This document shows positions 1-64,000 of a stretch of DNA of 64,000 nt, piece after piece; within the stretch, counting starts at the first letter, position 1; each line of letters starts with the position of its first letter. The notes beneath the pieces were generated by a model. That model saw only the letters and a program-made list of their open reading frames with translations, was not told where the DNA came from and made no database searches. Source of the DNA: Klebsiella phage vB_KpnM_VPA32; sequence record OP558005.1. The stretch is one strand, 5' to 3'. A program made the position numbers and the translations under genes.

Positions 1-15
1 ATGTAAACGGTTGAG

Positions 16-603
16 TTAAAGATTTAGATACCAGCCTTGATAGTTGCTCTTGCGGACCACAGACTTAAGGTCTTCATGGTCTCCAGCAAACTTTAGGGTA
101 AACTGGTAAACACTAGGCCCACTTTCTACCACATCTAATATGATAATACAGTCAGCTACTCTGTGTGTCAAGAAGGGTCCTAGGTTTATCCCTGAACCAC
201 CAGGATAATCTCCCGAGTAACCGGTTGTGACAGAAATCCACTTGGAATCCGATTGGTGAGTCTTAACTTCAACTCGTAGTCCACAGAAGCGAGGATGAGC
301 AAGAACATCCCATGCGTATGTGTAAGGGTCATCATGATTTTCTTGACCACCTGCAACGTAGCCATCCATCCAATCAGCTACTGCTTTTTCGGCTAACTGA
401 GCAATTGCGCACCGATTTATTACATCAGTTTTATCTTGGTCTGGGTCTTGACGAAGAGAATAAGCGGCAGTACTTTTGATTTTAACCCTATCTTCTGGTG
501 TTAAATCACTGAACGCCCGGTAAAAACTCTTCAGGGCTTTCAGTCTCATCAACCCTGGATTCGATTTTTTCATATTCACCTTCTTCATTTTTGAAAATAG
601 CAT
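16..603 (-). CDS. hypothetical protein downstream of rIIB (sits where T4 has denB, but not recognisable)
   Basis: 195-aa minus-strand ORF in the operon; N-terminus overlaps the next ORF, so the true start may be an internal Met. Confidence 0.45.
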   Translation of the reverse strand: MLFSKMKKVNMKKSNPGLMRLKALKSFYRAFSDLTPEDRVKIKSTAAYSLRQDPDQDKTDVINRCAIAQLAEKAVADWMDGYVAGGQENHDDPYTYAWDVLAHPRFCGLRVEVKTHQSDSKWISVTTGYSGDYPGGSGINLGPFLTHRVADCIIILDVVESGPSVYQFTLKFAGDHEDLKSVVRKSNYQGWYLNL

Positions 604-835
604 CTGTCACGTGTAAAGTGCCATAATAGATTCTGTCATTATGATTGAGTTTGCTTAAATCAAGCTCTTTCAACTCATCTTCTGGCATGATTACTACATC
701 ATCACAATACAGACAACCCGATGCTTTATTATCTCCTGCGAATAGGTCTTTACAATAAACAACACCTACATAATGATTACCATGTAAGTAACTATTTTTA
801 ATGCTTTTATCGCCAATATTCATTGGATTAATCAT
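506..835 (-). CDS. hypothetical protein
   Basis: ORF 506..916 trimmed to the Met after the rIIB terminator hairpin; GAGGAAG Shine-Dalgarno before ATG at 835. Confidence 0.4.
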   Translation of the reverse strand: MINPMNIGDKSIKNSYLHGNHYVGVVYCKDLFAGDNKASGCLYCDDVVIMPEDELKELDLSKLNHNDRIYYGTLHVTDAIFKNEEGEYEKIESRVDETESPEEFLPGVQ

Positions 836-854
836 GGCAGCTTCCTCAAAAATA

Positions 855-872
855 AAGGGCCCGAAGGCCCTT
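855..872 (-). terminator. UUCG-tetraloop hairpin terminator after rIIB
   Basis: AAGGGCC-UUCG-GGCCCUU followed by UUUAUUUUU on the minus strand. Confidence 0.6.
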
Positions 873-875
873 ACA

Positions 876-1826
876 TTAGATGTATGAATCAGTTTCTTCG
901 TTGTATTCCGCTTCACGGATTACTTTGTACTGGCAAGTACGCATTTTAGCGTTGTTGTAATCTACCGGGATAGATACTACATCACGCGGATGTACTTTAA
1001 CAACTACCAGACGGTCATTACCACCACGGAAGTGTTTGATGTAGCTACGAGCGCAAACATGCAGACCGGCTTCACATGTTAGGTTTTCGTCTTCAACCAC
1101 ATGAGTACGAGGCATTTTAACTACTCGACCAACGGAGTTATCAAACTTACCGGTATAGCAGTCAGTGTAATCGTTACGAACAACTTTCCATGCCAGGAAA
1201 TGACCATCTTCAGTGATTTCGATGTCGTTGGCTTGGAGGAAGTCAAACAGACGAGTCACTGCAGTTTTGCTTGGGTTTTCCAGCAGATTTTCCAGGAACG
1301 GCAGATAGAATTCAAAATCTTCACCATTCTGCATATCGTTGATAATGCGGTCAACCAATCCAGATTTGATTTCAATGTCCTGATAGAACAGCTGACCATT
1401 TTCAATGCGAATGTTACCATCAACATAAGAAGTGATTGCCTTCTCAATGTTAATTAGATTAATCGCTTCTTCAAATTCGCCATCAACACACAACTGAAGA
1501 GCTTGTTTGAAGTTTGGATGGTCTTTATCTGCTGCATAAGTATCACGGCCATAAGTAATAGACAGGAACTTAGAAGAACCAGCCCATACAACATCTTCTG
1601 GTCTGAATACTTTAATCGGTGAAGTTACTTCAACTTCAGGTTCAACTTCTGCTTTACGGCTTTTGATTTCATTAACAACACGACGAATAGTATCAACAGA
1701 ACAAGAGTAAATTTCTGCTAATTCAGTTTGAGTATAACCCTGCATGAATTCATCATGAATGGCTACTTTTTCTTCGTCATTAAACATTTTAACAACAGAG
1801 ACTTTCTTACTCATTTTCACTTTCAC
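876..1826 (-). CDS. rIIB: rIIB membrane-associated protein
   Basis: 316 aa; C-terminal KVHPRDVVSIPVDYNNAKMRTCQY and FEFYLPFLENLLENPS match T4 rIIB as I recall it. Confidence 0.88.
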   Translation of the reverse strand: MKVKMSKKVSVVKMFNDEEKVAIHDEFMQGYTQTELAEIYSCSVDTIRRVVNEIKSRKAEVEPEVEVTSPIKVFRPEDVVWAGSSKFLSITYGRDTYAADKDHPNFKQALQLCVDGEFEEAINLINIEKAITSYVDGNIRIENGQLFYQDIEIKSGLVDRIINDMQNGEDFEFYLPFLENLLENPSKTAVTRLFDFLQANDIEITEDGHFLAWKVVRNDYTDCYTGKFDNSVGRVVKMPRTHVVEDENLTCEAGLHVCARSYIKHFRGGNDRLVVVKVHPRDVVSIPVDYNNAKMRTCQYKVIREAEYNEETDSYI

Positions 1827-4017
1827 CTTTTAAGGAAGGAGCGCCTTCCAGCGCTCTCATAATACGGGAGATATCATCGGCATAATTAGCTACACGCCAT
1901 TCATTTAGCATATGTTCGATGACAGGATATTCTTTTTCAAACCTTTTAAATGCAGCGTCAGCCTCAGCTGTAGCAGCATCTGTGAGTTTATTGTAAATCA
2001 GATTACATAAAGCTAAATCTTCTAGAATTTGAGTTGGGCCATCTTGAGCCGATGCAATCGTAGTATTTCTCAAGTTTCTTCCAATTTCATTAATGCGAGA
2101 TACTTTAGTTCCGTTATCTTTACCAGTGATGAACTTCAACATCCATTTCAATTTAGGCGTATTGATGATGTTGCTTACAACACGACGATTAAAGAAGGAC
2201 ATTGGAAGATACTCATCTGGGTCCATATCATCAATAATCTTGATGTACTCATCTACGATGAATCGGTCTAAAGACTCAAGATTATCATTGAGTTTCGCGG
2301 CCTTAGCTGAATTCGGACGAATTACATAGAACTCTGTAATGCCAAATTCTTTTGCCATATTTCGAATAGTTTCAATATCTACACCAGACCACCACAGTTC
2401 GTCAGGGAAAGTACGAATTTCATCACGAGACCTGAAAATAGCATAACCTTCAAGTTCTGCAATATCGTCTTTGTTCATGAACAAGTCTTCAGAAGTCCAC
2501 CAACCACCTTTAGCATCGTACTTATGCAGTTGCCCGTTTGGAGACTTCGGACGAGGGCCCGCAGATTCTTTACCATCAGAGTAATACTCTTTCTCAAACT
2601 TACGATATTCGTCCATTTCAGAAGCTTTAAGAATAACAACTTCATCTTGGTCAAACAGTTTGATAATTTCATCTTTAATTTCAAGATGTTTAGGGTCTTC
2701 AGGGTCAATCATGATAAAACGCTGATATCGGTGGAAGTCTTTCAAATACATTCCACGGAACATCGCCGCACGCCGAGAAGGCTTGTCATCAATCATGATA
2801 TGAACTTTATTCTGCTGAACATTGAGCAGATTTGAAACTGATGTACGCTTTCTCGTTGACCAAGAACTCGTAAGACGCATACGCTCAGCATCCAGGTTCA
2901 CAAGATAAGTGTAAACCATTGAAGACTCAATTTTCTTCTGAAGTTCATTGATACTATAAGTTTCAACCCATTCGCCATAAGTCTTATCACCAAACATAAT
3001 GTTCTGGCGATTCAGAATAGCACGTTGGTTTGAATCAAATTGAGACAGCTGACGAACTAGCTCACGCTTATTCTCAATAGACTGAAGATGTGCAATATCA
3101 GCTTCAAGAGTAGCTTTTTCTAAGCTATTCACTCGTTTCTTGATGTTTTCAATAGTAACATCGTCTAATGAAAGCTCTTCACGAGATGGAGTGATATCAA
3201 GTTCACCAAGAGGGAAATTGATGTAAACGCATCCATAACGATTTAAAAGCCAAGAACACTCAAGACCATCAAATTTGTCGATAGGATAAACAATTTTGCC
3301 ATAAACTGCATACAGACCCTTAGCATCTTTACCAAATCCGTTGGGAGAATGGAACCATTCTACATCTTGTGGGAAAGAGTCAATATGAATGTTTGCGCCA
3401 GTAATAATTGGTTTAACTGGCATCGGACGCATTACATAAGCAATTTCATGCGCAAATTTTTCAACGTCTTCAAGACGAACAGGAACAGTAATTTCAATAC
3501 CAGTCTGCTCGCCTTCTTTCATTGGCTCAACGAACAGAGGACGAATATCAGGTTCGCCATTGTTCATCACAGCCATGTAACCGCGAGCTTCACCTTCGTA
3601 ATAAGAAACGATGGTGAAAGACTTGGTGTAGCTGAATGGAGATTTTGAACCAAGACCAAGAGCACCAATGAAGTCGTTACTTTCAGCTTTTGTTGAAGCA
3701 AAGTAGCTGTTGTACAAACCAGGCTCTTCGTCATTACCACGAATCTGGAAGTCACTCATACCCGGACCGAAGTCACGAATAATGAAACGTGGGTCTAACT
3801 TATTCGGGCATTTGATTTCGCATGGAACATCTTGCTTTCCATTCAGAATGTGAGCATCAAGCCAGTTGGTTGTAAGCTCACGAACAACAGCACGAATTTT
3901 GTTCTTATAGAGCTTATCAGACAAAATCATAAAGGCCTTGGGAGAAGCCTGAATGGTGAATTTAGTTTTCTTACCAGCAGAACCTAAAACTTCTTCATTA
4001 TCAGCAATTAATTTCAT
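1807..4017 (-). CDS. rIIA: rIIA protein
   Basis: 736 aa; N-terminal IRAVVRELTTN, LDPRFIIRDFGPGMSDF and NSYFASTKAESNDFIGALGLGSKSPFSYT match T4 rIIA (725 aa). Confidence 0.9.
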   Translation of the reverse strand: MKLIADNEEVLGSAGKKTKFTIQASPKAFMILSDKLYKNKIRAVVRELTTNWLDAHILNGKQDVPCEIKCPNKLDPRFIIRDFGPGMSDFQIRGNDEEPGLYNSYFASTKAESNDFIGALGLGSKSPFSYTKSFTIVSYYEGEARGYMAVMNNGEPDIRPLFVEPMKEGEQTGIEITVPVRLEDVEKFAHEIAYVMRPMPVKPIITGANIHIDSFPQDVEWFHSPNGFGKDAKGLYAVYGKIVYPIDKFDGLECSWLLNRYGCVYINFPLGELDITPSREELSLDDVTIENIKKRVNSLEKATLEADIAHLQSIENKRELVRQLSQFDSNQRAILNRQNIMFGDKTYGEWVETYSINELQKKIESSMVYTYLVNLDAERMRLTSSWSTRKRTSVSNLLNVQQNKVHIMIDDKPSRRAAMFRGMYLKDFHRYQRFIMIDPEDPKHLEIKDEIIKLFDQDEVVILKASEMDEYRKFEKEYYSDGKESAGPRPKSPNGQLHKYDAKGGWWTSEDLFMNKDDIAELEGYAIFRSRDEIRTFPDELWWSGVDIETIRNMAKEFGITEFYVIRPNSAKAAKLNDNLESLDRFIVDEYIKIIDDMDPDEYLPMSFFNRRVVSNIINTPKLKWMLKFITGKDNGTKVSRINEIGRNLRNTTIASAQDGPTQILEDLALCNLIYNKLTDAATAEADAAFKRFEKEYPVIEHMLNEWRVANYADDISRIMRALEGAPSLKGESENE

Positions 4018-4022
4018 ATTTC

Positions 4023-4229
4023 TCAGTCACAGTGTCGTTTTATTAGGTTAGCTACATCCAGAAGTTCTTCCGCAGTAGCCGTATCGGTGATAAAAATTTT
4101 ATTACGAATTTCTTTAAAGCGCTCTTTGAATTCTTCAGCTTCTCCAATGTCAAAGAAGCGTTGAATGATACGATACTCTTTGTAGACAGCATCGTCGAAC
4201 AGTTCAGCTGAAGGTTTGAGATTTAACAT
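4023..4229 (-). CDS. hypothetical small protein (rIIA.1 position)
   Basis: 68-aa ORF, coupled to the upstream stop. Confidence 0.45.
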   Translation of the reverse strand: MLNLKPSAELFDDAVYKEYRIIQRFFDIGEAEEFKERFKEIRNKIFITDTATAEELLDVANLIKRHCD

Positions 4230-4507
4230 TTGATAGTTCCTATTGAGTTAAGTATTTTCGCCATTTGTTTTATTGTATACTTTTCTCGGCGATTGTAAAC
4301 CACCTTCAAAGCGAACGTACGAAGGTTCATAGGAATGGTCTGGCGAGTTTCAATACAGTTGACAATATAATCTATTGCCTGTTTGAATTTAATGTGATAG
4401 GGGTCATCTGGTGAACCTCCATGCTCAACTAGATGTCGTTCTCCATTCTGTTTGATACATTCTGCTACATTTTCAAGATTTACTAAAGTGCCATCTTCTA
4501 GAATCAT
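4223..4507 (-). CDS. hypothetical protein
   Basis: 94-aa ORF preceded by terminator hairpin and GAGGTGAG Shine-Dalgarno. Confidence 0.5.
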   Translation of the reverse strand: MILEDGTLVNLENVAECIKQNGERHLVEHGGSPDDPYHIKFKQAIDYIVNCIETRQTIPMNLRTFALKVVYNRREKYTIKQMAKILNSIGTIKC

Positions 4508-4527
4508 CTGCTCACCTCATAAAAATG

Positions 4528-4547
4528 GGACTCCCGAAGGAGTCCCT
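4528..4547 (-). terminator. intrinsic terminator
   Basis: GGGACUCC-UUCG-GGAGUCCC followed by AUUUUUAU. Confidence 0.6.
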
Positions 4548-4560
4548 AATCATTACCACG

Positions 4561-4713
4561 AAGCACGAGAAACAATGCCTGTGACTTTAGTATAAGAGCC
4601 GTTGGTATGTCTTACACGGATAGTGACAGTATCACCTGGGAGTGGCAGAGCATCTCCCCACATGTAGCCGTAACTTCCATCTACTAATGTTACCCAAATC
4701 TGCGACATAATAG
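4561..4713 (-). CDS. small hypothetical protein (about 50 aa)
   Basis: Not in the ORF track (under 60 aa); strong AAGGAG Shine-Dalgarno before ATG; followed by a UUCG terminator hairpin. Confidence 0.35.
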
Positions 4714-4747
4714 CTCCTTATTGTATCGGGCAAGACGCCCGATATAT

Positions 4748-6592
4748 TTATTCGCTCATCCAAACTTTGCGTGGAGCAGCATCGTCACCCATAACCATTT
4801 CGAAGAGTTCTTTCCAGTTTTCTGGAAGAGAAACTACATCATAATGGGGTTGCTGAATTACTCGTTCATATTCATCTTCTTCAAGAGAACCTAGTCCTTT
4901 GATATAACGAAGTTTCCAACCAACGAGTTCATTCTTTTCAGCTTCGTATTCGGCGGCGGTGTAATACCACTTTTGTTGTTCGCCTTTACTCATAATGATA
5001 ACAGGAGTTTTGACGAAGCGAATTCGACCTTCTTCAAACAGACGAGGCCAATTACTAAAGAATGCCAAAAGACTTGGATAGATTGAACCTGTTCCGTCAA
5101 CATCCGCGTCAGTCATGATAGCGATGTTTTTGTAGTTCAGATTTTCATAATCTTCACCAATAGTCAGTCCAGTGATTGCACAGATATCGAAGACTTCTTT
5201 GTTCTTCATTGCTTCTGCTGCAGTCATTCCCCAAGTATTCAGGAACTTACCACGAAGTGGATAACCACCATGAAGTTTACGGTCACGAGTAGTCAGAAGA
5301 TATCCAATCGCAGAATCACCTTCTGTTAAGAACAGAGTAGTTTCTTCTTTATCATTGCCATAAAGTTCTGGCTTAATGTGTTTAGCAACCTTAGCCTTTG
5401 AAGCAGCTTTTGCAGCTTTAGTTTCAGCAGCTTTTTCTGCCGCCAATTTACGAGCCAACATAGCTTCAATAATTGGCATATGAATTGCTTCGGACTTCAT
5501 AACTTGTTGAGCAAGTTTTTTGTAGTCCAAATTCAAATGAGCTTTAACTTCACCCCACGGAGATGTCAGACGTTCTTTAGTCTGAGAATCAAATCGCATG
5601 TTGCTCATATCACGAACGAACATCACAAAAGTAAAACACTCTTTGATACGAGCCTTGTTTACTTCAAGTTTGTACTTGCGTTTGAGCATTGGGATAAGTT
5701 CATTTGACAATTCATCGACAACCAAATCAACATGAGAACCACCCTTAGAAGTATGGATGTTATTCACGTAAGTCAGTTGGCGGAAACCATCATCAGAACG
5801 ACCAATTGCAATTGAACAATTATCTTCATCAGCTACAATAGCTTCTTCATCAAATTGCTTAGCGAATTTCTTAAATCCGCCATTGACTTTTTTGCCTTGG
5901 AATTTGAATTCAATATCCGGGAATACTACCGCCAGAGTTTGAAGACGGTCTAGAACAATTGATTCATCTACTTCTGTAAGTCCTGAACTTTCGAAGTGAC
6001 TGAAGTCAGGAATGAACGATACTCGAGTTCCGGTCTTGGTTTGAATGAACTCTTTTTCCTTTGCTGGCTTACTATCCCAAGAGATATTCTCAGCCCCATT
6101 AGAGCATCGAACGATGATTTCGTTTTGTCCGTCACAAGTAGCTCCTGCAAAAGTTACAGAGAAAATATTAGTCAGTGCAGAACCGACACCATTCATACCA
6201 CCAGTTTTGCGTTCAGCATCATCGCCAAAGTTACCACCGGCGCGTGGACGAGTCCAGGCAGCTACTGGTCCAGGAATTTCATCACCTTCTGGAGTAACTA
6301 CTGGAGCTTGTGGAAGACCACGACCATTATCTGTTACGATAACTTTATTGCCTTTGAGCTCAACTGAAATTTTATTTGCAAACTTGAAGTTGGTACGAAT
6401 TGCTTCATCGACTGAGTTATCAATGATTTCGTCAATCAGCTTGATAACACCCGGAACGTAAGTTACACTTTGGAATTTACCAAACAGAAAACGTTCATGA
6501 GCTTCCATAGCTGAAGAGCCGATGTACATACCAGAGCGCTTAATGATATGCTCTCGGTCTGACAGAATTTTAATTTCGTTCTTAATCATCAT
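4748..6592 (-). CDS. 39: DNA topoisomerase II large subunit (GyrB-like ATPase), uninterrupted 39+60 fusion form
   Basis: 614 aa; MIKNEIKILSD..KRSGMYIGSS N-terminus as in T4 gp39; length covers gp39 plus gp60. Confidence 0.9.
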   Translation of the reverse strand: MMIKNEIKILSDREHIIKRSGMYIGSSAMEAHERFLFGKFQSVTYVPGVIKLIDEIIDNSVDEAIRTNFKFANKISVELKGNKVIVTDNGRGLPQAPVVTPEGDEIPGPVAAWTRPRAGGNFGDDAERKTGGMNGVGSALTNIFSVTFAGATCDGQNEIIVRCSNGAENISWDSKPAKEKEFIQTKTGTRVSFIPDFSHFESSGLTEVDESIVLDRLQTLAVVFPDIEFKFQGKKVNGGFKKFAKQFDEEAIVADEDNCSIAIGRSDDGFRQLTYVNNIHTSKGGSHVDLVVDELSNELIPMLKRKYKLEVNKARIKECFTFVMFVRDMSNMRFDSQTKERLTSPWGEVKAHLNLDYKKLAQQVMKSEAIHMPIIEAMLARKLAAEKAAETKAAKAASKAKVAKHIKPELYGNDKEETTLFLTEGDSAIGYLLTTRDRKLHGGYPLRGKFLNTWGMTAAEAMKNKEVFDICAITGLTIGEDYENLNYKNIAIMTDADVDGTGSIYPSLLAFFSNWPRLFEEGRIRFVKTPVIIMSKGEQQKWYYTAAEYEAEKNELVGWKLRYIKGLGSLEEDEYERVIQQPHYDVVSLPENWKELFEMVMGDDAAPRKVWMSE

Positions 6593-6637
6593 TTATCCTC
6601 GTTTAGGTGAACATTCTATCAACAGATTCTTAAAGCA

Positions 6638-7024
6638 TTACATCCGAGAGATTTTTTCTTCAAGTTCAGCTTTATATTGCAGTAAATGGGTTTTAGCTTC
6701 TTCACCGAAAATAGGATTATAACTTGGATTGTATGCAGCCCAGCGGGCGGAACTGTAAACCTTTTTATAGAACTTATGGCGCACTTCACGAAAATTCGTA
6801 TATGCGTATATATCAACACCATAATATGCTTCGCACTCATAGCTTCCATCTTCATTTTGATGAACATGCTCATGACGAATCTCATAGTACTTTTCAAGCC
6901 AAATATAGCTTCCATCGACTATACGGGTAGGCCATAAAGCAAACTTCCTGCGCCCAAGCGCATTGTTCACAATTTTGAGTTGCTTGAGCAAATTTTTATG
7001 CTCTACAGTTAAACCGAATCTCAT
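6638..7024 (-). CDS. hypothetical protein
   Basis: 128-aa ORF with AGGAGAA Shine-Dalgarno; downstream of terminator plus promoter module. Confidence 0.5.
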   Translation of the reverse strand: MRFGLTVEHKNLLKQLKIVNNALGRRKFALWPTRIVDGSYIWLEKYYEIRHEHVHQNEDGSYECEAYYGVDIYAYTNFREVRHKFYKKVYSSARWAAYNPSYNPIFGEEAKTHLLQYKAELEEKISRM

Positions 7025-7047
7025 ACTGTTCTCCTCTTTGTAGAGCT

Positions 7048-7078
7048 ATTTTATCATACTTTGTAGAGAAAGTAAACA
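7048..7078 (-). promoter_or_regulatory. possible early promoter (weak -10)
   Basis: GTTTAC 7073-7078 immediately after the terminator hairpin; only TAAAAT/TATGAT at non-ideal spacing. Confidence 0.3.
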
Positions 7079-7080
7079 AC

Positions 7081-7100
7081 AAAGGGCCCGAAGGCCCTTT
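7081..7100 (-). terminator. UUCG-tetraloop hairpin terminator
   Basis: Identical GGGCC-UUCG-GGCCC followed by UUUGUUGUUU. Confidence 0.6.
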
Positions 7101-7102
7101 CA

Positions 7103-8638
7103 TTATACTTTACCTTGCAGAACGTTAGTGAACTGCGAACCACGCCAGAAGTAGCCTTGGTCATTCGGGTGAACGTTATCGCTTGAGGTATACAGATTTG
7201 CGTTCTCTGCAGTAACCCAACCTTTAACATCTACGAACTCTAAGTCTAACTCAGTAGTAAGTTCAATCAGTGCGTCACGAACCGCTGCGATTTGGTCAGT
7301 CATTCCAAGAGGAGTTGCTGGTCCAAATACGATAATTTTAGCTTGTGGCTGATATTGCTTAATCAGAGCAATAGACTCTCTGAAGTTAGTTTTAAGCAAA
7401 TCAATTCTACCAGCCGGAGCGTCATTATAGCCTAAAGCTAAAGTAATGATATCCGGAGTAAAACTCAGAGTTGCAAGCTTAGCTGTGATACGAGCTTGAG
7501 GCTGAGTTGAGTTTGTTGAAGTCCAACCAGAACCACCGATGCCATCAGCTAATCCAACTAAACCAAGCTTATCACAATAGAAACGGAAGTCGTTAAACGA
7601 CGCCTGAGTTGCCATTGTACCGAAGGTGTAAGAGTCACCAAGCTGCCAAATCATCTTAGCAGGACGAGTAATTGCTGTGATAGTTTTTCCAGTATCGATA
7701 TAAATTCCACCAAAAGCAGTATTCACACCAACCAGAGAATATTCACGCATTTGCTCAACTCCATTCCAATCGATGCTATAGATGTAAACTGCACCAGAAG
7801 AATCGGTAGTGACTGAAGTAGCAGAAATACGTTGTCCATCTACATAAAGGTCATACTTAGAGTTGTTGGCGGCGAGTTTGAAATCAATCTTGCTTGAATC
7901 AGTTTTGAAATTAACTCGGCATTGAGTTCCGTTGCCAGTACCATTTCCTCTGAAGCCTGCAACCGCGTCTTTGATATCAGAACCCCAATAAGTTATTTTG
8001 GAATCTGTGCGAGCAATTGTTACACCAGCATAAATTGTTGAAGCTACGCCTGCGTTAGTTGTTACTGTGAATTTAGCACCTGTACCAGTTCCGCCTGTTG
8101 CTGAAATTTCACCGACAGGAGCAGTTGCGTACACACCAGGTTTGCGAATTTGAGCTGTTGTAATTTCACCATTACTACCAACAGCAGTTACTCGAATCTG
8201 TCCAGGAACATCTCCTTCTGCTCCGGGGATATCAACAATATCCCCGAACACATACCCAGTACCACCAGAAACTATAGTAGCAGTTCCAGATAATCCAACG
8301 CCTTTAAGCAATTTTTGAGTAGGCGGATTTGACATCACAGCAACAGGTTGAAGCATTGGTCCCAGCGGTGGCTGAGGGTCTGGACCATCTACAGTATATT
8401 CGCTTAATGTGTATTGATAGCCATTTTTAGATTCAATGAAATTAACTTCACCGTAATCTACATAAGCTTGTTTGAGAGTATCAATTTGAAGTGCATATTG
8501 AGGGTCAGCGTATTCACGCCAGTCTTTACCTTCTTCCTTGGCTTTAATAAGGATGTTATGAATCCACCAAGGAAGGTAAAGAAAACTTGTATTACGCCAC
8601 GGAATAGGATGTACCGTGGTCCAAATATCTATAGCCAT
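7103..8638 (-). CDS. multidomain protein with C-terminal SGNH/GDSL hydrolase (esterase/lipase-like) domain
   Basis: 511 aa; GDSYTFG (block I), GYNDA, DNVHPNDQG (block V DxxH); Gly/Thr-rich beta-repeat middle region. Confidence 0.7.
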   Translation of the reverse strand: MAIDIWTTVHPIPWRNTSFLYLPWWIHNILIKAKEEGKDWREYADPQYALQIDTLKQAYVDYGEVNFIESKNGYQYTLSEYTVDGPDPQPPLGPMLQPVAVMSNPPTQKLLKGVGLSGTATIVSGGTGYVFGDIVDIPGAEGDVPGQIRVTAVGSNGEITTAQIRKPGVYATAPVGEISATGGTGTGAKFTVTTNAGVASTIYAGVTIARTDSKITYWGSDIKDAVAGFRGNGTGNGTQCRVNFKTDSSKIDFKLAANNSKYDLYVDGQRISATSVTTDSSGAVYIYSIDWNGVEQMREYSLVGVNTAFGGIYIDTGKTITAITRPAKMIWQLGDSYTFGTMATQASFNDFRFYCDKLGLVGLADGIGGSGWTSTNSTQPQARITAKLATLSFTPDIITLALGYNDAPAGRIDLLKTNFRESIALIKQYQPQAKIIVFGPATPLGMTDQIAAVRDALIELTTELDLEFVDVKGWVTAENANLYTSSDNVHPNDQGYFWRGSQFTNVLQGKV

Positions 8639-8670
8639 AATGTTCTCCTTATAGTCTATAGATATTTATT

Positions 8671-8931
8671 TTATTCAAACCTGATAGTAGAGTTCTTAAA
8701 GAACATACCAGAGCAAACAGCACCCTTGACAGGAATACCCGTAGGACCTTTAGCAGTGAAACCTGTAGAGAAAGCATCTTTATCACAACTCAACCATGCG
8801 TAACCTGTGAATTCAATTTCGCTAAATCCATTAGCTTTAAGAATACGCTCTGCGCCTGTTTCATCTGTGCAACTAGACAGAATACCAATAGATAGAATAG
8901 CTGCAATCAAACCCATTACAAACACTTTCAT
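8671..8931 (-). CDS. small lipoprotein
   Basis: Signal peptide with lipobox ILSSC at residues 17-21. Confidence 0.55.
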   Translation of the reverse strand: MKVFVMGLIAAILSIGILSSCTDETGAERILKANGFSEIEFTGYAWLSCDKDAFSTGFTAKGPTGIPVKGAVCSGMFFKNSTIRFE

Positions 8932-9023
8932 TTCTTGGTTACCTTAATAATTTTGCCGCTATGAAGTTTAATAACCCGGCTTTCGCCGGATTTCATGAAT
9001 TTAATGCGTGGACGCATACCCAT

Positions 9024-9199
9024 TAATAATCACCGCTTTTAAGACCATCATAATGAACTGCTGGAGCTGAAACTACTCGTTTCATTTCGCCTTCGCAATT
9101 CAAGAATTTACATGGTTGCGAATTATCACGCTCAGAAATTTTAACGTTCTTTTCTGATTTTTCGCCGCAAGCTTCACACTGATAATCATACAATGGCAT
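9024..9199 (-). CDS. FmdB-family zinc-ribbon protein (about 58 aa)
   Basis: MPLYDYQCEACGE...C..C pattern; GGAGG Shine-Dalgarno; under 60 aa, so absent from the ORF track. Confidence 0.45.
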
Positions 9200-9533
9200 T
9201 GACGGCCTCCGACCACTTTTTAGTTTTAAGATGAAGTTGACGATTTAACTCTTCTGTAACTGCCAGAGCAACTTCTTCATGAGAAGCTCCATGCATATTT
9301 TCGCGCATGTGGAGCCAAAGAGCATCGATTACGCAATTAATTACATCAGCGCATTCACCCGCAAAGATTTCTTTCTGACGGTGCGGACGATTAATCCAGT
9401 CGCACATTTCACCAGTTTCAGAAGAAAGCTGTAGCATAACAGATGTAATGTTGCGCCATGGTTTACGTTCGGTATAATTAGCCGAAACACGAAGTACTGG
9501 AGTAATATCTAATACTTGCATTATTTCTTCCAT
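9186..9533 (-). CDS. MazG-like nucleotide pyrophosphohydrolase-like protein
   Basis: 115 aa; E-x-GE and GECADVINCVIDAL resemble MazG/all-alpha NTP-PPase helices. Confidence 0.45.
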   Translation of the reverse strand: MEEIMQVLDITPVLRVSANYTERKPWRNITSVMLQLSSETGEMCDWINRPHRQKEIFAGECADVINCVIDALWLHMRENMHGASHEEVALAVTEELNRQLHLKTKKWSEAVNAIV

Positions 9534-10198
9534 TTCATGGTTTTAAGAATTTCAATAGCTTTCTTGCGTTCAGATTCGCTTTCGATTTTGAACACCATCA
9601 CGCCTTCAACTTCTGCGTTCCACTCTTCAGCTTCAGAAATATTTTCAATCTCATCTTCAAGAGTCATTTCTTCATCTTCGAAAAAGTGTTCGTTAATAAA
9701 CCCTGGATGAACCACGTCAAAATATTTAAGTTCAGATTTAACTAAAGCGAAATTAAGCACTTGAAGAGTTCCAAGTCTATCAGTGAATGAAATTTTCTTA
9801 GTGCGAGAATAACCGCAATCGTAATCAACAGCTTCTACTTTAAAAGGATTAGTTCCTACACTTAAAGCCCAGCGCTTATTGATTGGGCTAAGAGCAATAA
9901 AAGAATGCAAATCTTTGCAACGATATACTGTTCCTGGAACCCATTCCGAATTTTTTTCAACGACATCGAAATAATCAGATTCTTTAGCGTAAAGATAAAA
10001 GAAACTGGGTGAACGAGTGCCATCAGCCATTACAACTTCGCAGACGTCTTTTTCATCCATAGCCGCAACTGTAAAAGTGCCGCCATGGATTTCAATAAAA
10101 TGACAAATATCTTCGTTTTGTGGCTCTAAATGGACAAATGCTGCAACAAGATTTGGGTTCAACCGATAAGTTAAACCAAGTTTGTATTCTGAAGCCAT
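9521..10198 (-). CDS. hypothetical protein (motB/cef region)
   Basis: 225-aa ORF, acidic C-terminus. Confidence 0.5.
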   Translation of the reverse strand: MASEYKLGLTYRLNPNLVAAFVHLEPQNEDICHFIEIHGGTFTVAAMDEKDVCEVVMADGTRSPSFFYLYAKESDYFDVVEKNSEWVPGTVYRCKDLHSFIALSPINKRWALSVGTNPFKVEAVDYDCGYSRTKKISFTDRLGTLQVLNFALVKSELKYFDVVHPGFINEHFFEDEEMTLEDEIENISEAEEWNAEVEGVMVFKIESESERKKAIEILKTMKWKK

Positions 10199-10416
10199 TA
10201 ATAAGTTTCCTTCCAGTAATCTGTGCCATCTTCAGAGATATGACGGAAAATACCATACAGAGGCATTTCGTCTTTTACATCACCAAAGACATAAACGATT
10301 TGAGTATGGCTCAAATGATCAGTGTGTTCTTTCTGTACGACAACCAAGTCTGGATTATACAGAGTATCTTCAAATTCGTCACGGTTTGAAGCAGTAGTGG
10401 TAGGTTGGTTTTTCAT
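10198..10416 (-). CDS. hypothetical protein
   Basis: 72-aa ORF right after an early promoter; GAGGAG Shine-Dalgarno. Confidence 0.45.
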   Translation of the reverse strand: MKNQPTTTASNRDEFEDTLYNPDLVVVQKEHTDHLSHTQIVYVFGDVKDEMPLYGIFRHISEDGTDYWKETY

Positions 10417-10446
10417 GATTTTCTCCTCATTTGTTTTGATAGGGCT

Positions 10447-10476
10447 ATAGTATCATAGCCCTCTGGAAAAGTAAAC
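10447..10476 (-). promoter_or_regulatory. T4-type early promoter (GTTTAC, 18 nt, TACTAT)
   Basis: Minus-strand GTTTAC at 10471-10476 and TACTAT at 10447-10452; the -10 sits inside palindrome 10441-10462. Confidence 0.55.
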
Positions 10477-10479
10477 GGT

Positions 10480-10917
10480 TTATGCACGGCCTGGACGGTT
10501 GCCATAACTCATCACGTAACCAATATCATCTACTGGAACTACAGCGTATTCACCCATGAACACAACATTGGCTACGATTTTGTCAATATCTTCATCACGA
10601 TAAACCAGAGATACCCAAGCCCCCATACCATTGATTTTCTTACCGCTGGAATTTTCCAGCGCGTTATGCAAATCTACTGAAACTGGTTTACCTTCAAACT
10701 TAGACTTTGCTGTAACAAGCGCAGTGTCAATAGGCTCATTGACTTCAACGAAACGATACTTAGCAGAAATCTTAAAACCGCTTGAACCAAGAGTAGGACC
10801 TGCAACATTAATGATGTACTGACCGCGGGCTACGTTGTCAGAGACAATCCAACCGACCAGACCTTTGTTCTGGCCGCCAATAACTTTTACACTTTTACCA
10901 ATCATTTTACTAGCCAT
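10480..10917 (-). CDS. hypothetical protein with KOW-like N-terminal motif
   Basis: 145 aa; GKSVKVIGGQNKGLVGWIV resembles a KOW motif. Confidence 0.45.
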   Translation of the reverse strand: MASKMIGKSVKVIGGQNKGLVGWIVSDNVARGQYIINVAGPTLGSSGFKISAKYRFVEVNEPIDTALVTAKSKFEGKPVSVDLHNALENSSGKKINGMGAWVSLVYRDEDIDKIVANVVFMGEYAVVPVDDIGYVMSYGNRPGRA

Positions 10918-10972
10918 CTTATCACCTTTTCATTTAAGAGAATTCAATTATATACTGGTTTGTTAAAGCAGA

Positions 10973-11662
10973 TTAACCGCGGCCTTTTGGTAACGACAGA
11001 GGGTCAATTTCATCGCCTTCTGGCGCATCTTCTAAACCAAGAGCATAACGTTGAGCATATTTTAGCATCAAAATGTCTTTAGCACAATCATGAATAGAAT
11101 CATGTGCAATGAAACCGTCCAAGACTCCCTTACGAAGAGGAGTTGTAGTCAAGTCACGAGTCATTAGCAAAGCTTCAATAGCAGTACGAATATCACGTTG
11201 GTTCCAGAATTTACATGGTTCCAGACTAAATGTATCAATATCTTTTTCGGCGATGCCTTTACGAGCTTCGCCTTCGCGGAGAATATCTACGAGAATTGGG
11301 AAGTCGAAAGATTGGCCACGACACCAACCGAAAGATTTCCAAGGGTCTACGCCGTTGTCTTTCAGGAATTGAAGTAACTTATACAGACCTTCTACATGGT
11401 CAATGTCTTGGTCAGAAGGAGCCAAGTTCTTACGAGCTTCTTCGGATTGAGATTTCCACCACTTCATAGTAGAAGCACCGAACAGACGAGTTTTTTGCTG
11501 AGCTCGTAAATCAAACTTCAGTTTCATACCACGATTGACGAGTTCATCAAACGTTTCAACTACTTCTGGGTTCGGGTCAAATACGACTGTCGCCACATCA
11601 ATGACAGCAGAACGAGAGACGTTACCGAACGTCTCCCAGTCAATAATAAAATCTTTAATCAT
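10973..11662 (-). CDS. dexA: exonuclease A
   Basis: 229 aa; FIIDWETFG, DPNPEVVETFDELV, FDFPILVDI, CKFWNQRDIRT, HDSIHDCAKDI match T4 DexA. Confidence 0.88.
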   Translation of the reverse strand: MIKDFIIDWETFGNVSRSAVIDVATVVFDPNPEVVETFDELVNRGMKLKFDLRAQQKTRLFGASTMKWWKSQSEEARKNLAPSDQDIDHVEGLYKLLQFLKDNGVDPWKSFGWCRGQSFDFPILVDILREGEARKGIAEKDIDTFSLEPCKFWNQRDIRTAIEALLMTRDLTTTPLRKGVLDGFIAHDSIHDCAKDILMLKYAQRYALGLEDAPEGDEIDPLSLPKGRG

Positions 11663-11910
11663 GTCATTTCCTTAAATTCACGTAGATTACCTGCTACAAA
11701 TTCCGACAGAGTAATCTTTGGATAATAGCCAGTATACCACGAAATAGCTTTAGCATCTCGGATAATATCATTTAATTCCAACACAATCTGGCTGCCTTTA
11801 ATATTGATTCCGCGCTCAGTTGTAGTAGATGGATTTGACACCATGTTATCTTTGACGCCAGCTACAATAGCCTCTGCGTCTTCAACAGTAATTGTGTACA
11901 TAAGCCTCAC
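11659..11910 (-). CDS. hypothetical protein (dexA.1 position)
   Basis: 83-aa ORF coupled to dda. Confidence 0.45.
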   Translation of the reverse strand: MRLMYTITVEDAEAIVAGVKDNMVSNPSTTTERGINIKGSQIVLELNDIIRDAKAISWYTGYYPKITLSEFVAGNLREFKEMT

Positions 11911-13238
11911 ACATAATAAACATTTTTACGAGCACGAGTTGTGCCAACATAAAGCAGCTGTTGAGCTAATTCAGCATCAGCCATATGAATACACGGAGTG
12001 TAAACATAGCAGTTATCAACAGAAACACCTTGCGCTTTGTGGAAGGTTGAGCATGGAAGTGCTTTCACCTTATGATAACGACGTTTAGCAGCCCAGAAAT
12101 CTTTCCAAGGTGCTTTACCACCTTTATTCCAGTTCTTGTAAGTATCAGCTGCTTTAGCCAAGAAGAATTGGAATTTATTTTGTTCTTGTTCGTCAGCAAT
12201 TACTCTGATAGTTTCACGGTAGTAATCATCTTCTTCACCGTACGTTTCAAGCTCTAAATCCCAATGACGAATCATATATTCGCCTGGAACTCCTTTCGCC
12301 CCAATGAAATCTGAGGATTCTTTGCATGAAAGAATACGAACATATTGACCGTTGTTGAAGATGACCTCAGAGAACTTCTTACCGTCATATTCCAACTCTT
12401 TAATGAGCGGTTCCTGCATCACTACCACTTCACCGACGATAAATGGCTCTTCAGTTTGGAATATTCTTCGACGAATAATAGAGTTCAATTTGTCAACAGA
12501 CTTGTTAGTAAATGCTAGCATCCTGTTTTCAAACATGTCTTCCATAGTTTTGACATTTTCAAAATATGTCATCATGAAATCGCGTAAAGCTGTTTGAGAG
12601 GTGAAGCCATGAACGCCTTCACCGTCAACGAGATGCTCATAAATCCACTCGCCGTTACGAATATCTGTTGCCACCTTTATGATTGGAGCGTTACTTCTCA
12701 TTACCTCGGTGAGATAAAGCTGCTCAAAATCTTTATGAGTGAAGAACGGAGATAGCGCCGGAATAGTGCTGCCAGGTTCCACTGGACGAATCTGAGATTT
12801 ATCACCGATAGCAATAATCAGACACCAACTTGGAACACTTGCCATAATAATCTGGAAAAGCTTACGGTCGTACATTGAAGCTTCGTCACAAATTAAAACT
12901 CGGCATTTAGCCATGTCCGGAACTTCACTTTGTTCGAAGAGCATGTTTTCTTCGTAAGTAGTCGGGTTAATCTTCAGAATGCTATGAATAGTGTTAGCAG
13001 CCATACCCGCAAGCTTACTAAGTACTCGTTTAGCTCCATGAGTAGGAGCAGCCAGCATTACACCCGATACTCCAGTTGAAATCAAATAATTGATGATGAA
13101 CTTTGTCATCGTGGTCTTACCCGTGCCGGCAGGACCATTAATAGTGATGTGACTACCACGTCCAGATTTAATACGTTCAACTACACGATTGAACGTAGCC
13201 TTCTGGCCTTCGTTGAGCATATCAAATGTAATATTCAA
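11907..13238 (-). CDS. dda: Dda DNA helicase (SF1)
   Basis: 443 aa; INGPAGTGKTT Walker A, CRVLICDE; long colinear match to T4 Dda. Confidence 0.92.
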   Translation of the reverse strand: MNITFDMLNEGQKATFNRVVERIKSGRGSHITINGPAGTGKTTMTKFIINYLISTGVSGVMLAAPTHGAKRVLSKLAGMAANTIHSILKINPTTYEENMLFEQSEVPDMAKCRVLICDEASMYDRKLFQIIMASVPSWCLIIAIGDKSQIRPVEPGSTIPALSPFFTHKDFEQLYLTEVMRSNAPIIKVATDIRNGEWIYEHLVDGEGVHGFTSQTALRDFMMTYFENVKTMEDMFENRMLAFTNKSVDKLNSIIRRRIFQTEEPFIVGEVVVMQEPLIKELEYDGKKFSEVIFNNGQYVRILSCKESSDFIGAKGVPGEYMIRHWDLELETYGEEDDYYRETIRVIADEQEQNKFQFFLAKAADTYKNWNKGGKAPWKDFWAAKRRYHKVKALPCSTFHKAQGVSVDNCYVYTPCIHMADAELAQQLLYVGTTRARKNVYYV

Positions 13239-13246
13239 AACTTCTC

Positions 13247-13564
13247 CTACGCGACTTTAACCTTTTTAACTTGCAATGTGTTAATCATTTGTTGCACATT
13301 TCGTCGCTCTTGTTCATTGAGCGGTATATGTTCAATAATATCACGTTTGAAGAAAAGCCATTTTGTTTCTTGGTATTCAACTTTACGCCCATACTTCATC
13401 AGATATTGAAGTTTTCCAAGTTGAGTTCCACAATAACGCTCAGCTGCATATTTACCCGTGAAGATAATACACATTCCAAGTGGGTCTTTATCCCAAGATT
13501 CATAGAACGGAATCTCAAATCCGTCTTTATCTTTTGTAATCAACGCATAGCCATAGTGCATCAC
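13247..13564 (-). CDS. hypothetical protein (dda.1 position)
   Basis: 105-aa ORF. Confidence 0.45.
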   Translation of the reverse strand: MMHYGYALITKDKDGFEIPFYESWDKDPLGMCIIFTGKYAAERYCGTQLGKLQYLMKYGRKVEYQETKWLFFKRDIIEHIPLNEQERRNVQQMINTLQVKKVKVA

Positions 13565-14316
13565 ATTTTACCTCGAATAAGTTGAAACATTGAAGCAGAT
13601 AATGGGAGACCTTTCTTCAGCTTAGCTTTGTCAATTAAAGATAAATTCTGGAAACGAGTCAATCCCTTGATTACTATATCATAATTATGGACAGAATTTT
13701 CTGCTTTTGTAGCCTTTTTGCTTGCAGTTGCAGATTTTGAAGCAAGTTTGTCAGTATTACCAGAAACTTTACGAAGACGTTTAAGCTCAGCTTTACCACC
13801 GGTGATACGGGCTTGTAAAGACTTTTTCACTTCGTCGGTAACACCCTTTTGTTTCATATGTTGTTCGCGTTTAGCGATGTTATTCAAAATAGCCATGTAC
13901 TGCTTATGATACTTTTTAGCAATTCCCGCCAACGGGTCTTCTTCAGATTCTGGTTCTGGTCGCTCAGGAATAACATGACCACCAGCATCTGCTGCACGAA
14001 CAATGCGAGAAGCTAGCTCATCTCGTTTTTCAATCAACTCTTCTAAAGAGAAGTTTCCACGAGCAGAGTTGTACTTCTTCTTAACCGGGATGACATTGCC
14101 TGGCACATATCCTTTGTCATTGTCAAAACGTTCAAGAGTCATCATATCATCGTTGACACCTTCACAGAAGGGTTCACCTGAGTAAGCACACACTTTCTGT
14201 TGAGCAATGTTAGCAAGATACGCCATAGTTAATCCAAAATCTTTTTGACGTCTTGTTGCTGAAGCGTATGTGTTAACTAAACGAGTTGCAACGACAATTT
14301 CTAATGGCTTGGCCAT
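13561..14316 (-). CDS. Srd-like protein (by position); contains a degenerate HNH-like motif
   Basis: 251 aa between dda and modA, as T4 srd; lysine-rich C-terminus; CAYSGEPFC...DNDKGYVPGNV. Confidence 0.45.
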   Translation of the reverse strand: MAKPLEIVVATRLVNTYASATRRQKDFGLTMAYLANIAQQKVCAYSGEPFCEGVNDDMMTLERFDNDKGYVPGNVIPVKKKYNSARGNFSLEELIEKRDELASRIVRAADAGGHVIPERPEPESEEDPLAGIAKKYHKQYMAILNNIAKREQHMKQKGVTDEVKKSLQARITGGKAELKRLRKVSGNTDKLASKSATASKKATKAENSVHNYDIVIKGLTRFQNLSLIDKAKLKKGLPLSASMFQLIRGKM

Positions 14317-14369
14317 ATGATATCCTTATATGCTTTTGCGAAAGTAGCGGTATAATGGTTTCAAGGAGT

Positions 14370-14399
14370 ATTCTATATCATCTGGTTCTGGTTGTAAAC
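14370..14399 (-). promoter_or_regulatory. T4-type early promoter upstream of the srd-like gene
   Basis: GTTTAC at 14394-14399; TAGAAT/TATAGA about 16-18 nt downstream. Confidence 0.45.
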
Positions 14400-14401
14400 G
14401 G

Positions 14402-15079
14402 TCAGAATGAAATAAGTTCTACATGATAAACTGTATGCGTTCCACCTGGATTAAAATCCACATCCTCAATGCTAGTTACTCGGAACTTCGTTCCGATTGG
14501 CATCATCCATTCTTGCTCATCCTGGACCATATTGACTTTATTCTTGCGGTCAATTTTTGCTTGTGGGTCATAAGGTGCAGCGCTGAACTCACAGTTAGGA
14601 GCTGCCAAAAGCAGCTTAAGCATATCTTCTTGATAGTTGTAAGCTACAGTAGGGTTAGACCAGCTGATGATAGTCTTAGTTCCATAACATCCGAAACTAG
14701 CAAAGCTTCTTGCTGTGTTAAAGTCAGTTGAAAAGCTTACAACTTTTTCAGCAGTAAAAATTTCTCCAACTTCGATGTTACAAAGAACATTAAGCATTCG
14801 GTTGTTGACACCACGATAAAGCACTTCAGGAGTAGCAGTTGTCATACGGCGACGAATGATTTTATCCAGCCCGGCGTTTACCCAATCCTCAACTTTATCG
14901 TTTAAACACTTCCATAAAACGGCTTGCTCTTTGTCTGTGAAGAGTTTGTTAACTTCAGATTCAAGCTGCTTACGCTTGAGTTCTTCTGGGTCTTCCCAGT
15001 ACTCATACATTCCACCGGATGGAACTGGAATTGATGATGTGATTTCTACTTCAATGACAGGACTTTGAAATAATGCCAT
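14402..15079 (-). CDS. modA: ADP-ribosyltransferase, ModA/ModB-like
   Basis: R-S-ExE ART triad: LYRGV, SFSTD, QDEQEW; start moved to MALFQ with GGAGG Shine-Dalgarno. Confidence 0.72.
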   Translation of the reverse strand: MALFQSPVIEVEITSSIPVPSGGMYEYWEDPEELKRKQLESEVNKLFTDKEQAVLWKCLNDKVEDWVNAGLDKIIRRRMTTATPEVLYRGVNNRMLNVLCNIEVGEIFTAEKVVSFSTDFNTARSFASFGCYGTKTIISWSNPTVAYNYQEDMLKLLLAAPNCEFSAAPYDPQAKIDRKNKVNMVQDEQEWMMPIGTKFRVTSIEDVDFNPGGTHTVYHVELISF

Positions 15080-15106
15080 GATAACCTCCGTTTGTTTACG
15101 GAAGCT

Positions 15107-15136
15107 ATCATAACATGGAAGAGAAGGGATGTAAAC
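15107..15136 (-). promoter_or_regulatory. T4-type early promoter upstream of modA-like gene
   Basis: GTTTAC 15131-15136, 18-nt spacer, TATGAT 15107-15112. Confidence 0.55.
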
Positions 15137-15138
15137 GG

Positions 15139-15348
15139 TTATTTTGCCCAGGGAGCCCAAGGCGGAGGGTCTGCCCACAACGAGGACAGTTCGTCGCATA
15201 GAGCTTTTGTGTAATCTACCCCATGCTTTTTGAAGATGCTTTCCAACTCTATCGCTATGCTCTGGTCCACCTTCGGACCAGATTTCATATCAAATTCAAC
15301 GTATCCCTTTGGAACGTCTTCCTCAAACATATCGAAAATGTTACTCAA
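15139..15348 (-). CDS. hypothetical protein
   Basis: 69-aa acidic ORF. Confidence 0.4.
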   Translation of the reverse strand: MSNIFDMFEEDVPKGYVEFDMKSGPKVDQSIAIELESIFKKHGVDYTKALCDELSSLWADPPPWAPWAK

Positions 15349-15749
15349 CGTGGTAGTGCCTCCGATTTAGGAGCACCAATGAGATGCCAAATTCCTCTAC
15401 GGAAAAGAATCATATCAAACTGGTCTGTAATCAACCAATTATTAACGTGTGTGGTTCCGTATCCATCTGTGTGCATCATGTTCGGAATTTTTACCGCATC
15501 AATGCTTTTATCACCAAATTTTGGTTCCGGAACGATATCAATCAAGTTTGTTTGTGGAATTTTCCAACCACCAACCAGGAAAGAGTCCTGAACATCAAAT
15601 GGAGAATTTTTAGTTTTTACGTAAGTGTTGTACTCTTTGATAATGACGTTAACACCTTCAGGCCAGCCATTTTTCAACTCGCTTGGGTCAACATTATCGC
15701 GATAGCTAGTTCCATATTCCAAAAATGGATTATAGCAGATAGCTATCAT
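15345..15749 (-). CDS. hypothetical protein
   Basis: ORF 15345..15902 begins with TTG; first in-frame ATG (MIAICY) at 15749; start is uncertain. Confidence 0.4.
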   Translation of the reverse strand: MIAICYNPFLEYGTSYRDNVDPSELKNGWPEGVNVIIKEYNTYVKTKNSPFDVQDSFLVGGWKIPQTNLIDIVPEPKFGDKSIDAVKIPNMMHTDGYGTTHVNNWLITDQFDMILFRRGIWHLIGAPKSEALPR

Positions 15750-15846
15750 AATTTCTCTTCTATAAAGAGGATGTCTTTTGTCCGTGAAAGTTGGAAAATT
15801 GCTTGATACAAATTCTAAACCGAATGTAGTAATTGAGTGTTGTTTA

Positions 15847-16239
15847 TCAGTCACAGCTAAAGCCTCCGCCAGTGTCACAGGATGAATGTGAGGGACTATC
15901 AATATATGAAGTTGTATGTATCATTGGACTATCAGAATAAGATGCTCTAGATGGACTAGAGTAACTCTGGCGATTAACCGGAGTATGAGTAACGCGTCCG
16001 GTGTAAGTCTGTCCATTTTTCTGGACTTTTTCTTTCTTTACGATTACTTCTTCCATCATACCATCGCCCATGTAAATCCATTCACGCTGTTCATTAGCGC
16101 CTTCTTCGTAAGCAACAGCCATGTCATTAGCTCCATACATATGCTGTTTAATGCTTTCATCAAGGCGAGTTTCTTCAACTTTGATTTGAGCATCAGGGCG
16201 AGGATTACCAAATAACCCTCTCACAAAGTTCATAATCAT
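15847..16239 (-). CDS. hypothetical protein
   Basis: ORF begins with TTG; ATG with GGAGA Shine-Dalgarno at 16239; Ser-rich C-terminus. Confidence 0.4.
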   Translation of the reverse strand: MIMNFVRGLFGNPRPDAQIKVEETRLDESIKQHMYGANDMAVAYEEGANEQREWIYMGDGMMEEVIVKKEKVQKNGQTYTGRVTHTPVNRQSYSSPSRASYSDSPMIHTTSYIDSPSHSSCDTGGGFSCD

Positions 16240-16487
16240 CAATATCTCCAATTCAAAAACTGGATGTTAAATACGTTTCTTTTGTAAACACCATCAACTT
16301 TGACTAAATCATAATACAAAACTTCGATAGCACATTCAAGAGATGTTCCAACTTCTCGATAGGCGTGTAACTTAACGTCAACGAAAAAGTCGGTATCAGT
16401 TTCTTTTTCTATGTACTTTAAGCGAACCAAATCACTGATTCCGCCACAATCGCCTACCGGTTTACGCCATGGTGTAGTTTTAACATT
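16239..16487 (-). CDS. hypothetical protein
   Basis: Start moved to MNVKTT with AGAGGA Shine-Dalgarno. Confidence 0.4.
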   Translation of the reverse strand, partial: NVKTTPWRKPVGDCGGISDLVRLKYIEKETDTDFFVDVKLHAYREVGTSLECAIEVLYYDLVKVDGVYKRNVFNIQFLNWRY

Positions 16488-16544
16488 CATAGTATTTTCC
16501 TCTTTTGGTGAAGTCATTATACACTACTCTATAAAAGCAAAAAA

Positions 16545-16564
16545 GGGACTCCCGAAGGAGTCCC
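16545..16564 (-). terminator. intrinsic terminator after soc
   Basis: GGGACUCC-UUCG-GGAGUCCC followed by UUUUUUGCUUUU. Confidence 0.7.
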
Positions 16565-16571
16565 TGCATTA

Positions 16572-16814
16572 TCAATCACCGGAAGCTGGTTCTGGCTTAA
16601 ACAGATTTTCGTTTGCAGTAATCCATGCATCACGCTGATTCTTTTCAAACACTGTTGAATAAGCAGCTTTTTCTGATGGGAACACTTGGTAATGAGAGTT
16701 AGCAACACGATGAACATCAGAATACAGTTCAAATGCTACAGAAATTTCTTTACCTTTAACTTCGCCAGCAGATGTAGTGTGGTCGAAGGTTTTTAAGTTT
16801 ACATAACCGCCCAT
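16572..16814 (-). CDS. soc: small outer capsid protein Soc
   Basis: 80 aa; GYVNLKTF, GKEISVAF.LYSDVH, HYQVFPSEKAAYSTV match T4 Soc; followed by a strong terminator. Confidence 0.88.
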   Translation of the reverse strand: MGGYVNLKTFDHTTSAGEVKGKEISVAFELYSDVHRVANSHYQVFPSEKAAYSTVFEKNQRDAWITANENLFKPEPASGD

Positions 16815-16826
16815 GTGGTTTCTCCT

Positions 16827-17039
16827 TTATTGATTAACAGGATTATTTATAATAAAGCTCTGGTTAACACTAAAATAACCAATTTTAGTCAAAATGACAA
16901 CTTGCCCATTAATAACAACAGGAGAATAATCTTCAGGAGTATTGAATTTCCAATGAGCCCGAATTTCATACCCATCAGAACCGTTTGATGGAGCGGCTGG
17001 TCTCCCAGCCTTCTGCCATGAATAAAAATCAAATACCAT
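16827..17039 (-). CDS. hypothetical protein
   Basis: 70-aa ORF. Confidence 0.4.
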   Translation of the reverse strand: MVFDFYSWQKAGRPAAPSNGSDGYEIRAHWKFNTPEDYSPVVINGQVVILTKIGYFSVNQSFIINNPVNQ

Positions 17040-17557
17040 TAATAGCCTCGTTCTTGACGAGCAAAGTTCTCTGCATTTTTCAGATAATACAGTTTGAATA
17101 CTTCTTCAGCAGTCATGCCAAGAGCCATGATTTTATTCAGGAAGAAGTGCAGTTGGTCAATCAATTCAAATTTAATTTCAAGCTGGTCTTCTGGAGACAA
17201 GTCTTTAATTTTCTTAGCCTGCATTTCTACGTGCTGAGCTTTCCAAGGTTTCCACACAGCAGATGCTGCTTTTTCGCCATTGCTCATACCACCGAGTGCA
17301 GTGTACAGCTCGCGAGTTTCATCTGCAATATAATCATCTTGTGCACGTAACCAAGCAAGAACTTCACCGGCAGTTTCCAGAGAATCTGGATGACGGTTAC
17401 TGAATGGTTTATCTTCAGCCAGTTTAACTTGCAGAGATTTCTGCATATCGAGCATTACTTGTAGAGGGTCTTGACGATTATCAATTACTGCATTATACGC
17501 ACCATTTGCTTGGTCAGCGCCTTCAATCAGATGTGAGCATTCATTAAAGTGAGCCAT
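17039..17557 (-). CDS. 56: dCTPase/dUTPase gp56 (MazG-like dCTP pyrophosphatase)
   Basis: 172 aa, sits upstream of soc and downstream of 61 as in T4; length as T4 gp56 (171 aa). Confidence 0.75.
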   Translation of the reverse strand: MAHFNECSHLIEGADQANGAYNAVIDNRQDPLQVMLDMQKSLQVKLAEDKPFSNRHPDSLETAGEVLAWLRAQDDYIADETRELYTALGGMSNGEKAASAVWKPWKAQHVEMQAKKIKDLSPEDQLEIKFELIDQLHFFLNKIMALGMTAEEVFKLYYLKNAENFARQERGY

Positions 17558-17602
17558 TGTGTTTTCCTTTTATCAAATCAGAAATAAATTATATCATTAA
17601 CT

Positions 17603-17887
17603 TTATTTAGCAACGAATCCAAGTTCTTCAGACATTTTGCGGAATTTTTCCATCTTTTCAAATTTCTTCCAAACTTCTTCTCTGTCTTCTACGAAATCAA
17701 AATCGGTGTGTATTCTCAAATTCAGAAGACACCCCATGATATCATTCAATTCACCAATTAATCGTGCTCTATTAGTCTTGCCTTCATATTCAGAGTCAAT
17801 TCCAAACTGAATAATCTTTGAGCAAAGCATTGCAACTTCATTGCATTCTTCACCCAATTTAAGAAAAGCATGTTGTTCTATATTCAT
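17603..17887 (-). CDS. hypothetical protein (61.x position); no Dam methylase here
   Basis: 94-aa ORF. Confidence 0.45.
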   Translation of the reverse strand: MNIEQHAFLKLGEECNEVAMLCSKIIQFGIDSEYEGKTNRARLIGELNDIMGCLLNLRIHTDFDFVEDREEVWKKFEKMEKFRKMSEELGFVAK

Positions 17888-18912
17888 ATTTTAGCATACC
17901 GAGTGAATCTCATCTTAGCCATTAAGCCTGATTCGATATTGTTGTTGATGTAATCCATGATTTGTTCGGGTGTAGCACCTTCTTTCATAATCATGTCGTT
18001 CACGTCTTTTGAGGACCAAGGTGACTTATCCCAAAAGACAACTCTTTCTCCGGCGTCAATAAGCTTCTTCATACGCTTGACTGTGTCCGGATGTCGTGGT
18101 TCATGGTCCATAATCCAAGCACGATTTCCTTCATAAGGAACCATGCTCAACTCAATAGACCCACCAGTTATTGCAATAGCATTGTCGATAAACAAACTAT
18201 CCAATGGTCCTTCCATAACAAACACGAGCTTATTAGGGTCTACTGTATCTTGACCATAAATTTTTGTAGCAAGCTCATGCGCTTTAATTGTCATGTATTT
18301 TTGGGGAGCGTCTTTTGAGAGGGCTCGCCCTTGGAAGGATTCAATTTTGCCTTTTTCATTAAAGATTGGAATAACCAAGCGCGGTTCATTTTTCTCATGC
18401 GAGTATGTACCTTCGTTTACTGAGTTAACGAGAGCCGGCCATTGAGTAGTAAACCACAGTCGGTTCCATTTATCTTTAGGAATTTTACGTCCAGCGACGT
18501 ATTTGCATATTGGATGAGCTGGTGAAAGCCTATCTAATCGCTCACAGTAATCGAGCTTTTGAATGAACTTCTTTTCAACAGGAGGAAGTTTAACTTCTTT
18601 TTTAGGAGCCGAGCGAGCTTGACCTTGTTCTTTACGAACTTCAAGAATGTATTCTCGATATAAGTCAGGTTCATTTTCTCGCAGATATTTAGCCAGTCCT
18701 AAGTGTGCATCACAGTTATAGCAATGGACTACGATTCCGCCAGTTGGTTGTTCATAAGCCCATCCACGAGCTTTGAATTGGTCTTTTTGTGAGTCACCAC
18801 AAATTGGACAACGGAAATTCAGTTTAAAACGATGACCGTTTGTTACTTGTTTGAATCTTGGAAGGTGTGAAAATGCGCGATACGCAAACTCGTTATCAAC
18901 CCATGAAGACAT
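17884..18912 (-). CDS. 61: DNA primase gp61
   Basis: 342 aa (same as T4 gp61); N-terminal zinc ribbon CPICGDS...HCYNC; TOPRIM-like acidic motifs. Confidence 0.88.
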   Translation of the reverse strand: MSSWVDNEFAYRAFSHLPRFKQVTNGHRFKLNFRCPICGDSQKDQFKARGWAYEQPTGGIVVHCYNCDAHLGLAKYLRENEPDLYREYILEVRKEQGQARSAPKKEVKLPPVEKKFIQKLDYCERLDRLSPAHPICKYVAGRKIPKDKWNRLWFTTQWPALVNSVNEGTYSHEKNEPRLVIPIFNEKGKIESFQGRALSKDAPQKYMTIKAHELATKIYGQDTVDPNKLVFVMEGPLDSLFIDNAIAITGGSIELSMVPYEGNRAWIMDHEPRHPDTVKRMKKLIDAGERVVFWDKSPWSSKDVNDMIMKEGATPEQIMDYINNNIESGLMAKMRFTRYAKI

Positions 18913-19550
18913 TAAATTTCTCCCTTGAATTTATCAATCATTCTTTGGTATCTCACGTCCGGAAAACCAGCTTTGACTGCAATTTTTCTGAATGATACAT
19001 ATCCAGGATAGTTTGAATTAATCCAGAGTTGTTTTATTTTATCATAGTCTTTCCAATGCGGACCACGCTTTAATTCAGACATCAATTTTGATACTTCAGG
19101 CCTCTTTTTGCCATACATCGAATTTCCTGACCCTTTTCTTTTATTTGACCACATTTGTTTAGTTTCTTTTGAATGCTTTTTACCAAACATTGGATTTCCT
19201 GAACCTGAATATGCTATAGATTGAGATTTAGCGTATTCGGTTCTAATCCACTCATACATTTTATTATTTCTTATTGTATGAGTTGCGTCAATAGTCATAT
19301 TTCTTACTGCTAAAGCTAAAGAATGATATGCTCTTTTATTATTTGAATTTTTGTGAATTTTTAAAAGTAATTGATGGGCTACGTAATGCTCAGCTGCTGT
19401 TAATAATACTTTATTAGAATCGTCATCACTTCCTCCAATACACGATGGAATTATGTGATGAGATTCAGTATAAAAATCGAGAGAAGATTTATCCAATCCT
19501 CTCAATTTACCCCTTTCCATTAGATTGGAATATATTAAAGAGTAATTCAA
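18912..19550 (-). CDS. free-standing HNH homing endonuclease (Mob-like) with NUMOD-type repeats
   Basis: HHIIPSCIGGSDDDSNKVLLTAAEHYVAH HNH core; repeated SGSGNPMFGKKHSKETK / SGNSMYGKKRPEVSK modules. Confidence 0.75.
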   Translation of the reverse strand: MNYSLIYSNLMERGKLRGLDKSSLDFYTESHHIIPSCIGGSDDDSNKVLLTAAEHYVAHQLLLKIHKNSNNKRAYHSLALAVRNMTIDATHTIRNNKMYEWIRTEYAKSQSIAYSGSGNPMFGKKHSKETKQMWSNKRKGSGNSMYGKKRPEVSKLMSELKRGPHWKDYDKIKQLWINSNYPGYVSFRKIAVKAGFPDVRYQRMIDKFKGEI

Positions 19551-19589
19551 TTTATTCTCCTCAGTGGCCTTATTTCTAAGGCCATTATA

Positions 19590-20054
19590 TCACAGTTTAT
19601 TGAGATTTACTTTGATGCGCTTACGTTTCTTTGGTAGGGTCTCAGGACCTTTATTGACTATTGCTCCGGTTGTGGTACCAGAGGCGATATTCTGGACACT
19701 TCCACCGGAATCTCCGGCTACCATGTCCTCGAACAAGGGAAGAGCCTCAAATATCTCTTTTTGTTCGGATTCAGTGATATTGTAACGTGAAGCTACTGCA
19801 GACCATGCACTCATCATGGATGCTACTCCATTGAGTCCTGGGACAGTTGTTAACATTCTTTTAATTGAACGCACAGATGCGTGGAAAGCAGTATAAGATG
19901 CTTTCTCTTCTGGAGTAGTAGGTCGCTTCAGAACCGTACCCTTTTCATCGATTATCTTGGCTTCATATGCTTTCCATTCAGTGAATGGTTTTTGCATTAG
20001 CCTGATAAACTTATACGCATAAACAGCGTCAATACCGCTTTTAATAGTTGACAT
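19590..20054 (-). CDS. hypothetical protein
   Basis: 154-aa ORF in the 41-61 insertion island. Confidence 0.45.
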   Translation of the reverse strand: MSTIKSGIDAVYAYKFIRLMQKPFTEWKAYEAKIIDEKGTVLKRPTTPEEKASYTAFHASVRSIKRMLTTVPGLNGVASMMSAWSAVASRYNITESEQKEIFEALPLFEDMVAGDSGGSVQNIASGTTTGAIVNKGPETLPKKRKRIKVNLNKL

Positions 20055-20069
20055 AGTCTCCTCTTCTAT

Positions 20070-20270
20070 TTATCGTTTAACACAAACGAATTTAGCAGAG
20101 GTTGAAAAATCACGAGCAGATGTGCGCCACTCTTCACCAGCTTGATTGCACAGTTCTTCGGCAGTTGGGCCAGTTTGTGTTGGCTTGAATTCAATTTGAT
20201 TCATAGCAACTCCGCCATGTTCACTAATAAGAGTCATGATTAAAATGAATGTGTGCATCGTTTCATCCAC
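20070..20270 (-). CDS. hypothetical protein
   Basis: 66-aa ORF. Confidence 0.35.
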   Translation of the reverse strand: MDETMHTFILIMTLISEHGGVAMNQIEFKPTQTGPTAEELCNQAGEEWRTSARDFSTSAKFVCVKR

Positions 20271-20590
20271 GCGTTAAAAATGTCATCATCACTACCGGTA
20301 TAATCCAATCGCTCTTCAAAGGATTCGCAATCAACACAGATTACTTCAATTCCTTCCCAGAGCAAATCATCGTCAATATCAGATTCCCAGGCAGAATCTT
20401 TAGCTAATTTTTCAATCAGCTGTTTTGTCAATTTTTGGCTTTGATGAACGAAGCTAGACTCAAATGACAAATCTACTTTAAGTACTCTTTTAAAGATATC
20501 ATAATGAACTGAACCGCATTCGCACCCACACTCATCGATGAAACGAATTAACCCTTGATGTTCATCGCAAACGGCTTTCATTTTGTACAT
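20240..20590 (-). CDS. hypothetical Cys-rich protein
   Basis: 116 aa; CDEH...CGCECG...CVDC putative metal-binding motifs. Confidence 0.45.
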   Translation of the reverse strand: MYKMKAVCDEHQGLIRFIDECGCECGSVHYDIFKRVLKVDLSFESSFVHQSQKLTKQLIEKLAKDSAWESDIDDDLLWEGIEVICVDCESFEERLDYTGSDDDIFNAWMKRCTHSF

Positions 20591-20781
20591 CGTCTTTCCT
20601 GCTCTATTTTAATTGCGACCAATACTAAGCCTTTACGATAAGATTCGCGAGGGTCTGCTGGAAATCCCCAACGAGTAAGGCCACTTTCAATTTCACGCTC
20701 AAAGCGTAGACGAAGCTGAGCTAGTTCAGCATCATGATAATCTACAAGGTCTCTGCCTTCAAAAATCATAAGCCAATCCAC
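20578..20781 (-). CDS. hypothetical protein
   Basis: 67-aa ORF. Confidence 0.35.
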   Translation of the reverse strand: MDWLMIFEGRDLVDYHDAELAQLRLRFEREIESGLTRWGFPADPRESYRKGLVLVAIKIEQERRCTK

Positions 20782-21047
20782 TCTAAGACTTCTGGAACAG
20801 AAGCATTTTCACAATACAGATTTGTGCCAGCTACTACCAGGTCACTTTCACCCAGGTCTTCAATAAGCATCTTCTGGTTCTTATCTGCGCCAGCTTCAAG
20901 GTCATGAATCAGCTTAGGCTTGACCTTGTCCCAGTCGCCTTCAACAAACTTGATGCATGGAATTGAAGTGTAATCTGCTTTAGCCATAGCTGGAACAGCA
21001 GAGCATGATGATACAGCAAAGATTAGTGCAAGTACAAGTTTTTTCAT
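20766..21047 (-). CDS. sp: spackle-like periplasmic superinfection-exclusion protein (lipoprotein-type signal)
   Basis: MKKLVLALIFAVSSCSAVPAMA resembles the T4 Sp signal region MKK..IFA.ASC.A.PAMA; about 93 aa like Sp. Confidence 0.6.
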   Translation of the reverse strand: MKKLVLALIFAVSSCSAVPAMAKADYTSIPCIKFVEGDWDKVKPKLIHDLEAGADKNQKMLIEDLGESDLVVAGTNLYCENASVPEVLEWIGL

Positions 21048-21079
21048 TTTATTTTCCTCAAATAGAGGGCCGCAAAGCC

Positions 21080-21355
21080 CTATGCACGTACAAAATTGCT
21101 AGCGCGAACTAGACGAAAATCACCTGCTGCATAGATGCCCATTGTTACATGGTCGCCAGTATCTAAGTAAGGAGGTACAATAACTTTGACCAATCCGCCG
21201 TTGTCGAGAATTTCACGAATTACACCATCGCAACGCAAATTTGCATCTTCAGCCTTGCGAACTATAGAACCAACTTTAAACGGTGTTGTCAAGATATTTG
21301 CTTTATGAGTGCGAGCGGTTTCATCTATAAGTTTTTCGATTGTCCAGATTGCCAT
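21080..21355 (-). CDS. hypothetical protein
   Basis: Start moved to MAIWT with GAGGAG Shine-Dalgarno; the ORF-track N-terminus overlaps an early promoter. Confidence 0.45.
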   Translation of the reverse strand: MAIWTIEKLIDETARTHKANILTTPFKVGSIVRKAEDANLRCDGVIREILDNGGLVKVIVPPYLDTGDHVTMGIYAAGDFRLVRASNFVRA

Positions 21356-21380
21356 GATGTTCTCCTCAGTTAATGTAAGT

Positions 21381-21410
21381 CTATAGTAACACACTTCCAT
21401 GTGCGTGTAA
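21381..21410 (-). promoter_or_regulatory. T4-type early promoter
   Basis: GTTTAC 21405-21410, 18 nt, TACTAT 21381-21386. Confidence 0.55.
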
Positions 21411-21414
21411 ACGG

Positions 21415-22857
21415 TTAGAACTTGAGGTCTTCCGCTAGAGCATCAAGTTTAGCTCTTGCACTCGCATCCTGTTCAATACGAGACATTCTATTACCTTCCG
21501 CTATTCGTTGCTGAGCGCCGGAAGCTTCGTTTACTGTGTTTGGTTGTTCCATTCCATCTTGAGCAATTTCAACCCAACGTTGATTTCCTTTGCTTACACC
21601 GATTAAGAACTTATTGTACTTATTCTTATCACCGTAACGAGATTTAATCTGTTTAATGAGCTGTTGACCTTGTTGAGCGAGTTCTTCTGTTTCAATTACC
21701 GCTAACATAAAGTCTGCTGTTGCTGGTAGACCTGCGGATTCTGCAACATCACCCATAGAAATATCAGAAGCATCCCAACCTGAACGAGTTGTCTGAGCTG
21801 CTGTCCACAGAACAGTTTCAGATTCAACAGCCAGTGCACGAAGTTCTTCTGCAATAGCTTTAACTAATGTGTAGCTGTTTTCGGTGTAAACCTTAATACG
21901 GCAAGAAGCACAGATACCCAGATAGTCAATAATGATGACATCAGGAACGAAGTTCTTCTTAAGTTTAAGTTCATTCAGTAACGCACGGAACGTATTTGCA
22001 TGAGCTCCACCGGTTGGATATTGCTTGATAATCAGACGACCAAGAGTATTCTTTGAGCGCCATTTTTCCATCTTGCCTTTGTATTCAGCATATGAAACGT
22101 GACCGTCATCAATATCGTCAAGTGATACATCAAGTAAGTTAGCATCGATACGTTTTGCACAAACTTCTTCTGCCATTTCCATGGAGATGTACAGAACGTT
22201 CTTACCCATCTGAAGATAGTCAGCAGCAAGAGAACACAGACCTAATGACTTACCGACGTTTACACCTGCGAGTAATACGTTCAGAGTACCAGTCTCTGCA
22301 CCGCCCTTTGTGATTCGGTTCAGAATATTGAGTTTAAATGCAACCTTACGAGCTTTATTTTGATAAGCTAACCAACGAGCTTCATGGTCTTCCATCCAAT
22401 CGTGACCAATGTAACTATCAAATGAAATTGACAGAGCAGCTCGCATGATGTCCGGAATTGCACCTACATCAGGAAGTTTTTTGTTTCGTTTTTCTGGTGG
22501 AAGTTGGGCGTTAGTCTGAATTTCAATAATCTTTGATGTTGCATTGTACATCGCAGATTCTTGAACAAAACGTTCAGTTTCAGCTACGAGCCAGTTTAAA
22601 TCTTCTGGAGTATCTTGAAGCTTATTAATTAACTCACTTGCGCCCTGTACTTCAGTTTCAACTAATTGACTATTATCCAAAGCCACTGCTAATGCAGTTT
22701 TGCTTGGAACAGCTTGATATTTCAATACGTGCTGATGAATCAGTTTGAAAACATTTTTGGCTGGGCCATGTTCAAAATACTCATCTCCCATATAAGGCCA
22801 AACCTTCGAGAAGAAGGCTTGGTTATACAGCAAATGAGATAAGATTGTTTCTACCAC
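21415..22857 (-). CDS. 41: replicative DNA helicase gp41 (DnaB-like)
   Basis: 480 aa; GVNVGKS Walker A, DYLQMG...IIIDYL RecA-fold motifs. Confidence 0.9.
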   Translation of the reverse strand: MVETILSHLLYNQAFFSKVWPYMGDEYFEHGPAKNVFKLIHQHVLKYQAVPSKTALAVALDNSQLVETEVQGASELINKLQDTPEDLNWLVAETERFVQESAMYNATSKIIEIQTNAQLPPEKRNKKLPDVGAIPDIMRAALSISFDSYIGHDWMEDHEARWLAYQNKARKVAFKLNILNRITKGGAETGTLNVLLAGVNVGKSLGLCSLAADYLQMGKNVLYISMEMAEEVCAKRIDANLLDVSLDDIDDGHVSYAEYKGKMEKWRSKNTLGRLIIKQYPTGGAHANTFRALLNELKLKKNFVPDVIIIDYLGICASCRIKVYTENSYTLVKAIAEELRALAVESETVLWTAAQTTRSGWDASDISMGDVAESAGLPATADFMLAVIETEELAQQGQQLIKQIKSRYGDKNKYNKFLIGVSKGNQRWVEIAQDGMEQPNTVNEASGAQQRIAEGNRMSRIEQDASARAKLDALAEDLKF

Positions 22858-22867
22858 GGGAACCTCA

Positions 22868-23236
22868 TTAAAATAGTTTGAAACGTTTTTTCTTTCTCAT
22901 AATCTCGGCATGAGCCTGTTGAATTTGTATTTTAATACATTTTTCAACATGTGGTGCAAGGTCGGCTTTTCGTGATTCGTCCAACGTAGAGAACTCTAGT
23001 GACACCTGGCCGCATTCATCCAAGTGTAATGAGGTAACATATACGATATGTTCTTCGCCGTCCTCTAGTGTTATCAGGATTTCCTGGACTACATTCTCCA
23101 TAGCCTTTTGGATTATCTCAAGACTCTTTTTGAACATCCGTTCAGTTCTTTCAAATTCCCCCTCCGAAGAGGGGGTTTCATCTTGAACTTCAACATCAGT
23201 CAAATCGAGGTCTAAATCCTCGAAATCATTTTTCAT
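22868..23236 (-). CDS. gene 40-position protein (acidic, 122 aa)
   Basis: Sits between uvsX and 41 as T4 gene 40; sequence not confirmed. Confidence 0.4.
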   Translation of the reverse strand: MKNDFEDLDLDLTDVEVQDETPSSEGEFERTERMFKKSLEIIQKAMENVVQEILITLEDGEEHIVYVTSLHLDECGQVSLEFSTLDESRKADLAPHVEKCIKIQIQQAHAEIMRKKKRFKLF

Positions 23237-24426
23237 TACAGACCTTCTGTTGGACCACCCATAGGTTCGTCGTCATAGTTGTCAAGTTCGTCTTCGATTG
23301 AAGCTGGAGTTGCTCTTACTTCGCCTTCCGGAGCGTGGAACACTTCGGTCTTCGAATTAATCAGAGCATCAACTTCTTCATCTACTGTTGCGTTGGTTTC
23401 AATAGCACCCAACTGATAGCGGTTCTTAATAGCATCACGGAACGGTTGATGTTTAAACAGAGGACCCCAGAAAGCAGTAGTGGCCGTGTCTTTAGCTCGC
23501 CATGATTTCTCTTCACGAACCATTTCACCAGTGTCTATGTCCAGATATTCTCGGGCATACCAACCATTTTTCGGTTTAACTACAAACCCAAGTTCCAGCG
23601 CCATATCCAACAGACCAGAGTAAGGGTCAATACCACCATCGAATTTAACATCGATGAAGAACTTACTCTTCTCTTTAACAGTACGAGATTTCTCAGCGTT
23701 CAGAACAAACTGATAACCTTGAAGTTCTGTACCATCTTTAATTTGACGTTTACCGATGATGAACACAGTATCTGCTGAGTACATTGGACCAGTACCACCA
23801 GTCATCACAGTCTTACTGAACATCTCAATTGTTTCGATTGTATGGTTAACCGCAACGCATGGAATATTCTTAATAGAGAAGTAAGGTGTAACAATACGGA
23901 ACAGAGACTTCAGTGATTTCGCACGAGTCATATCCGCAACTGATTTTTCGTTCAGAGCATCTTCTGTTTCTTTCTTAGAAGCCAGGTTACCGATGGAGTC
24001 GATGAATACGATAACTTTCTCACCGCGTTCAATTTCTTCCAGCTGGTTGACCATGTCAATTTTAAGCTGTTCAACAGATTGTACCGGAGTGTGTACTACA
24101 CGGTCAGGGTCAACACCCATTGCACGAAGATATGCTGGAGTGATACCGAATTCTGAGTCGTAGAACAGACAGATGGCATCCGGATATTTTGTCATATAAG
24201 CGGAAACCATAGTCAGACTCATATTTGACTTGAAGTGCTTTGACGGACCTGCAAAGATTGTTAAACCTGATTGCATGCCACCATCTAATGCACCTGAAAT
24301 CGCGATATTGAGCATCGGAATCTTAGTACGAACTACATCTTTTTCATTGAAGAATTTGGACTTATCCAGAGATGCAGTCATTTTAGAAGTGGATGCTTTA
24401 ATCAGACGAGATTTTAAATCAGACAT
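23236..24426 (-). CDS. uvsX: UvsX recombinase (RecA-like)
   Basis: 396 aa; GPSKHFKS Walker A-like; colinear with T4 UvsX (391 aa). Confidence 0.9.
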   Translation of the reverse strand: MSDLKSRLIKASTSKMTASLDKSKFFNEKDVVRTKIPMLNIAISGALDGGMQSGLTIFAGPSKHFKSNMSLTMVSAYMTKYPDAICLFYDSEFGITPAYLRAMGVDPDRVVHTPVQSVEQLKIDMVNQLEEIERGEKVIVFIDSIGNLASKKETEDALNEKSVADMTRAKSLKSLFRIVTPYFSIKNIPCVAVNHTIETIEMFSKTVMTGGTGPMYSADTVFIIGKRQIKDGTELQGYQFVLNAEKSRTVKEKSKFFIDVKFDGGIDPYSGLLDMALELGFVVKPKNGWYAREYLDIDTGEMVREEKSWRAKDTATTAFWGPLFKHQPFRDAIKNRYQLGAIETNATVDEEVDALINSKTEVFHAPEGEVRATPASIEDELDNYDDEPMGGPTEGL

Positions 24427-24481
24427 TAATTATTTTCCATAAGTCTCCATAATATTTTTCTCACAGGTTTAAGATAGAGTA

Positions 24482-24505
24482 ATTATATCAACTACGGTTT
24501 AAAGC
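24482..24505 (-). promoter_or_regulatory. MotA-type middle promoter upstream of uvsX
   Basis: Minus-strand GCTTTA (MotA-box-like) then 12 nt then TATAAT. Confidence 0.45.
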
Positions 24506-24561
24506 GGATTGCAATGTGGTGAATCATTTTGACAAGGTGTGTAACAACAAGCATTACAATG

Positions 24562-24582
24562 ACCACCGACAAAGTCGGTGGT
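24562..24582 (-). other. stable RNA hairpin between beta-gt and uvsX (no U-tract)
   Basis: ACCACCGAC-UUUG-GUCGGUGGU, 9-bp stem. Confidence 0.4.
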
Positions 24583-24589
24583 GTATTCT

Positions 24590-25666
24590 TTAGATTTCAA
24601 TTGCTTTTTTGAATTCAGCTTGCCAAATTGGTTTTTCATCAAGATATTTTTGAAGAATTTTGTGCTGATATTCAAGAGTTTCAATTCTGAAGTCCTCATC
24701 GCTTTTGATTTTATTAATTTTATCAACAAGCTCTTGACGATTGCTCACATAGAAGAACTCATTGCCTTCCATGATATTCATATCAGGGTCAAATGTGCTA
24801 TCGAAGAATGCTACTGCAGTAGATGCCAGAGCTTCCCATACACGTGGAGTGATTTGGTTATTATCGTAAGTCTTATCACCGAGCACGATAGTAGCATACG
24901 CGGTTGAGTTACGCTGAACCATTTCACGAGAATCTACCTTGCCAGGAAATACTGGTGGAGTAGTCCAAGGGAATTCTGGGTTCTTGAATTGGTCTGCCTT
25001 AACTGAACCGAAGAACTCAACGTCCAGTCCAGTGTCAAACAGATATTCAACCATCTTTTGTTCGCGATTACCAGAACGGAAAGTTCCACCATAAATCAGG
25101 TCGCGCATTTTGATGCCATCAGCAGCAATCTTGAAGACGCTGTGATACATCTTATGACGGTCCAGTGCAAAATGAACAAATTCCATTCGGTCCTTAGAGA
25201 CACCAACTAAACGGTCAGAGTGAATTCGTTTAGCTTGTTCCAGGTCACGGCCTTGAGAAATTACACGAATTGGAGAGCGAACAATGAACTGCTCTTCAGT
25301 GTATTTGCTGGACCATTTTTTCTTCGACATTCGACGCCATGCTTGTTCCCACGGAAGACGAATATCAGTGAACAGATAATAAATCTTTGACTTATATTTG
25401 TTCAAGAACATATAAGCCGCTTTATTCATCTTGTTCTCTTCACCGCCATAGAAGTTCAGAGAAGCATTCACTACCAGAACTCGGTCATATACATTCGGGT
25501 CTGGGACATCATCAAATGCGATGCCATATTGAGTATTTTTCATTGAAATGAGGTCAACATCAAGCCCCATATCTTTTAAGCATTCGGACAGATAAATTGT
25601 CTCAGAAGCAGGGGTTGTTTTAAACCCCTGGATGTTGTTACCTAAGTTCAGGATAGCAATTTTCAT
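24590..25666 (-). CDS. bgt: DNA beta-glucosyltransferase
   Basis: 358 aa; MKIAILNLGNN, KYKSKIYYLFTDIRLP, IKSPIRVISQG, VEFFG, FKNP.YPWT match T4 beta-gt. Confidence 0.9.
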   Translation of the reverse strand: MKIAILNLGNNIQGFKTTPASETIYLSECLKDMGLDVDLISMKNTQYGIAFDDVPDPNVYDRVLVVNASLNFYGGEENKMNKAAYMFLNKYKSKIYYLFTDIRLPWEQAWRRMSKKKWSSKYTEEQFIVRSPIRVISQGRDLEQAKRIHSDRLVGVSKDRMEFVHFALDRHKMYHSVFKIAADGIKMRDLIYGGTFRSGNREQKMVEYLFDTGLDVEFFGSVKADQFKNPEFPWTTPPVFPGKVDSREMVQRNSTAYATIVLGDKTYDNNQITPRVWEALASTAVAFFDSTFDPDMNIMEGNEFFYVSNRQELVDKINKIKSDEDFRIETLEYQHKILQKYLDEKPIWQAEFKKAIEI

Positions 25667-26499
25667 AAAGTAGGCTCAATCTCACTGAATTTTTTGAAAG
25701 CATCTGACTTTTGTTTCTTGGCTACGCACATACGAAGTACTTTCAGAGGCTCGTCAGTGCCAAACATAGTTTTGGTTGGGTCACCTTCTGATTTCCAACG
25801 AGCTTGAGTTGGGAAGTCAGCATGAATTTTTTCTAATGCGCGATTTTGTTTAGCCGCATTACGCATAGATGATACGCCGCCAGGAGCTTGTCCTTTGCCA
25901 GATTTGACGAGATATTTGAAAATCGCCAGATGAGGATAACCCATATTAATGAGTTTAAGGAATGCGTATGTATCTTCGGACAGGTCTACTATACCATATC
26001 CAATGTCATCGGCAGAAAGTTTGCTTAAATCGTAAAAAGTGTTAGTGAATCCATAAGAGTTCTCACGGAAATGACCCCACTTAGAATCAATCTTGAAAAT
26101 AGGCAAACGAGCATGGCCGTGATAGAATCCACAGTCCATAGCTGCTTCAACATACTGAGTGAGTTTATTGAATTCGTCCCATGTCATTCCAACATCGTGA
26201 AGAATACGGCGGTCGTCTTTAGCACGAATTTCAGTAGTATGAATTGTAGTGTCATCGTCCAGCATCCAGATTCGTTGACCTTGATACATTTCAGTAATAA
26301 GACGACGTGTACCAGCAATACCATTTACATCATCTGGAATAGGAATAATTTGTGCTTTATCACCATAGTAGGCGATATAATCATCTTTCTGAGACTCACG
26401 AACTACTAAATGAGGTACATAACCAGTAGGGAACATATCAAGGGCAGTAACTGCCCCGACACGATTGTAACTCGGAATTACAAATTGAATCATTTCCAT
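25663..26499 (-). CDS. GT-A/GT2-like glycosyltransferase (putative second DNA sugar transferase)
   Basis: 278 aa; N-terminal FVIPSYNR (GT2-type first strand) and IWMLDDDT DxD motif; inserted between 42 and beta-gt. Confidence 0.65.
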   Translation of the reverse strand: MEMIQFVIPSYNRVGAVTALDMFPTGYVPHLVVRESQKDDYIAYYGDKAQIIPIPDDVNGIAGTRRLITEMYQGQRIWMLDDDTTIHTTEIRAKDDRRILHDVGMTWDEFNKLTQYVEAAMDCGFYHGHARLPIFKIDSKWGHFRENSYGFTNTFYDLSKLSADDIGYGIVDLSEDTYAFLKLINMGYPHLAIFKYLVKSGKGQAPGGVSSMRNAAKQNRALEKIHADFPTQARWKSEGDPTKTMFGTDEPLKVLRMCVAKKQKSDAFKKFSEIEPTL

Positions 26500-27227
26500 T
26501 TGCCTTTGTAGTCAGATTTCTTAACATCAATCCGGCCGGTTTGACGATAATGGTCAACCAGATAGAAATGACGCTCATACACGTGCAGAGACCCAGCGTT
26601 CCAAATAATGTCGCCTGGAACATATTTTTCACCAGAACCTGCATTAACTGTTTCTACTAATGATTCTAACACATATTTCTGCCAAGCATAATCATTGCGG
26701 AAACCAAATACAACATCATTGCTTCGCATATTAACGACAGCGTTTACACGACCATCACGAATAAGATATTGAACTGTGTTAGTGCACATGAAATCACTCA
26801 TACCATCACGTTCAAAATCAATTTGCATACTTGGACGAGTGTAAATCATAATTGCACGACGAGAATCTGGTTTTTCAATCAGCTCAGTTGCGCAGAATGA
26901 GAATTGATTGTAGTTTTCAGCAGACCAGATTGCCCAGCCATAGTTTGAGTTAATTTCACCCTTTGAAGATGAAACTTGTTCCCAAATTGCTGGAGTACCA
27001 CCTGGAATATCTTTTACGAACAGAGACTTGGATTTGTACCACGCAAGTTCACGTTCAACATATTCTTGGTTAACTGTTCCGAAAATTGAATCTTCGGTTA
27101 CTACAAAAGATGGACCAATTAACTCAATGGTCTTTGCGCCAGTTTTGTCAATTACAAACATCTCGTTGAACAGAGCATGGCACAGTTCATCACGAATATC
27201 TTCGTTAGTCAGTGGAGTTACAATCAT
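26490..27227 (-). CDS. 42: dCMP hydroxymethylase gp42
   Basis: NSNYGWAIWS, MCTNTVQYLIRD, NMRSNDVVFGFRNDYAWQKYVL match T4 gp42; start moved to MIVTP. Confidence 0.9.
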   Translation of the reverse strand: MIVTPLTNEDIRDELCHALFNEMFVIDKTGAKTIELIGPSFVVTEDSIFGTVNQEYVERELAWYKSKSLFVKDIPGGTPAIWEQVSSSKGEINSNYGWAIWSAENYNQFSFCATELIEKPDSRRAIMIYTRPSMQIDFERDGMSDFMCTNTVQYLIRDGRVNAVVNMRSNDVVFGFRNDYAWQKYVLESLVETVNAGSGEKYVPGDIIWNAGSLHVYERHFYLVDHYRQTGRIDVKKSDYKGKWK

Positions 27228-27664
27228 TTTGCCTCTTCGTAGTTTTTCTTCATACAACGTTTAAATGCTTCATATTGGCCAGAAGACCTGAAGTTTTCAA
27301 ATGCGTTGATATTTTTGCGGGTAGGATTATTATACATTGTTTGATATAAAGCAGCACCATGTGCTTCAATGACAAACTGACATTTACGAGCAGCTACTCG
27401 CTTTTCATAAGTAGCGTCAAGTTCTCGCTGCTTTTTCATAACGCGCGCTTGGTCACGAGCGATAAGGTCATTAGCCTGCTGCTGAGCAAGATACTCTTCG
27501 CCTTCACGAATAGAAGACTGCTTGACCTGCGGAGTTGAACGAGCATACACCAGACCAGTGCCGCCTACATACTTAACTTGCCCTACAGTACTAGCATGAA
27601 CAGTGTCTCCTTGATAAGCACAACCTGCCAGTAACATAGCAGCAGCTACTGCTAAAAATTTCAT
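27224..27664 (-). CDS. lipoprotein (sits where T4 has imm)
   Basis: MKFLAVAAAMLLAGCAYQG signal peptide plus lipobox. Confidence 0.55.
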   Translation of the reverse strand: MKFLAVAAAMLLAGCAYQGDTVHASTVGQVKYVGGTGLVYARSTPQVKQSSIREGEEYLAQQQANDLIARDQARVMKKQRELDATYEKRVAARKCQFVIEAHGAALYQTMYNNPTRKNINAFENFRSSGQYEAFKRCMKKNYEEAK

Positions 27665-27674
27665 TTCAATATCC

Positions 27675-27899
27675 TCATTTGTGAGTTACAAGTTTATAAG
27701 TCCAATCACTTTCATCTTCACGATAGATGTTAACGATAGAAGTCTCTTTGAGCTTAGCTCGCAGATTCTTTTCAGTAATTTCAGTGCCATCATCAAAGAA
27801 AATCTTATCAGCACCACCAGCACTCAGGAAGTAAAAAGTGCTTCTGAGATTGAACTTCAGTACTGGAATGTAGCTGTCGTCAGTGATTGAGTAAATCAT
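27675..27899 (-). CDS. hypothetical protein
   Basis: 74-aa ORF. Confidence 0.4.
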   Translation of the reverse strand: MIYSITDDSYIPVLKFNLRSTFYFLSAGGADKIFFDDGTEITEKNLRAKLKETSIVNIYREDESDWTYKLVTHK

Positions 27900-27958
27900 T
27901 TTATTCTCCTTTGTGTATAGAAGAATTATACCACATCCATGTGGTAATGTACAATGCT

Positions 27959-30667
27959 TTAGAAATCAAACATATTGTCTAAAGATGCTTTTTCTTCATA
28001 GTCCAATCCAGAAGCTTCTGACATACCAGCAAGAGGCTTAACGAAAGACTTTTGGAACAAAGTCGTATAGTCCAACCAAGCCAGAACATCTTGACGAATT
28101 TCCTGTGGAAGTTCAGTACCTGATGGCCAGGCGATACACTTGTCACCGAATGGGTTACCCTGACGAAGTGGAAGAACCATCACCTTGTTACCCTCGAGAA
28201 TCGGAGTGACAGAGAATCCTGCCGTTGCACGATTATAAGTCAGTGCACCACGAACGTGATACGGGCATTTTGGACCAGGGAAACCATTATCGTCATATTT
28301 ACCAATGTCATTGCAAGTTTTAACTTCTGCAATAACTTTGTAGTCCAGCTGACGATATTCCTTCTCAAACTGTTTGTAGTATTCTTGCAGTGATTCTTCG
28401 CCTTCTTGAACCATACGACGAATACTTTCTTCCAGCGCTTTCTGAACCGCTTTTGGAGTAGAAGATTGCTGAGTTTCCATGCCCATAATCTTCAAGTGTG
28501 GTTCAGCATAACGCTTATCTTCCATGTCGTAAACGTTCAGTGCATAACGTTTCTTAGCTTTCCAGAATCCACCACAACCTTTTGAACCAAGCGGTGGACA
28601 CGAAATAGCTTCTCGGTCCATATGCATGAGGTGTTCACGGTTATTGAAGTACTCGCACAGTTCACGATAAGCGGTATCAATCATCGGTTCCATTTTCTTC
28701 TTACCGAATTGGTTCATAAATTCAACCACTTCGTCAGTTGTTTTGAAACGTTCAAGACCTACTTTTTCAATAACTTTGTCAACTGAAACATAGATTGAGT
28801 CAGTATCACCTGCTGCGATGAAATCAAATCCTTCGGTTCCACACACTTTATTCAGATACTCGTTAACTTTACGAGCAATCCAACGAATACCTACTTGACC
28901 AAACAGTGTAATCGCAGATGCGTTACGAAGGTCGTAATAACGGAAGTAAATGTTACCCAAAGCACCATAAAGACTGTTGATAAGAATCTTACGGTTCAGC
29001 TGGTTTGTGTTTGCCAGAATAGCAGCAGATTCACAACGAGCCAGCATAGTTTCCAGCACTAACTTAGTGTACTTATTCAGAGACGCTTTCTGTTCGTCAG
29101 TGTACTGAGTGTAACGAGTTTCATCTGGAGTATCAATGTCGCCAAATACGCCAGCAGCTAAAACTTTCTTAATTTCTTCTGCGTTACGCTCTTCTGCGAA
29201 CATCTTTTTCTTCCAATCTTTACGCTGGAAGAACACCTTAGCGATTTCTACCGGGATGACACCTTCAATATCTTTACGATACATCCAACCGTTCGGTGAG
29301 CAAGAATACTCGTCACTTGGACGTGGTGCAGTCTTATTGATATAAGCTTCGATATCATAAAGTTTGAATTGGCCGACAATCGTTTCCGGAGAAATATTCA
29401 CCTGACGAATGATACTCGGATACAGAGATGTTAAGTCAAAACTCATGATGTACTTACGAGCACATGCTAATGGTTCAAATACATATGCACCTGGATAGCT
29501 TTGCTTGATATGACGCTTACCTTGAGGAACAACTTTGTTCTGTTCTTTCAGGGAGTTAAAGATAATTGCGTCCCAAGTTTTAATCGGAGACATTACGCCA
29601 CCGAATGGCATCTTGGCATAATAAGACATACTAAGTGCCAGGTCAATGAATCCACGAACTCGGTCAATACCACCTACGGACTCAACGTCCATAATGTTAT
29701 AGCTAATGTATCGTTGGTGATTTGTTTCACGAAGTTTGTTAATTGGACCATCGTATGGCAACTTACCACGTTTAGTCTCGTACAGAGCGATGTAGTCCAA
29801 GTTATAAGTTGGTTGGTTCGTGAATGAATACTTCTTGTACAAATCCATGTAATCCAGAATTGTTACACCATCAATGCTGAATACTTCTTTTTCACCGTAC
29901 ATGTTCTGAATGAGTTTTGAATTCACTCGATTGATTGGAGAGAATCGTTTCATTGTACGTTCACCCAACACATTCTTAACACGGTTCATGATGTATGGAA
30001 TATCGAAGCCTTCAATGTTCCAGCCTGTGAAAATTGCTGGACGCTTTTGTTCCCAGAGATTGATGTATTCCAGAAGAAGTTCTTTCTCTGAATAGAACGG
30101 CATGTACACTACGCGGTCAAGAATATGTTGTGGAACTTCATCACCACCTTCTTTATCGCTTCGTGCTGCTAGCTTCACGTCCCATTCTGAAACTGAACCA
30201 TACAGAGAATCCAGTAAGTCGAAAACGTAGAACTTATCATCGATTGAATCATAATGAGTGATTGCATCGATTTCGTACATAGCTTTCATTGGGTCTGGGA
30301 ATTTGTCACCTGTAACTTCGATGTCACAGTTCGCTACGCGGATAAATTTCTTATCATAGACAATTTCAGAACCATAAGTGTCGGAGATATAAGCGAGTTT
30401 GAAGTCATCCATACCCATGGCTTCAAGACCGATATCTTCCATACGACGAATCCAATCACGAGCATCTTTCATGGTTGGGAATGTGTTCTTGACGCATGGT
30501 TTCCCATAGATATCAAAGAACTTTGTCTTCACACCTTGTTGGGCGTGAGAAAACATCGTTGGAGAATATTCAACTCGTCGTTGACGTTCTACACCATTTG
30601 AGTCAATATAACGTTCAATGATGTCATTACCTGCGGTTTCAATAGAGATATAAAATTCTTGTGCCAT
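27959..30667 (-). CDS. 43: DNA polymerase gp43 (family B, with 3'-5' exonuclease)
   Basis: 902 aa; colinear with T4 gp43 (EFYISIET, DIEVTGDKFPDP, SLYPSII, DTDS, KKRYA). Confidence 0.95.
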   Translation of the reverse strand: MAQEFYISIETAGNDIIERYIDSNGVERQRRVEYSPTMFSHAQQGVKTKFFDIYGKPCVKNTFPTMKDARDWIRRMEDIGLEAMGMDDFKLAYISDTYGSEIVYDKKFIRVANCDIEVTGDKFPDPMKAMYEIDAITHYDSIDDKFYVFDLLDSLYGSVSEWDVKLAARSDKEGGDEVPQHILDRVVYMPFYSEKELLLEYINLWEQKRPAIFTGWNIEGFDIPYIMNRVKNVLGERTMKRFSPINRVNSKLIQNMYGEKEVFSIDGVTILDYMDLYKKYSFTNQPTYNLDYIALYETKRGKLPYDGPINKLRETNHQRYISYNIMDVESVGGIDRVRGFIDLALSMSYYAKMPFGGVMSPIKTWDAIIFNSLKEQNKVVPQGKRHIKQSYPGAYVFEPLACARKYIMSFDLTSLYPSIIRQVNISPETIVGQFKLYDIEAYINKTAPRPSDEYSCSPNGWMYRKDIEGVIPVEIAKVFFQRKDWKKKMFAEERNAEEIKKVLAAGVFGDIDTPDETRYTQYTDEQKASLNKYTKLVLETMLARCESAAILANTNQLNRKILINSLYGALGNIYFRYYDLRNASAITLFGQVGIRWIARKVNEYLNKVCGTEGFDFIAAGDTDSIYVSVDKVIEKVGLERFKTTDEVVEFMNQFGKKKMEPMIDTAYRELCEYFNNREHLMHMDREAISCPPLGSKGCGGFWKAKKRYALNVYDMEDKRYAEPHLKIMGMETQQSSTPKAVQKALEESIRRMVQEGEESLQEYYKQFEKEYRQLDYKVIAEVKTCNDIGKYDDNGFPGPKCPYHVRGALTYNRATAGFSVTPILEGNKVMVLPLRQGNPFGDKCIAWPSGTELPQEIRQDVLAWLDYTTLFQKSFVKPLAGMSEASGLDYEEKASLDNMFDF

Positions 30668-30718
30668 GAGTTTCCTTAGTTTTTCCTATAGACCGAGTGA
30701 TTGGTCTTTGGTGTGTCT

Positions 30719-30743
30719 ATTATACTCCGCTCTGCCGATAGCA
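30719..30743 (-). promoter_or_regulatory. MotA-type middle promoter upstream of gene 43
   Basis: TTTCTGCTAT then 13 nt then TATAAT, directly after the UUCG hairpin. Confidence 0.45.
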
Positions 30744-30744
30744 G

Positions 30745-30765
30745 AAAGGGCCCGAAGGCCCTCTT
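30745..30765 (-). terminator. UUCG-tetraloop hairpin (terminator or RNA-stability element) before gene 43
   Basis: Identical GGGCC-UUCG-GGCCC followed by UUUCUGCU. Confidence 0.5.
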
Positions 30766-30962
30766 TAGATTTGTGCAGCTTCGTATTGAACTACGCCTTC
30801 TTCGTCTTTCCAATACGCCATGAAAGCGTAACCATCAGGATAAACTCGTTTTCCGTCTGGAGTCATGGCAGCACGAAGTTGTTCTTTTTGACGTTCAATT
30901 TGTTCTTCTTTAGTACCTTCAAACATTATGCACCTATCGTGTATTTTGATTTGAGAGTCCAT
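30765..30962 (-). CDS. hypothetical small protein
   Basis: 65 aa; an internal ATG at 30926 would give TAATG stop-start coupling with regA. Confidence 0.4.
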   Translation of the reverse strand: MDSQIKIHDRCIMFEGTKEEQIERQKEQLRAAMTPDGKRVYPDGYAFMAYWKDEEGVVQYEAAQI

Positions 30963-31291
30963 TCAGATTTCTGCTGGAACGTAATAACGCGGAAGTTATT
31001 CTGCATTTCAGCAAGATGAACATCCGGAGTCACGATATCAAGTAAGCCCCATCCTTGTAATAGTTGGGCAATTGAATCTCGACGGATGTAGTCTTCAGAA
31101 TCAATAGTAACAGGACGACCATCGAGTTTCAACATTTCTTTGAAGTGAACTATGTAGTACTTGCCCTGTTTCTGAAGAATGTGGCAACTTTGATATAGTA
31201 CCTTATCTTTGTTATTAGCAATACCCATACGAGTTAGGGTTTCTTTCACTTTCAGAAAATCTTCAGGTTGTTTCAGAGTAATTTCAATCAT
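30926..31291 (-). CDS. regA: translational repressor RegA
   Basis: 121 aa; MIEITLKQPEDFLKVKETLTRMGIANNKDKVLYQSCHILQK nearly identical to T4 RegA. Confidence 0.92.
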   Translation of the reverse strand: MIEITLKQPEDFLKVKETLTRMGIANNKDKVLYQSCHILQKQGKYYIVHFKEMLKLDGRPVTIDSEDYIRRDSIAQLLQGWGLLDIVTPDVHLAEMQNNFRVITFQQKSEWTLKSKYTIGA

Positions 31292-31292
31292 T

Positions 31293-31856
31293 TTACCATT
31301 CCAATGCTAATTTTTTAAGTTGCTTTTGTTCTTTCACGTTTTTGGTAATGCTTTTGACCAGCTCATCAGTCACTGTACCTTTAAGACGTTTTAATGTCTC
31401 AGACAGTTTATTTTTGTTGGCTAGAGTCACTCTATAACGCTCAGCGTCATTGATATTGATTGTATAATGATTCATCAATACTTTCAGAACAAGTGTCTCC
31501 TGGGCGCTCTCGTTTAACTTAGCCCATTTACCAAAACGACGTCCACGAGGAACAGCCGCTTTCAGATAATTGAAGTGAGCTTCATCTGACAAGCCAGAAC
31601 CAACTAAATTCATCACATAAACTGATGGCATACATTCTGGAAATTGAGATAGAGCATTTTCTACCATGAACTTCGAATAATCACGAGTTCCGATTGAGAT
31701 ATCTTTCTTCTCGTTAATTGCACCGATTATTGCGAAGAATTCATTTTCTGCTGTTTCTTTGAAAGTATCAGAGAGACGTTTAATCTCCGCCTCATCTTTA
31801 CTATACCAAGCAATCTGGTGTTCGTTCAGCTGAACGTCATCTTCGAATAAACTCAT
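31293..31856 (-). CDS. 62: clamp loader small subunit gp62
   Basis: 187 aa, same length and position as T4 gp62. Confidence 0.8.
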
Positions 31857-32812
31857 TTGAATTGCATCTCTACTACAAGTTGCATGAACATATAAGTTAT
31901 GTGCAGTTCAGTTGAAGCTGCTACACCATGATATTGATTGTTCTCACCGACAATCTCATACATCCTGATGATACTTGCTTTATCAACTTTCGTGTAAAGC
32001 TCATTAGCGAGTTTTTCAATGAACCAAGAATAATTGACCGCATACTTAGGAGCTAGTGCACGAAGTTGTTTAACATCTTTTGATTTCAGTGCATCAATAA
32101 CATCACTGATATCACCAGAAGTTTTTGTCACCAAATCCAAAATTCCCGAGTCAATAACACCCTTGGAAGAATAATGGTCCAAATCACCAATCGTCTTACG
32201 AAAATCTGGGAAGTTCTTGTTAACCAAAGCCGCAATGACTTTAAGGTCTTCAACCTTGATATTTTCATTTTTGCAGATTTCTACACAACGACGAATCATC
32301 TCTTTCATCATGTTGCGTTTATCGTCATCAGTTGCTTGACCAAATTTGATAACGCGGCAACGAGATTGAAGTGGTTCAATGATACCATCAATGTTGTTAG
32401 CTGTAATGATGATTGTACAGTTGCTCGAGTAAGCTTCCATGAAAGAACGTAAGTGACGTTGCGATTCAGCAAGACCTGAACGGTCAAATTCATCAATCAC
32501 AATAACTTTCTGCTTACCAGATAATGAAGCAGCTGTTGCAAAGTTTGTCAGCGGTCCACGTACGAAATCAATCTTACAATCTGAACCATTAACGAACATC
32601 ATTTCAACACCAACGTCGTTACAAAGTGCTTTTGCTAAAGTAGTTTTGCCTGTACCTGGAGATGCAGATACCAAAATCATATGAGGGATGGTGCCTTTCT
32701 TGATGATAGCATCAAATACTTGGCGGTCAAATTCCGGAAGAATACATTCCGAAATTGATTGTGGGCGATATTTTTGTTCGAAGATGTGTTCTTTTTCGTT
32801 AATGCTTAACAT
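31853..32812 (-). CDS. 44: clamp loader large subunit gp44 (AAA+)
   Basis: 319 aa; SPGTGKTT Walker A, VIVIDEFD Walker B. Confidence 0.9.
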
Positions 32813-32871
32813 AATTTCCTCATATTGAATTAATCAAATCATTGGATGGTCCGAAGACCATCCTATCACAA

Positions 32872-33558
32872 TTAGAAATCGTGAGTACTATCTGCTTCCA
32901 TTGCTACTACATAACTTGCGTGTTCACCTTCGAACTTAGCAGCAGTTTTCTTACCCTGTGCCCAGAGCAGCAGTTTATAATCGGCAGGCTGCATCTTCAT
33001 GTTACCCATATTGATAACAAAGTTGAAGTTATTCGTGCCGTCATAATCACCGAGAGTCAGAGAATATTTGGTACGAACCAGAGCAGAATCTTCTACCTTA
33101 TTGAAACCGTTCAGAACAATCTTACCATCTTTATTAGTGATGGTGATTGTGTCAATCTGCAGACCACGAGATACTCGCATCAGCTGTTGCAAGTCTTCAG
33201 ATTTGAAGTCAACGATAACAGAAGCAACCGGGAATGGAATTGGCTTGCTTGGGAATACGATAGTGCTTGGGTCAGCTGCTGGCCAGAAAATGGTTGAACG
33301 AGCATCGGCAATTTTGATGTTACCGTCATCAGCCAGAGAAATTTCTGCATCTTCATTAACCAGAGACAGAATACCAAGGAAGCCGTTCAGTTCATAAATC
33401 GCAACTTCAAAATCAATCTCGTCGGCGATAGTTGCTTCAGCATAAGTTGTACCATTAACTGCACGAGTCATGATGAACTTACCAGGTTTCAGCATAATAC
33501 CAGAGTTGATGGTAGAGAAGTTTTTCAGAATATTCAGAGTATCTTTAGACAGTTTCAT
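32872..33558 (-). CDS. 45: sliding clamp gp45
   Basis: 228 aa, same as T4 gp45; position between 44 and rpbA. Confidence 0.85.
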   Translation of the reverse strand: MKLSKDTLNILKNFSTINSGIMLKPGKFIMTRAVNGTTYAEATIADEIDFEVAIYELNGFLGILSLVNEDAEISLADDGNIKIADARSTIFWPAADPSTIVFPSKPIPFPVASVIVDFKSEDLQQLMRVSRGLQIDTITITNKDGKIVLNGFNKVEDSALVRTKYSLTLGDYDGTNNFNFVINMGNMKMQPADYKLLLWAQGKKTAAKFEGEHASYVVAMEADSTHDF

Positions 33559-33566
33559 GTTTTTCC

Positions 33567-33986
33567 TTAGTTCAATTCAATTTCAGATGATTCAGATTTT
33601 ACAACAAATGGAGCGAAGCTATCATAAACTTCTTGAGCAACGATTTCAGCAGCTACCAACAGCTGTTCATCAGCGTTAGTACAGAATTCGTCTTCCAGAC
33701 GTTCACCACCGACCTTATCGAGAATAACTTTAGCGCCGGCTTTAATTGAACGGTCATAGTGCTTACGCATTACTTCAATCCACTTTTCAGAGATTGAATT
33801 ATCAATAGAAGAGTAATAAGCGAAACGAACTTCAGAATCTGGCAGTTTGCGTTTAATAGCTTCTTTAATTTCTTCAGGCAGCATCAGAACCCATGCTCGA
33901 CGGATTTTATTCTGATTGTTAGGATTGGAGTCAGTACGTACGTTTTTAGGTTGGATTTCTTTAACATCAGTAACGATATTCAGCAT
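33567..33986 (-). CDS. rpbA: RNA polymerase-binding protein RpbA (by position)
   Basis: 139 aa, between 45 and 46 as in T4. Confidence 0.5.
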   Translation of the reverse strand: MLNIVTDVKEIQPKNVRTDSNPNNQNKIRRAWVLMLPEEIKEAIKRKLPDSEVRFAYYSSIDNSISEKWIEVMRKHYDRSIKAGAKVILDKVGGERLEDEFCTNADEQLLVAAEIVAQEVYDSFAPFVVKSESSEIELN

Positions 33987-33995
33987 ATTATTTTC

Positions 33996-34187
33996 TCATT
34001 CAAAAAATTCAGAAACTGTCCAAGCAGGATGCCTGTTGGAAGATATTTTATCATAGTCTTTACCGAAAGCATCTTTTAAATGCTGTTCAGTAACGATATG
34101 TTCTTCACCAGAAAAATTATTAGTGAGAACATATCTTTTAAGTTCAGGGAACGTTAGTAACTCGTTCCCGGTTGCGTATTGTTTCAT
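33996..34187 (-). CDS. hypothetical protein
   Basis: 63-aa ORF coupled to gene 46. Confidence 0.4.
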   Translation of the reverse strand: MKQYATGNELLTFPELKRYVLTNNFSGEEHIVTEQHLKDAFGKDYDKISSNRHPAWTVSEFFE

Positions 34188-35872
34188 TCCAGTACCGTAA
34201 AGCGACCAACTTTCTTCATTTGAAGATGTTGACCGTATGCTTGAGGGTCATGGTCTCGGTGAGAAATTATAAAAATATTTGAATTTGGCATTTTACTAAG
34301 AATGTTATTAATTGCTTTAACACCCTCAGCGTCAGTGGCGGAGTCAAAGATTTCGTCTAAGAACAGACAGCTTATTTTAACACCAGATACCAATTCAGCA
34401 ATATCGCGCCATGTGAATAACAACGCAATATCAATACGAGCTTTCTCGCCTTGACTGAAAGAGTTATAACTAAACTCTTCACGTCCTCGGGATTTAATCG
34501 TTTCGTTGAACTCTTCATTCAACGTAAAGACGTAATCCGCATCCATTATCTTCAAGTACGTATTAATCTGCTTATTGAACAGAGGAATGTACTTCTTAAT
34601 GATTGCGCCTTTAATACCAGAATCCTTGAACATTTCCGTAAGAATACCACGTTGATATTTTTCCATAACGATGTTGGATTTGGTATCAACTATTTTATTC
34701 AATTCTTCTGTAAGCGTTTTAATTTCATCAGAATAATCAATAAATTCTTCAGCTGCTTTATCAATAGCTGCTTTAATTTTGCGAATTCGTTCTACTGATG
34801 CTTTGAGTTCTTCAGTTTTTGAATTAATCTGAGTTTTGATATCACGAGCTCTACGCCTGACAGCTTCGAATTCAGTCTGGGACGCCTGAAGATTCTCTAG
34901 ATGTGTTTTTAACTCAGCATGTTTGATATTACATTCATCAACTTTAGAATTAATCTGGCCGATTAGAGTGTCACTGGCGTGTAAATCCTGCAAACACGTA
35001 GGACAGTGTCCACCTTTATCATACAATGACAAAACTTTTGTATAAGACTCGATACGGTTAAGGATAGTTATTCCAGCCATTTGAGTCTTCTGAATTCCTT
35101 CAGATACATCATCTTCTTCGCCAATCACAATGTTAGCAAGATTAGCATTCAATTCATCAATCACACCACGAATAGATTTAGCGTCAGCAAGAGATTCTTC
35201 ATACATCGTTTTCCAACGTGCAACGTTTTCTCCAGAAAGTTTCTTTTGCTTCTCTATGTTTTCTTCATAGATTTTGATTTGTTGCTGAATTCCATCTTTC
35301 TTGGCATCAAGAACTTGAACCTGAGAATTCAATTCTCTGACAAGAGCTTTATTCAACTTGTCCATTTCAGCGATAATTGAAACTTCTAATAAGTCTTCGA
35401 CAAGTTTTCTCCGAGCGGGTGTACTAAGACCCATAAACGGAGTGTAGCCCGCTGTTCCGAGTACCACGACTTGTTTGAAACTCGTGTACGACATTCCAAT
35501 GAGTTCTTCGAAATAACTTTGGAAGTCTTTAACTGAAGCCGCTTCATCAAGCTTAGCACCGTCGCGTTCAATTTCAAAGACATTTGGTTTCTGCCCACGT
35601 TTGATGTAATACGAATGACCGTCATATTCCATCCACAATTCGCAGAGCAATCCTTTCTTATTTGTGGAATTGATTAATTGGCCTTTCTTGAAATCACGGA
35701 ATGGTTTACCAAACAATGCGAACGTAATCGCTTCAAGCATTGTACTTTTACCGGCACCATTCTTACCAGTGATTAGTGTCTTGTGAACTTTATCAAGTTG
35801 AATATCAATGGGCTGACCGCCCACTGACATAATGTTCTGATACTTGACTCGGTTCAATTTAAAAATCTTCAT
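34184..35872 (-). CDS. 46: recombination nuclease subunit gp46 (SbcC/Rad50-like ATPase)
   Basis: 562 aa; GKNGAGKST Walker A, long coiled-coil with CPTC zinc hook, LFLDE Walker B. Confidence 0.9.
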   Translation of the reverse strand: MKIFKLNRVKYQNIMSVGGQPIDIQLDKVHKTLITGKNGAGKSTMLEAITFALFGKPFRDFKKGQLINSTNKKGLLCELWMEYDGHSYYIKRGQKPNVFEIERDGAKLDEAASVKDFQSYFEELIGMSYTSFKQVVVLGTAGYTPFMGLSTPARRKLVEDLLEVSIIAEMDKLNKALVRELNSQVQVLDAKKDGIQQQIKIYEENIEKQKKLSGENVARWKTMYEESLADAKSIRGVIDELNANLANIVIGEEDDVSEGIQKTQMAGITILNRIESYTKVLSLYDKGGHCPTCLQDLHASDTLIGQINSKVDECNIKHAELKTHLENLQASQTEFEAVRRRARDIKTQINSKTEELKASVERIRKIKAAIDKAAEEFIDYSDEIKTLTEELNKIVDTKSNIVMEKYQRGILTEMFKDSGIKGAIIKKYIPLFNKQINTYLKIMDADYVFTLNEEFNETIKSRGREEFSYNSFSQGEKARIDIALLFTWRDIAELVSGVKISCLFLDEIFDSATDAEGVKAINNILSKMPNSNIFIISHRDHDPQAYGQHLQMKKVGRFTVLE

Positions 35873-36891
35873 TGATTCTGAGCCTCAACATAAAGAGCTT
35901 GTGCAAATTTTTTCAATGCAGCGTTATCAGTTGGAGATAAGTCTTCCAATGCATCAATATATTCTGACATCAAATCTAATAAGCTTTTAACTTCAATGTC
36001 TTCTTCATCGTCAGATTCAACTGAATTGTCAATCTTAGAAACCATGCGTAGTTCATGAACTACTTTTTCGAGTTCAGTTTCAAACTTCGTGATGTCTTTA
36101 TCAACATCAGTGACAATTACTCGGACTGAAAGATTTTTGTAGTCGTTGTAATCAATCTTACCAGTGAATGGATATTGAAGTCTTACATGCCAGGTGGTTT
36201 CGTTTGGCACAAAATCCATACTTTCCGTTGCGGTATCGAAAATCCAGAATCCGCGAGGGTCGTTCTCGTCACCTGCTGTAAGGGTCCAGGGAGTGCCGAT
36301 ATACTTAACATTGGCAGCAGAGGATATAGTATGGAAATGCCCTGACCACACTTGCTTATATGACTTAAGGAAATCTGGCTCGAGACCATGAGATTTTAAA
36401 CCTTTGTAGTAATAGAAGCCATTAAGCTCCCAGTGTCCAATACAATACTCTGCAGATGATTCTTTTACGTGCTTCATAATAGAAGCTACGTTTTCATCGC
36501 ATAACCATGGAATTAGGTCAATTAAGCACCCATCAAAATCTACTGTAGTCGGCACATCATAAATTTTGATGTGATTGTATTTACCAAGAATCTCTGTAAT
36601 AGCATTTGGATGAATTTTATTCTTCAGGTTCATGTCATGGTTACCAATGATGGTGTGCATAACAATACCTTCGCTCTCAAGAAGTTCAGCTATTTCACGA
36701 GCAAATTCCATAGTTTTGTGTGTAATTGCTTTACGGACATCAAAAATATCTCCGTATTGAATCCACACTTTAATTCCATGCTTCTTTGAATATTCAATTT
36801 TTTGACGAATACCATCACGTTGAATATTTTGGAGCCATGGGTCATCACCCTTTACTCCCAGGTGCCAGTCACCCGTATGCAATATTTTCAT
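35869..36891 (-). CDS. 47: recombination nuclease subunit gp47 (SbcD/Mre11-like phosphoesterase)
   Basis: 340 aa; MKILHTGDWHLG, GNHD calcineurin-like motifs. Confidence 0.9.
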   Translation of the reverse strand: MKILHTGDWHLGVKGDDPWLQNIQRDGIRQKIEYSKKHGIKVWIQYGDIFDVRKAITHKTMEFAREIAELLESEGIVMHTIIGNHDMNLKNKIHPNAITEILGKYNHIKIYDVPTTVDFDGCLIDLIPWLCDENVASIMKHVKESSAEYCIGHWELNGFYYYKGLKSHGLEPDFLKSYKQVWSGHFHTISSAANVKYIGTPWTLTAGDENDPRGFWIFDTATESMDFVPNETTWHVRLQYPFTGKIDYNDYKNLSVRVIVTDVDKDITKFETELEKVVHELRMVSKIDNSVESDDEEDIEVKSLLDLMSEYIDALEDLSPTDNAALKKFAQALYVEAQNQ

Positions 36892-36908
36892 ATTTCACCT
36901 CTGAGGAC

Positions 36909-36933
36909 ATTATATTCCATACTCCAGAAAGCA
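36909..36933 (-). promoter_or_regulatory. MotA-type middle promoter upstream of gene 47
   Basis: TTTCTGCTTTC (good MotA box) then 13 nt then TATAAT, directly after the UUCG hairpin. Confidence 0.5.
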
Positions 36934-36935
36934 GA

Positions 36936-36953
36936 AAGGGCCCGAAGGCCCTT
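36936..36953 (-). terminator. UUCG-tetraloop hairpin before gene 47
   Basis: Identical GGGCC-UUCG-GGCCC followed by UUUCUGCUUU. Confidence 0.5.
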
Positions 36954-36974
36954 AATTAAAATCCGTCGAATTCA

Positions 36975-37238
36975 TCAAATTTTCTTAACGAGAACATAAC
37001 CCAATTCCTCGGCTAATTTCTTAGCTTCATTGAATTTTTTCAACATTTCAGTTTTTGAATTACGAATGGCTTCATAATCAATTTCCGCTTTAGGCCTTTC
37101 AGATGAATTGCAGATATTACAAAATATCGAACGTTTTGGACCGATATAATTGATACCGCAATCTCTGCATGTGCACATATAATCGCCAGAAGACCAATCT
37201 TGAGGCATACTGCGAGGCAACATTAAAGTTTCCACCAT
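36975..37238 (-). CDS. small zinc-finger protein
   Basis: 87 aa; CTCRDC...CNIC pairs. Confidence 0.45.
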   Translation of the reverse strand: MVETLMLPRSMPQDWSSGDYMCTCRDCGINYIGPKRSIFCNICNSSERPKAEIDYEAIRNSKTEMLKKFNEAKKLAEELGYVLVKKI

Positions 37239-37420
37239 GGTTTAACTTGGAGAGTATCAACCCACACAACTTCTTTAGGAGAAGCTTTTACAGCTGGGCC
37301 TGTACTTCCAAGAACACGATAATGAGTTTCGGATAGTTTTACTGCCATCACTCCATTGGAAACTGACAGAGTAAAACCTGCATTAACTTTTAAACGCTTA
37401 AACGGTTTTTGTACCAGCAT
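37223..37420 (-). CDS. hypothetical protein (short version of ORF 37223..37573)
   Basis: The longer ORF overlaps 37398..37724; trimmed to an internal Met. Confidence 0.25.
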   Translation of the reverse strand: MLVQKPFKRLKVNAGFTLSVSNGVMAVKLSETHYRVLGSTGPAVKASPKEVVWVDTLQVKPWWKL

Positions 37421-37724
37421 TGATGATTTCCCATACTTGTTGGCGTGTAGTCTGCCAGTTAACACGGATGATTTCGTCATTATAAGGTTGTTTGTAAATG
37501 TCACGCAGTTTACAGAGAGCGTACTTATATGCTTCGAAATTATTTTCGAGGACTGCGCCAGCTGCATGGTCATTCAGTCGCTTAATTTCACGACGATTCT
37601 TTTTGAAGATTTTAGTCGCCACAGCATTTGCGCGTCTCTGGCTTTCTTCTTCAATCAAACGTTTAATACGTTCTTCTTCGTTATCGTCGATTTGTTCTAC
37701 GCTGTCAATATTACGTTCGTTCAT
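37398..37724 (-). CDS. hypothetical protein
   Basis: 108-aa charged helical ORF. Confidence 0.45.
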   Translation of the reverse strand: MNERNIDSVEQIDDNEEERIKRLIEEESQRRANAVATKIFKKNRREIKRLNDHAAGAVLENNFEAYKYALCKLRDIYKQPYNDEIIRVNWQTTRQQVWEIINAGTKTV

Positions 37725-37729
37725 TTGAC

Positions 37730-37984
37730 CTACTTACTTTTGTAATCAATTGTTATGCTAAAATCATTTTCTCCTAGATTATAACTGTGAGTTATCTCAG
37801 CATTATCAGAAGTGAATTCAGCGTCATGTGGGTTCTTGGGGTCGATGTGAATGTCCAAATCTAATACCTCCCTCATATACATTTTAAGCAAATAAGGGAT
37901 AGCATCGTAATCGGGCACTTCTTCCAGGAAACCTGCGAGGTTAATCGTCAGCCTCATATAAAAAATCCAAGTTCGGACCTTCAT
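37730..37984 (-). CDS. hypothetical protein
   Basis: 84-aa ORF downstream of gene 55. Confidence 0.4.
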
Positions 37985-38474
37985 CTACAACATCGCTCTT
38001 TTTGTCAGACCCTGGCTGTTTGTAGGTGGAGGTTTCGTAATGCGTCATTTTATCGTAGATGTCTTGAATAAAAGTTTCATCTACTAACGCAACCATATCA
38101 TCGTCACGAGCGTCATAGACGTTGTGAACAAAATAGCTGTACTTTTTAGCAACTTCCTTACGTTCTTTCTTGATACGTTGGACAAATGCGTTAAAGCAAG
38201 CACGGGTTATATACGCATGCGGGTTGTCGTACTTTGTTTCATCGAAGTTGTGTAGACCCTTAATAGAAGCTTCTACACCGTCTGAAATCATTTCATCTTT
38301 CCAAGAGCGGGTGTACCCCGAAAAGTTAAAACGCTTACTCAGACCCTCAGATATCAACATAATTGCTCTGCCGATAGTATCATTCTGACGAACGGGTTTA
38401 CCAGCTTCGCGACATTGCTGTTTCCATTCAGTGATGGCTTTCAGCAACTCCTTATTATTTACATAGTTAGCCAT
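37941..38474 (-). CDS. 55: late-transcription sigma factor gp55
   Basis: [76 protein letters not shown] match T4 gp55. Confidence 0.92.
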
Positions 38475-38540
38475 ATTACCTCTTCCGCTTCATTTAATAA
38501 GAATATTATAACACGTTTGGAGGAAGGGTATTTTAAGCAT

Positions 38541-38837
38541 CTATTTAAGGAGTTCGTAAAGCTTAAAGCACTTAATCATAAGTTTGCGGAAAGTAACAAA
38601 GTCAAGTTCAGGTTCGAAAGCGTTTTCATTACAGAATCTGAGCCATGATTTCCAAAGTTCGATGTAGCCATTTTCGTTCAGCTTTGATACATGACCTCGC
38701 CAAACATATTCAAGGCTAGGACCATGTTCATTTGAATCTGAGAATGTAATTCCCATCCATTTATCAACGAAAAATTCACCTAATCCAATTACTCGGAATG
38801 ACGCGATTTCAATATCTTCTAAAGTCACTTGGCTCAT
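38541..38837 (-). CDS. hypothetical protein
   Basis: 98-aa ORF. Confidence 0.45.
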   Translation of the reverse strand: MSQVTLEDIEIASFRVIGLGEFFVDKWMGITFSDSNEHGPSLEYVWRGHVSKLNENGYIELWKSWLRFCNENAFEPELDFVTFRKLMIKCFKLYELLK

Positions 38838-39085
38838 AGGTCAAATACCTTGAATGTATCTTCAATTAAAGTCTTGAACGTATTGTAGTGCATAGGTTCA
38901 AGGTCTTCGCAAGTTTCTTCACAAAATTCGCGGTAAAGAATATCTGAAGTGTAATCGCGGAAAATAGCAATATCAGATTCCCAGTAAGCACCAGTCTCTT
39001 CATCAGAGAAATAAACGGTACCATCACGGCGAATAACCCAGTCGCCGTAGTTCAATACAGTGAGCATGATTTGATTGTATTTCAT
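38834..39085 (-). CDS. hypothetical protein
   Basis: 83-aa ORF, coupled. Confidence 0.45.
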   Translation of the reverse strand: MKYNQIMLTVLNYGDWVIRRDGTVYFSDEETGAYWESDIAIFRDYTSDILYREFCEETCEDLEPMHYNTFKTLIEDTFKVFDL

Positions 39086-39309
39086 AGGACAAGTTCCTTA
39101 GCACATTCAATAGCTTCATCCATACTTCCGAATGCATCTACTGAGTGATAATCTTTCCCAGTGTATTCATAAACCCACCAGGCGTCAAAATCTTCTTCAA
39201 TAACGAAATCAACATCGTTCTTTGAAGTACCTTCAATCATCAAGCGACCGTCTTCAGTTCGCTTTGTTTGAAATCCGGCTAGATGCAGATCATTTTCAAT
39301 TTCATTCAT
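39082..39309 (-). CDS. hypothetical protein
   Basis: 75-aa acidic ORF, coupled. Confidence 0.45.
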   Translation of the reverse strand: MNEIENDLHLAGFQTKRTEDGRLMIEGTSKNDVDFVIEEDFDAWWVYEYTGKDYHSVDAFGSMDEAIECAKELVL

Positions 39310-39644
39310 TTGGCAGCCTTAACAATCTTGAGGTCAACGAAGCCTTTCTTACGCTGGTTCTTCATCTTACGGATGGTGCTGTCAGAGATTTCTTTACGCT
39401 TTATAGTTGGAATACCAAAAGCATCAAGATTGAATTCAGACAGAATGTAAGCAACGACCAGTTCGCGGATACGAGCTTTACCAATCTTCTGGTCATTTTC
39501 TTTCATGGTGCCGTGCAACTCAACTTCCCACTTATCCAGCAACTTAGGAGTCACGATAACGTCTTTGAACTCACCATCAACTTTCATTGCTTCTACCTTC
39601 GGGAATACGAAAGCGTTCAGTACGTTTTTGATAGCCTGTGACAT
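39306..39644 (-). CDS. hypothetical protein
   Basis: 112-aa ORF. Confidence 0.45.
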   Translation of the reverse strand: MSQAIKNVLNAFVFPKVEAMKVDGEFKDVIVTPKLLDKWEVELHGTMKENDQKIGKARIRELVVAYILSEFNLDAFGIPTIKRKEISDSTIRKMKNQRKKGFVDLKIVKAAK

Positions 39645-39709
39645 ATTGATTTCCTCATTTTAACTAAGTTTGACATAAGAGATTCTATTCTGAATCCCTT
39701 ATAGCAAAA

Positions 39710-39976
39710 TTAGCAGTTTTTAATATGCTCGTAGATAGCACGAGTCAGTTCAGATGCTTCTTCTTTGTTGATGTCTGAAATCAAAGCGTAGATAGCATTA
39801 GTGATTGAACTTGGGCGATGGCGCGCAGTGCTGATTGCAACTTCTGTCATACAAGAACGTCCGCGGAAGATGATTTCAACATTGTTGATTTCAATATTCA
39901 TGCGTTCTTGGTCACGGGATTCAGAACGTACCAGAACTTCCAGTTCAACAGAAACTTTCTTTTTCAGTAAAATCAT
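39710..39976 (-). CDS. hypothetical protein
   Basis: 88-aa ORF immediately downstream of an early promoter. Confidence 0.45.
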   Translation of the reverse strand: MILLKKKVSVELEVLVRSESRDQERMNIEINNVEIIFRGRSCMTEVAISTARHRPSSITNAIYALISDINKEEASELTRAIYEHIKNC

Positions 39977-40003
39977 GTTACTCTCCTTGGTTGATGTAAG
40001 AGT

Positions 40004-40033
40004 ATAGTAACACCTTCTGCAACAGATGTAAAC
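40004..40033 (-). promoter_or_regulatory. T4-type early promoter
   Basis: GTTTAC 40028-40033, 18 nt, TACTAT 40004-40009; preceded by a terminator. Confidence 0.55.
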
Positions 40034-40052
40034 GGTCCATAGAAATAAAAAT

Positions 40053-40071
40053 GGGGACCACCAGGGTCCCC
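40053..40071 (-). terminator. intrinsic terminator after nrdH
   Basis: GGGGACC/GGUCCCC stem followed by AUUUUUAUUU. Confidence 0.55.
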
Positions 40072-40122
40072 GAAGATGTGAGCCATATGTTTATATGGGC
40101 TTCAAAAGAAAGTGTCTTAGAG

Positions 40123-40461
40123 TTAATCCAGTGAATCGAGGTCGTAACCTAGTTCACCAAGTCTCTCTTTTATTGTTCTTAGATTTGGGTAATATACACC
40201 ACCGAGGATGACGACCGGGTAATTGACTCGCTTGCTTGGGAAAACTCCTGAGGCTTTAGCGGCTTCTTCAATCGCTTTGTAGTTGTATTGGACGTCACCG
40301 GCCATGTAGATAACGTCGATGAACTCATACGGAATTTTGAATTCGTCAAAAATTTCTTTGACTGCTGCGCAACCAGCGCAGCGATAGACGTCTTCCGGAA
40401 TTCCATAAATTTTAGCTCTTAGTTGTGAGTTTTCCATTGACTGTAACCTCAAGCTTATCAT
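40123..40461 (-). CDS. nrdH: glutaredoxin/NrdH-like redoxin
   Basis: CAGC CxxC motif; just downstream of nrdG as in T4. Confidence 0.55.
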   Translation of the reverse strand: MISLRLQSMENSQLRAKIYGIPEDVYRCAGCAAVKEIFDEFKIPYEFIDVIYMAGDVQYNYKAIEEAAKASGVFPSKRVNYPVVILGGVYYPNLRTIKERLGELGYDLDSLD

Positions 40462-40687
40462 CTAAACCAATATCCTTAAGCGCATCAGTCATTCGACGAA
40501 TACGAGCAGTAACTTCTTCAGGAGAAAGTTTAGGCTTATCATCAGTCTTCGGAGCGATAATCACTGCCAGTCCGAATACCAAGAGTGCAGGTACAGCAAC
40601 AATAATTCCGTAAGCAATAACAATATAAGCCAGAAGCTTAGATAAAGCAGTTCGAGTTCCGTTGAAGAAAGATTTGATATGTTTCAT
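40412..40687 (-). CDS. small membrane protein
   Basis: 91 aa with one clear TM helix (IVIAYGIIVAVPALLVFGLAVII). Confidence 0.4.
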   Translation of the reverse strand: MKHIKSFFNGTRTALSKLLAYIVIAYGIIVAVPALLVFGLAVIIAPKTDDKPKLSPEEVTARIRRMTDALKDIGLDDKLEVTVNGKLTTKS

Positions 40688-40786
40688 GTTTTTCCTTAGG
40701 AGAAAGTTACGATACCAGCGAAAACGTACAGAGCAGGGAATTCTTCGCCCCAGCTTTGAATGATGAAGTTTGCGTTTAGCGCGAGT

Positions 40787-41272
40787 CTATTCAGGATGTT
40801 CATTGTATTCCTCATTCCAAGTTCCGCTGTTAATCCACAGCCTTTGATTATCACTGCCTCTCCAAAGCTTTTTATTTGGTAGAGACTGTTCATATTTACC
40901 ATCGATAATAACATCAACATAATTTAGCAGTTCCAAGTCCTTGATATCTTCGAACTTGTAACCCGTCCACATCCAAACGTCTTTGTGAGGGTGACTAGTA
41001 TGTAAGCACTTAAGCAGTGCTTCTATAGTTTCTCTATTGTCTGGATAAAGAGGGTCTCCACCAGTAATAGTGATTCCTTGAATGTAATCAGGCTCAAGAA
41101 GCTCTCTGATTTCACCAATCGTTTCACCGGTGAACTCTGTTCCATTGCGTGGATTCCATGTAGACTTATTGTAACATCCTTCGCATTTATGCAAACACCC
41201 GGTGACGAAAAGAACGACCCTGCAACCAGGGCCATTCACAAAATCACAAGGATAGATTCTGTCATACTTCAC
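40787..41272 (-). CDS. nrdG: anaerobic ribonucleotide reductase activating protein (radical SAM)
   Basis: CDFVNGPGCRVVLFVTGCLHKCEGC radical-SAM cluster. Confidence 0.9.
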   Translation of the reverse strand: MKYDRIYPCDFVNGPGCRVVLFVTGCLHKCEGCYNKSTWNPRNGTEFTGETIGEIRELLEPDYIQGITITGGDPLYPDNRETIEALLKCLHTSHPHKDVWMWTGYKFEDIKDLELLNYVDVIIDGKYEQSLPNKKLWRGSDNQRLWINSGTWNEEYNEHPE

Positions 41273-43091
41273 AGTGTTTTGTCCTGTGCATTATTTCTTT
41301 ATTTTTACCAAGATTAAATCCGCGTTCAGACGGATTGCCAAGATATCCGCAAGTGCGTCGGATTGTGTTCATCTTTTTAGGGTCTGATTCACCACATTCA
41401 TGACAGACGAATCCATTTTCAGTTGGAGTCATTTCATGAGTTGAACCGCATGTAAAGCATTTATCAACTGGCATGTTTACACCGAAGTAATCAAGATGCT
41501 CAACAGCATAATCCCACACAGCTTCAAGCCCTTTGAGATTGTTCTTCATATCAGGAAGTTCTACATAACTGATATGACCACCCTTAGCGATGAAGTGGAA
41601 AATAGATTCACGGTCAATTTTACCAAATGGCGAAATCTTTTCTTCTACTGAAACATGGAAGCTGTTAGTGTACCACCCTTTATCGGTGACGCCTTTAATG
41701 TCACCATGGACCTCAGCATCAATCTTACAGAAGCGATAACACAAATTCTCTGCTGGAGTTGAATAAAGACTAAAAGCAAATCCAGTTTCTTTAGTCCATT
41801 CAGCGAGATAATCATTCAAGCATTTCAGAAGAAGCTTACCGATATCAGCACCCAATAGAGTTTGAACTTCATGGATTCCGATATACCCTAATGAAATTGA
41901 AGAACGACCGTTTCGGAAGATGTCGAGAATCTCGTCATTTGGCTTAAGACGAACACCAAAAGCGCCTTCTTGATAAAGAATAGGAGCTACCGAAGCTGTT
42001 ACACCACGGAGTGATTCAATACGAGCCAAAAGAGCTTCTTTACAAATCTTCAAACGGTCATCAAGAATATGGAAGAACTTGGTCAAATCTGGACGACCAT
42101 CAACCATACAATCGAGTGCTACTCGTGGAAGGTTAATTGTCACTACACCAAGATTATTACGACCATCGAGAATTTCTTCGCCATCTTTGTTCTTCCATAC
42201 ACCAAGGAATGAACGACACCCCATTGGAGAAACTGGAACAGAAGAGCCAGTGATTAGACGGTTATTCTTTGAACTAATGATGTCAGGATACATTCGCTTA
42301 CTTGCACATTCCAATGCAAGTTGTTTGATGTCATAGTTCACATCAGTAGGATGAAGGTTAATTCCTTCTTCAACAAACATAACGAGCTTAGGAAAAATCG
42401 GAGTGATTCCGTCTCGTCCAAGACCTTTGATTCTATTTTTGAGAATAGCTTTTTGAATCATTCGTTCATAATCGCTTGTACCGGTACCAAAGGTAATTGT
42501 CACGAATGGAGTTTGTCCATTTGAACTGAACAGAGTATTGACTTCATATTCATAAGCTTGGAATGCGTCGTATACGTCTTTTTCTGTTTTCTCAATCGCG
42601 TATACATAGTCATTGACATGCTCAATGCCGTATCTTTCTGCATCGTGTAAATGCTTAAAGAAAGTCTTCTCTACAAAAGGAGCAAGTACAACATCAACAT
42701 TAGCAAATGTCGTTCCACCATATTGATGTGAAGCTACTTGAGCAGTGATTTGAGCCATAATAGCAGTTGCTACACCAATTGACTTTGGAGTCTCAATTTG
42801 AGCATTACCAAGTTTAAATCCATTGCTGAGCATACCCTTCAAATCGACTAAGCAACAGTTAGTGAATGGAAGAGCTGGAGAATAGTCTAAGTCATGAAAA
42901 TGAATAAGACCTTTATCATGAGCATTTAGAACAGTAGGAGAGATAACCTGACGAGCAATGTGTTTTGAAACAATTCCTGCCATCAGGTCTCGTTGAGTTG
43001 GAAAAACACGAGAATCTTTATTGGCATTCTCGTTGAGTAAGTCTTTGTTGGTGCGGTTGATTAAACCCTGGATTTCTGATTCAATTGTCAT
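41262..43091 (-). CDS. nrdD: anaerobic ribonucleoside-triphosphate reductase
   Basis: 609 aa; C-terminal glycyl-radical motif RTCGYLG; Cys zinc site CFTCGSTHEM...CHECG; no intron. Confidence 0.93.
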   Translation of the reverse strand: MTIESEIQGLINRTNKDLLNENANKDSRVFPTQRDLMAGIVSKHIARQVISPTVLNAHDKGLIHFHDLDYSPALPFTNCCLVDLKGMLSNGFKLGNAQIETPKSIGVATAIMAQITAQVASHQYGGTTFANVDVVLAPFVEKTFFKHLHDAERYGIEHVNDYVYAIEKTEKDVYDAFQAYEYEVNTLFSSNGQTPFVTITFGTGTSDYERMIQKAILKNRIKGLGRDGITPIFPKLVMFVEEGINLHPTDVNYDIKQLALECASKRMYPDIISSKNNRLITGSSVPVSPMGCRSFLGVWKNKDGEEILDGRNNLGVVTINLPRVALDCMVDGRPDLTKFFHILDDRLKICKEALLARIESLRGVTASVAPILYQEGAFGVRLKPNDEILDIFRNGRSSISLGYIGIHEVQTLLGADIGKLLLKCLNDYLAEWTKETGFAFSLYSTPAENLCYRFCKIDAEVHGDIKGVTDKGWYTNSFHVSVEEKISPFGKIDRESIFHFIAKGGHISYVELPDMKNNLKGLEAVWDYAVEHLDYFGVNMPVDKCFTCGSTHEMTPTENGFVCHECGESDPKKMNTIRRTCGYLGNPSERGFNLGKNKEIMHRTKHCEV

Positions 43092-43561
43092 TTTAAACTC
43101 TTACGAAGTTGCTTTTTGAATGAAGCAACAAGCTTTGGTTTGGAATCATCTTCAGAATAGGTAAACCCGTAAGCATTCATTTCAGCTATCATCTCGGGTT
43201 TACCAAGTCGACTGAATTCTTTTGACTTATCGCCAATGAAATTAGGATGAATGTTGTTTTTAGTATAGTCATTCTTCAGATAGGTCAGCAAACTCTCAAG
43301 CCACTCGAGGTAGTCGACTTCACGACCTTTCAAACCAGAGCGGTTGAACTTATGCTTCATTTGACCTTCTGCTGCGTTACACAAATTACACAGTAAACCA
43401 CGAACTTTACCAGCTTTTGGCCCGTTCAATTCATGGTCGTGGTCAAGGTGGTTACTTTGAACATCGCTGTCTAATTCGCGTTTACAAATAGGACAGATAC
43501 CATGCTGTGCATCAAATAGTCTTTGTTTTTCTTCTTTGTAGAGTTTGCTAGTCAATAACAT
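43088..43561 (-). CDS. 49: endonuclease VII (Holliday junction resolvase)
   Basis: 157 aa; HLDHDHELNGPKAGKVRGLLCNLCNAAEGQMKHKFNRSGLKG nearly identical to T4 gp49. Confidence 0.92.
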   Translation of the reverse strand: MLLTSKLYKEEKQRLFDAQHGICPICKRELDSDVQSNHLDHDHELNGPKAGKVRGLLCNLCNAAEGQMKHKFNRSGLKGREVDYLEWLESLLTYLKNDYTKNNIHPNFIGDKSKEFSRLGKPEMIAEMNAYGFTYSEDDSKPKLVASFKKQLRKSLK

Positions 43562-43595
43562 AGTTCACCTCAGTATTAGATGAACTATTTATAGT

Positions 43596-44060
43596 TTAGA
43601 ACTTCCTGGAGTTAAACTCCAATTGAGATTCAAGCCAACGAATATAATCTGCAGCAGCTTGCATCAAATCGTATTCTTCGGAATCACAATTTTCTTGACC
43701 AGCCATTTTATAGAGCTGCGCAGTGATATCTTTTCCGTTAAAAAGGTTACGAGGGATATCTTCAGAAGAGCCGTATTGGTCAGAAGAAAGTTCTTCAAGT
43801 TCTTCTAAATGATCAATCTCATCAGAGTAGAAGCACCAGAACCATGAATCTTGACCACTAATTTCTGGATGAGTAGCAGTTTTAACATGAACATAAGGGC
43901 CGTTCTTAAATTGAACAGAAGTCATGCCAGTTGATTCGCCTACTTTACTGATGCTCAGAACTTTAAATTCCGCACCCTTTACAAATTCAGGGAATTGAGA
44001 AAGCAGCTCTTCATCTTCTTCAATAACACGAAAAACTTTATTCAGGAAACTCATATCCAA
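43596..44060 (-). CDS. hypothetical protein (pin/49.x position)
   Basis: 154-aa acidic ORF. Confidence 0.45.
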   Translation of the reverse strand: MDMSFLNKVFRVIEEDEELLSQFPEFVKGAEFKVLSISKVGESTGMTSVQFKNGPYVHVKTATHPEISGQDSWFWCFYSDEIDHLEELEELSSDQYGSSEDIPRNLFNGKDITAQLYKMAGQENCDSEEYDLMQAAADYIRWLESQLEFNSRKF

Positions 44061-44168
44061 ACTCCATATCGATTAATTCATTGTTGGTAGGTTCATTATA
44101 ATCATTTTCAGGAAAGCTTTCTTCTTCCTCTGGCTCGAGGGTTTCCCAACGAGCCGCGTACCAAGGTT

Positions 44169-44480
44169 TTAGAGCGTAACCCATTCTGTGATAGTCTTAG
44201 TTACAACGCGTTCGCGTTTTTCAACTAGTGAAACATCAGGTTCCATGTAATACCAGTCAGTATGATACGAACCAGAACGAGTTTCATTTACAGCGACGTG
44301 AACGTCATGTTTCTTGCTGTAGTAAACTACTTGACGATATTGATACTTGTGGTTCTGAGTCCATTCATCATGGTCTACTTCTTCAAGATAATCAGAGTCT
44401 TCAAAGTCGTAATACTCTGAATGCCCATCATGGTCTTCCATGATTTCTTTCAGAATTTTTTCTTTCATTTCAGAAATCAT
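44169..44480 (-). CDS. hypothetical protein
   Basis: 103-aa ORF. Confidence 0.45.
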   Translation of the reverse strand: MISEMKEKILKEIMEDHDGHSEYYDFEDSDYLEEVDHDEWTQNHKYQYRQVVYYSKKHDVHVAVNETRSGSYHTDWYYMEPDVSLVEKRERVVTKTITEWVTL

Positions 44481-44649
44481 TATTCACCTCGCAAAGTTTC
44501 AAGAACTTCATCATCAACCCAAGATTCTAAACCACTTGGAAGAGAACGTTCGACTTCCCAAAGTAAAGCTTCGCATTCGCGAAGACGAGCAAGCTCAGCA
44601 GAGCAAATTACTTCTTCTGTCTTTGGGTCAATCAATACAGAGTTCAGAC

Positions 44650-44931
44650 TCATTTCAAATATTCCTTCAATTCAGTAAATCCACCGATAGGCGAACCTTT
44701 TTCATCAAAAATCTGGGGCATTGTCAGACCAACACGAGATGGTCTATTCAGACGCGTCAGAAGCTCAGAGATAACTTCTTCATTAAAGATTGGTGTACCA
44801 TCTTCATTATTACCTGAAGTCACAGAGATGAACTCGTAATCTTTACGTTTAGCATCTAACAGACGCTTAGAGTTAATGCATGGAACACATTTAAAATGCT
44901 TGCTGTCGTAACCGAAAACCTTGAATGTCAC
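44650..44931 (-). CDS. nrdC: thioredoxin/glutaredoxin NrdC
   Basis: FKVFGYDS..KCVPC...GLTMPQIF..GSPIGGF..LKEY matches T4 NrdC; likely GTG start with GAGGA Shine-Dalgarno. Confidence 0.7.
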   Translation of the reverse strand: MTFKVFGYDSKHFKCVPCINSKRLLDAKRKDYEFISVTSGNNEDGTPIFNEEVISELLTRLNRPSRVGLTMPQIFDEKGSPIGGFTELKEYLK

Positions 44932-45184
44932 TAGAGATGTCCTCAATAACTGATGAGACTACTTTATCGTAGTCGGGGTGTTTTTGCGTGCGATGGTCCC
45001 ATTTAACACCAAGACGTTTTGCAACTTCACGGTTAATTGAGCCAAACGCAAATGAATGAGCACGGGTTAAAGCACTCTTCAAAACTGAATAAGAATCCGG
45101 CATTTTACCATGGTCTTTATGATAAGCTACCATCATTCGGAGGAGGCTGTCTTCAGCCTCAATCATATATTCTTTACGGCTCAT
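44891..45184 (-). CDS. hypothetical protein
   Basis: 97-aa ORF. Confidence 0.4.
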   Translation of the reverse strand: MSRKEYMIEAEDSLLRMMVAYHKDHGKMPDSYSVLKSALTRAHSFAFGSINREVAKRLGVKWDHRTQKHPDYDKVVSSVIEDISSDIQGFRLRQQAF

Positions 45185-45474
45185 AGTTCTTTTAATCTCT
45201 TATAAGACTCGTGAGCTGCAACAGCAATCTTTTCACTCATTGGAAGAGAAGTGTTAGGTTGACTATTCAATTGATGATATGCATATGTTTTGAACATTAT
45301 AACATCAAAATCAATTGAAGCGTGAAGAGAACGATGGACATGGTCCATGTTAAGATTTTCACCTTTTTCTTCAGCGTATTGAAGACAAATACGCCCAGCA
45401 ACTTCGCGAAGCTCTTTAAACAGAGATTTCATCTCTTCAGTTTCAGAAATAGCACTACTTTGAAATGGATTCAT
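45181..45474 (-). CDS. hypothetical protein
   Basis: 97-aa ORF, coupled. Confidence 0.45.
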   Translation of the reverse strand: MNPFQSSAISETEEMKSLFKELREVAGRICLQYAEEKGENLNMDHVHRSLHASIDFDVIMFKTYAYHQLNSQPNTSLPMSEKIAVAAHESYKRLKEL

Positions 45475-45806
45475 TTGACCGCCTTAACACCAGGAATGTT
45501 GCGGATGACTTCTAACACTTCGTCAAAATCGTCTTTGTTGACTGTGACCACAATAGTGCGAGTTGTTTGCTTCTTTTTCCAACGCTTAAAGAAAGTTTCT
45601 AAACGAAGGTCATGAGCTGTAAAACTGTCTTCATCATTTTTATAGACGTAACCAGACTCAATTGTAACTACTGCATCTGGAGCTGGGTCTTCATAATCTT
45701 CAACTTCTACACCATCAAACAGAATCAGTGTATCATCGTGATAATAACCTTCCCAAAAGGCTTCATCGTTATAGAATTCTTTCCAAAGTGCACCAGTAGT
45801 TTTCAT
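45471..45806 (-). CDS. hypothetical protein
   Basis: 111-aa ORF, coupled. Confidence 0.45.
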   Translation of the reverse strand: MKTTGALWKEFYNDEAFWEGYYHDDTLILFDGVEVEDYEDPAPDAVVTIESGYVYKNDEDSFTAHDLRLETFFKRWKKKQTTRTIVVTVNKDDFDEVLEVIRNIPGVKAVK

Positions 45807-46318
45807 TTCTTCACCTCAGGGAAAGCGGCAGCAATACGTTCAGCAATTGCTTTATCAAGCATATTACCAAAATGATTATTGATATGAGAAACAATCATTC
45901 GTTCCCAACGTTGTTCAGTCATTTGAAGAGTTTCTTCAATGCGGTTTTCTAATTTTTTAGCAGCTTCTTCAATGCATTTAGCGATTTTGTCTTGAATGAT
46001 ATTTTGAGCAACTTCAATAGCTTCTTTACGCATTGCTTGGTCTAACTCAAACGTTGAGTCATAGTTATTCCAACCGCGCTTAGTGAAGAAAGTTTTGAGT
46101 TCAGTTTCAACAGCAGCTTTTACTGAAGGAACACGGGCACCAAGTAATTCAATTTCCTGCGAAACTGCTTTACGAATTTTGTTATCAGAGTCTTTAAGCA
46201 CCATCTCTTTGACGATGTTCTGAATAACTGACTGTTGCAAGGCGGCACGAATTTCTGTTCCTTCTGGGAACAGTTGACGGATTGTGTTGGTGTCTAATTT
46301 TAAATCAATGAGTGACAT
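45803..46318 (-). CDS. hypothetical protein
   Basis: 171-aa helical ORF. Confidence 0.45.
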   Translation of the reverse strand: MSLIDLKLDTNTIRQLFPEGTEIRAALQQSVIQNIVKEMVLKDSDNKIRKAVSQEIELLGARVPSVKAAVETELKTFFTKRGWNNYDSTFELDQAMRKEAIEVAQNIIQDKIAKCIEEAAKKLENRIEETLQMTEQRWERMIVSHINNHFGNMLDKAIAERIAAAFPEVKK

Positions 46319-46330
46319 AATAATTTCCTC

Positions 46331-46756
46331 TTAAATATCTGAATTCATCCAATCAATAGACGATTTAGGTAAACATACTATCACAGAAAAGAAGAAAGCA
46401 AGTATATAAGTGATAATATAAAGGAACGCTGAACCAAATGACCAAGCAGCATTCCAGCCTTGACGATACTCTGAATAGATTAACTCAGGTCGTATTTCCA
46501 AATCGTACATTGAACCAACTTGTGCCATGCTATAAAATGCAGGTGAAATTTCTCGGTCAAATCTTCGTCCGTTTTGGTCTTCATATACCGCGATGAATTC
46601 CAGATGAGAGTACTTACCGCTTGAGGTTCCGGAATAAAGTTGAACTAATTCTGCTTTAATGAGCTGGTCTTTTGAAAAGTCAGGACGCACATCAGTGAAA
46701 ATAGAGAAACACCAAAAGCAAATCGCTGCTACGAGAAATTTCATACGGGTTGTCAT
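46331..46756 (-). CDS. membrane protein
   Basis: 141 aa; N- and C-terminal hydrophobic helices. Confidence 0.45.
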   Translation of the reverse strand: MTTRMKFLVAAICFWCFSIFTDVRPDFSKDQLIKAELVQLYSGTSSGKYSHLEFIAVYEDQNGRRFDREISPAFYSMAQVGSMYDLEIRPELIYSEYRQGWNAAWSFGSAFLYIITYILAFFFSVIVCLPKSSIDWMNSDI

Positions 46757-47010
46757 TTTAATTCCTTCACAAATTTATGAAAACAAATTCGGCATTTCAT
46801 CTGAAGTTGAGGAGTTTGCCAATTAACTAATTGTACTTGAATACTATCGCATTTTGGGCAAGGCGTAACTTGTTTAGCTGCTGCTTCACGGCGTTCAACC
46901 ATTTCCATCATCGCTTCCCAGCGAGTAGCGGCCAGAAGCCGCTCCATTCCTTCAGGGTCATCTAAAATTTCTTGACTTAAGTCAATATCTTCATGTAATT
47001 GCTTTTTCAT
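46753..47010 (-). CDS. zinc-ribbon protein
   Basis: 85 aa; CPKC...CRIC. Confidence 0.45.
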   Translation of the reverse strand: MKKQLHEDIDLSQEILDDPEGMERLLAATRWEAMMEMVERREAAAKQVTPCPKCDSIQVQLVNWQTPQLQMKCRICFHKFVKELK

Positions 47011-48068
47011 ACGCCAGCCTTAGGTTCAGAAATAACTTCTAATGAGATTCGCAATGTTTCCATTTGGCGTTTCAGCTGAATAGTACGTGAACTGATTCGT
47101 GAAACTTCGTCATTAAGATTACGCTTTTTCGTTTCAAGTTCATTGAACTCTTTTTCAAGCTCGTTAATTTTAGCTTTAATAACTTTGCCTGCATCTACAG
47201 GAGTTTCAACAATTTCTTTAACCGTGTTAGGAGTCATAATTGGCTCTTCTGGAGCAACAAAATCTTCGTTTTTCTTGATATTCAAGTTAACCATAATTTG
47301 ATGTTGGCGGGGTGTTTCAACAACAAGATTATGGAAACGCACAATATTCATTCGTTTAAGAGCTGAAATAATCTGCTTAGAGATTCGTTCCATATCACCG
47401 TTTTCACGGCCAGCACGAATGGTGATAGTCATTACATCATCACTTTCTTCAATAAATGAAATTGTCGGAATGGTCCATTTACTAGTTGAAAGCATGAAGT
47501 TAGTTTTAGCTTTGTCGTTTTCAGTCAGAAAAGCTGCACCCAAACGTAACAGACGAGGAAACTCAAAAGAAAACTGATTAATGATGAAATTAACAGCGCT
47601 TTGATTATGCATTTTATTCGTGTGCACATTAGTTTTATCACCGTCAGCGTTATAATAAAGAGCATTGTATTCGTCAGGGGCTTGCATTAAGTAATGACGA
47701 AGACGGTTATTTGCTTTAACACGACGGAGAATTCCACTGGTGCGCAGTACATCAATCCAGGCGTCGGGTTTGTTAGCATCTCCAGCAGCTATTCGCGCAG
47801 CGTTGATGCGAGCATCAATTCCCATTTTACCAAATTCAGTGTTTAAAATGGTTGAAATCCACTGACGAATACATCCAAGTTTTTCAATTCGGTCAGCTCG
47901 TAATCCTTCGCCTGGGACGAAGTTGAAAGATGATTCAGCATTAGCAATAAGTTCTTTGATGTAAGTATTGAAATTGTTGTTGGTCAACACATTTACTAAT
48001 TTCATTTCTATTCCTTCATTGTCAGGCGTAAGATTTGATTGAGAATCCGTGAAACCATTATACATCAC
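47007..48068 (-). CDS. hypothetical protein (nrdC.10-size conserved ORF)
   Basis: 353 aa with C-terminal coiled coil. Confidence 0.55.
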   Translation of the reverse strand: MMYNGFTDSQSNLTPDNEGIEMKLVNVLTNNNFNTYIKELIANAESSFNFVPGEGLRADRIEKLGCIRQWISTILNTEFGKMGIDARINAARIAAGDANKPDAWIDVLRTSGILRRVKANNRLRHYLMQAPDEYNALYYNADGDKTNVHTNKMHNQSAVNFIINQFSFEFPRLLRLGAAFLTENDKAKTNFMLSTSKWTIPTISFIEESDDVMTITIRAGRENGDMERISKQIISALKRMNIVRFHNLVVETPRQHQIMVNLNIKKNEDFVAPEEPIMTPNTVKEIVETPVDAGKVIKAKINELEKEFNELETKKRNLNDEVSRISSRTIQLKRQMETLRISLEVISEPKAGV

Positions 48069-48081
48069 GGATTTTAAAGCA

Positions 48082-48288
48082 TTAATCGAAGATGACTGCG
48101 CAAATCCAAAACAGCGGCCAAGTTGCTACTTTAAGGATAAAAATAACCCAAACCACTGGCCAAAGCATCATAATAAATGCAGCAGTATCACCATCAATGT
48201 CGATGAACCAGTCTTCTACAAGCTTAAAGAATCCAGTTGATACTGCGCCGATGGCCAAGTAAACCAGAATAGCTCCTACGATTTCCAT
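48082..48288 (-). CDS. small membrane protein
   Basis: 68 aa, two hydrophobic helices. Confidence 0.4.
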   Translation of the reverse strand: MEIVGAILVYLAIGAVSTGFFKLVEDWFIDIDGDTAAFIMMLWPVVWVIFILKVATWPLFWICAVIFD

Positions 48289-48713
48289 AGTATTTCTCTC
48301 GCTTCAATGATACGAAGTTGTGCTTGCTTGTAAGTATAAACTGCTTCTTTTAGTTGACCATTTGAAACTTGAAGATGGTCTTTATACCACTTGTTCAAGT
48401 CCTGATGCTTTTTAAAAGTTTCAACAAGTTTGTTATTTGCTTCAATTAAAGCTTCTTGAAGTTTATCAAAAGTCTTTTCAATAACTTCGCGCTTTACTGA
48501 ACCGTCATAGTTCAATTTACAAAGAATGTTAGCATGACGCCAAATTTCTCTGAGTTCTCCAAGGACGTTTTTCTTATCACCCCAAGTGAACTTATAAAGC
48601 TCTTCACAAATAGCTTCCGCCTGCTTTTCTGCTTTACTTTTAGCCATTCCAGCGTAGATATAAGCAGGAGGATAAAGGGCCGTGTTATCGACCCAGTTAG
48701 AAAGAATCAGCAT
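48276..48713 (-). CDS. hypothetical protein
   Basis: 145-aa ORF. Confidence 0.45.
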   Translation of the reverse strand: MLILSNWVDNTALYPPAYIYAGMAKSKAEKQAEAICEELYKFTWGDKKNVLGELREIWRHANILCKLNYDGSVKREVIEKTFDKLQEALIEANNKLVETFKKHQDLNKWYKDHLQVSNGQLKEAVYTYKQAQLRIIEAREILWKS

Positions 48714-49483
48714 ATAACCACCTTAGTTGGACGCTTAAAGAATGAATGAGTGCTATCGTCTTTAGCATGTTCAAAAGTTGCAGAGAATTCAATGACTCCA
48801 CGATAATCCATCAGAACTGCTTTTGGCAGAGAGCCGTAGACCGTTGCACCGTTTTCAAGACGGACAGTCATTTTGACTTGCATCCCGTAATAATCTTCCC
48901 AGCACTTAACTGAGACGACTTTGCCTTTAACTACTTGCTTACCAACAGGTGCTTCGCCTTTGTTCTTTTTGAACGATTCATACAGTTCATCAAAGAACTT
49001 CTTAGAAGCTTCTTGAATAGCCACAAGAATGTTCTTATGAGCTCTGACTTCAACCATCATAACAGTGGTGAAATCTTCAAGTTCCCAACGTTTGTAAGGT
49101 TCACGGACCTCGATAGGGCATCCGTAAAGTTTAAGTTCAACATACATTGCTGCAGTTAAACGAAGTTTCCACCATCCATGGTCTCTTGTGTACTCTGGTT
49201 TGTCAAAGTAATCAAGTTCCGTAACGTATGGAAGATAACTACCAGCGTGATATGCTTCCACTTCGCCAAGTTCATTTTCCCAGAGATAACCATCGAACGG
49301 AGCATGTGGACGATCATCAATTCCCCAGGTTGGAGCAACCACCTTATCAAATCCTTCGCGACCGTAGCGGGTCTTCGCCCATCCAGCATTCAATTCCAAA
49401 GCGCGTTCTTCAACTTTCGCTCGGCGTGCTGCGTGTGCTTTACGATTTTCATCTAAGATTGAGTCGATGATTTCAGTTAGCAT
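48707..49483 (-). CDS. hypothetical protein
   Basis: Start moved to MLTEII with GGAG Shine-Dalgarno downstream of an early promoter. Confidence 0.5.
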   Translation of the reverse strand: MLTEIIDSILDENRKAHAARRAKVEERALELNAGWAKTRYGREGFDKVVAPTWGIDDRPHAPFDGYLWENELGEVEAYHAGSYLPYVTELDYFDKPEYTRDHGWWKLRLTAAMYVELKLYGCPIEVREPYKRWELEDFTTVMMVEVRAHKNILVAIQEASKKFFDELYESFKKNKGEAPVGKQVVKGKVVSVKCWEDYYGMQVKMTVRLENGATVYGSLPKAVLMDYRGVIEFSATFEHAKDDSTHSFFKRPTKVVIC

Positions 49484-49513
49484 TTTGTTTCTCCATTGGT
49501 TGATTACGAGACT

Positions 49514-49543
49514 ATCATATACTAACTTTTTAGTGTTGTAAAC
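49514..49543 (-). promoter_or_regulatory. T4-type early promoter
   Basis: GTTTAC 49538-49543, 18 nt, TATGAT 49514-49519; preceded by a terminator. Confidence 0.55.
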
Positions 49544-49624
49544 GGTTGAATGCGGATTCACCAGAACGGTTGAGAGGAACTTTCTTGCGAAGGATGATAA
49601 ATCATATTACGAGGATACAAAAAT

Positions 49625-49643
49625 GCCCCAGCGAAGCCGGGGC
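49625..49643 (-). terminator. intrinsic terminator
   Basis: GCCCCGGC-UUCG-CUGGGGC followed by AUUUUUG. Confidence 0.5.
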
Positions 49644-49648
49644 GAACT

Positions 49649-50014
49649 TTAGTGATAAGCTGGAGTATTAGGGTCGCCTGAGAACCACACGGAAGTACTA
49701 ACCTCAGTGGCTTTCATTTGAGTTTCAAAAGCCTCTTCATTTATTGCTTTTTCTTTTTCAAACAGACGCTGCGCATGGATTTGCATTCGGTCCATTTCAA
49801 TAAGCCCAATAGTTTTTAGGCGAATGAATTCAGACTTTGCAGCCATTCGCCCTTTTATATCTATGACAGTTGGGTATTTAACTAATAGCTCAAATCCTCT
49901 GTCATATTGTTTTTCATAAAGCTCAACTGCACCAACCATTCTGCGAATGAAGTTGCAATGAATATCTGATAGCCGCTGTTTGTAATTCTTAATGATTAAA
50001 TCTTTTAAATTCAC
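49649..50014 (-). CDS. hypothetical protein
   Basis: Probable GTG start coupled (GTGA) to the upstream stop. Confidence 0.4.
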   Translation of the reverse strand: MNLKDLIIKNYKQRLSDIHCNFIRRMVGAVELYEKQYDRGFELLVKYPTVIDIKGRMAAKSEFIRLKTIGLIEMDRMQIHAQRLFEKEKAINEEAFETQMKATEVSTSVWFSGDPNTPAYH

Positions 50015-50445
50015 TGCTTCCACTCCTCTGTTCGACCTATTCGGTCCGGGTGACAATTCCAGAAATAGTCCTTGCACTTATTTCCATTAGTGCGACAAAA
50101 CTTTTGCTGGTATGATTTCTTTTTAAATGGCTCACCGCAACTTGGACATACTAATGTAGTGCCAACTTTCATTAATGCATTATTTCGGTAGATGGGTTCC
50201 ATGATATCATATCTGGTTGTTGTGGCCTTCTTTTGAGGACTTTGACTACTATGCTCTTTGACTTCTGTAAGCTTTCTTTCTCGAGTTGTGCTAGTCCTTT
50301 GACTACTGTTGAGAAGTCTGAGGACTTCAATTCGGTCACCATGCAAGTTGATGGGTCGAGGCTCGTGACCATATTCTTCATTTTCATAGTCTTCGTCTTC
50401 ATAATCATCATACCAATCGTTTAGTTCATCTAATCCGTAGCCCAT
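50011..50445 (-). CDS. zinc-finger protein
   Basis: 144 aa; CPSCGEPF...C..C..C. Confidence 0.45.
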   Translation of the reverse strand: MGYGLDELNDWYDDYEDEDYENEEYGHEPRPINLHGDRIEVLRLLNSSQRTSTTRERKLTEVKEHSSQSPQKKATTTRYDIMEPIYRNNALMKVGTTLVCPSCGEPFKKKSYQQKFCRTNGNKCKDYFWNCHPDRIGRTEEWKQ

Positions 50446-50661
50446 TTATTTACCTACAATTAAAACACCAACCATGAAAATAATCCAGAACGGATAGAAT
50501 AAAATCATAGACCATTCTGCTAACCATTTAACTACTTTTTGTTTAGTAGTGCGACAGCTTGAAGCTGGCATTCCAAGACACCAAGCGAAAGTTCTGAGAA
50601 AGGCAACTCCACCCAGTAAATAAACCACTATTGCCAAAGCAATAAGAACTGGAATTACCAT
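50446..50661 (-). CDS. small membrane protein
   Basis: 71 aa, two TM helices. Confidence 0.4.
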   Translation of the reverse strand: MVIPVLIALAIVVYLLGGVAFLRTFAWCLGMPASSCRTTKQKVVKWLAEWSMILFYPFWIIFMVGVLIVGK

Positions 50662-50840
50662 AAGTCTTTCCTTAATAGATTTTCAACATCACTTCTATAA
50701 ACTGAAGCAGAAGTGATAAGTTCATCGTCGAACTTCAATTCGATTTCTAATGTTCCAAACAATGAATCATTGCGGACTTCAATTGTTAAGTTCTCTTTAA
50801 TCATTTCTTTTAGCAAAACTCTCATTTCTTCGGGATTCAT
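50655..50840 (-). CDS. hypothetical protein
   Basis: 61-aa ORF. Confidence 0.35.
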   Translation of the reverse strand: MNPEEMRVLLKEMIKENLTIEVRNDSLFGTLEIELKFDDELITSASVYRSDVENLLRKDLW

Positions 50841-51340
50841 AGTTTCATCTCAATTCGTTCTTTGCTTTTAACACCCTTTCCATTATCAGAGTGTTTGCGT
50901 TCAAAGATATAATCATATGGGTCATCAATATCCATACGCTGCCAGAATACACCAAGTTGAATATTGCCTGGGTCATTAGGTTTAGAACCTGTGCAACGAC
51001 CTAAGTCGCGGCGGGAATAGCGATGATGACCATTTTCGTCCATGATAGTTTCATAGCCTGTGCGTCCACGACCTTCAAGGTCTTTGAATTCAACCATCTT
51101 CACTTTATCGCCAGACAGAGTTTCATAAGTATATCCAGTTTCAAAGTAAGATGGATTTCCGTCTTTTGATTGAACCATAACAATAACATCTTCAATATTC
51201 TGGTCATCATTATAAGTGCCAAGATGCCATACTGCTTGATATTGGTTTTCAGCTTTTACTGTCGCTACACGGAACTTTTCGTCCCAAACACCATTGACAA
51301 AACGTTTGAATTTGATTTCATAAGTGATTAATTTGCTCAT
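50837..51340 (-). CDS. hypothetical protein
   Basis: 167-aa ORF. Confidence 0.45.
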   Translation of the reverse strand: MSKLITYEIKFKRFVNGVWDEKFRVATVKAENQYQAVWHLGTYNDDQNIEDVIVMVQSKDGNPSYFETGYTYETLSGDKVKMVEFKDLEGRGRTGYETIMDENGHHRYSRRDLGRCTGSKPNDPGNIQLGVFWQRMDIDDPYDYIFERKHSDNGKGVKSKERIEMKL

Positions 51341-51350
51341 TATAATTTCC

Positions 51351-51701
51351 TCAGATTAAGCCTAATGCACGTTTTTCTTCAGGGTTCAATTTAGATAAAG
51401 CGTTCTGTTTTACTTTTTCTAAACGAGCAACTCGTTCTGCTTCTGTTTCAGTGCGAATTTCAAAACCATCTTTCTTTAAGAAAGAAAGTTTGCTTCCGTC
51501 TTCAAAGGTGAGTGTCAAAGCTTTGACAGGATGCCGGTCAACTGTACCGTTTGAACCATACCAGGATTTACCAGCGACACTCTCTTCAGCTTTAAAATAA
51601 GAGTCATAGTAACCATAAACTTCTGAGCGGCGGTCGTCTGGTGAAACTCTGGCGACATAGACGTCTGATTCTTTTACACTGATTACTTTCATTGTACCCA
51701 T
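51351..51701 (-). CDS. hypothetical protein
   Basis: 116-aa ORF. Confidence 0.45.
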   Translation of the reverse strand: MGTMKVISVKESDVYVARVSPDDRRSEVYGYYDSYFKAEESVAGKSWYGSNGTVDRHPVKALTLTFEDGSKLSFLKKDGFEIRTETEAERVARLEKVKQNALSKLNPEEKRALGLI

Positions 51702-51873
51702 TCTCCATTCTCGTCGATATAATTAATCCAGTTTGAAATAGTCCAAGAAGAAGTATTTCCTTTAGGAACATCAACAATATACATTCCGCTTTTAAATAAA
51801 ATTCGCTTTACATCATTGGAAATTAAAGAAGCCATAATATTTTCCTCAATTGGGGCTTTCGCCCCGTGGTTGA

Positions 51874-52851
51874 TTATTTCAGCATAGTTACTTCAGCAAT
51901 TTCAGTCCAGTTTTTCTCGTCAGTAGCGACGAAATCTGCCAGGTAAAGAGCTGTGCGGAGAGATACATTACGAAGACGATTAACGTTGTTTTGCATAAAT
52001 GCCAGAACGTCAAGTACTTGGTAATGCTTTAATCCGCGGTTCTGCAACATGTCGGTTGTCATAATAACATCTTCAACACGAGACATGATTTCTTCATTTG
52101 TGTGAACACCGAGGTCCAGATAAACAGAACGAGATACCAAAGCAGAAAGATGCGGAGCTAATTTGCTACCACGTTCTAATTCTTTGTCAATATCAACGTT
52201 AGTGATGAATACGATAGTACCTTCAAATTCAAATTCGTTCGGAATATCTTTTTCTTCCAGGAAAGCAGAAGCAGTTGACCAGCAAACTTTACGTTTTTCG
52301 CCAGAATCAAGTGCAGCTTTCAGAAGGTTCAGAATGTCCATATCAGAAAATACGTCCACATCATCAATAAGCAGAACAGAATTTGAATGGCGAGATTCCC
52401 AAAGACGGCAGTAAAGACCGATACCAGAAATCTTACCGTTAACCATTTTGTATTCAATATCACCGCGAGCATCTGCTTTAGTTAATGCTTTATCTAAGGA
52501 GAAAGTTTTACCGATACCAGCAGCACCTGAGATAATCAGTGAACGAATGTTCCCGTTAACCAGACCAGCAGTCATTAACCCCATAACGTTGAAGCGTTTA
52601 GCGATACGTGCTTTCATTTCTTCAACAGATTCGGTCAGAACTTCTTTGACTTCTTGTCCTTCAATTTTGTAATCACCGTGGAAAACCCATACTCCGCGTT
52701 TCTTACCATCGATGTTTACGAATACTTTACCATCACCCTGAGCAGCGTCAGATTCTGATAAATCTTTTGGGAACCACTCGCCCAGAAGTTCGAAGGTACC
52801 AGAGATTTCTTTACCGAAGTTAGTACCTTTAACGATAGTGATGGTTTTCAT
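51874..52851 (-). CDS. AAA+ ATPase domain protein
   Basis: 325 aa; GAAGIGKT Walker A, VLLIDDVD Walker B; first gene after an early promoter. Confidence 0.6.
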   Translation of the reverse strand: MKTITIVKGTNFGKEISGTFELLGEWFPKDLSESDAAQGDGKVFVNIDGKKRGVWVFHGDYKIEGQEVKEVLTESVEEMKARIAKRFNVMGLMTAGLVNGNIRSLIISGAAGIGKTFSLDKALTKADARGDIEYKMVNGKISGIGLYCRLWESRHSNSVLLIDDVDVFSDMDILNLLKAALDSGEKRKVCWSTASAFLEEKDIPNEFEFEGTIVFITNVDIDKELERGSKLAPHLSALVSRSVYLDLGVHTNEEIMSRVEDVIMTTDMLQNRGLKHYQVLDVLAFMQNNVNRLRNVSLRTALYLADFVATDEKNWTEIAEVTMLK

Positions 52852-52888
52852 TTTGTTCTCCGAGTTTCTATTTGTTTGGTATGAGGTA

Positions 52889-52918
52889 ATAGTATCATCA
52901 TCTCATACCGTTGTAAAC
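52889..52918 (-). promoter_or_regulatory. T4-type early promoter upstream of AAA+ ATPase gene
   Basis: GTTTAC 52913-52918, 18 nt, TACTAT 52889-52894. Confidence 0.55.
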
Positions 52919-52921
52919 AAT

Positions 52922-53185
52922 TTATTTTAATGTTCGCCAAATTTTTACTGCTTCTCGTCTTGAGACTTCTACTGCTCCAAGTTCTACTGCTTTTTGACGT
53001 CTGTCTTCACGGAGGTCGTAGTGCTTGACTCGTTTGTCCTGAAACCACGAACGTTTCATACCTATAGCTTTTGCCATTTCATGGAGTTCTTCAATATCTC
53101 CATCTGTGAACATATGACAATTTTTAGTAGGGTGGCCGCGAAGCTTCCACCCGTGATTCATTAGCACATCGACATAAACTGTCAT
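52922..53185 (-). CDS. hypothetical protein (DUF4031-like)
   Basis: 87 aa; MTVYVD...GHP..CHMF. Confidence 0.4.
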   Translation of the reverse strand: MTVYVDVLMNHGWKLRGHPTKNCHMFTDGDIEELHEMAKAIGMKRSWFQDKRVKHYDLREDRRQKAVELGAVEVSRREAVKIWRTLK

Positions 53186-53327
53186 TTATTTGCTTCCAAA
53201 TAAGCTTCTATGATTTTCTGCGCGAGATAAACTGCGTTATCTTCGGTAGCATCTTCAAGGAAAAACTCAAAGCATGTTTGAATTTCTTCATTATCAATGA
53301 GTTCTTTAACTTCAAGCGGAGTAGTTT

Positions 53328-53546
53328 TCATTTAAGCTCCAGAATTTCGTTGATGTAGTAAGGACGAACTTTAGAGTCCAAGAAGAACTCATCAACGAAG
53401 TCAATCAGTTCGTCAGTTGTACCAGAGATGTTTGCTAACTTAGAGAAAACTTCCCCAACCATCAGAGCTTCAAATTTAACATTGTACTGGCGGGCTACTT
53501 CTTCAGCTTTTGCAACGTTGTTTACTACGATTTGTAAAGTTTTCAT
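53328..53546 (-). CDS. hypothetical protein
   Basis: Start moved to MKTLQ with AAGGAG Shine-Dalgarno; the ORF-track N-terminus covers a promoter. Confidence 0.4.
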   Translation of the reverse strand: MKTLQIVVNNVAKAEEVARQYNVKFEALMVGEVFSKLANISGTTDELIDFVDEFFLDSKVRPYYINEILELK

Positions 53547-53574
53547 TTTGTTCTCCTTTAGTTTTGATAGTGCT

Positions 53575-53604
53575 ATAATACCATATGCTATAGCACTTGT
53601 AAAC
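53575..53604 (-). promoter_or_regulatory. T4-type early promoter
   Basis: GTTTAC 53599-53604, 18 nt, TATTAT 53575-53580; inside palindrome 53570-53596. Confidence 0.5.
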
Positions 53605-53611
53605 AATATTT

Positions 53612-53896
53612 TTAAGCAATGTATGGAGTTGCTGAACCGTCTGAGTAACGTGCCCATACTTCGTTGCCGACGTTGAAAAGTTTTGCTTTACGACCGTTAG
53701 GCATCTGAACCATTTTGCTTTTAACCGGAGTTACAGCTTCAATCAAAGTTCCAGCAGCTTTTGCATTTTCTTTAGTTTTAAGAATTTTTTCCATGTATTC
53801 AACGTATTCGATGATAGCAGGTGCCATATGCTGTTTGTGGCCCATACCGCCAAAATCGAATTCAGTTACTGCGTAGAAAGTTTTTGAAGTAGCCAT
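53612..53896 (-). CDS. hypothetical protein
   Basis: 94-aa ORF after an early promoter. Confidence 0.45.
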   Translation of the reverse strand: MATSKTFYAVTEFDFGGMGHKQHMAPAIIEYVEYMEKILKTKENAKAAGTLIEAVTPVKSKMVQMPNGRKAKLFNVGNEVWARYSDGSATPYIA

Positions 53897-53938
53897 TTTA
53901 TTATCCTTGATTTTTGTTACCGTTTAGTTGATAGAGAT

Positions 53939-53968
53939 ATAGTATCAAAACTTAAAGCATCTGTAAAC
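53939..53968 (-). promoter_or_regulatory. T4-type early promoter
   Basis: GTTTAC 53963-53968, 18 nt, TACTAT 53939-53944; preceded by a terminator. Confidence 0.55.
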
Positions 53969-53994
53969 ACTTTTTGAAAACTTTCTTCAAAAAC

Positions 53995-54018
53995 AACAAA
54001 ACCTCCCGAAGGAGGTTA
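53995..54018 (-). terminator. intrinsic terminator
   Basis: CCUCC-UUCG-GGAGG followed by UUUUGUUGUUUUU. Confidence 0.6.
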
Positions 54019-54276
54019 TTTTGAATGTTTTTCTAGCTGACGTTCAGCAAACAGCTTTGGCTGCATTAACAACCAACTTAAGATACGCCAGATGACTTGT
54101 ATGACACCGACAGGTAGCCATAATATAATACTAAACAAGTAATTAAAAGGTGTCTCTATGAACCCTCGTTTAACGAGAGCGTTTGTGATGAGCCACCCGA
54201 CGGCTAGATAAACCAATACAATAAAGACAGGCATAATCCACCATAGTTGAGCCAAAAGTAAAGTAACCATAATCAC
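54016..54276 (-). CDS. small membrane protein
   Basis: 86 aa, two TM helices; followed by a terminator. Confidence 0.45.
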   Translation of the reverse strand: MIMVTLLLAQLWWIMPVFIVLVYLAVGWLITNALVKRGFIETPFNYLFSIILWLPVGVIQVIWRILSWLLMQPKLFAERQLEKHSK

Positions 54277-55283
54277 CTGTAGTAAGAGTTGTGATTAGCC
54301 AGATAAACTTCTTCCAAGAACTTGTCCCAGAATGTCATGTCAACTTTATCAGGCATACCGTTTTTAGAAGCAATGATGCTTTGACGTTCAACTTCGTCAA
54401 CACAGATTTCTAACCACTCTTGAACTTCTTTGAATGGAATAGTACCGGCTTTAACTTTCTTGATGAACTCAGCATCTTTAAGCGGATAAACCAAATCACC
54501 GGTGGTGTAGATTTCCTGGAGCTGAAGACCGCCACGAAGAGCATGAGACAGAGCTTTCCAATCTACGCCTTCGTTAGCTTCTGCTTTACGAGCACGTTCG
54601 CCATATTCATTCCATAGCTTAGTGAGACTGTACTTCATTTCAGCAACCGTGATTGTCGTCTGGAATTTACGACCAAGCACATTGTAGAACTTCTGAACAC
54701 CAGATTTGTGGTCAACAAAATCAGTCCATTCGAGGAACTCTGAAGTCGGCAGCAGATGAGCAATATCAGCAACTTTCCAACGAACATTGTGAGCTTTATC
54801 CTTTGGACGATCTTCATATTTCCATTCTGGATAAGGCTCTAACACCTCAAGCACTTTACGAAGTTCAGCTAAACGAGAACCTTTGACACCATACTTAGCC
54901 GCTTGTTTACGAACATAACCAAGATAAGCTTTCATATCAGTGGTGTAGAAACGCCAGCGGTTATCTTGAACGAATTTCCAGACTTCAGGAAGTTCAGACT
55001 TAACAACCATGTTCACAGGAGTGTGAAGCATGTCCAACGCAACAGTTTCACCTGTAGCTGCTAATTGCAGGAAATACTTCAAAGAATAGAGTTCATGGTC
55101 AACGTCATCATGGGAGTTCTTCATTGAAGAGTTGTTGGTGTTCAAGTTGGTGTGATTCATTGCACGACAAAGCAGAATCTCTTTCGGATGAGGAACAAAG
55201 ATTTCTTTGAAGTCCGTGTCACTTTCTGGTGTTGACGTACCATAAAGATGGCTACCGAAGTAGCCTTTCATAACTGTTTTCAT
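54273..55283 (-). CDS. predicted nucleotidyltransferase (Pol-beta superfamily, PF10127-like)
   Basis: 336 aa; N-terminal GSHLYGTSTPESDTDFKEIF (G[SG]...D.D motif). Confidence 0.6.
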   Translation of the reverse strand: MKTVMKGYFGSHLYGTSTPESDTDFKEIFVPHPKEILLCRAMNHTNLNTNNSSMKNSHDDVDHELYSLKYFLQLAATGETVALDMLHTPVNMVVKSELPEVWKFVQDNRWRFYTTDMKAYLGYVRKQAAKYGVKGSRLAELRKVLEVLEPYPEWKYEDRPKDKAHNVRWKVADIAHLLPTSEFLEWTDFVDHKSGVQKFYNVLGRKFQTTITVAEMKYSLTKLWNEYGERARKAEANEGVDWKALSHALRGGLQLQEIYTTGDLVYPLKDAEFIKKVKAGTIPFKEVQEWLEICVDEVERQSIIASKNGMPDKVDMTFWDKFLEEVYLANHNSYYR

Positions 55284-55705
55284 AGATAAATGTGTTGTCC
55301 TTTGGCAAATTTTACTAGCTCATTAGTGATTTTAACACATTGTTCAACGTGTTCTTTATCTTCGCTTTTCTTTGAAGTTCGATTAATACTTCCGACTTTC
55401 TGTTGAGAATAATAATATTTAACTTCATGCGTATGATATTCTTGGCCATCTGGATGTTGTTCACGTTGAACGTGTTCTTTCAAAACAGTTTCATACAATG
55501 GAACTAATGCCCAGTCACTTCCAGTATTAATAATTGCCACTTGAATGTCAAGTTTATTCCACTTAAAAGCATTGACATATCCAAGGACCCTTTGGGAAGG
55601 GTCCATCATAGCAAATTTTATTTCTGAAATAGAAGCCATCTTCATTTGTTTTAGAATTGACATACTAAGTTTTTTCTTAGTAGTTACAACTTCTATTTCA
55701 ATCAT
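55280..55705 (-). CDS. hypothetical protein
   Basis: 141-aa ORF, coupled. Confidence 0.45.
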   Translation of the reverse strand: MIEIEVVTTKKKLSMSILKQMKMASISEIKFAMMDPSQRVLGYVNAFKWNKLDIQVAIINTGSDWALVPLYETVLKEHVQREQHPDGQEYHTHEVKYYYSQQKVGSINRTSKKSEDKEHVEQCVKITNELVKFAKGQHIYL

Positions 55706-56256
55706 TTAGTCGGTTGACCCCATGTGAATTGACCACCGAAAGCCGCAATCAAGGAAGTGTCATTCAGATTAACCGGCAGACCGTCACCGCTTTCGGATTC
55801 GAGGAACATTGTACCACCATTTTTAGTGATAGCAATTACAGTGAATTCTTTAGAACCCTTTTGGAAGACATCACCAACAACTACCGGAATATTTTTAAAA
55901 CCAGAAGCTTCGGTTTCATATGTTTCCGTATTCCGACCTTCTTTTGGTCTGAAATTAGTAAAATCAACCAGACACTTATTGCGGTTTGAAGTTACATACA
56001 CATTAGTAACACCATATGATGTAATTTTATCTTCACCATAAATGAAGAGCTCAATCATCACACGGTTTGAATATACTTTTAAAACAGCTCGTTGATTTTT
56101 ATTGATTTTAAGGAAAATATGAGTTGCTCCTTGGCAACGGCTAATAAAATCAATTTCACCGTCAAATTCTGTTGTTCCTGATTGAACAGTAATTGAGCGT
56201 CCAACTTCAAGTTCTTTCTTTACAATGCCTTTAGCTTTCACTTGACGAATAAACAT
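55702..56256 (-). CDS. hypothetical protein
   Basis: 184-aa ORF. Confidence 0.45.
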   Translation of the reverse strand: MFIRQVKAKGIVKKELEVGRSITVQSGTTEFDGEIDFISRCQGATHIFLKINKNQRAVLKVYSNRVMIELFIYGEDKITSYGVTNVYVTSNRNKCLVDFTNFRPKEGRNTETYETEASGFKNIPVVVGDVFQKGSKEFTVIAITKNGGTMFLESESGDGLPVNLNDTSLIAAFGGQFTWGQPTK

Positions 56257-56265
56257 AATATTTTC

Positions 56266-56487
56266 CTATAAGAAGCGCCATGAGCCATTACGATATGCAA
56301 CTGAACGGTCCATCATTTCGGAAGATGTAGAACTTCCGCTGAGTTTGTCATGAACTACTGTAATTTTGCGTCCGTCAGCAAAAATAAATTCGGCTACTGG
56401 ACGCAGGCCAGTAAAGCCTTTGTCCACAGTTGCGTTAAATTTAGCAGATTCACCGTTGATAATATAGTTCTGGTCTTGTTTAAGCAT
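56266..56487 (-). CDS. hypothetical protein
   Basis: 73-aa ORF. Confidence 0.4.
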   Translation of the reverse strand: MLKQDQNYIINGESAKFNATVDKGFTGLRPVAEFIFADGRKITVVHDKLSGSSTSSEMMDRSVAYRNGSWRFL

Positions 56488-56939
56488 TATTTAAATTCCA
56501 AAGTTGGGCAGAACTTCTCTTTGCGAGCTTTAACGAAAGCAATAATGATATTAGGTTGTGGTTCAACGTAAGTACCATTTCTGATAGCTTCCCATTTTTT
56601 ATCTTCTTTCTTTTCTTTTCGTCTTTGAACGACTCGATAAATTCCGTAACCAATACAGAAAATTGTACCAAAAATAGCGGCCAGAATAAGCCAACCAACA
56701 ATCAACCCAGGAATAATTGCTGCAGCAGAAGACAGAACTACACCACACTTAGCAAACAACCATGTAGCTACATCAACACCAGAACCCCAACCAGCGAAGC
56801 ACACAGCGAATACAGCAAATGCCAGAAGGAATGTGTGCCATACACCTTTCCAAAAATATGGACACAGAGAACGTGGAGCGCTTTCAGCGCCATTCATAGT
56901 AACGAGTTTGTAGTGCCAAGAGTTAGTATTGATTTGCAT
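56487..56939 (-). CDS. membrane protein
   Basis: 150 aa; three predicted TM helices. Confidence 0.45.
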   Translation of the reverse strand: MQINTNSWHYKLVTMNGAESAPRSLCPYFWKGVWHTFLLAFAVFAVCFAGWGSGVDVATWLFAKCGVVLSSAAAIIPGLIVGWLILAAIFGTIFCIGYGIYRVVQRRKEKKEDKKWEAIRNGTYVEPQPNIIIAFVKARKEKFCPTLEFK

Positions 56940-56961
56940 TATAATTTCCTTTCAATTCAGT

Positions 56962-57207
56962 TTATTTAAAGTTTTTAGAAGTGGTCATATGAGGTATTGT
57001 AACCTGCAACCATGAAAGCAATTTCTCAGCTTCTTCTTTAAGAAGCTCAACTTCTTCGCCTTGGGAAATAATTGTGAGAATATCTTTATCGGCATTAACG
57101 AAGAGCATTGTTTTAATATCAGCATGACCACCATAAACTGATTCAGCTTTATAGTTGATAGTAGCATCTAACCCTGGGACGTTCCAATCTAAAGTGCACT
57201 TAGCCAT
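56962..57207 (-). CDS. hypothetical protein
   Basis: 81-aa ORF. Confidence 0.4.
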   Translation of the reverse strand: MAKCTLDWNVPGLDATINYKAESVYGGHADIKTMLFVNADKDILTIISQGEEVELLKEEAEKLLSWLQVTIPHMTTSKNFK

Positions 57208-57500
57208 TATTGCATCTCCTGAATAGCTTTTAAGAAGTTTTGAAGGTTTGCTTTACCGCAAAAAGATACACAACCGTAGCTTCCATCTTTTGCTTCAAAT
57301 GTAAATGAATCATCACCATAATCAGTGTAATCAATATTAGGACATTGGTTACATTCAATCAGATGTGCTTTGTCCAGACGAAAATGGATTTTGAACAAAT
57401 CTTCATCACCTACATGTCCAAGTTTGCAAAAATTTCCACGTACTTCAAGAACCAGAGGACCGTGAACTGAACCGCTTTCAAATGTATGTTTCATAATCAC
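57207..57500 (-). CDS. hypothetical Cys-containing protein
   Basis: 97-aa ORF. Confidence 0.4.
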   Translation of the reverse strand: MIMKHTFESGSVHGPLVLEVRGNFCKLGHVGDEDLFKIHFRLDKAHLIECNQCPNIDYTDYGDDSFTFEAKDGSYGCVSFCGKANLQNFLKAIQEMQ

Positions 57501-57766
57501 CTCAATTGAGAATCTTTTGAACCGCGTCTGTTGTAAGACGCTTTAACGATAGTGTCGTGTGAGCTTTGACAAGCCACACACCTGGTACATCCTTTTTGAG
57601 CTTTGCGTCTAGCTTCCGGAATTTCTCCGTCGCAATCTTCGCAATATTTTTCACTCTCGCGATTTTGAGATTTGATGAGCTCCAAACGAGCCCATTCAAT
57701 TCCATCACTTACTGTAGCTTCAATAGCTGCAAATCCGTCGTCACTTGGACCCCATCCACTTGCCAT
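57497..57766 (-). CDS. DksA/TraR-family C4 zinc-finger protein
   Basis: CEDCDGEIPEARRKAQKGCTRCVAC (C-x2-C-x17-C-x2-C). Confidence 0.55.
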   Translation of the reverse strand: MASGWGPSDDGFAAIEATVSDGIEWARLELIKSQNRESEKYCEDCDGEIPEARRKAQKGCTRCVACQSSHDTIVKASYNRRGSKDSQLR

Positions 57767-57872
57767 TACAAACTCCTTTGAACGAGGTCCATTATACCAT
57801 TAACCAAGTTGTATGTAAACAGCGGATTGTGATATTGAACAAACAGATAAAGCAGTACAAATACCGTTCTCA

Positions 57873-58331
57873 TTACCAACCTGCCGTATCAAATTCACCA
57901 TCATCGTAGATGTCCCAAGCCATACGTTCTTCCAGAACTCGGACTGGTGTCCAATAGTCCGCATATTCCTGGTCTTCTGGAGAAGAGAATTTATCTGCTT
58001 TAAGTTCAGCCATAAATTCCAAAGCGGATTCAACATCACCGAACAGACGGTTCAAGTTGTGAGGTTTACGTTCAGGGTCTTCAAATACTGCGTTATCACC
58101 CGGGCAAATTTGAGTACGATAAGAACGCTTTGTTTCACCGTTGATGCCAGTGTATTCACAGATGATATCAACCATCAAAATATCTGAAGTTGGACTACGA
58201 TATGGCTTACTAAGAATGATGTATTTCTCAACATTACTCAAAGATACTTCAGTTTCCGTACGAGATATACCGTACACGTGATACATGATGCGGCCTGGAA
58301 CAAAATCAGATAATTTAGTAATGCGATTCAT
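57873..58331 (-). CDS. hypothetical protein
   Basis: Start moved to MNRITK with GAGGAG Shine-Dalgarno after an early promoter. Confidence 0.45.
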   Translation of the reverse strand: MNRITKLSDFVPGRIMYHVYGISRTETEVSLSNVEKYIILSKPYRSPTSDILMVDIICEYTGINGETKRSYRTQICPGDNAVFEDPERKPHNLNRLFGDVESALEFMAELKADKFSSPEDQEYADYWTPVRVLEERMAWDIYDDGEFDTAGW

Positions 58332-58359
58332 GATGTTCTCCTCTTGTTTGTGTAAGGTC

Positions 58360-58389
58360 ATAGTATCACCTTTTGAAGAGGATGTAAAC
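58360..58389 (-). promoter_or_regulatory. T4-type early promoter
   Basis: GTTTAC 58384-58389, 18 nt, TACTAT 58360-58365; preceded by a terminator. Confidence 0.55.
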
Positions 58390-58410
58390 GGTTCCCTTTA
58401 AAACAACAAA

Positions 58411-58434
58411 AGCCCTGACCAAAAAGTCAGGGCT
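58411..58434 (-). terminator. intrinsic terminator
   Basis: AGCCCUGAC-UUUUUG-GUCAGGGCU followed by UUUUGUUGUUUU. Confidence 0.65.
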
Positions 58435-58438
58435 CAAA

Positions 58439-58831
58439 TTATTCCAAAGACAGCAAATATTTGGTTTGAAACACTATACCATTGATTTCGTCAATCGTGT
58501 TTCTAATTGCTCCAGGCATCTTATCATAGATGCTTTCAGCTTTTGCTGTGATGCTATCGAGCATCTCAATTGTGTCAGTAGGCAAATCCTGTTGCGAAGG
58601 GATAGATGGAGTGTACTTTTTACCAGACCATCCAAGCCATTGCTCTCCGAACTTGTCGGTTAACTCAGGGATTGCATCAAAGAAGAAATTGTATGCTTTA
58701 TGACGAGCATAACTTTTAGTTTCAAAATGAGCAGAATGGAAGTATGACGCAGAAGCCATCAAAAGACCAATGAACTCATCCTCTGGAAGTTTCTTTCCGG
58801 TTGTTATGAAATCTTCAAATTTCGTTTTCAA
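58439..58831 (-). CDS. hypothetical protein
   Basis: 130-aa ORF followed by a terminator. Confidence 0.45.
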   Translation of the reverse strand: MKTKFEDFITTGKKLPEDEFIGLLMASASYFHSAHFETKSYARHKAYNFFFDAIPELTDKFGEQWLGWSGKKYTPSIPSQQDLPTDTIEMLDSITAKAESIYDKMPGAIRNTIDEINGIVFQTKYLLSLE

Positions 58832-59090
58832 GTTTAACCTTCGTTAGAGAAACATATTGCTTACCAGCATGAACTCCTTCTTCAGTGCACTGAGTAGTAC
58901 AACTTGAAGCTGCCCATTTCTGCTTAATAAAAGAAAAGAAGCGTTCAGATTCTTCTTTAGAAGGTTCTTTGAACTTGCTATATACTGCCATAGCACCATC
59001 AGCGTATTGTTCAAAATTAGCTTCTTCTGCCGATACGGGCGAGATTAAAGTGGCTGCAAATAAAATCGCAGCCAATGCGCGTAGAGTCAT
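58815..59090 (-). CDS. secreted/periplasmic protein
   Basis: Start moved to MTLRALAAILFAATLISPVSA signal peptide; GAGG Shine-Dalgarno. Confidence 0.45.
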   Translation of the reverse strand: MTLRALAAILFAATLISPVSAEEANFEQYADGAMAVYSKFKEPSKEESERFFSFIKQKWAASSCTTQCTEEGVHAGKQYVSLTKVKLENEI

Positions 59091-59097
59091 AAAAACC

Positions 59098-59310
59098 TCA
59101 GCGTTGTCCTGTATTAAGTTTGTGCTGAAGAACAGCCTTAACTTTATCGAGGTATTTTTGCAGCTGGCGTTTACGCAAATAGTCTGGGCGTGCACCATGC
59201 TGGCGAAACTCTTCGTTTAAACTTGAGATAGCGTGGCCAATCTCGCACTTAATTTCTTCCAGTTGAGATACACCAAGATTACGAAGTTGCTTATCGTTCA
59301 AATGCTTCAT
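59098..59310 (-). CDS. hypothetical protein
   Basis: 70 aa; preceded by a TATAAATA late-promoter box. Confidence 0.4.
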   Translation of the reverse strand: MKHLNDKQLRNLGVSQLEEIKCEIGHAISSLNEEFRQHGARPDYLRKRQLQKYLDKVKAVLQHKLNTGQR

Positions 59311-59334
59311 ACATACCTCATTAGTTAGTAATAG

Positions 59335-59342
59335 TATTTATA
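59335..59342 (-). promoter_or_regulatory. candidate late promoter (TATAAATA)
   Basis: Exact TATAAATA on the minus strand about 25 nt upstream of the ATG at 59310. Confidence 0.4.
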
Positions 59343-59343
59343 A

Positions 59344-59359
59344 AGGGGAGCATGCTCCC
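59344..59359 (-). terminator. palindromic hairpin (possible terminator)
   Basis: GGGGAGCAUGCUCCCC followed by UUUAUAAAUA. Confidence 0.4.
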
Positions 59360-59370
59360 CCAATTTAACT

Positions 59371-59739
59371 TTAGTCCCACAGCATCATTGACAAGCCTTT
59401 CTCATATTGACGAGCGGCCTTTTCGTCCCAGTTGTAGTCCGTGTCGTTTCTCAACGAGTTTTTGATTTCCATCTTGTGAAACACACGAGGAATCGGTGAT
59501 GCATATTTACGCCAACGGAGAGTTTTCCAGAAACTGTCACGATGACGTTCTGACATTAACTTAGACAGACGCTGAGGCTCTTCTAAGTTTTCAGCGATAT
59601 CTCGTTCGATATAAGCTTCGTTACGTGCTTTATTATCGCTCTGATGTTTCTTGACATAAGCAAAAGGATTGTTCTTCTGAGAATGCCATTTGGCTGAAGT
59701 GGTTACGTGCCAGCCTTTACGACGAATAGTTCTTGACAT
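59371..59739 (-). CDS. hypothetical basic protein
   Basis: 122-aa ORF followed by a palindromic terminator. Confidence 0.45.
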   Translation of the reverse strand: MSRTIRRKGWHVTTSAKWHSQKNNPFAYVKKHQSDNKARNEAYIERDIAENLEEPQRLSKLMSERHRDSFWKTLRWRKYASPIPRVFHKMEIKNSLRNDTDYNWDEKAARQYEKGLSMMLWD

Positions 59740-59794
59740 ATCTACCTCTTGAGTTAAAGTACCTCAATGGTAGTAAAATCCTGCTTTAAAATAT

Positions 59795-59928
59795 TTCATC
59801 CTAATGTCACCTTACATTTGCATTTTGGACATTCAACTTCTTTTACTCGAAGACGCTTAGTCTTTGTACGATGAGCGGTATCATGGTCATAAACATGAAG
59901 ACAACGATAGCAAATGACTAATTTCATC
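59795..59928 (-). CDS. small zinc-ribbon protein (about 44 aa)
   Basis: C..C...C..C pattern; under 60 aa, not in the ORF track. Confidence 0.25.
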
Positions 59929-60086
59929 GGTCGATAACCTCAAAGATTTCATCCATGATTTCATCACCTTGACGAGCACGAATTAACTCTTCGAACGTAA
60001 CAGGCTTTTCAGACCAACCAAGAACAACGCTATTACGTTGAAGCATATCACGAAGTTCTTCTAAAGCTTCTTGTTTAGTTGAAATC
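59928..60086 (-). CDS. small hypothetical protein (about 52 aa)
   Basis: AAGAAGG Shine-Dalgarno; ATGA coupling to the next ORF. Confidence 0.25.
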
Positions 60087-60097
60087 ATAGAACCTTC

Positions 60098-60682
60098 TTA
60101 TTCATAAATACCGGTCATTTCACACCAATGTTTTCGACAGAGTGAGACGTATTTGTCTTCACCGCCTAATTCAATAGTATCACCTTCTACGATAGCATTT
60201 CCTTCTTGGTCAACACGAGCAACCATTGTTGCTTTACGTCCACAGTGGCAAACGCCCTTCAGTTCGCAGAGTTTATCTGCCGTAGCCAGAAGAGCAGCAG
60301 AGCCCTTAAATAGGTTACCACGGAAATCCGTGCGAAGTCCATAGGCCATAACTGGAGTGTTATAGAGGTCAACAATTTGACATAATTGAAGAACATGAGA
60401 CTGAGTCAAAAACTGAGCTTCATCGACAAACACACAATGAATATCTTTCTGAGTCTGTGCCCATTTGAAGAACTCAAGAATGTCCATGTCTTCAGTGATG
60501 GTATTTGCTTCAGCATGCAAACCAACACGAGATACAACTTCATTTGCTGAATCTCGAGTATCAATAGCTGGCTTAAGAATGAGTGTTCCCATTCCACGCT
60601 CTTTATAGTTATGAGCTGCTGTAAGCAAAGATGCTGATTTACCAGCGTTCATTGAAGCATAGTTAAAATAAAGCTGAGCCAT
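60098..60682 (-). CDS. tk: thymidine kinase
   Basis: 194 aa; SMNAGKSASLL Walker A, VFVDEAQF, C-terminal zinc Cys pairs. Confidence 0.9.
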   Translation of the reverse strand: MAQLYFNYASMNAGKSASLLTAAHNYKERGMGTLILKPAIDTRDSANEVVSRVGLHAEANTITEDMDILEFFKWAQTQKDIHCVFVDEAQFLTQSHVLQLCQIVDLYNTPVMAYGLRTDFRGNLFKGSAALLATADKLCELKGVCHCGRKATMVARVDQEGNAIVEGDTIELGGEDKYVSLCRKHWCEMTGIYE

Positions 60683-60891
60683 TACTTAGGTTCCTCAAAT
60701 TCAATCCAGTCTGGGGTGTTTTGGAAAATTCCTTCACCTACATGGTTTTCACAACCTTTATTAGAGCAATAATTCCAATAGTCCCAGTCGCAAGCCATTT
60801 CATCATTGCACAATGCAAATACTACTGGCCATTTGCACTTTTTACATCGTTTATTTTTATAGATGTAAGTTTGCATTATTCGCCGTCCCAA
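60682..60891 (-). CDS. Cys-rich small protein
   Basis: 69 aa, 8 Cys. Confidence 0.4.
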   Translation of the reverse strand: MGRRIMQTYIYKNKRCKKCKWPVVFALCNDEMACDWDYWNYCSNKGCENHVGEGIFQNTPDWIEFEEPK

Positions 60892-61331
60892 TCAACAACT
60901 ACAATATCAGTATTTGGAGTAAACATATTAATTAGTGCTTCAATCTTTTCCCAATCACCGCCAGCAATACCGGCACCAATACGAGGAATGTAGACTTCCA
61001 CCTTAAACAGAGAACCAGATAAAAATTTATCTAATCTTTGAAAAGCATTAACTAACGCGCCGTAATCAAGATTAGGGCCTGGCTCATATTGAGTATAAAG
61101 ATTAAAGCAAGCACTTCCCTTTAATGCATATGCTAAACTAAAAGTTCCAAGCTTTTCACGGGCCGCATAATCAGTAGCTGCTTTATCCGTTGATAAAATA
61201 ACCGGAAATTTTGATGCAAGTTGGCCTGCTACACCAGCACCCATGGTGTGAAAACAATTGCATCCGTGAGCAATTACTTTGCCTTCGGAAAATAGCTTAA
61301 CAATATCACCTTTAATGTATTTTACAATCAT
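60876..61331 (-). CDS. macro-domain protein (ADP-ribose binding/hydrolase-like)
   Basis: 151 aa; GCNCFHTMGAGVAG and RIGAGIAGG glycine-rich macro motifs. Confidence 0.65.
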   Translation of the reverse strand: MIVKYIKGDIVKLFSEGKVIAHGCNCFHTMGAGVAGQLASKFPVILSTDKAATDYAAREKLGTFSLAYALKGSACFNLYTQYEPGPNLDYGALVNAFQRLDKFLSGSLFKVEVYIPRIGAGIAGGDWEKIEALINMFTPNTDIVVVDWDGE

Positions 61332-61747
61332 CTTTTCCTCAACTCAGGTATGCTTTTAAATTGATAAGTAGCGTAGTTTTCAAATTCATCGTAAACTCGC
61401 ACATAAATTTCTTCGCCGCATGTTAAATTCTTAAAAGACTTCAAATCTTTTTCAGAAAAATCTATCGATACTCCATTGATGGTTCCAGAGGATTTGGCTC
61501 CGCAACCTCGAAAATGAATTGAACCACCCGGAATAATAGCTTGGTCTTCTTTGTTAGAGAAATTGTAAAATGATACACCAAAAGCTTTCTTTTTCGGATA
61601 GTAAGAAACTTCAATATTCTTTTTAAACGAACCAGTTGTTTCAACTAGCTTACCATCAATAGCGTAGATATTATCAGGATAGCCTGGGAGTTTTTCCCAG
61701 GCATTTACCGATAATGGTAGAGCTAGCAGAAATGCTGCTATTTTCAC
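61328..61747 (-). CDS. secreted protein
   Basis: MKIAAFLLALPLSVNA signal peptide. Confidence 0.5.
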   Translation of the reverse strand: MKIAAFLLALPLSVNAWEKLPGYPDNIYAIDGKLVETTGSFKKNIEVSYYPKKKAFGVSFYNFSNKEDQAIIPGGSIHFRGCGAKSSGTINGVSIDFSEKDLKSFKNLTCGEEIYVRVYDEFENYATYQFKSIPELRKR

Positions 61748-62070
61748 TTAGATAATCCCGCTATATACACCCTCAATAATGTGTCACGATATTCTTCGCA
61801 AACATTCATATCAGGCGCATTATCACACAACGACTCCAGGTCTTTAGCCTTACGAGCCACCAAGGTAGACCATTTAAAGCGGCTACCAGAATCAGTTTGT
61901 CCTTCAGCATAAGTTTTGTCAAAGTCAAATGACAAAATGTTCAAACACTCCGTATTAGTCTTAGTGCAGAATTGCTTTGCTAATGCCAGTGAATCATCCT
62001 GCTCAGTAGCAAAATCCATCTTACACCCAGATAGAGCAAAAACTATTAGAAGTACAAACAACCTTTTCAT
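61744..62070 (-). CDS. lipoprotein
   Basis: MKRLFVLLIVFALSGC lipobox. Confidence 0.5.
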   Translation of the reverse strand: MKRLFVLLIVFALSGCKMDFATEQDDSLALAKQFCTKTNTECLNILSFDFDKTYAEGQTDSGSRFKWSTLVARKAKDLESLCDNAPDMNVCEEYRDTLLRVYIAGLSK

Positions 62071-62618
62071 TATTCCACCGTATAATGAAGCATTTTACGA
62101 GATTTCAAGTAATTCGCCTTTGCTAATACTTCAGAGGCGTACTTGTTGCCGGCTTTCCACTTGTTTCCTGCGTTGTATGACGCTATGGCTTTTCTCATAT
62201 CACCGTTATGACGGTCCAACCAATAGCTTAACTCAATGTACGCCCAAGCGGCGGAGTGCTTCCGGCTCTTTGCCATGCGGATGATTTCAGCGTCTGTCAT
62301 TGACCATCCGGCTTGTTTAACTCTTTCCCTAAGTGTAGGAAGATAATTTTGAAATATCCCGTAAGCTTGATGTCCGTGTTTACCAGTTGTACGTAAGCCT
62401 GCGGAACTTTCCTGCCAGACTAGTGCAGCCATAATGTAACCAAGTCCATCATTGTCATAGCGCTTACTATGGTCTTTATACTTCCCATTCTTCTGAAATT
62501 GTTCACCAAACGAATATGCGTAATGCAAATTGTCGAGTTGGACATTACTGAAGGTGTGTTCGGACGCGAATCCTAGAGACGAAACTAGGAGTAACGCCGC
62601 GCATAGAGCTTTTTTCAT
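62070..62618 (-). CDS. soluble lytic transglycosylase-like periplasmic protein
   Basis: Signal peptide; SLT motifs VWQESS, AYGIFQ, AYNAG. Confidence 0.6.
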   Translation of the reverse strand: MKKALCAALLLVSSLGFASEHTFSNVQLDNLHYAYSFGEQFQKNGKYKDHSKRYDNDGLGYIMAALVWQESSAGLRTTGKHGHQAYGIFQNYLPTLRERVKQAGWSMTDAEIIRMAKSRKHSAAWAYIELSYWLDRHNGDMRKAIASYNAGNKWKAGNKYASEVLAKANYLKSRKMLHYTVE

Positions 62619-62636
62619 GTTTACCTCAAATTAAAG

Positions 62637-63101
62637 CTATAACTTGATAATCTTTGTGCTGATTTTACCTTTCAAGCGTTTATCATTTACAAATGCCATG
62701 CGACACTGCATGGAATGACCACGGAACGGATGTTCTGGGTTTGGTAAAGAAACAGTCATTCCAAGCCATAGAGTACCATCTGTGATTTCCAGACGTTGAG
62801 GTCTGTACTCTACTTCTGGGTCAATTTCCAATGGGTCAATTGGAAGCATCGGCATTTCTAAGAACTCGTGAATTTCTGTTACATGATTGTGTACTTTGTG
62901 GAACAGAGCGAACACATACTCTTCATCAATTTCTCGCTGGATAGCACGGTCCAGGAGGTGATTAGAATATTTAATAAAGAAAGCTGGAATACCAGCAGAT
63001 GCGCAAGCACTACGTATAGAATCGTTTACACTCTTGAATTCAGTCTCAAAGCGACGACGTAGCTTGTTTCGGCGGATGAATACTTCTGGATTAGTTGTCA
63101 T
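62637..63101 (-). CDS. regB: endoribonuclease RegB
   Basis: EVFIRRNKLRR.FE.EF, KYS.HLLDRAIQREIDE.YVF.LFHK, EYRP.RLEITDG.LWLG, QCRMA match T4 RegB; ORF track starts at TTG, ATG two codons in. Confidence 0.88.
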   Translation of the reverse strand: MTTNPEVFIRRNKLRRRFETEFKSVNDSIRSACASAGIPAFFIKYSNHLLDRAIQREIDEEYVFALFHKVHNHVTEIHEFLEMPMLPIDPLEIDPEVEYRPQRLEITDGTLWLGMTVSLPNPEHPFRGHSMQCRMAFVNDKRLKGKISTKIIKL

Positions 63102-63127
63102 TTTCAATCTCCTTTGTTGATAGGGCT

Positions 63128-63157
63128 ATAGTATCATAGCCCTTGGAGAAAGTAAAT
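63128..63157 (-). promoter_or_regulatory. T4-type early promoter upstream of regB (ATTTAC variant -35)
   Basis: ATTTAC 63152-63157, 18 nt, TACTAT 63128-63133; same ~40-bp module as 10431-10480. Confidence 0.5.
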
Positions 63158-63159
63158 AG

Positions 63160-63432
63160 TCAGTAGTTGTGGTCATCGTAGAACACTTGAAGCAGAACAT
63201 TGTTGCGCAGCTTCTTGGTGTCCGCGATGCGTTGACGGAGCTTGGAGATTTTATCCTGAACCGCATTGAAAGCATCAGAAGTCTTAGGGTCGTGAAGACC
63301 CATAGACTCATCCACAAGCTGCTCCATCTTTTCTTCCATAGCATTGATAGCTTCAGAGAAAGATTCAGAGACTTTGTTGCGGATAGACATTAATACTTTT
63401 CTTCTGGTTGGAATACTGAACGGCATGCCCAC
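63160..63432 (-). CDS. hypothetical protein
   Basis: 90-aa ORF. Confidence 0.4.
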   Translation of the reverse strand: MGMPFSIPTRRKVLMSIRNKVSESFSEAINAMEEKMEQLVDESMGLHDPKTSDAFNAVQDKISKLRQRIADTKKLRNNVLLQVFYDDHNY

Positions 63433-63668
63433 ATAGAAGCTTCTTTCAAACGATCAATTGCATTACGAATCTGAGTGATTCTAGAATGAGCTAGATCGAA
63501 TTCTTCGTCGCTTATAGTGTCAACATCCAAGTCCATGTAAACTTTGACATGCTCTTCTTCAAGAGCTTTAAAAATCAAGCCGAGACGAACTTCAGCATCT
63601 TTAATAGCATTCACTTTACCGATTTTATCATCGGTATGCGGCTTATAGCCCTTGATATCTTCAATCAT
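63390..63668 (-). CDS. hypothetical protein
   Basis: 92-aa ORF. Confidence 0.4.
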   Translation of the reverse strand: MIEDIKGYKPHTDDKIGKVNAIKDAEVRLGLIFKALEEEHVKVYMDLDVDTISDEEFDLAHSRITQIRNAIDRLKEASMWACRSVFQPEEKY

Positions 63669-63829
63669 TCAGCTTTCCTTAATTTAAAAATTTGACCAGT
63701 AGGAGGAACCATTTTCTGAAGACCCCACGTTTTACCATAACCTGCATCTTCAGCAGATTTGTAATTGAACGGAGAAGAAGATTCATCTACCTCATCTTCT
63801 AATTCATAGTCTTTACGTTCAATCGACAT
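63665..63829 (-). CDS. hypothetical protein
   Basis: Trimmed to an internal Met to remove overlap with the upstream ORF. Confidence 0.3.
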   Translation of the reverse strand: MSIERKDYELEDEVDESSSPFNYKSAEDAGYGKTWGLQKMVPPTGQIFKLRKAE

Positions 63830-64000
63830 AAGGAATTTCCTCGTCAGTTTCTTTATCATATTCTACAATGCGAATAGGCTCATTCACACCGTAGCCTTGA
63901 ACACCGATATAAGTTTTAGCATCTTCCCATTGCATAGTTTCTTCATTCCACACACCATTAGCATGGGCTTCCATTAAATCTTGTTCGCCTTGGTTTGAAA
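63819..64000 (-). CDS. hypothetical protein, 5' partial at the window edge
   Basis: Open frame ending TGA at 63819 and running off the window. Confidence 0.3.
   Translation of the reverse strand, partial: SNQGEQDLMEAHANGVWNEETMQWEDAKTYIGVQGYGVNEPIRIVEYDKETDEEIPYVD

Follow-up and report, generated by a model that had tools for sequence, protein, structure and literature searches.

Which sugar transferase is encoded between gene 42 and the beta-glucosyltransferase gene (beta-gt) of this Klebsiella phage, and what does it modify? In T4, it was confirmed that gene 42 is directly followed by beta-gt. As a preliminary description had stated, an additional ORF of 278 aa (25663-26499, minus strand) is present between the two genes in the window, that is, the whole 64-kb stretch of DNA analysed here (64,000 nucleotides). 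The window comes from a Karamvirus (CC31-like) phage and shares 98% DNA identity with Klebsiella phage KaAlpha. Judging from the sequence, the T2/T6 beta-glucosyl-HMC-alpha-glucosyltransferase (ba-gt, also ggt or g-gt; PF20691) has its Karamvirus ortholog in this ORF, which is called TAGT below. The features discussed in this study are as follows.

36892..37225, minus strand: empty alpha-gt site, gene 47 and a-gt.3 being just 334 bp apart
27925..27953, minus strand: sigma-70-like promoter match (TGTACA-17-TATAAT, 10/12, with TG), just past the gene 43 stop codon
27224..27664, minus strand: 146-aa lipoprotein-like ORF (LAGC lipobox; phrog_1754), ending in a TGA that overlaps the start codon of gene 42 (ATGA)
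26490..27227, minus strand: gene 42, dCMP hydroxymethylase (245 aa; 69% identical to T4 gp42)
25663..26493, minus strand: TAGT / ba-gt ortholog (276 aa from ATG 26493), a predicted GT-A-fold DNA glycosyltransferase
26461..26484, minus strand: FVIPSYNR, N-terminal strand motif of TAGT (residues 6-13), with I8, P9, S10, Y11, and R13 invariant in the family alignment
26251..26259, minus strand: DDD, the DxD metal / UDP-sugar motif of TAGT (residues 81-83; codons GAC GAT GAC), invariant in 11/11 aligned homologs
25972..25977, minus strand: E175-D176 of TAGT, invariant, at the N-terminus of helix 175-185 in the predicted model and 93 residues past the DxD
24590..25666, minus strand: beta-gt (GT-B; 358 aa; 49% identical to T4 beta-gt)
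24562..24582, minus strand: GC-rich 9-bp hairpin, 8 nt past the beta-gt stop codon, in the 163-nt gap before uvsX

The TAGT gene and its neighbors

TAGT has two in-frame start codons. The ATG at 26493 (MIQFVIPSY, 276 aa) is the start in T2, in Mineola, and in an identical database protein (P0001), while the upstream ATG at 26499, which gives the 278-aa ORF (837 nt), was chosen in the RefSeq annotations of CC31 and S16. A 4-bp overlap had been described on each side of the ORF. It is exact on the beta-gt side (ATGA; TAGT stop codon at 25663-25665 and beta-gt ATG at 25666-25664), while on the gene 42 side it holds only from ATG 26493 (ATGA, 26493-26490), the overlap from ATG 26499 being 10 bp. 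This ATGA junction of gene 42 and TAGT is common to the window, T2, S16, Mineola, and G3F9. The phrog_842 profile matches residues 2-274 (profile positions 3-268 of 270; E 5.4e-80), tblastn found TAGT homologs in 687 phage records, and the dN/dS ratio is 0.05 versus S16 and 0.17 versus CC31, indicating purifying selection. These results mark the ORF as a true gene rather than a fortuitous open frame.

The 146-aa ORF is the first member of a gene string (146aa-42-TAGT-beta-gt) coupled by ATGA overlaps, and the string is probably co-produced early in infection. The promoter match is a possible start of an ORF74-146aa-42-TAGT-beta-gt transcript, and the hairpin, which lacks a clean run of T on the coding strand, is a possible end of the transcription unit. 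These boundaries are tentative, since a consensus match scan found no more promoter-like sites in the region than expected from shuffled sequence. The window gave no Rfam or tRNA matches when scanned.

What do the two neighbors of TAGT produce? An Asp at the position of E. coli ThyA D169, where Asn marks the 5-hydroxy-dCMP synthases, together with an Asp at the N177 position, is diagnostic of T4-type dCMP hydroxymethylases (PMC13326640). The window gene 42 has MRSNDVVFGFRND as in T4 and T2, while RB69 gp48 has MRSQN...QLD. The RSND motif of the window protein carries the Asp typical of hmC-forming enzymes, where 5-hydroxy-dCMP synthases (e.g., RB69 gp48) have Asn. The window beta-gt matches PF09198 (T4-Gluco-transf; E 4e-60) and phrog_7922 (E 9e-222), and all of the T4 catalytic and UDP-binding residues (D100, R191, R195, Y261, R269, and E272) are conserved in the alignment.

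Fold and family of TAGT

Both of the motifs pointed out earlier, FVIPSYNR and IWMLDDDT (residues 77-84), are present in the translation. By analogy, FVIPSYNR is taken to be the nucleotide-binding segment with which GT-A/GT2 enzymes usually begin. The predicted model of TAGT is a single Rossmann-like alpha/beta/alpha domain of the GT-A type, in which D81-D82-D83 follows the strand of residues 76-80, as the DxD of GT-A enzymes follows the fourth strand. The earlier call of a GT-A fold was thus borne out at the level of the model and the invariant DDD. By the spacing and topology of SpsA/TarP, E175-D176 is a candidate for the base that an inverting GT2-like enzyme would use. The residues invariant in the family alignment are IPSY.R, DDD, HGH, GFTN, ED, K202, GG.S, and R213, all of which are kept in the window TAGT. 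In the GGCS motif, the Karamvirus clade has V209, while all other members have Cys.

The Pfam TAGT model (PF20691.3) gave 26.2 bits, just under the cut-off of 27.5, and aligned with the N-terminal 120 residues only. The identical 276-aa database protein has a precomputed PF20691.4 match, and Pfam TAGT matches 11/11 aligned homologs (E < 0.01, best 4.9e-12). No match to the TAGT protein was found with Pfam Glycos_transf_2 (PF00535) at E <= 1, among the NCBIfam models, or in a PDB sequence search.

Orthologs and partner enzymes

A comparison with the T2/T6 second-sugar glucosyltransferase had been suggested, and it was found that T2 ba-gt is 65% identical to the window TAGT over 276 aa (180/276 residues). 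The idea of a second sugar transferase adding a second sugar therefore holds, in that TAGT appears to be an ortholog of the T2/T6 second-sugar enzyme. The window TAGT is 100% identical to the KaAlpha protein and differs from CC31 TAGT at 12 residues, 10 of which lie in a variable patch (residues 39-53). CC31p040 and the other orthologs of Karamvirus, Gelderlandvirus (S16), and Moonvirus are 93-100% identical and have the same 42-TAGT-beta-gt-uvsX order. An intact TAGT occurs in 59 records (>=80% identity; Karamvirus, Gelderlandvirus, and relatives). The Serratia PS2 lineage (48% identical) has kept the 42-TAGT-beta-gt order, with TAGT directly upstream of beta-gt, and Tequatrovirus G3F9 has a T2-type TAGT (96% identical) in the same cassette. 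Between Karamvirus and S16, the dS values of the TAGT-beta-gt-uvsX block (0.95-1.3) are below those of gp42/gp43 (1.7-2.0). Because all these values are near saturation, a recent exchange of the block between Karamvirus and S16 is only suggestive.

Is TAGT associated with one type of first-sugar enzyme? In the phage collection, the clade of the window TAGT, counted by host name, has 27 TAGT and 27 beta genes in Enterobacter phages, 28 TAGT genes for 16 beta and 12 alpha genes in Salmonella phages, and 15 TAGT genes for 9 beta and 6 alpha genes in Citrobacter phages, which sums to one TAGT per first-sugar GT. In the identity matrix, the TAGT clades track phage genus, not partner type. The family alignment gave no convincing specificity signature of beta-partnered versus alpha-partnered TAGTs; only the V171/I, D228/A-E, and E273/A-K columns separate them, and these changes are conservative and confounded by phylogeny.

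A tblastn search of the 64-kb window with T4 alpha-gt found no alpha-gt (best E 3.7). The site that is empty in the window holds a 1.2-kb alpha-gt gene in T4, T2, Mineola, and G3F9. While my own search covers the 64-kb window, the absence beyond it is taken from a published table for CC31 and PG7, both listed without alpha-gt (PMC6024577). Since no alpha-gt is present, the acceptor of TAGT should be beta-glucosyl-hmC, not the alpha-glucosyl-hmC of T2/T6.

Proposed chemistry and alternatives

I consider it reasonably likely that TAGT adds a second, beta-linked glucose to beta-glucosyl-hmC; in this pathway model, I infer the donor sugar, the acceptor, the linkage, and how large a share of the bases is modified. 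Gene 42 would supply hm-dCMP, and hmC would then be incorporated into DNA. The adjacent GT-B beta-gt would place a beta-linked glucose on hmC, giving the presumed acceptor. D81/D83 of TAGT, together with a divalent metal, would hold UDP-glucose, and E175/D176 would probably serve as the base. TAGT would then add the second glucose onto the first, at the 6-OH by analogy with T2/T6, to yield diglucosyl-hmC. From its GT-A-fold, DxD-dependent, GT2-like nature, TAGT is probably inverting. Because beta-gt is present and alpha-gt is absent, the bond between disaccharide and base would be beta, in contrast to the alpha bond of T2/T6 gentiobiosyl-hmC. The expected benefit would be extra DNA shielding from defences that recognise or strip mono-glucosyl-hmC.

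LC-MS has detected alpha-gentiobiosyl-hmC in phages having alpha-gt and TAGT (PMC13390438). Can the same enzyme type accept the other anomer? Tolerance is plausible, because second-sugar DNA GTs unrelated to TAGT take both alpha- and beta-Glc-hmC (PMC8256090), because G3F9 has its T2-type TAGT beside beta-gt, and because only the three conservative columns separate the two groups. Against the pathway model, TAGT differs from the T2 enzyme at 35% of positions, sufficient to have altered its acceptor or donor. I found no nucleoside or sugar analysis of Karamvirus, Gelderlandvirus, Moonvirus, S16, or Enterobacter phage DNA in the literature searched. Chances are about even that the Karamvirus-type, Gelderlandvirus, Moonvirus, and PS2-group phages carry diglucosyl-hmC with a beta-linked first glucose, made by beta-gt and then TAGT. 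This base, not reported in the literature found, may be beta-gentiobiosyl-hmC or have another Glc-Glc linkage.

TAGT might rather place a first sugar on bare hmC in parallel to beta-gt, like alpha-gt and beta-gt of T4, so that two mono-glycosyl-hmC bases are mixed. GT-II of the TET clusters, in the wider PF20691/GT2-like group, places the first sugar on 5hmC (PMC8256090), and 288 of 753 phage genomes have a TAGT homolog without alpha- or beta-GT, although these solitary TAGTs are described as distantly related (NAR 2026). Such direct transfer to 5hmC by other wider-family members and TET-cluster GT2-type enzymes also weighs against the pathway model, as does the lack of alpha-glucosyl-hmC, the family's usual acceptor and the one defined biochemically, which the window phage cannot make. 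However, the window TAGT matches the T2/T6 enzyme over its full length at 65% identity, T6 with ggt deleted is left with mono-alpha-glucosyl-hmC (~75% alpha-glucosyl-hmC; bioRxiv 10.64898/2026.02.25.707755), and the host-name counts give one TAGT per first-sugar GT. Moreover, T4 beta-gt by itself glucosylates all hmC, and therefore little free acceptor would be left. I regard such parallel transfer as unlikely.

Still less probable is a non-glucose second sugar (e.g., GlcNAc or galactose), which would make a hetero-disaccharide on hmC. The second-sugar DNA GTs of metavirome TET clusters use UDP-GlcNAc besides UDP-Glc (PMC8256090), and a donor change has room in the 35% divergence, but the only characterised members (T2/T6) draw UDP-glucose from the host pool (PMC2993671), and the putative donor-side motifs IPSY.R, DDD, HGH, and GFTN are the same as in T2. 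The corresponding 43 kb of CC31 has no annotated sugar-nucleotide synthesis genes, whereas RB69 has an arabinose gene cluster beside its gene 42 homolog. Finally, it seems very improbable that TAGT is a decaying or functionless remnant left after alpha-gt was replaced by beta-gt, or that it glycosylates a non-DNA target. The known TAGT acceptor is missing, and ba-gt has apparent lesions in laboratory T2 and T6 stocks and therefore can be dispensable in culture. Against this, the dN/dS ratios are 0.05-0.17, the gene is intact in the 59 records, the family-invariant residues are all kept, and so is the gene order in the PS2 lineage.

Prior knowledge and implications

The suggestion of an undescribed enzyme did not stand: TAGT is of the T2/T6-type family, and its pairing with beta-gt in CC31-like phages was published in 2010. 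The CC31p040-type orthologs are already annotated and were discussed in 2010, 2018, and 2026; both the literature and RefSeq annotation already include the gene family, the fold, and this precise combination of genes. NAR 2026 asks whether TAGT acts regardless of how the first glucose is linked (alpha or beta), or whether two kinds of TAGT exist. With beta-gt and TAGT but no alpha-gt, Karamvirus phages offer a clean test of this in nature. If the pathway model is true, either a T2/T6-type TAGT does not discriminate between the anomers of its acceptor or very few residue changes have adapted it. The phages would then have a shield unlike those of T4 and T6 against glucosyl-hmC-directed defences (Brig1, BapA/Brig3, and GmrSD-type enzymes). 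The answer bears on which hosts and defences (Type IV restriction, DNA glycosylases, deglucosylases, and CRISPR) can stop such Enterobacter, Klebsiella, Salmonella, and Citrobacter phages, now collected for therapy, and on enzymatic 5hmC-labelling tools.

Comparison with known systems

In RB69, a sugar transferase likewise sits between uvsX and the gene 42 homolog, a similar genomic niche. A comparison with RB69-type arabinosyltransferases had been suggested, and a relationship to RB69 ORF003c was rejected: no homology is detectable (hhalign probability 1.3%), and the window model is GT-A whereas ORF003c is GT-B. The RB69-type enzymes (ORF003c and gp46/47) are of the GT-B fold, use an arabinose donor, and act on 5-hydroxycytosine, not hmC. 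T4 alpha-gt and beta-gt are also GT-B and unrelated in fold to TAGT; they share its proposed pathway and donor and place the first glucose on hmC. The GT2-type GT-A enzymes with solved structures (TarP, TarS, RmlT, AvpGT, WrtF, and K4 chondroitin polymerase) are 9-17% identical to the window TAGT, and they have a polymer or lipid acceptor, while that of TAGT is, by analogy, a modified DNA base.

TET-associated glycosyltransferase (TAGT; PF20691), the Pfam family holding the T6 enzyme, has the GT-A fold predicted for the window protein. Annotation of the matching 43 kb of CC31 includes no TET/JBP dioxygenase, the namesake of the family, and the T2/T6 members are also without TET; the hmC source in the window is the gene 42 nucleotide route, not a TET/JBP dioxygenase. 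The closest counterpart is T2 ba-gt, which has an equal length and equal invariant motifs and overlaps the gene 42 stop codon by ATGA as in the window. In T2/T6, however, the second-sugar enzyme is paired with alpha-gt and extends alpha-glucosyl-hmC. Since beta-gt is the only first-sugar enzyme in the window, the anomer of the acceptor must differ from that of T2/T6.

The TAGT gene and its neighbors

As the preliminary description had it, an ORF of 278 codons lies between gene 42 (dCMP hydroxymethylase) and beta-gt, and its product carries FVIPSYNR (residues 6-13) and IWMLDDDT (residues 77-84). This ORF, termed TAGT here (also ba-gt or ggt), and its neighbors are as follows.

24590-25666: beta-gt, 358 aa, 49% identity to T4 beta-gt (Pfam T4-Gluco-transf, E 4e-60)
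25663-26499, minus strand: TAGT, 278 aa
26490-27227: gene 42, 69% identity to T4 gp42
27224-27664, minus strand: 146-aa ORF with lipoprotein signal MKFLAVAAAMLLAGC; stop codon overlaps the gene 42 start (ATGA)
27675-27899, minus strand: 74-aa ORF; its RBS (AAGGAG) is good, and a promoter-like site lies upstream

A 4-bp overlap had been described on each side of TAGT. It is exact (ATGA) on the beta-gt side, while the overlap with gene 42 measures 10 bp if translation starts at ATG 26499 and 4 bp only if it starts at a second ATG, 26493. The second ATG (MIQFVIPSY, 276 aa) is the start in T2, in Mineola, and in an identical database protein; the upstream ATG was chosen in the RefSeq CC31 and S16 annotations. 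Three ATGA overlaps chain the 146-aa ORF, gene 42, TAGT, and beta-gt. Two transcription signals are predicted by consensus matching only: a sigma-70-like site 5′ of this string and past gene 43, and, 3′ of beta-gt, a GC-rich hairpin.

The 146-aa ORF occupies the place of T4 imm/imm.1. It matches phrog_1754 (function unknown), has 37% identity to S16 gp27, and found no family in a Pfam search. The 74-aa ORF had no family match in Pfam and PHROG searches. CC31 has nothing equivalent: there the gap between the lipoprotein gene and gene 43 measures only 64 bp.

Gene 42 has the Asp of the hydroxymethylase signature in RSND and lacks the Asn marker of 5-hydroxy-dCMP synthases, among them RB69 gp48 (PMC13326640). 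From these residues, the decorated base is predicted to be hydroxymethylcytosine (hmC). In the alignment, beta-gt keeps all of T4 residues D100, R191, R195, Y261, R269, and E272, which have catalytic and UDP-binding roles in the T4 BGT structural literature.

Family, motifs, and selection

TAGT matches PHROG 842 (beta-glucosyl-HMC-alpha-glucosyltransferase) over its whole length (E 5.4e-80) and shares 65% of 276 residues with the T2 enzyme. The sole Pfam match is TAGT (PF20691) at 26.2 bits, just under the 27.5 cut-off; all 11 aligned homologs match this model and the identical database protein has a precomputed PF20691.4 assignment. The family was found in 687 phage records by tblastn. A sequence search detected no solved structure. 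The GT-A fold and the DxD motif described previously hold, and I regard the assignment to this family and fold as nearly certain. A profile-profile comparison showed the protein to be unrelated to the RB69 arabinosyltransferase candidate (hhalign probability 1.3%), with which a comparison had been proposed.

The invariant residues include IPSY.R (8-13), DDD (81-83), HGH (127-129), GFTN (150-153), ED (175-176), K202, GG.S (207-210), and R213. In the model, the ED pair lies at the start of a helix (175-185), 93 residues past the DxD. Inverting GT2 enzymes such as SpsA and TarP have their catalytic base at this distance; ED is thus a candidate catalytic base, assigned from spacing. A dN/dS of 0.05 against S16 and 0.17 against CC31 indicates strong purifying selection on the gene.

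Residue 209 (window 25873-25875), in the otherwise invariant GGCS motif, is Val in the Karamvirus/Gelderlandvirus/Moonvirus clade and Cys in all other aligned lineages. Residues 39-53 (window 26341-26385; helix 35-45 and strand 50-54 of the model) hold 10 of the 12 differences from CC31 TAGT, and this 15-residue patch is variable in every other lineage too. Among the genes of the block, TAGT shows the lowest conservation within Karamvirus (95.7% vs 97.7-99.6%).

Known and proposed chemistry

The enzyme had been proposed as possibly undescribed. However, its homolog CC31p040 is already named beta-glucosyl-HMC-alpha-glucosyltransferase in RefSeq, where it is further annotated as 'similar to T2, T6 beta-glucosyl-HMC-alpha-glucosyl-transferase'. 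Petrov et al. described its pairing with beta-gt in CC31-like phages in 2010. Thomas et al. 2018 tabulated TAGT paired with beta-gt, without alpha-gt, in CC31, PG7, S16, STML-198, Moon, Merlin, STP4-a, and PS2 (PMC6024577). The T6 enzyme was placed in PF20691 and modelled as GT-A, sister to GT2, with alpha-GT or beta-GT combined with TAGT in most GT-carrying phages (NAR 2026). Thus, the gene, family, fold, and arrangement are already known. For the product chemistry of phages with beta-gt and TAGT, the literature search found no measurement.

The second-sugar role of the family is established. T6 without ggt reverts to mono-alpha-glucosyl-hmC (bioRxiv 10.64898/2026.02.25.707755), and phages with alpha-gt and TAGT contain alpha-gentiobiosyl-hmC by LC-MS (PMC13390438). 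The T2/T6 acceptor cannot be transferred to the window phage, since only beta-glucosyl-hmC can exist there. NAR 2026 raised the question of whether TAGT can tell one substrate linkage from another. Extension of beta-linked glucose is plausible because unrelated second-sugar DNA glycosyltransferases take both anomers (PMC8256090), because Tequatrovirus G3F9 has a T2-type TAGT (96% identity to T2) in a 42-TAGT-beta-gt cassette plus alpha-gt, and because the alignment revealed no convincing residue signature between beta- and alpha-partnered TAGTs. TAGT clades track phage genus, not partner type.

In the proposed pathway, gene 42 would supply hmC, beta-gt would put beta-glucose on it, and TAGT would transfer a second glucose from UDP-glucose to that first sugar. 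I consider this full pathway somewhat more probable than its alternatives together. The main one is that TAGT glycosylates bare hmC directly, as GT2-type enzymes of TET clusters do (PMC8256090) and as 'solitary' TAGTs perhaps do (NAR 2026). Another donor sugar is less likely: a second sugar beyond mono-beta-glucosyl-hmC, as suggested previously, probably exists, but nothing points to a non-glucose sugar. It is also less likely that this conserved gene is a functionless remnant. If TAGT extends beta-glucose, phages of this type would carry beta-linked diglucosyl-hmC, unreported in the literature found; I give this product an even chance.

Variants in T2, T6, and G3F9

In T2 (L003:17007-17849, PV958097), TAGT codon 11 is His (CAT), while all other aligned members have Arg, the R of IPSY.R, which is invariant in the alignment of 11 sequences. 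The eight T2 records agree here, whereas teqskov and RB14, the nearest relatives, have CGT. This His could underlie the low gentiobiosylation of T2 (~5% vs 72% in T6). The two sequenced T6 stocks have different ggt lesions. In one (L008:1638-2480, MH550421), codon 10 is amber (TAG in place of CAG), and the annotated CDS starts at an internal Met. The other (L011:61-900, NC_054907/AP018814) lost one GAT from a (GAT)3 run, changing DDD to DD in the DxD. The T6 run looks slippage-prone; in contrast, the window codons are GAC GAT GAC.

Escherichia phage vB_EcoM-G3F9 (L006:3193-4395 and 16007-17931, MZ234037) has three DNA glucosyltransferase genes: alpha-gt, the T2-type TAGT, and a beta-gt homolog of 358 aa, which follows TAGT directly with an ATGA overlap and is annotated as hypothetical (55% identity to T4 beta-gt and 44% to that of the window). 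KMB26, CHD2BS1, and PM123 apparently have the same homolog adjoining a glucosyl transferase gene.

Comparison with known phages

The 3.3 kb around the ORF has 98.3% identity to Klebsiella phage vB_KaeM_KaAlpha and 96-98% to Enterobacter phages PG7, CC31, and relatives, all of genus Karamvirus (Tevenvirinae). The TAGT protein is identical (100%) to that of KaAlpha and 95.7% identical to CC31p040. A tblastn search of the window with T4 alpha-gt found nothing (best E 3.7), and gene 47 to a-gt.3, the usual site of the 1.2-kb alpha-gt, spans only 334 bp. Host-name counts in the phage collection are consistent with each genome having one TAGT and a single first-sugar enzyme.

Phage records by host name
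Enterobacter: TAGT 27, beta-gt 27, alpha-gt none among the top ten listed
Salmonella: TAGT 28, beta-gt 16, alpha-gt 12
Citrobacter: TAGT 15, beta-gt 9, alpha-gt 6

In the comparison of window positions 23236-30667 with S16, divergence follows a mosaic pattern. TAGT, beta-gt, and uvsX have 90-93% protein identity and dS of 0.95-1.3, while the adjacent gp42 and gp43 have only 73% and 82% identity and dS of 1.7-2.0. This suggests a more recent shared history of the sugar-transferase block than of its neighbors.

The order 42-TAGT-beta-gt-uvsX without alpha-gt is common to the window, CC31, and Salmonella phage S16, and Serratia phage PS2 likewise has TAGT directly upstream of beta-gt. In T4, beta-gt directly follows gene 42, as had been stated (42-beta-gt-segA-uvsX). 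In contrast, T2 and Klebsiella phage Mineola (Jiaodavirus) have 42-TAGT-uvsX, with alpha-gt 12 kb off between genes 47 and 55, the same distant site as in T4. TAGT is therefore in its usual T2/T6 place with beta-gt added, and is 'extra' only from the viewpoint of T4. In every lineage compared, the slot from the gene 42 homolog to uvsX holds a DNA sugar transferase: beta-gt in T4, TAGT in T2/T6, TAGT and beta-gt in Karamvirus, and the gp46/47 arabinosyltransferase in RB69 (L012:3048-5214, NC_004928). The slot looks like a conserved site at which DNA-glycosylation cassettes are exchanged.

Follow-up and report, generated by a model that had tools for sequence, protein, structure and literature searches.

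The open reading frame at 60876..61331 of Klebsiella phage vB_KpnM_VPA32 (record OP558005.1; "the window" denotes the whole 64,000-nucleotide stretch analyzed) is, as judged from sequence and gene order, the syntenic orthologue of T4 tk.4 (adfM), an already known gene. Its 151-residue product is a predicted hydrolase, a small stand-alone macrodomain of the Tk.4/AdfM-Adpp (Poa1p-like) family, and it probably has the role described for the T4 protein, which is protection from the host DarTG2 system through stripping of ADP-ribose from thymidines in single-stranded DNA. This analysis established the fold and the family membership, showed that the gene is orthologous to and syntenic with T4 tk.4, and found all of the family-invariant residues conserved. 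A requirement of tk.4 for DarTG2 resistance is published for T4 only, as genetic evidence in one preprint; we infer that the 53%-identical orthologue acts in the same way, by enzymatic de-ADP-ribosylation of DNA.

Orthology with T4 tk.4 and gene context

Identity to the window region is 99.5% for Enterobacter phage Entb_43 and 99.3% for Klebsiella phage KaAlpha, with Enterobacter phage CC31 among the next matches at about 94%. Entb_43 is classified as a Karamvirus (Tevenvirinae), and the window phage is a Karamvirus as well, a CC31-like T4 relative from a lineage that infects Enterobacter and Klebsiella, whereas T4 is a Tequatrovirus of E. coli. KaAlpha carries an ORF 100% identical to the macro ORF, the Entb_43 counterpart is annotated as a 'macro domain-containing protein', and the CC31 copy is labelled tk.4 in GenBank. 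T4 Tk.4 itself (NP_049723) aligns with the window protein over its full length (53% identity, E 2e-62, 152 aligned residues); all 16 family-invariant residues, including H22, N25 and Q81 (Q84 in T4), are common to both, and the two proteins share a length class (151 and 155 amino acids) and a gene position between vs and tk. A neighbor-joining tree, computed without bootstrap, places the window protein among the T-even proteins, T4 Tk.4 included, and the proteins linked to NARP1 elsewhere. The canonical T4 gene set therefore does contain an orthologue of this ORF, and the assertion in the preliminary description that macro domains are absent from that set is wrong. The annotation of T4 tk.4, long-standing, reads 'phosphatase; contains A1pp phosphatase motif'.

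Gene order in the window is regB, vs.1, vs, a 139-aa ORF, the macro gene, one small ORF and tk, and in T4 it is vs, tk.4, tk.3, tk.2, tk.1 and tk (coordinates of the window features are collected in Table 1). The nearness of tk that had been pointed out from the sequence alone is borne out by the match to the PHROG thymidine kinase family. Two differences from T4 are evident: vs abuts tk.4 directly in T4, whereas the extra 139-aa ORF intervenes between vs and the macro gene in the window phage, and tk.4 and tk are separated by three ORFs (tk.1-tk.3) in T4 but by one small ORF here. At its start the macro gene shares an ATGA (61328..61331, minus strand) with the TGA stop of the preceding ORF, and its own stop codon, read from the sequence, overlaps the next ATG downstream (TAATG); with overlaps at both ends, the gene is one link in a tightly packed, co-directional block. 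Scanning of 59800..64000 for promoters and terminators gave no signal above the shuffled expectation. As to the 139-aa ORF, whose stop overlaps the macro start, its N-terminus is hydrophobic and signal-like (MKIAAFLLALPLSVNA...) and the translation has no Pfam match.

Table 1. Positions of the genes and sequence elements discussed, in window coordinates
Feature	Position	Strand	Basis or remark
ModB-like R-S-ExE ADP-ribosyltransferase	14402..15079	-	PHROG 832 at 1.8e-42
Early-region block, co-directional, tightly packed	60098..63107	-	context; PHROG assignments, Entb_43 annotation, T4 map
tk	60098..60682	-	PHROG thymidine kinase, 1.2e-84
Small Tk.x ORF	60682..60876	-	
Macrodomain gene (T4 tk.4/adfM orthologue)	60876..61331	-	ATG start, 151 aa; ORF call and 53% identity to T4 Tk.4
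Second glycine-rich (diphosphate-binding) loop, residues 116-127, PRIGAGIAGGDW	60951..60986	-	A123 at the position of TARG1 D125
Residues 77-85, NLYTQYEPG, including Q81	61077..61103	-	TARG1 and DarG alignments
First ADP-ribose-binding loop, residues 22-37, HGCNCFHTMGAGVAGQ	61221..61268	-	contains H22 and N25; alignments
Shine-Dalgarno GAGG of the macro gene	61337..61340	-	5 nt before the ATG; read from sequence
139-aa ORF, PHROG 4957 (no known function)	61328..61747	-	
vs	61744..62070	-	
vs.1/SLT	62070..62618	-	
regB	62637..63107	-	

The macrodomain fold

The 151-aa ORF and the two glycine-rich macro motifs quoted for it in the preliminary description are present as described, and the macro fold was found by family profile, by AlphaFold2 modeling and by Foldseek, upholding the claim that the protein is a macrodomain. 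The Pfam Macro model (PF01661) matches the window protein marginally (E 7e-4, 20 bits, the gathering score of 22 not being reached), whereas the T4 orthologue clears the gathering threshold with 27.7 bits; the sub-threshold score reflects the sensitivity of the model, and the evidence from the family profile and the fold is strong. PHROG 335 matches the protein at 1.6e-65, and a single-sequence search of the PDB retrieves yeast Poa1p, BT1257, SCO6735, DarG and TARG1. With a profile built from 68 family sequences, the PDB matches are BT1257 (6e-18), TARG1 (3.5e-16), Poa1p (1.4e-14) and SCO6735 (1.7e-14), followed by the DarG proteins of Mtb (4e-11) and Taq (1.6e-9). An AlphaFold2 model computed from an alignment of 68 homologues has a mean pLDDT of 95.8 and a pTM of 0.90, and its closest PDB structure by Foldseek is TARG1 (E 1.9e-11, TM 0.78-0.84), with Poa1p, BT1257 and DarG next. 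Foldseek gave 178 PDB matches at E<=0.001, the best 50 of which are all macrodomains or designed proteins on macro-like scaffolds. A three-layer alpha/beta fold, two glycine-rich loops and the conserved asparagine are found, as in the macro superfamily at large. On profile and model evidence, the protein can confidently be predicted to be a macrodomain of the TARG1/Poa1p/DarG branch, a call far beyond chance.

Active-site residues

DarG and TARG1 depend on a lysine in a 'TK' motif, K80 in Taq DarG and K84 in TARG1 (reviewed by Mikolcevic et al.). The position of this catalytic lysine is occupied in the window protein by Q81, a placement given alike by three independent alignments (the hmmsearch alignment with TARG1, an hhalign comparison with a DarG profile at a probability of 98.3%, and MAFFT). 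Glutamine is found there in 255 of the 257 family members sampled, T4 Tk.4 among them, and alignment places it also in the Adpp protein of Vibrio phage Gary and in BT1257. The window protein thus has neither the lysine of the (P)TK motif that characterizes DarG nor the K84/D125 dyad of TARG1, for which it carries Q81 and A123. Other parts of the site are conserved: H22, which aligns with TARG1 H32 and Poa1p H23, is present in 250 of 257 homologues, N25 in 255 and G33 in all 257. N25 aligns with the conserved macro asparagine and with N23 of PhiKZ AdfM, mutation of which lowers activity (PMC13309987). Residues near-invariant in the family are H22, N25, D49, Y79 and W127. If a T4-type AdfM hydrolyzes thymidine-linked ADP-ribose, then, to go by these alignments, it would do so without the DarG lysine.

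Among proteins of known structure, human TARG1 (OARD1) is the best structural match, and its K84/D125 dyad is missing from the window protein. The best profile match, BT1257 (2FG1), has no known function; like the window protein it carries glutamine at the lysine position, and its corresponding loop is GCGLAGGKW. SCO6735 resembles the window protein in missing the catalytic duo and sets a precedent for activity without it; it 'lacks the catalytic duo' yet hydrolyzes Glu-linked ADP-ribose (reviewed by Mikolcevic et al.). At residues 81-86 (about 61074..61091) the T-even clade has a short TQYEPGP segment beside the putative catalytic position. In the alignment, a loop of 4-7 residues (e.g., GQYHWHAHKVAPGR) directly follows the glutamine in Adpp and the bacterial relatives but not in the T-even clade. 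That loss of this loop opened the site to DNA is speculation.

Function in DarTG2 resistance and relation to other macrodomain proteins

In a transposon-sequencing study of T4, tk.4 alone was depleted on a host expressing DarTG2, and a clean tk.4 deletion made the phage sensitive to DarTG2; the gene was named adfM, for anti-DarT factor Macrodomain, and enzymatic removal of ADP-ribose from DNA by T4 AdfM was the authors' inference (bioRxiv 10.1101/2025.11.20.689424). The connection to DarTG suggested in the preliminary description is therefore borne out for the T4 orthologue, where it had already been published. In vitro, PhiKZ gp104, also named AdfM, strips DarT2 marks from ssDNA (PMC13309987). 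The T4 screen and knock-out, together with the precedent of gp104, support a DarTG2 role for the window protein. According to this proposal, the macro protein would be made from the early-region gene block, would use its pair of glycine-rich loops to bind the ADP-ribose moiety and would then cleave the bond at ribose C1''; marks placed by host DarT2 on thymidines of single-stranded phage DNA would in this way be removed, and replication would proceed despite DarTG2.

Several observations stand against this role. The catalytic residue that defines DarG and TARG1 is missing (Q81 for K80/K84; A123 for D125), and the bacterial relatives at the loci examined never adjoin a DarT2-like gene. The biochemically proven enzyme, PhiKZ AdfM, is by sequence barely similar to the window protein. 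gp104 is of the DarG type (it carries a PTK motif and matches Mtb DarG at E 9e-25), whereas its match to the window protein reaches only E 0.006; being DarG-like and so weakly related, it represents a separate lineage from the T4-type AdfM, the two having been recruited independently. Furthermore, the closest biochemically characterized relative, Gary Adpp (37% identity), is an ADPR-1''-phosphate phosphatase.

Comparison with DarG itself gives a similar picture. The fold and the macro branch are the same (Foldseek E 2.4e-8, TM 0.78; hhalign probability 98.3%), the conserved asparagine is common to both, and DarTG2 is the target system of T4 Tk.4 too. However, DarG has a C-terminal DarT-binding domain and an adjacent darT gene, whereas the window protein, at 151 aa, consists of the macro domain only and is encoded without an adjacent DarT. 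The NCBIfam DarG model scores 20 bits against it, the cutoff being 250.

The main alternative is that the protein is mainly an Adpp-like ADPR-1''-phosphate phosphatase directed against the product of aRES, this being either its only function or one of two activities of a single site. According to Osterman et al., about 15% of phage NARP1 operons contain a Poa1p-like macro protein, and Adpp of Vibrio phage Gary was shown to convert ADPR-1''-phosphate to ADPR in vitro and to be needed against aRES; ADPR-1''-phosphate is the product of this RES-domain defence, formed via NAD+ phosphorolysis, and its conversion by Adpp lets NARP1 rebuild NAD+ (bioRxiv 10.64898/2026.01.28.702374). The window protein belongs to one family with Gary Adpp (37% identity, E 8e-26), whose motifs it shares, the signature HxxNC...xQ...GxG(L/I)(A/G)GG(D/E)W being common to it and the NARP1-linked macro proteins, and both resemble yeast Poa1p, itself reported as an ADPR-1''P phosphatase in that study. 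The long-standing A1pp annotation of T4 tk.4 points the same way, as does the overlap of the homologue with the Namat stop codon in Acinetobacter phage TAC1. Moreover, the sources of the three tested aRES genes were E. coli, Enterobacter chengduensis and Klebsiella pneumoniae (bioRxiv 10.64898/2026.01.28.702374), and the last two belong to host genera of the present phage lineage.

In that published system, however, Adpp helps only together with Adps and Namat (bioRxiv 10.64898/2026.01.28.702374). Gary Adpp is encoded in an Adps-Adpp-Namat operon, whereas the macro gene of the window was not found in such a setting: tblastn with the Adps and Namat proteins of TAC1, and inspection of the annotation, gave no homologue of either in the window or in the stretch of approximately 165 kb covered in Entb_43, the closest sequenced relative, whose genome has 174.7 kb. 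This lowers the standing of the Adpp reading, as does the fact that the sole phenotype reported for T4 tk.4 is that against DarTG2, and we regard a mainly phosphatase role as unlikely. In the TAC1 genome (MK170160; locus L085, 901..4474) the genes run RNA ligase 2, a PRPP-synthetase-like gene (Adps), a small ORF, Namat and the macro gene. Namat is annotated there as 'nicotinamide phosphoribosyltransferase', and the start of the macro gene overlaps its stop. The arrangement is of the NARP1-AP kind, and the TAC1 macro protein resembles the T-even clade in having TQ.

Entb_43 (ON585039) also encodes a homologue of T4 30.3/AdfN, the anti-DarTG1 NADAR protein (42% identity, E 2e-26). With orthologues of both AdfN and AdfM, the lineage carries the two anti-DarT components that T4 has. 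The AdfN homologue, annotated only as a hypothetical protein, is located outside the window at about 74.8-75.2 kb of Entb_43 (locus L087, 8772..9209); it lies among tRNA genes, where T4 30.3 adjoins DNA ligase. A T4-like role in DarTG2 resistance is thus the favored explanation for the macro protein, because NARP1 genes were not found in the regions searched, AdfN and AdfM are both present, and the protein groups with T-even proteins in the tree.

A broader reading, which we put forward tentatively and consider possible though doubtful, is that the Tk.4/AdfM-Adpp family constitutes a distinct glutamine-type lineage of macro hydrolases that phages acquired from stand-alone bacterial genes with housekeeping neighbors and not from the antitoxin DarG. 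One site would then act, by a lysine-free mechanism, on several C1'' substituents, these being the thymine modified by DarT2 in T-even phages and the phosphate of ADPR-1''P in NARP1-AP phages. If so, the Karamvirus protein could counter both DarTG2 and RES-type NAD+ phosphorolysis, and, in T-even phages, loss of the loop that follows TQ would be an adaptation opening the site to DNA.

The value of the gene as a discovery is small, as it is a standard T-even gene in GenBank and the counter-defence role of its orthologue is published. It is of use for annotation, in that the Tk.4 orthologues of Karamvirus and T4-like phages, mostly entered as 'hypothetical protein' or 'phosphatase', become candidates for AdfM-type anti-DarTG2 factors. 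The residual interest is mechanistic and concerns a T4-type AdfM that lacks the catalytic lysine of DarG and belongs to the same family as an ADPR-1''P phosphatase.

The phage ADP-ribosyltransferase and other proposed targets

The preliminary description had also reported an ADP-ribosyltransferase with an R-S-ExE motif in the window, and this gene is real. The protein is ModB-like, with 36% identity to T4 ModB (E 7e-37) and 32% to ModA (E 2e-18), the motif residues are R89, S115-x-S117 and E188-x-E190, and PHROG 832 matches it (Table 1). It is the single Mod-type gene in the window phage, whereas T4-like records have two. Use of an upstream ATG would extend the ORF to 265 aa (14402..15199), but in relatives the annotated start is the one at 15079, which gives 225 aa. 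The longer ORF (14402..15199, minus strand) has no Pfam match.

From the presence of the two genes a writer/eraser pair had been proposed. Worked out, this would mean that the macro protein reverses or limits the ADP-ribosylation, or RNAylation, of host proteins by the phage's own ModB-like or Alt enzymes. Both kinds of gene do occur in one genome, Alt is found in the relative Entb_43, and in some phage toxin-antitoxin pairs a Macro domain is coupled to an ART or a sirtuin (Iyer et al.). The known chemistry is nevertheless unfavorable: ModA modifies Arg265 of the RNA polymerase alpha subunit and Alt modifies Arg84 of MazF, Arg-ADP-ribose is a substrate of DraG-like hydrolases, and the substrates of the macro branch are Glu-linked protein-ADPr, OAADPr and thymidine-ADPr in ssDNA (reviewed by Mikolcevic et al.). 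The genomic evidence is no better, with the macro and Mod genes 46 kb apart in different gene blocks, some 1800 phage records carrying a macro homologue but no detectable Mod homologue, and the reported phenotype of the T4 tk.4 knock-out dependent on DarTG2. Given the arginine targets of ModA and Alt, the distance and the discordant phage distribution, the pairing is unsupported, and a function of this kind appears highly improbable.

CmdTAC, a defence that ADP-ribosylates mRNA, is reported to be still robust against T-even phages, and T4 carries tk.4. Its effectiveness despite tk.4 suggests that the macro protein does not reverse the mRNA mark.

Destruction or sequestration of ADP-ribose-derived immune signals (gcADPR of Thoeris, His-ADPR) or of other soluble ADPr derivatives is likewise very improbable; a metagenomic relative fused to a NUDIX domain may point in this direction, but neither reported function of the family, anti-DarTG2 and ADPR-1''P phosphatase, concerns Thoeris signals, and no experimental link was found for the Tk.4 family, the literature on CmdTAC, Thoeris II and NARP3 included. 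The Thoeris connection offered in the preliminary description accordingly found no evidence.

Distribution of the family and bacterial relatives

A tblastn search recovered homologues of the macro protein from 2818 of the 50,697 phage records, spanning Pseudomonas, Vibrio, Acinetobacter, FelixO1-like and cyanophage genomes, whereas Mod homologues occur in 1019 phage records, almost all of them phages of enterobacteria and relatives. In a representative library of 1.84 billion proteins, 5750 clusters match the family at E<=1e-3.

Bacterial relatives of approximately 40% identity were examined at 80 genome loci, from Rhodobacteraceae, Hyphomicrobiaceae, Desulfobacteraceae, Verrucomicrobiota, Hymenobacter and others. 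At none of the 80 was an ORF resembling P. aeruginosa DarT2 found within 6 kb (phmmer at E<=10 with a single-sequence query, a search of moderate sensitivity), and no neighbor is conserved across lineages at these loci. The neighbors look like housekeeping genes and are lineage-specific, such as rpoC/rpsL/rpsG in Ruegeria and ileS/lspA in Hyphomicrobiaceae. Lack of a DarT2 neighbor and of any conserved neighbor argues against an orphan antitoxin origin, unlike the case of AdfN and PhiKZ AdfM. Derivation of the Tk.4 family from an 'orphan DarG antitoxin' was considered and rejected on these grounds. The bacterial relatives (loci L005-L084) are chromosomal stand-alone genes from many phyla, with the motifs HGCNCF, YTQ and GAGLAGGDW.

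Among the longer family members, Pfam found only one fusion, that to NUDIX in the metagenomic protein P0077. This protein, of 247 aa, joins a Tk.4-family macrodomain, 49% identical to the window protein, to a C-terminal NUDIX domain. Other relatives of 210-550 aa (P0131, P0232, P0236) have extensions without a Pfam match. In Salmonella phage FelixO1 (NC_005282; locus L086, 3995..4780) the homologue is annotated as a protein of 261 aa, the macro match covering its first 157 or so residues only.
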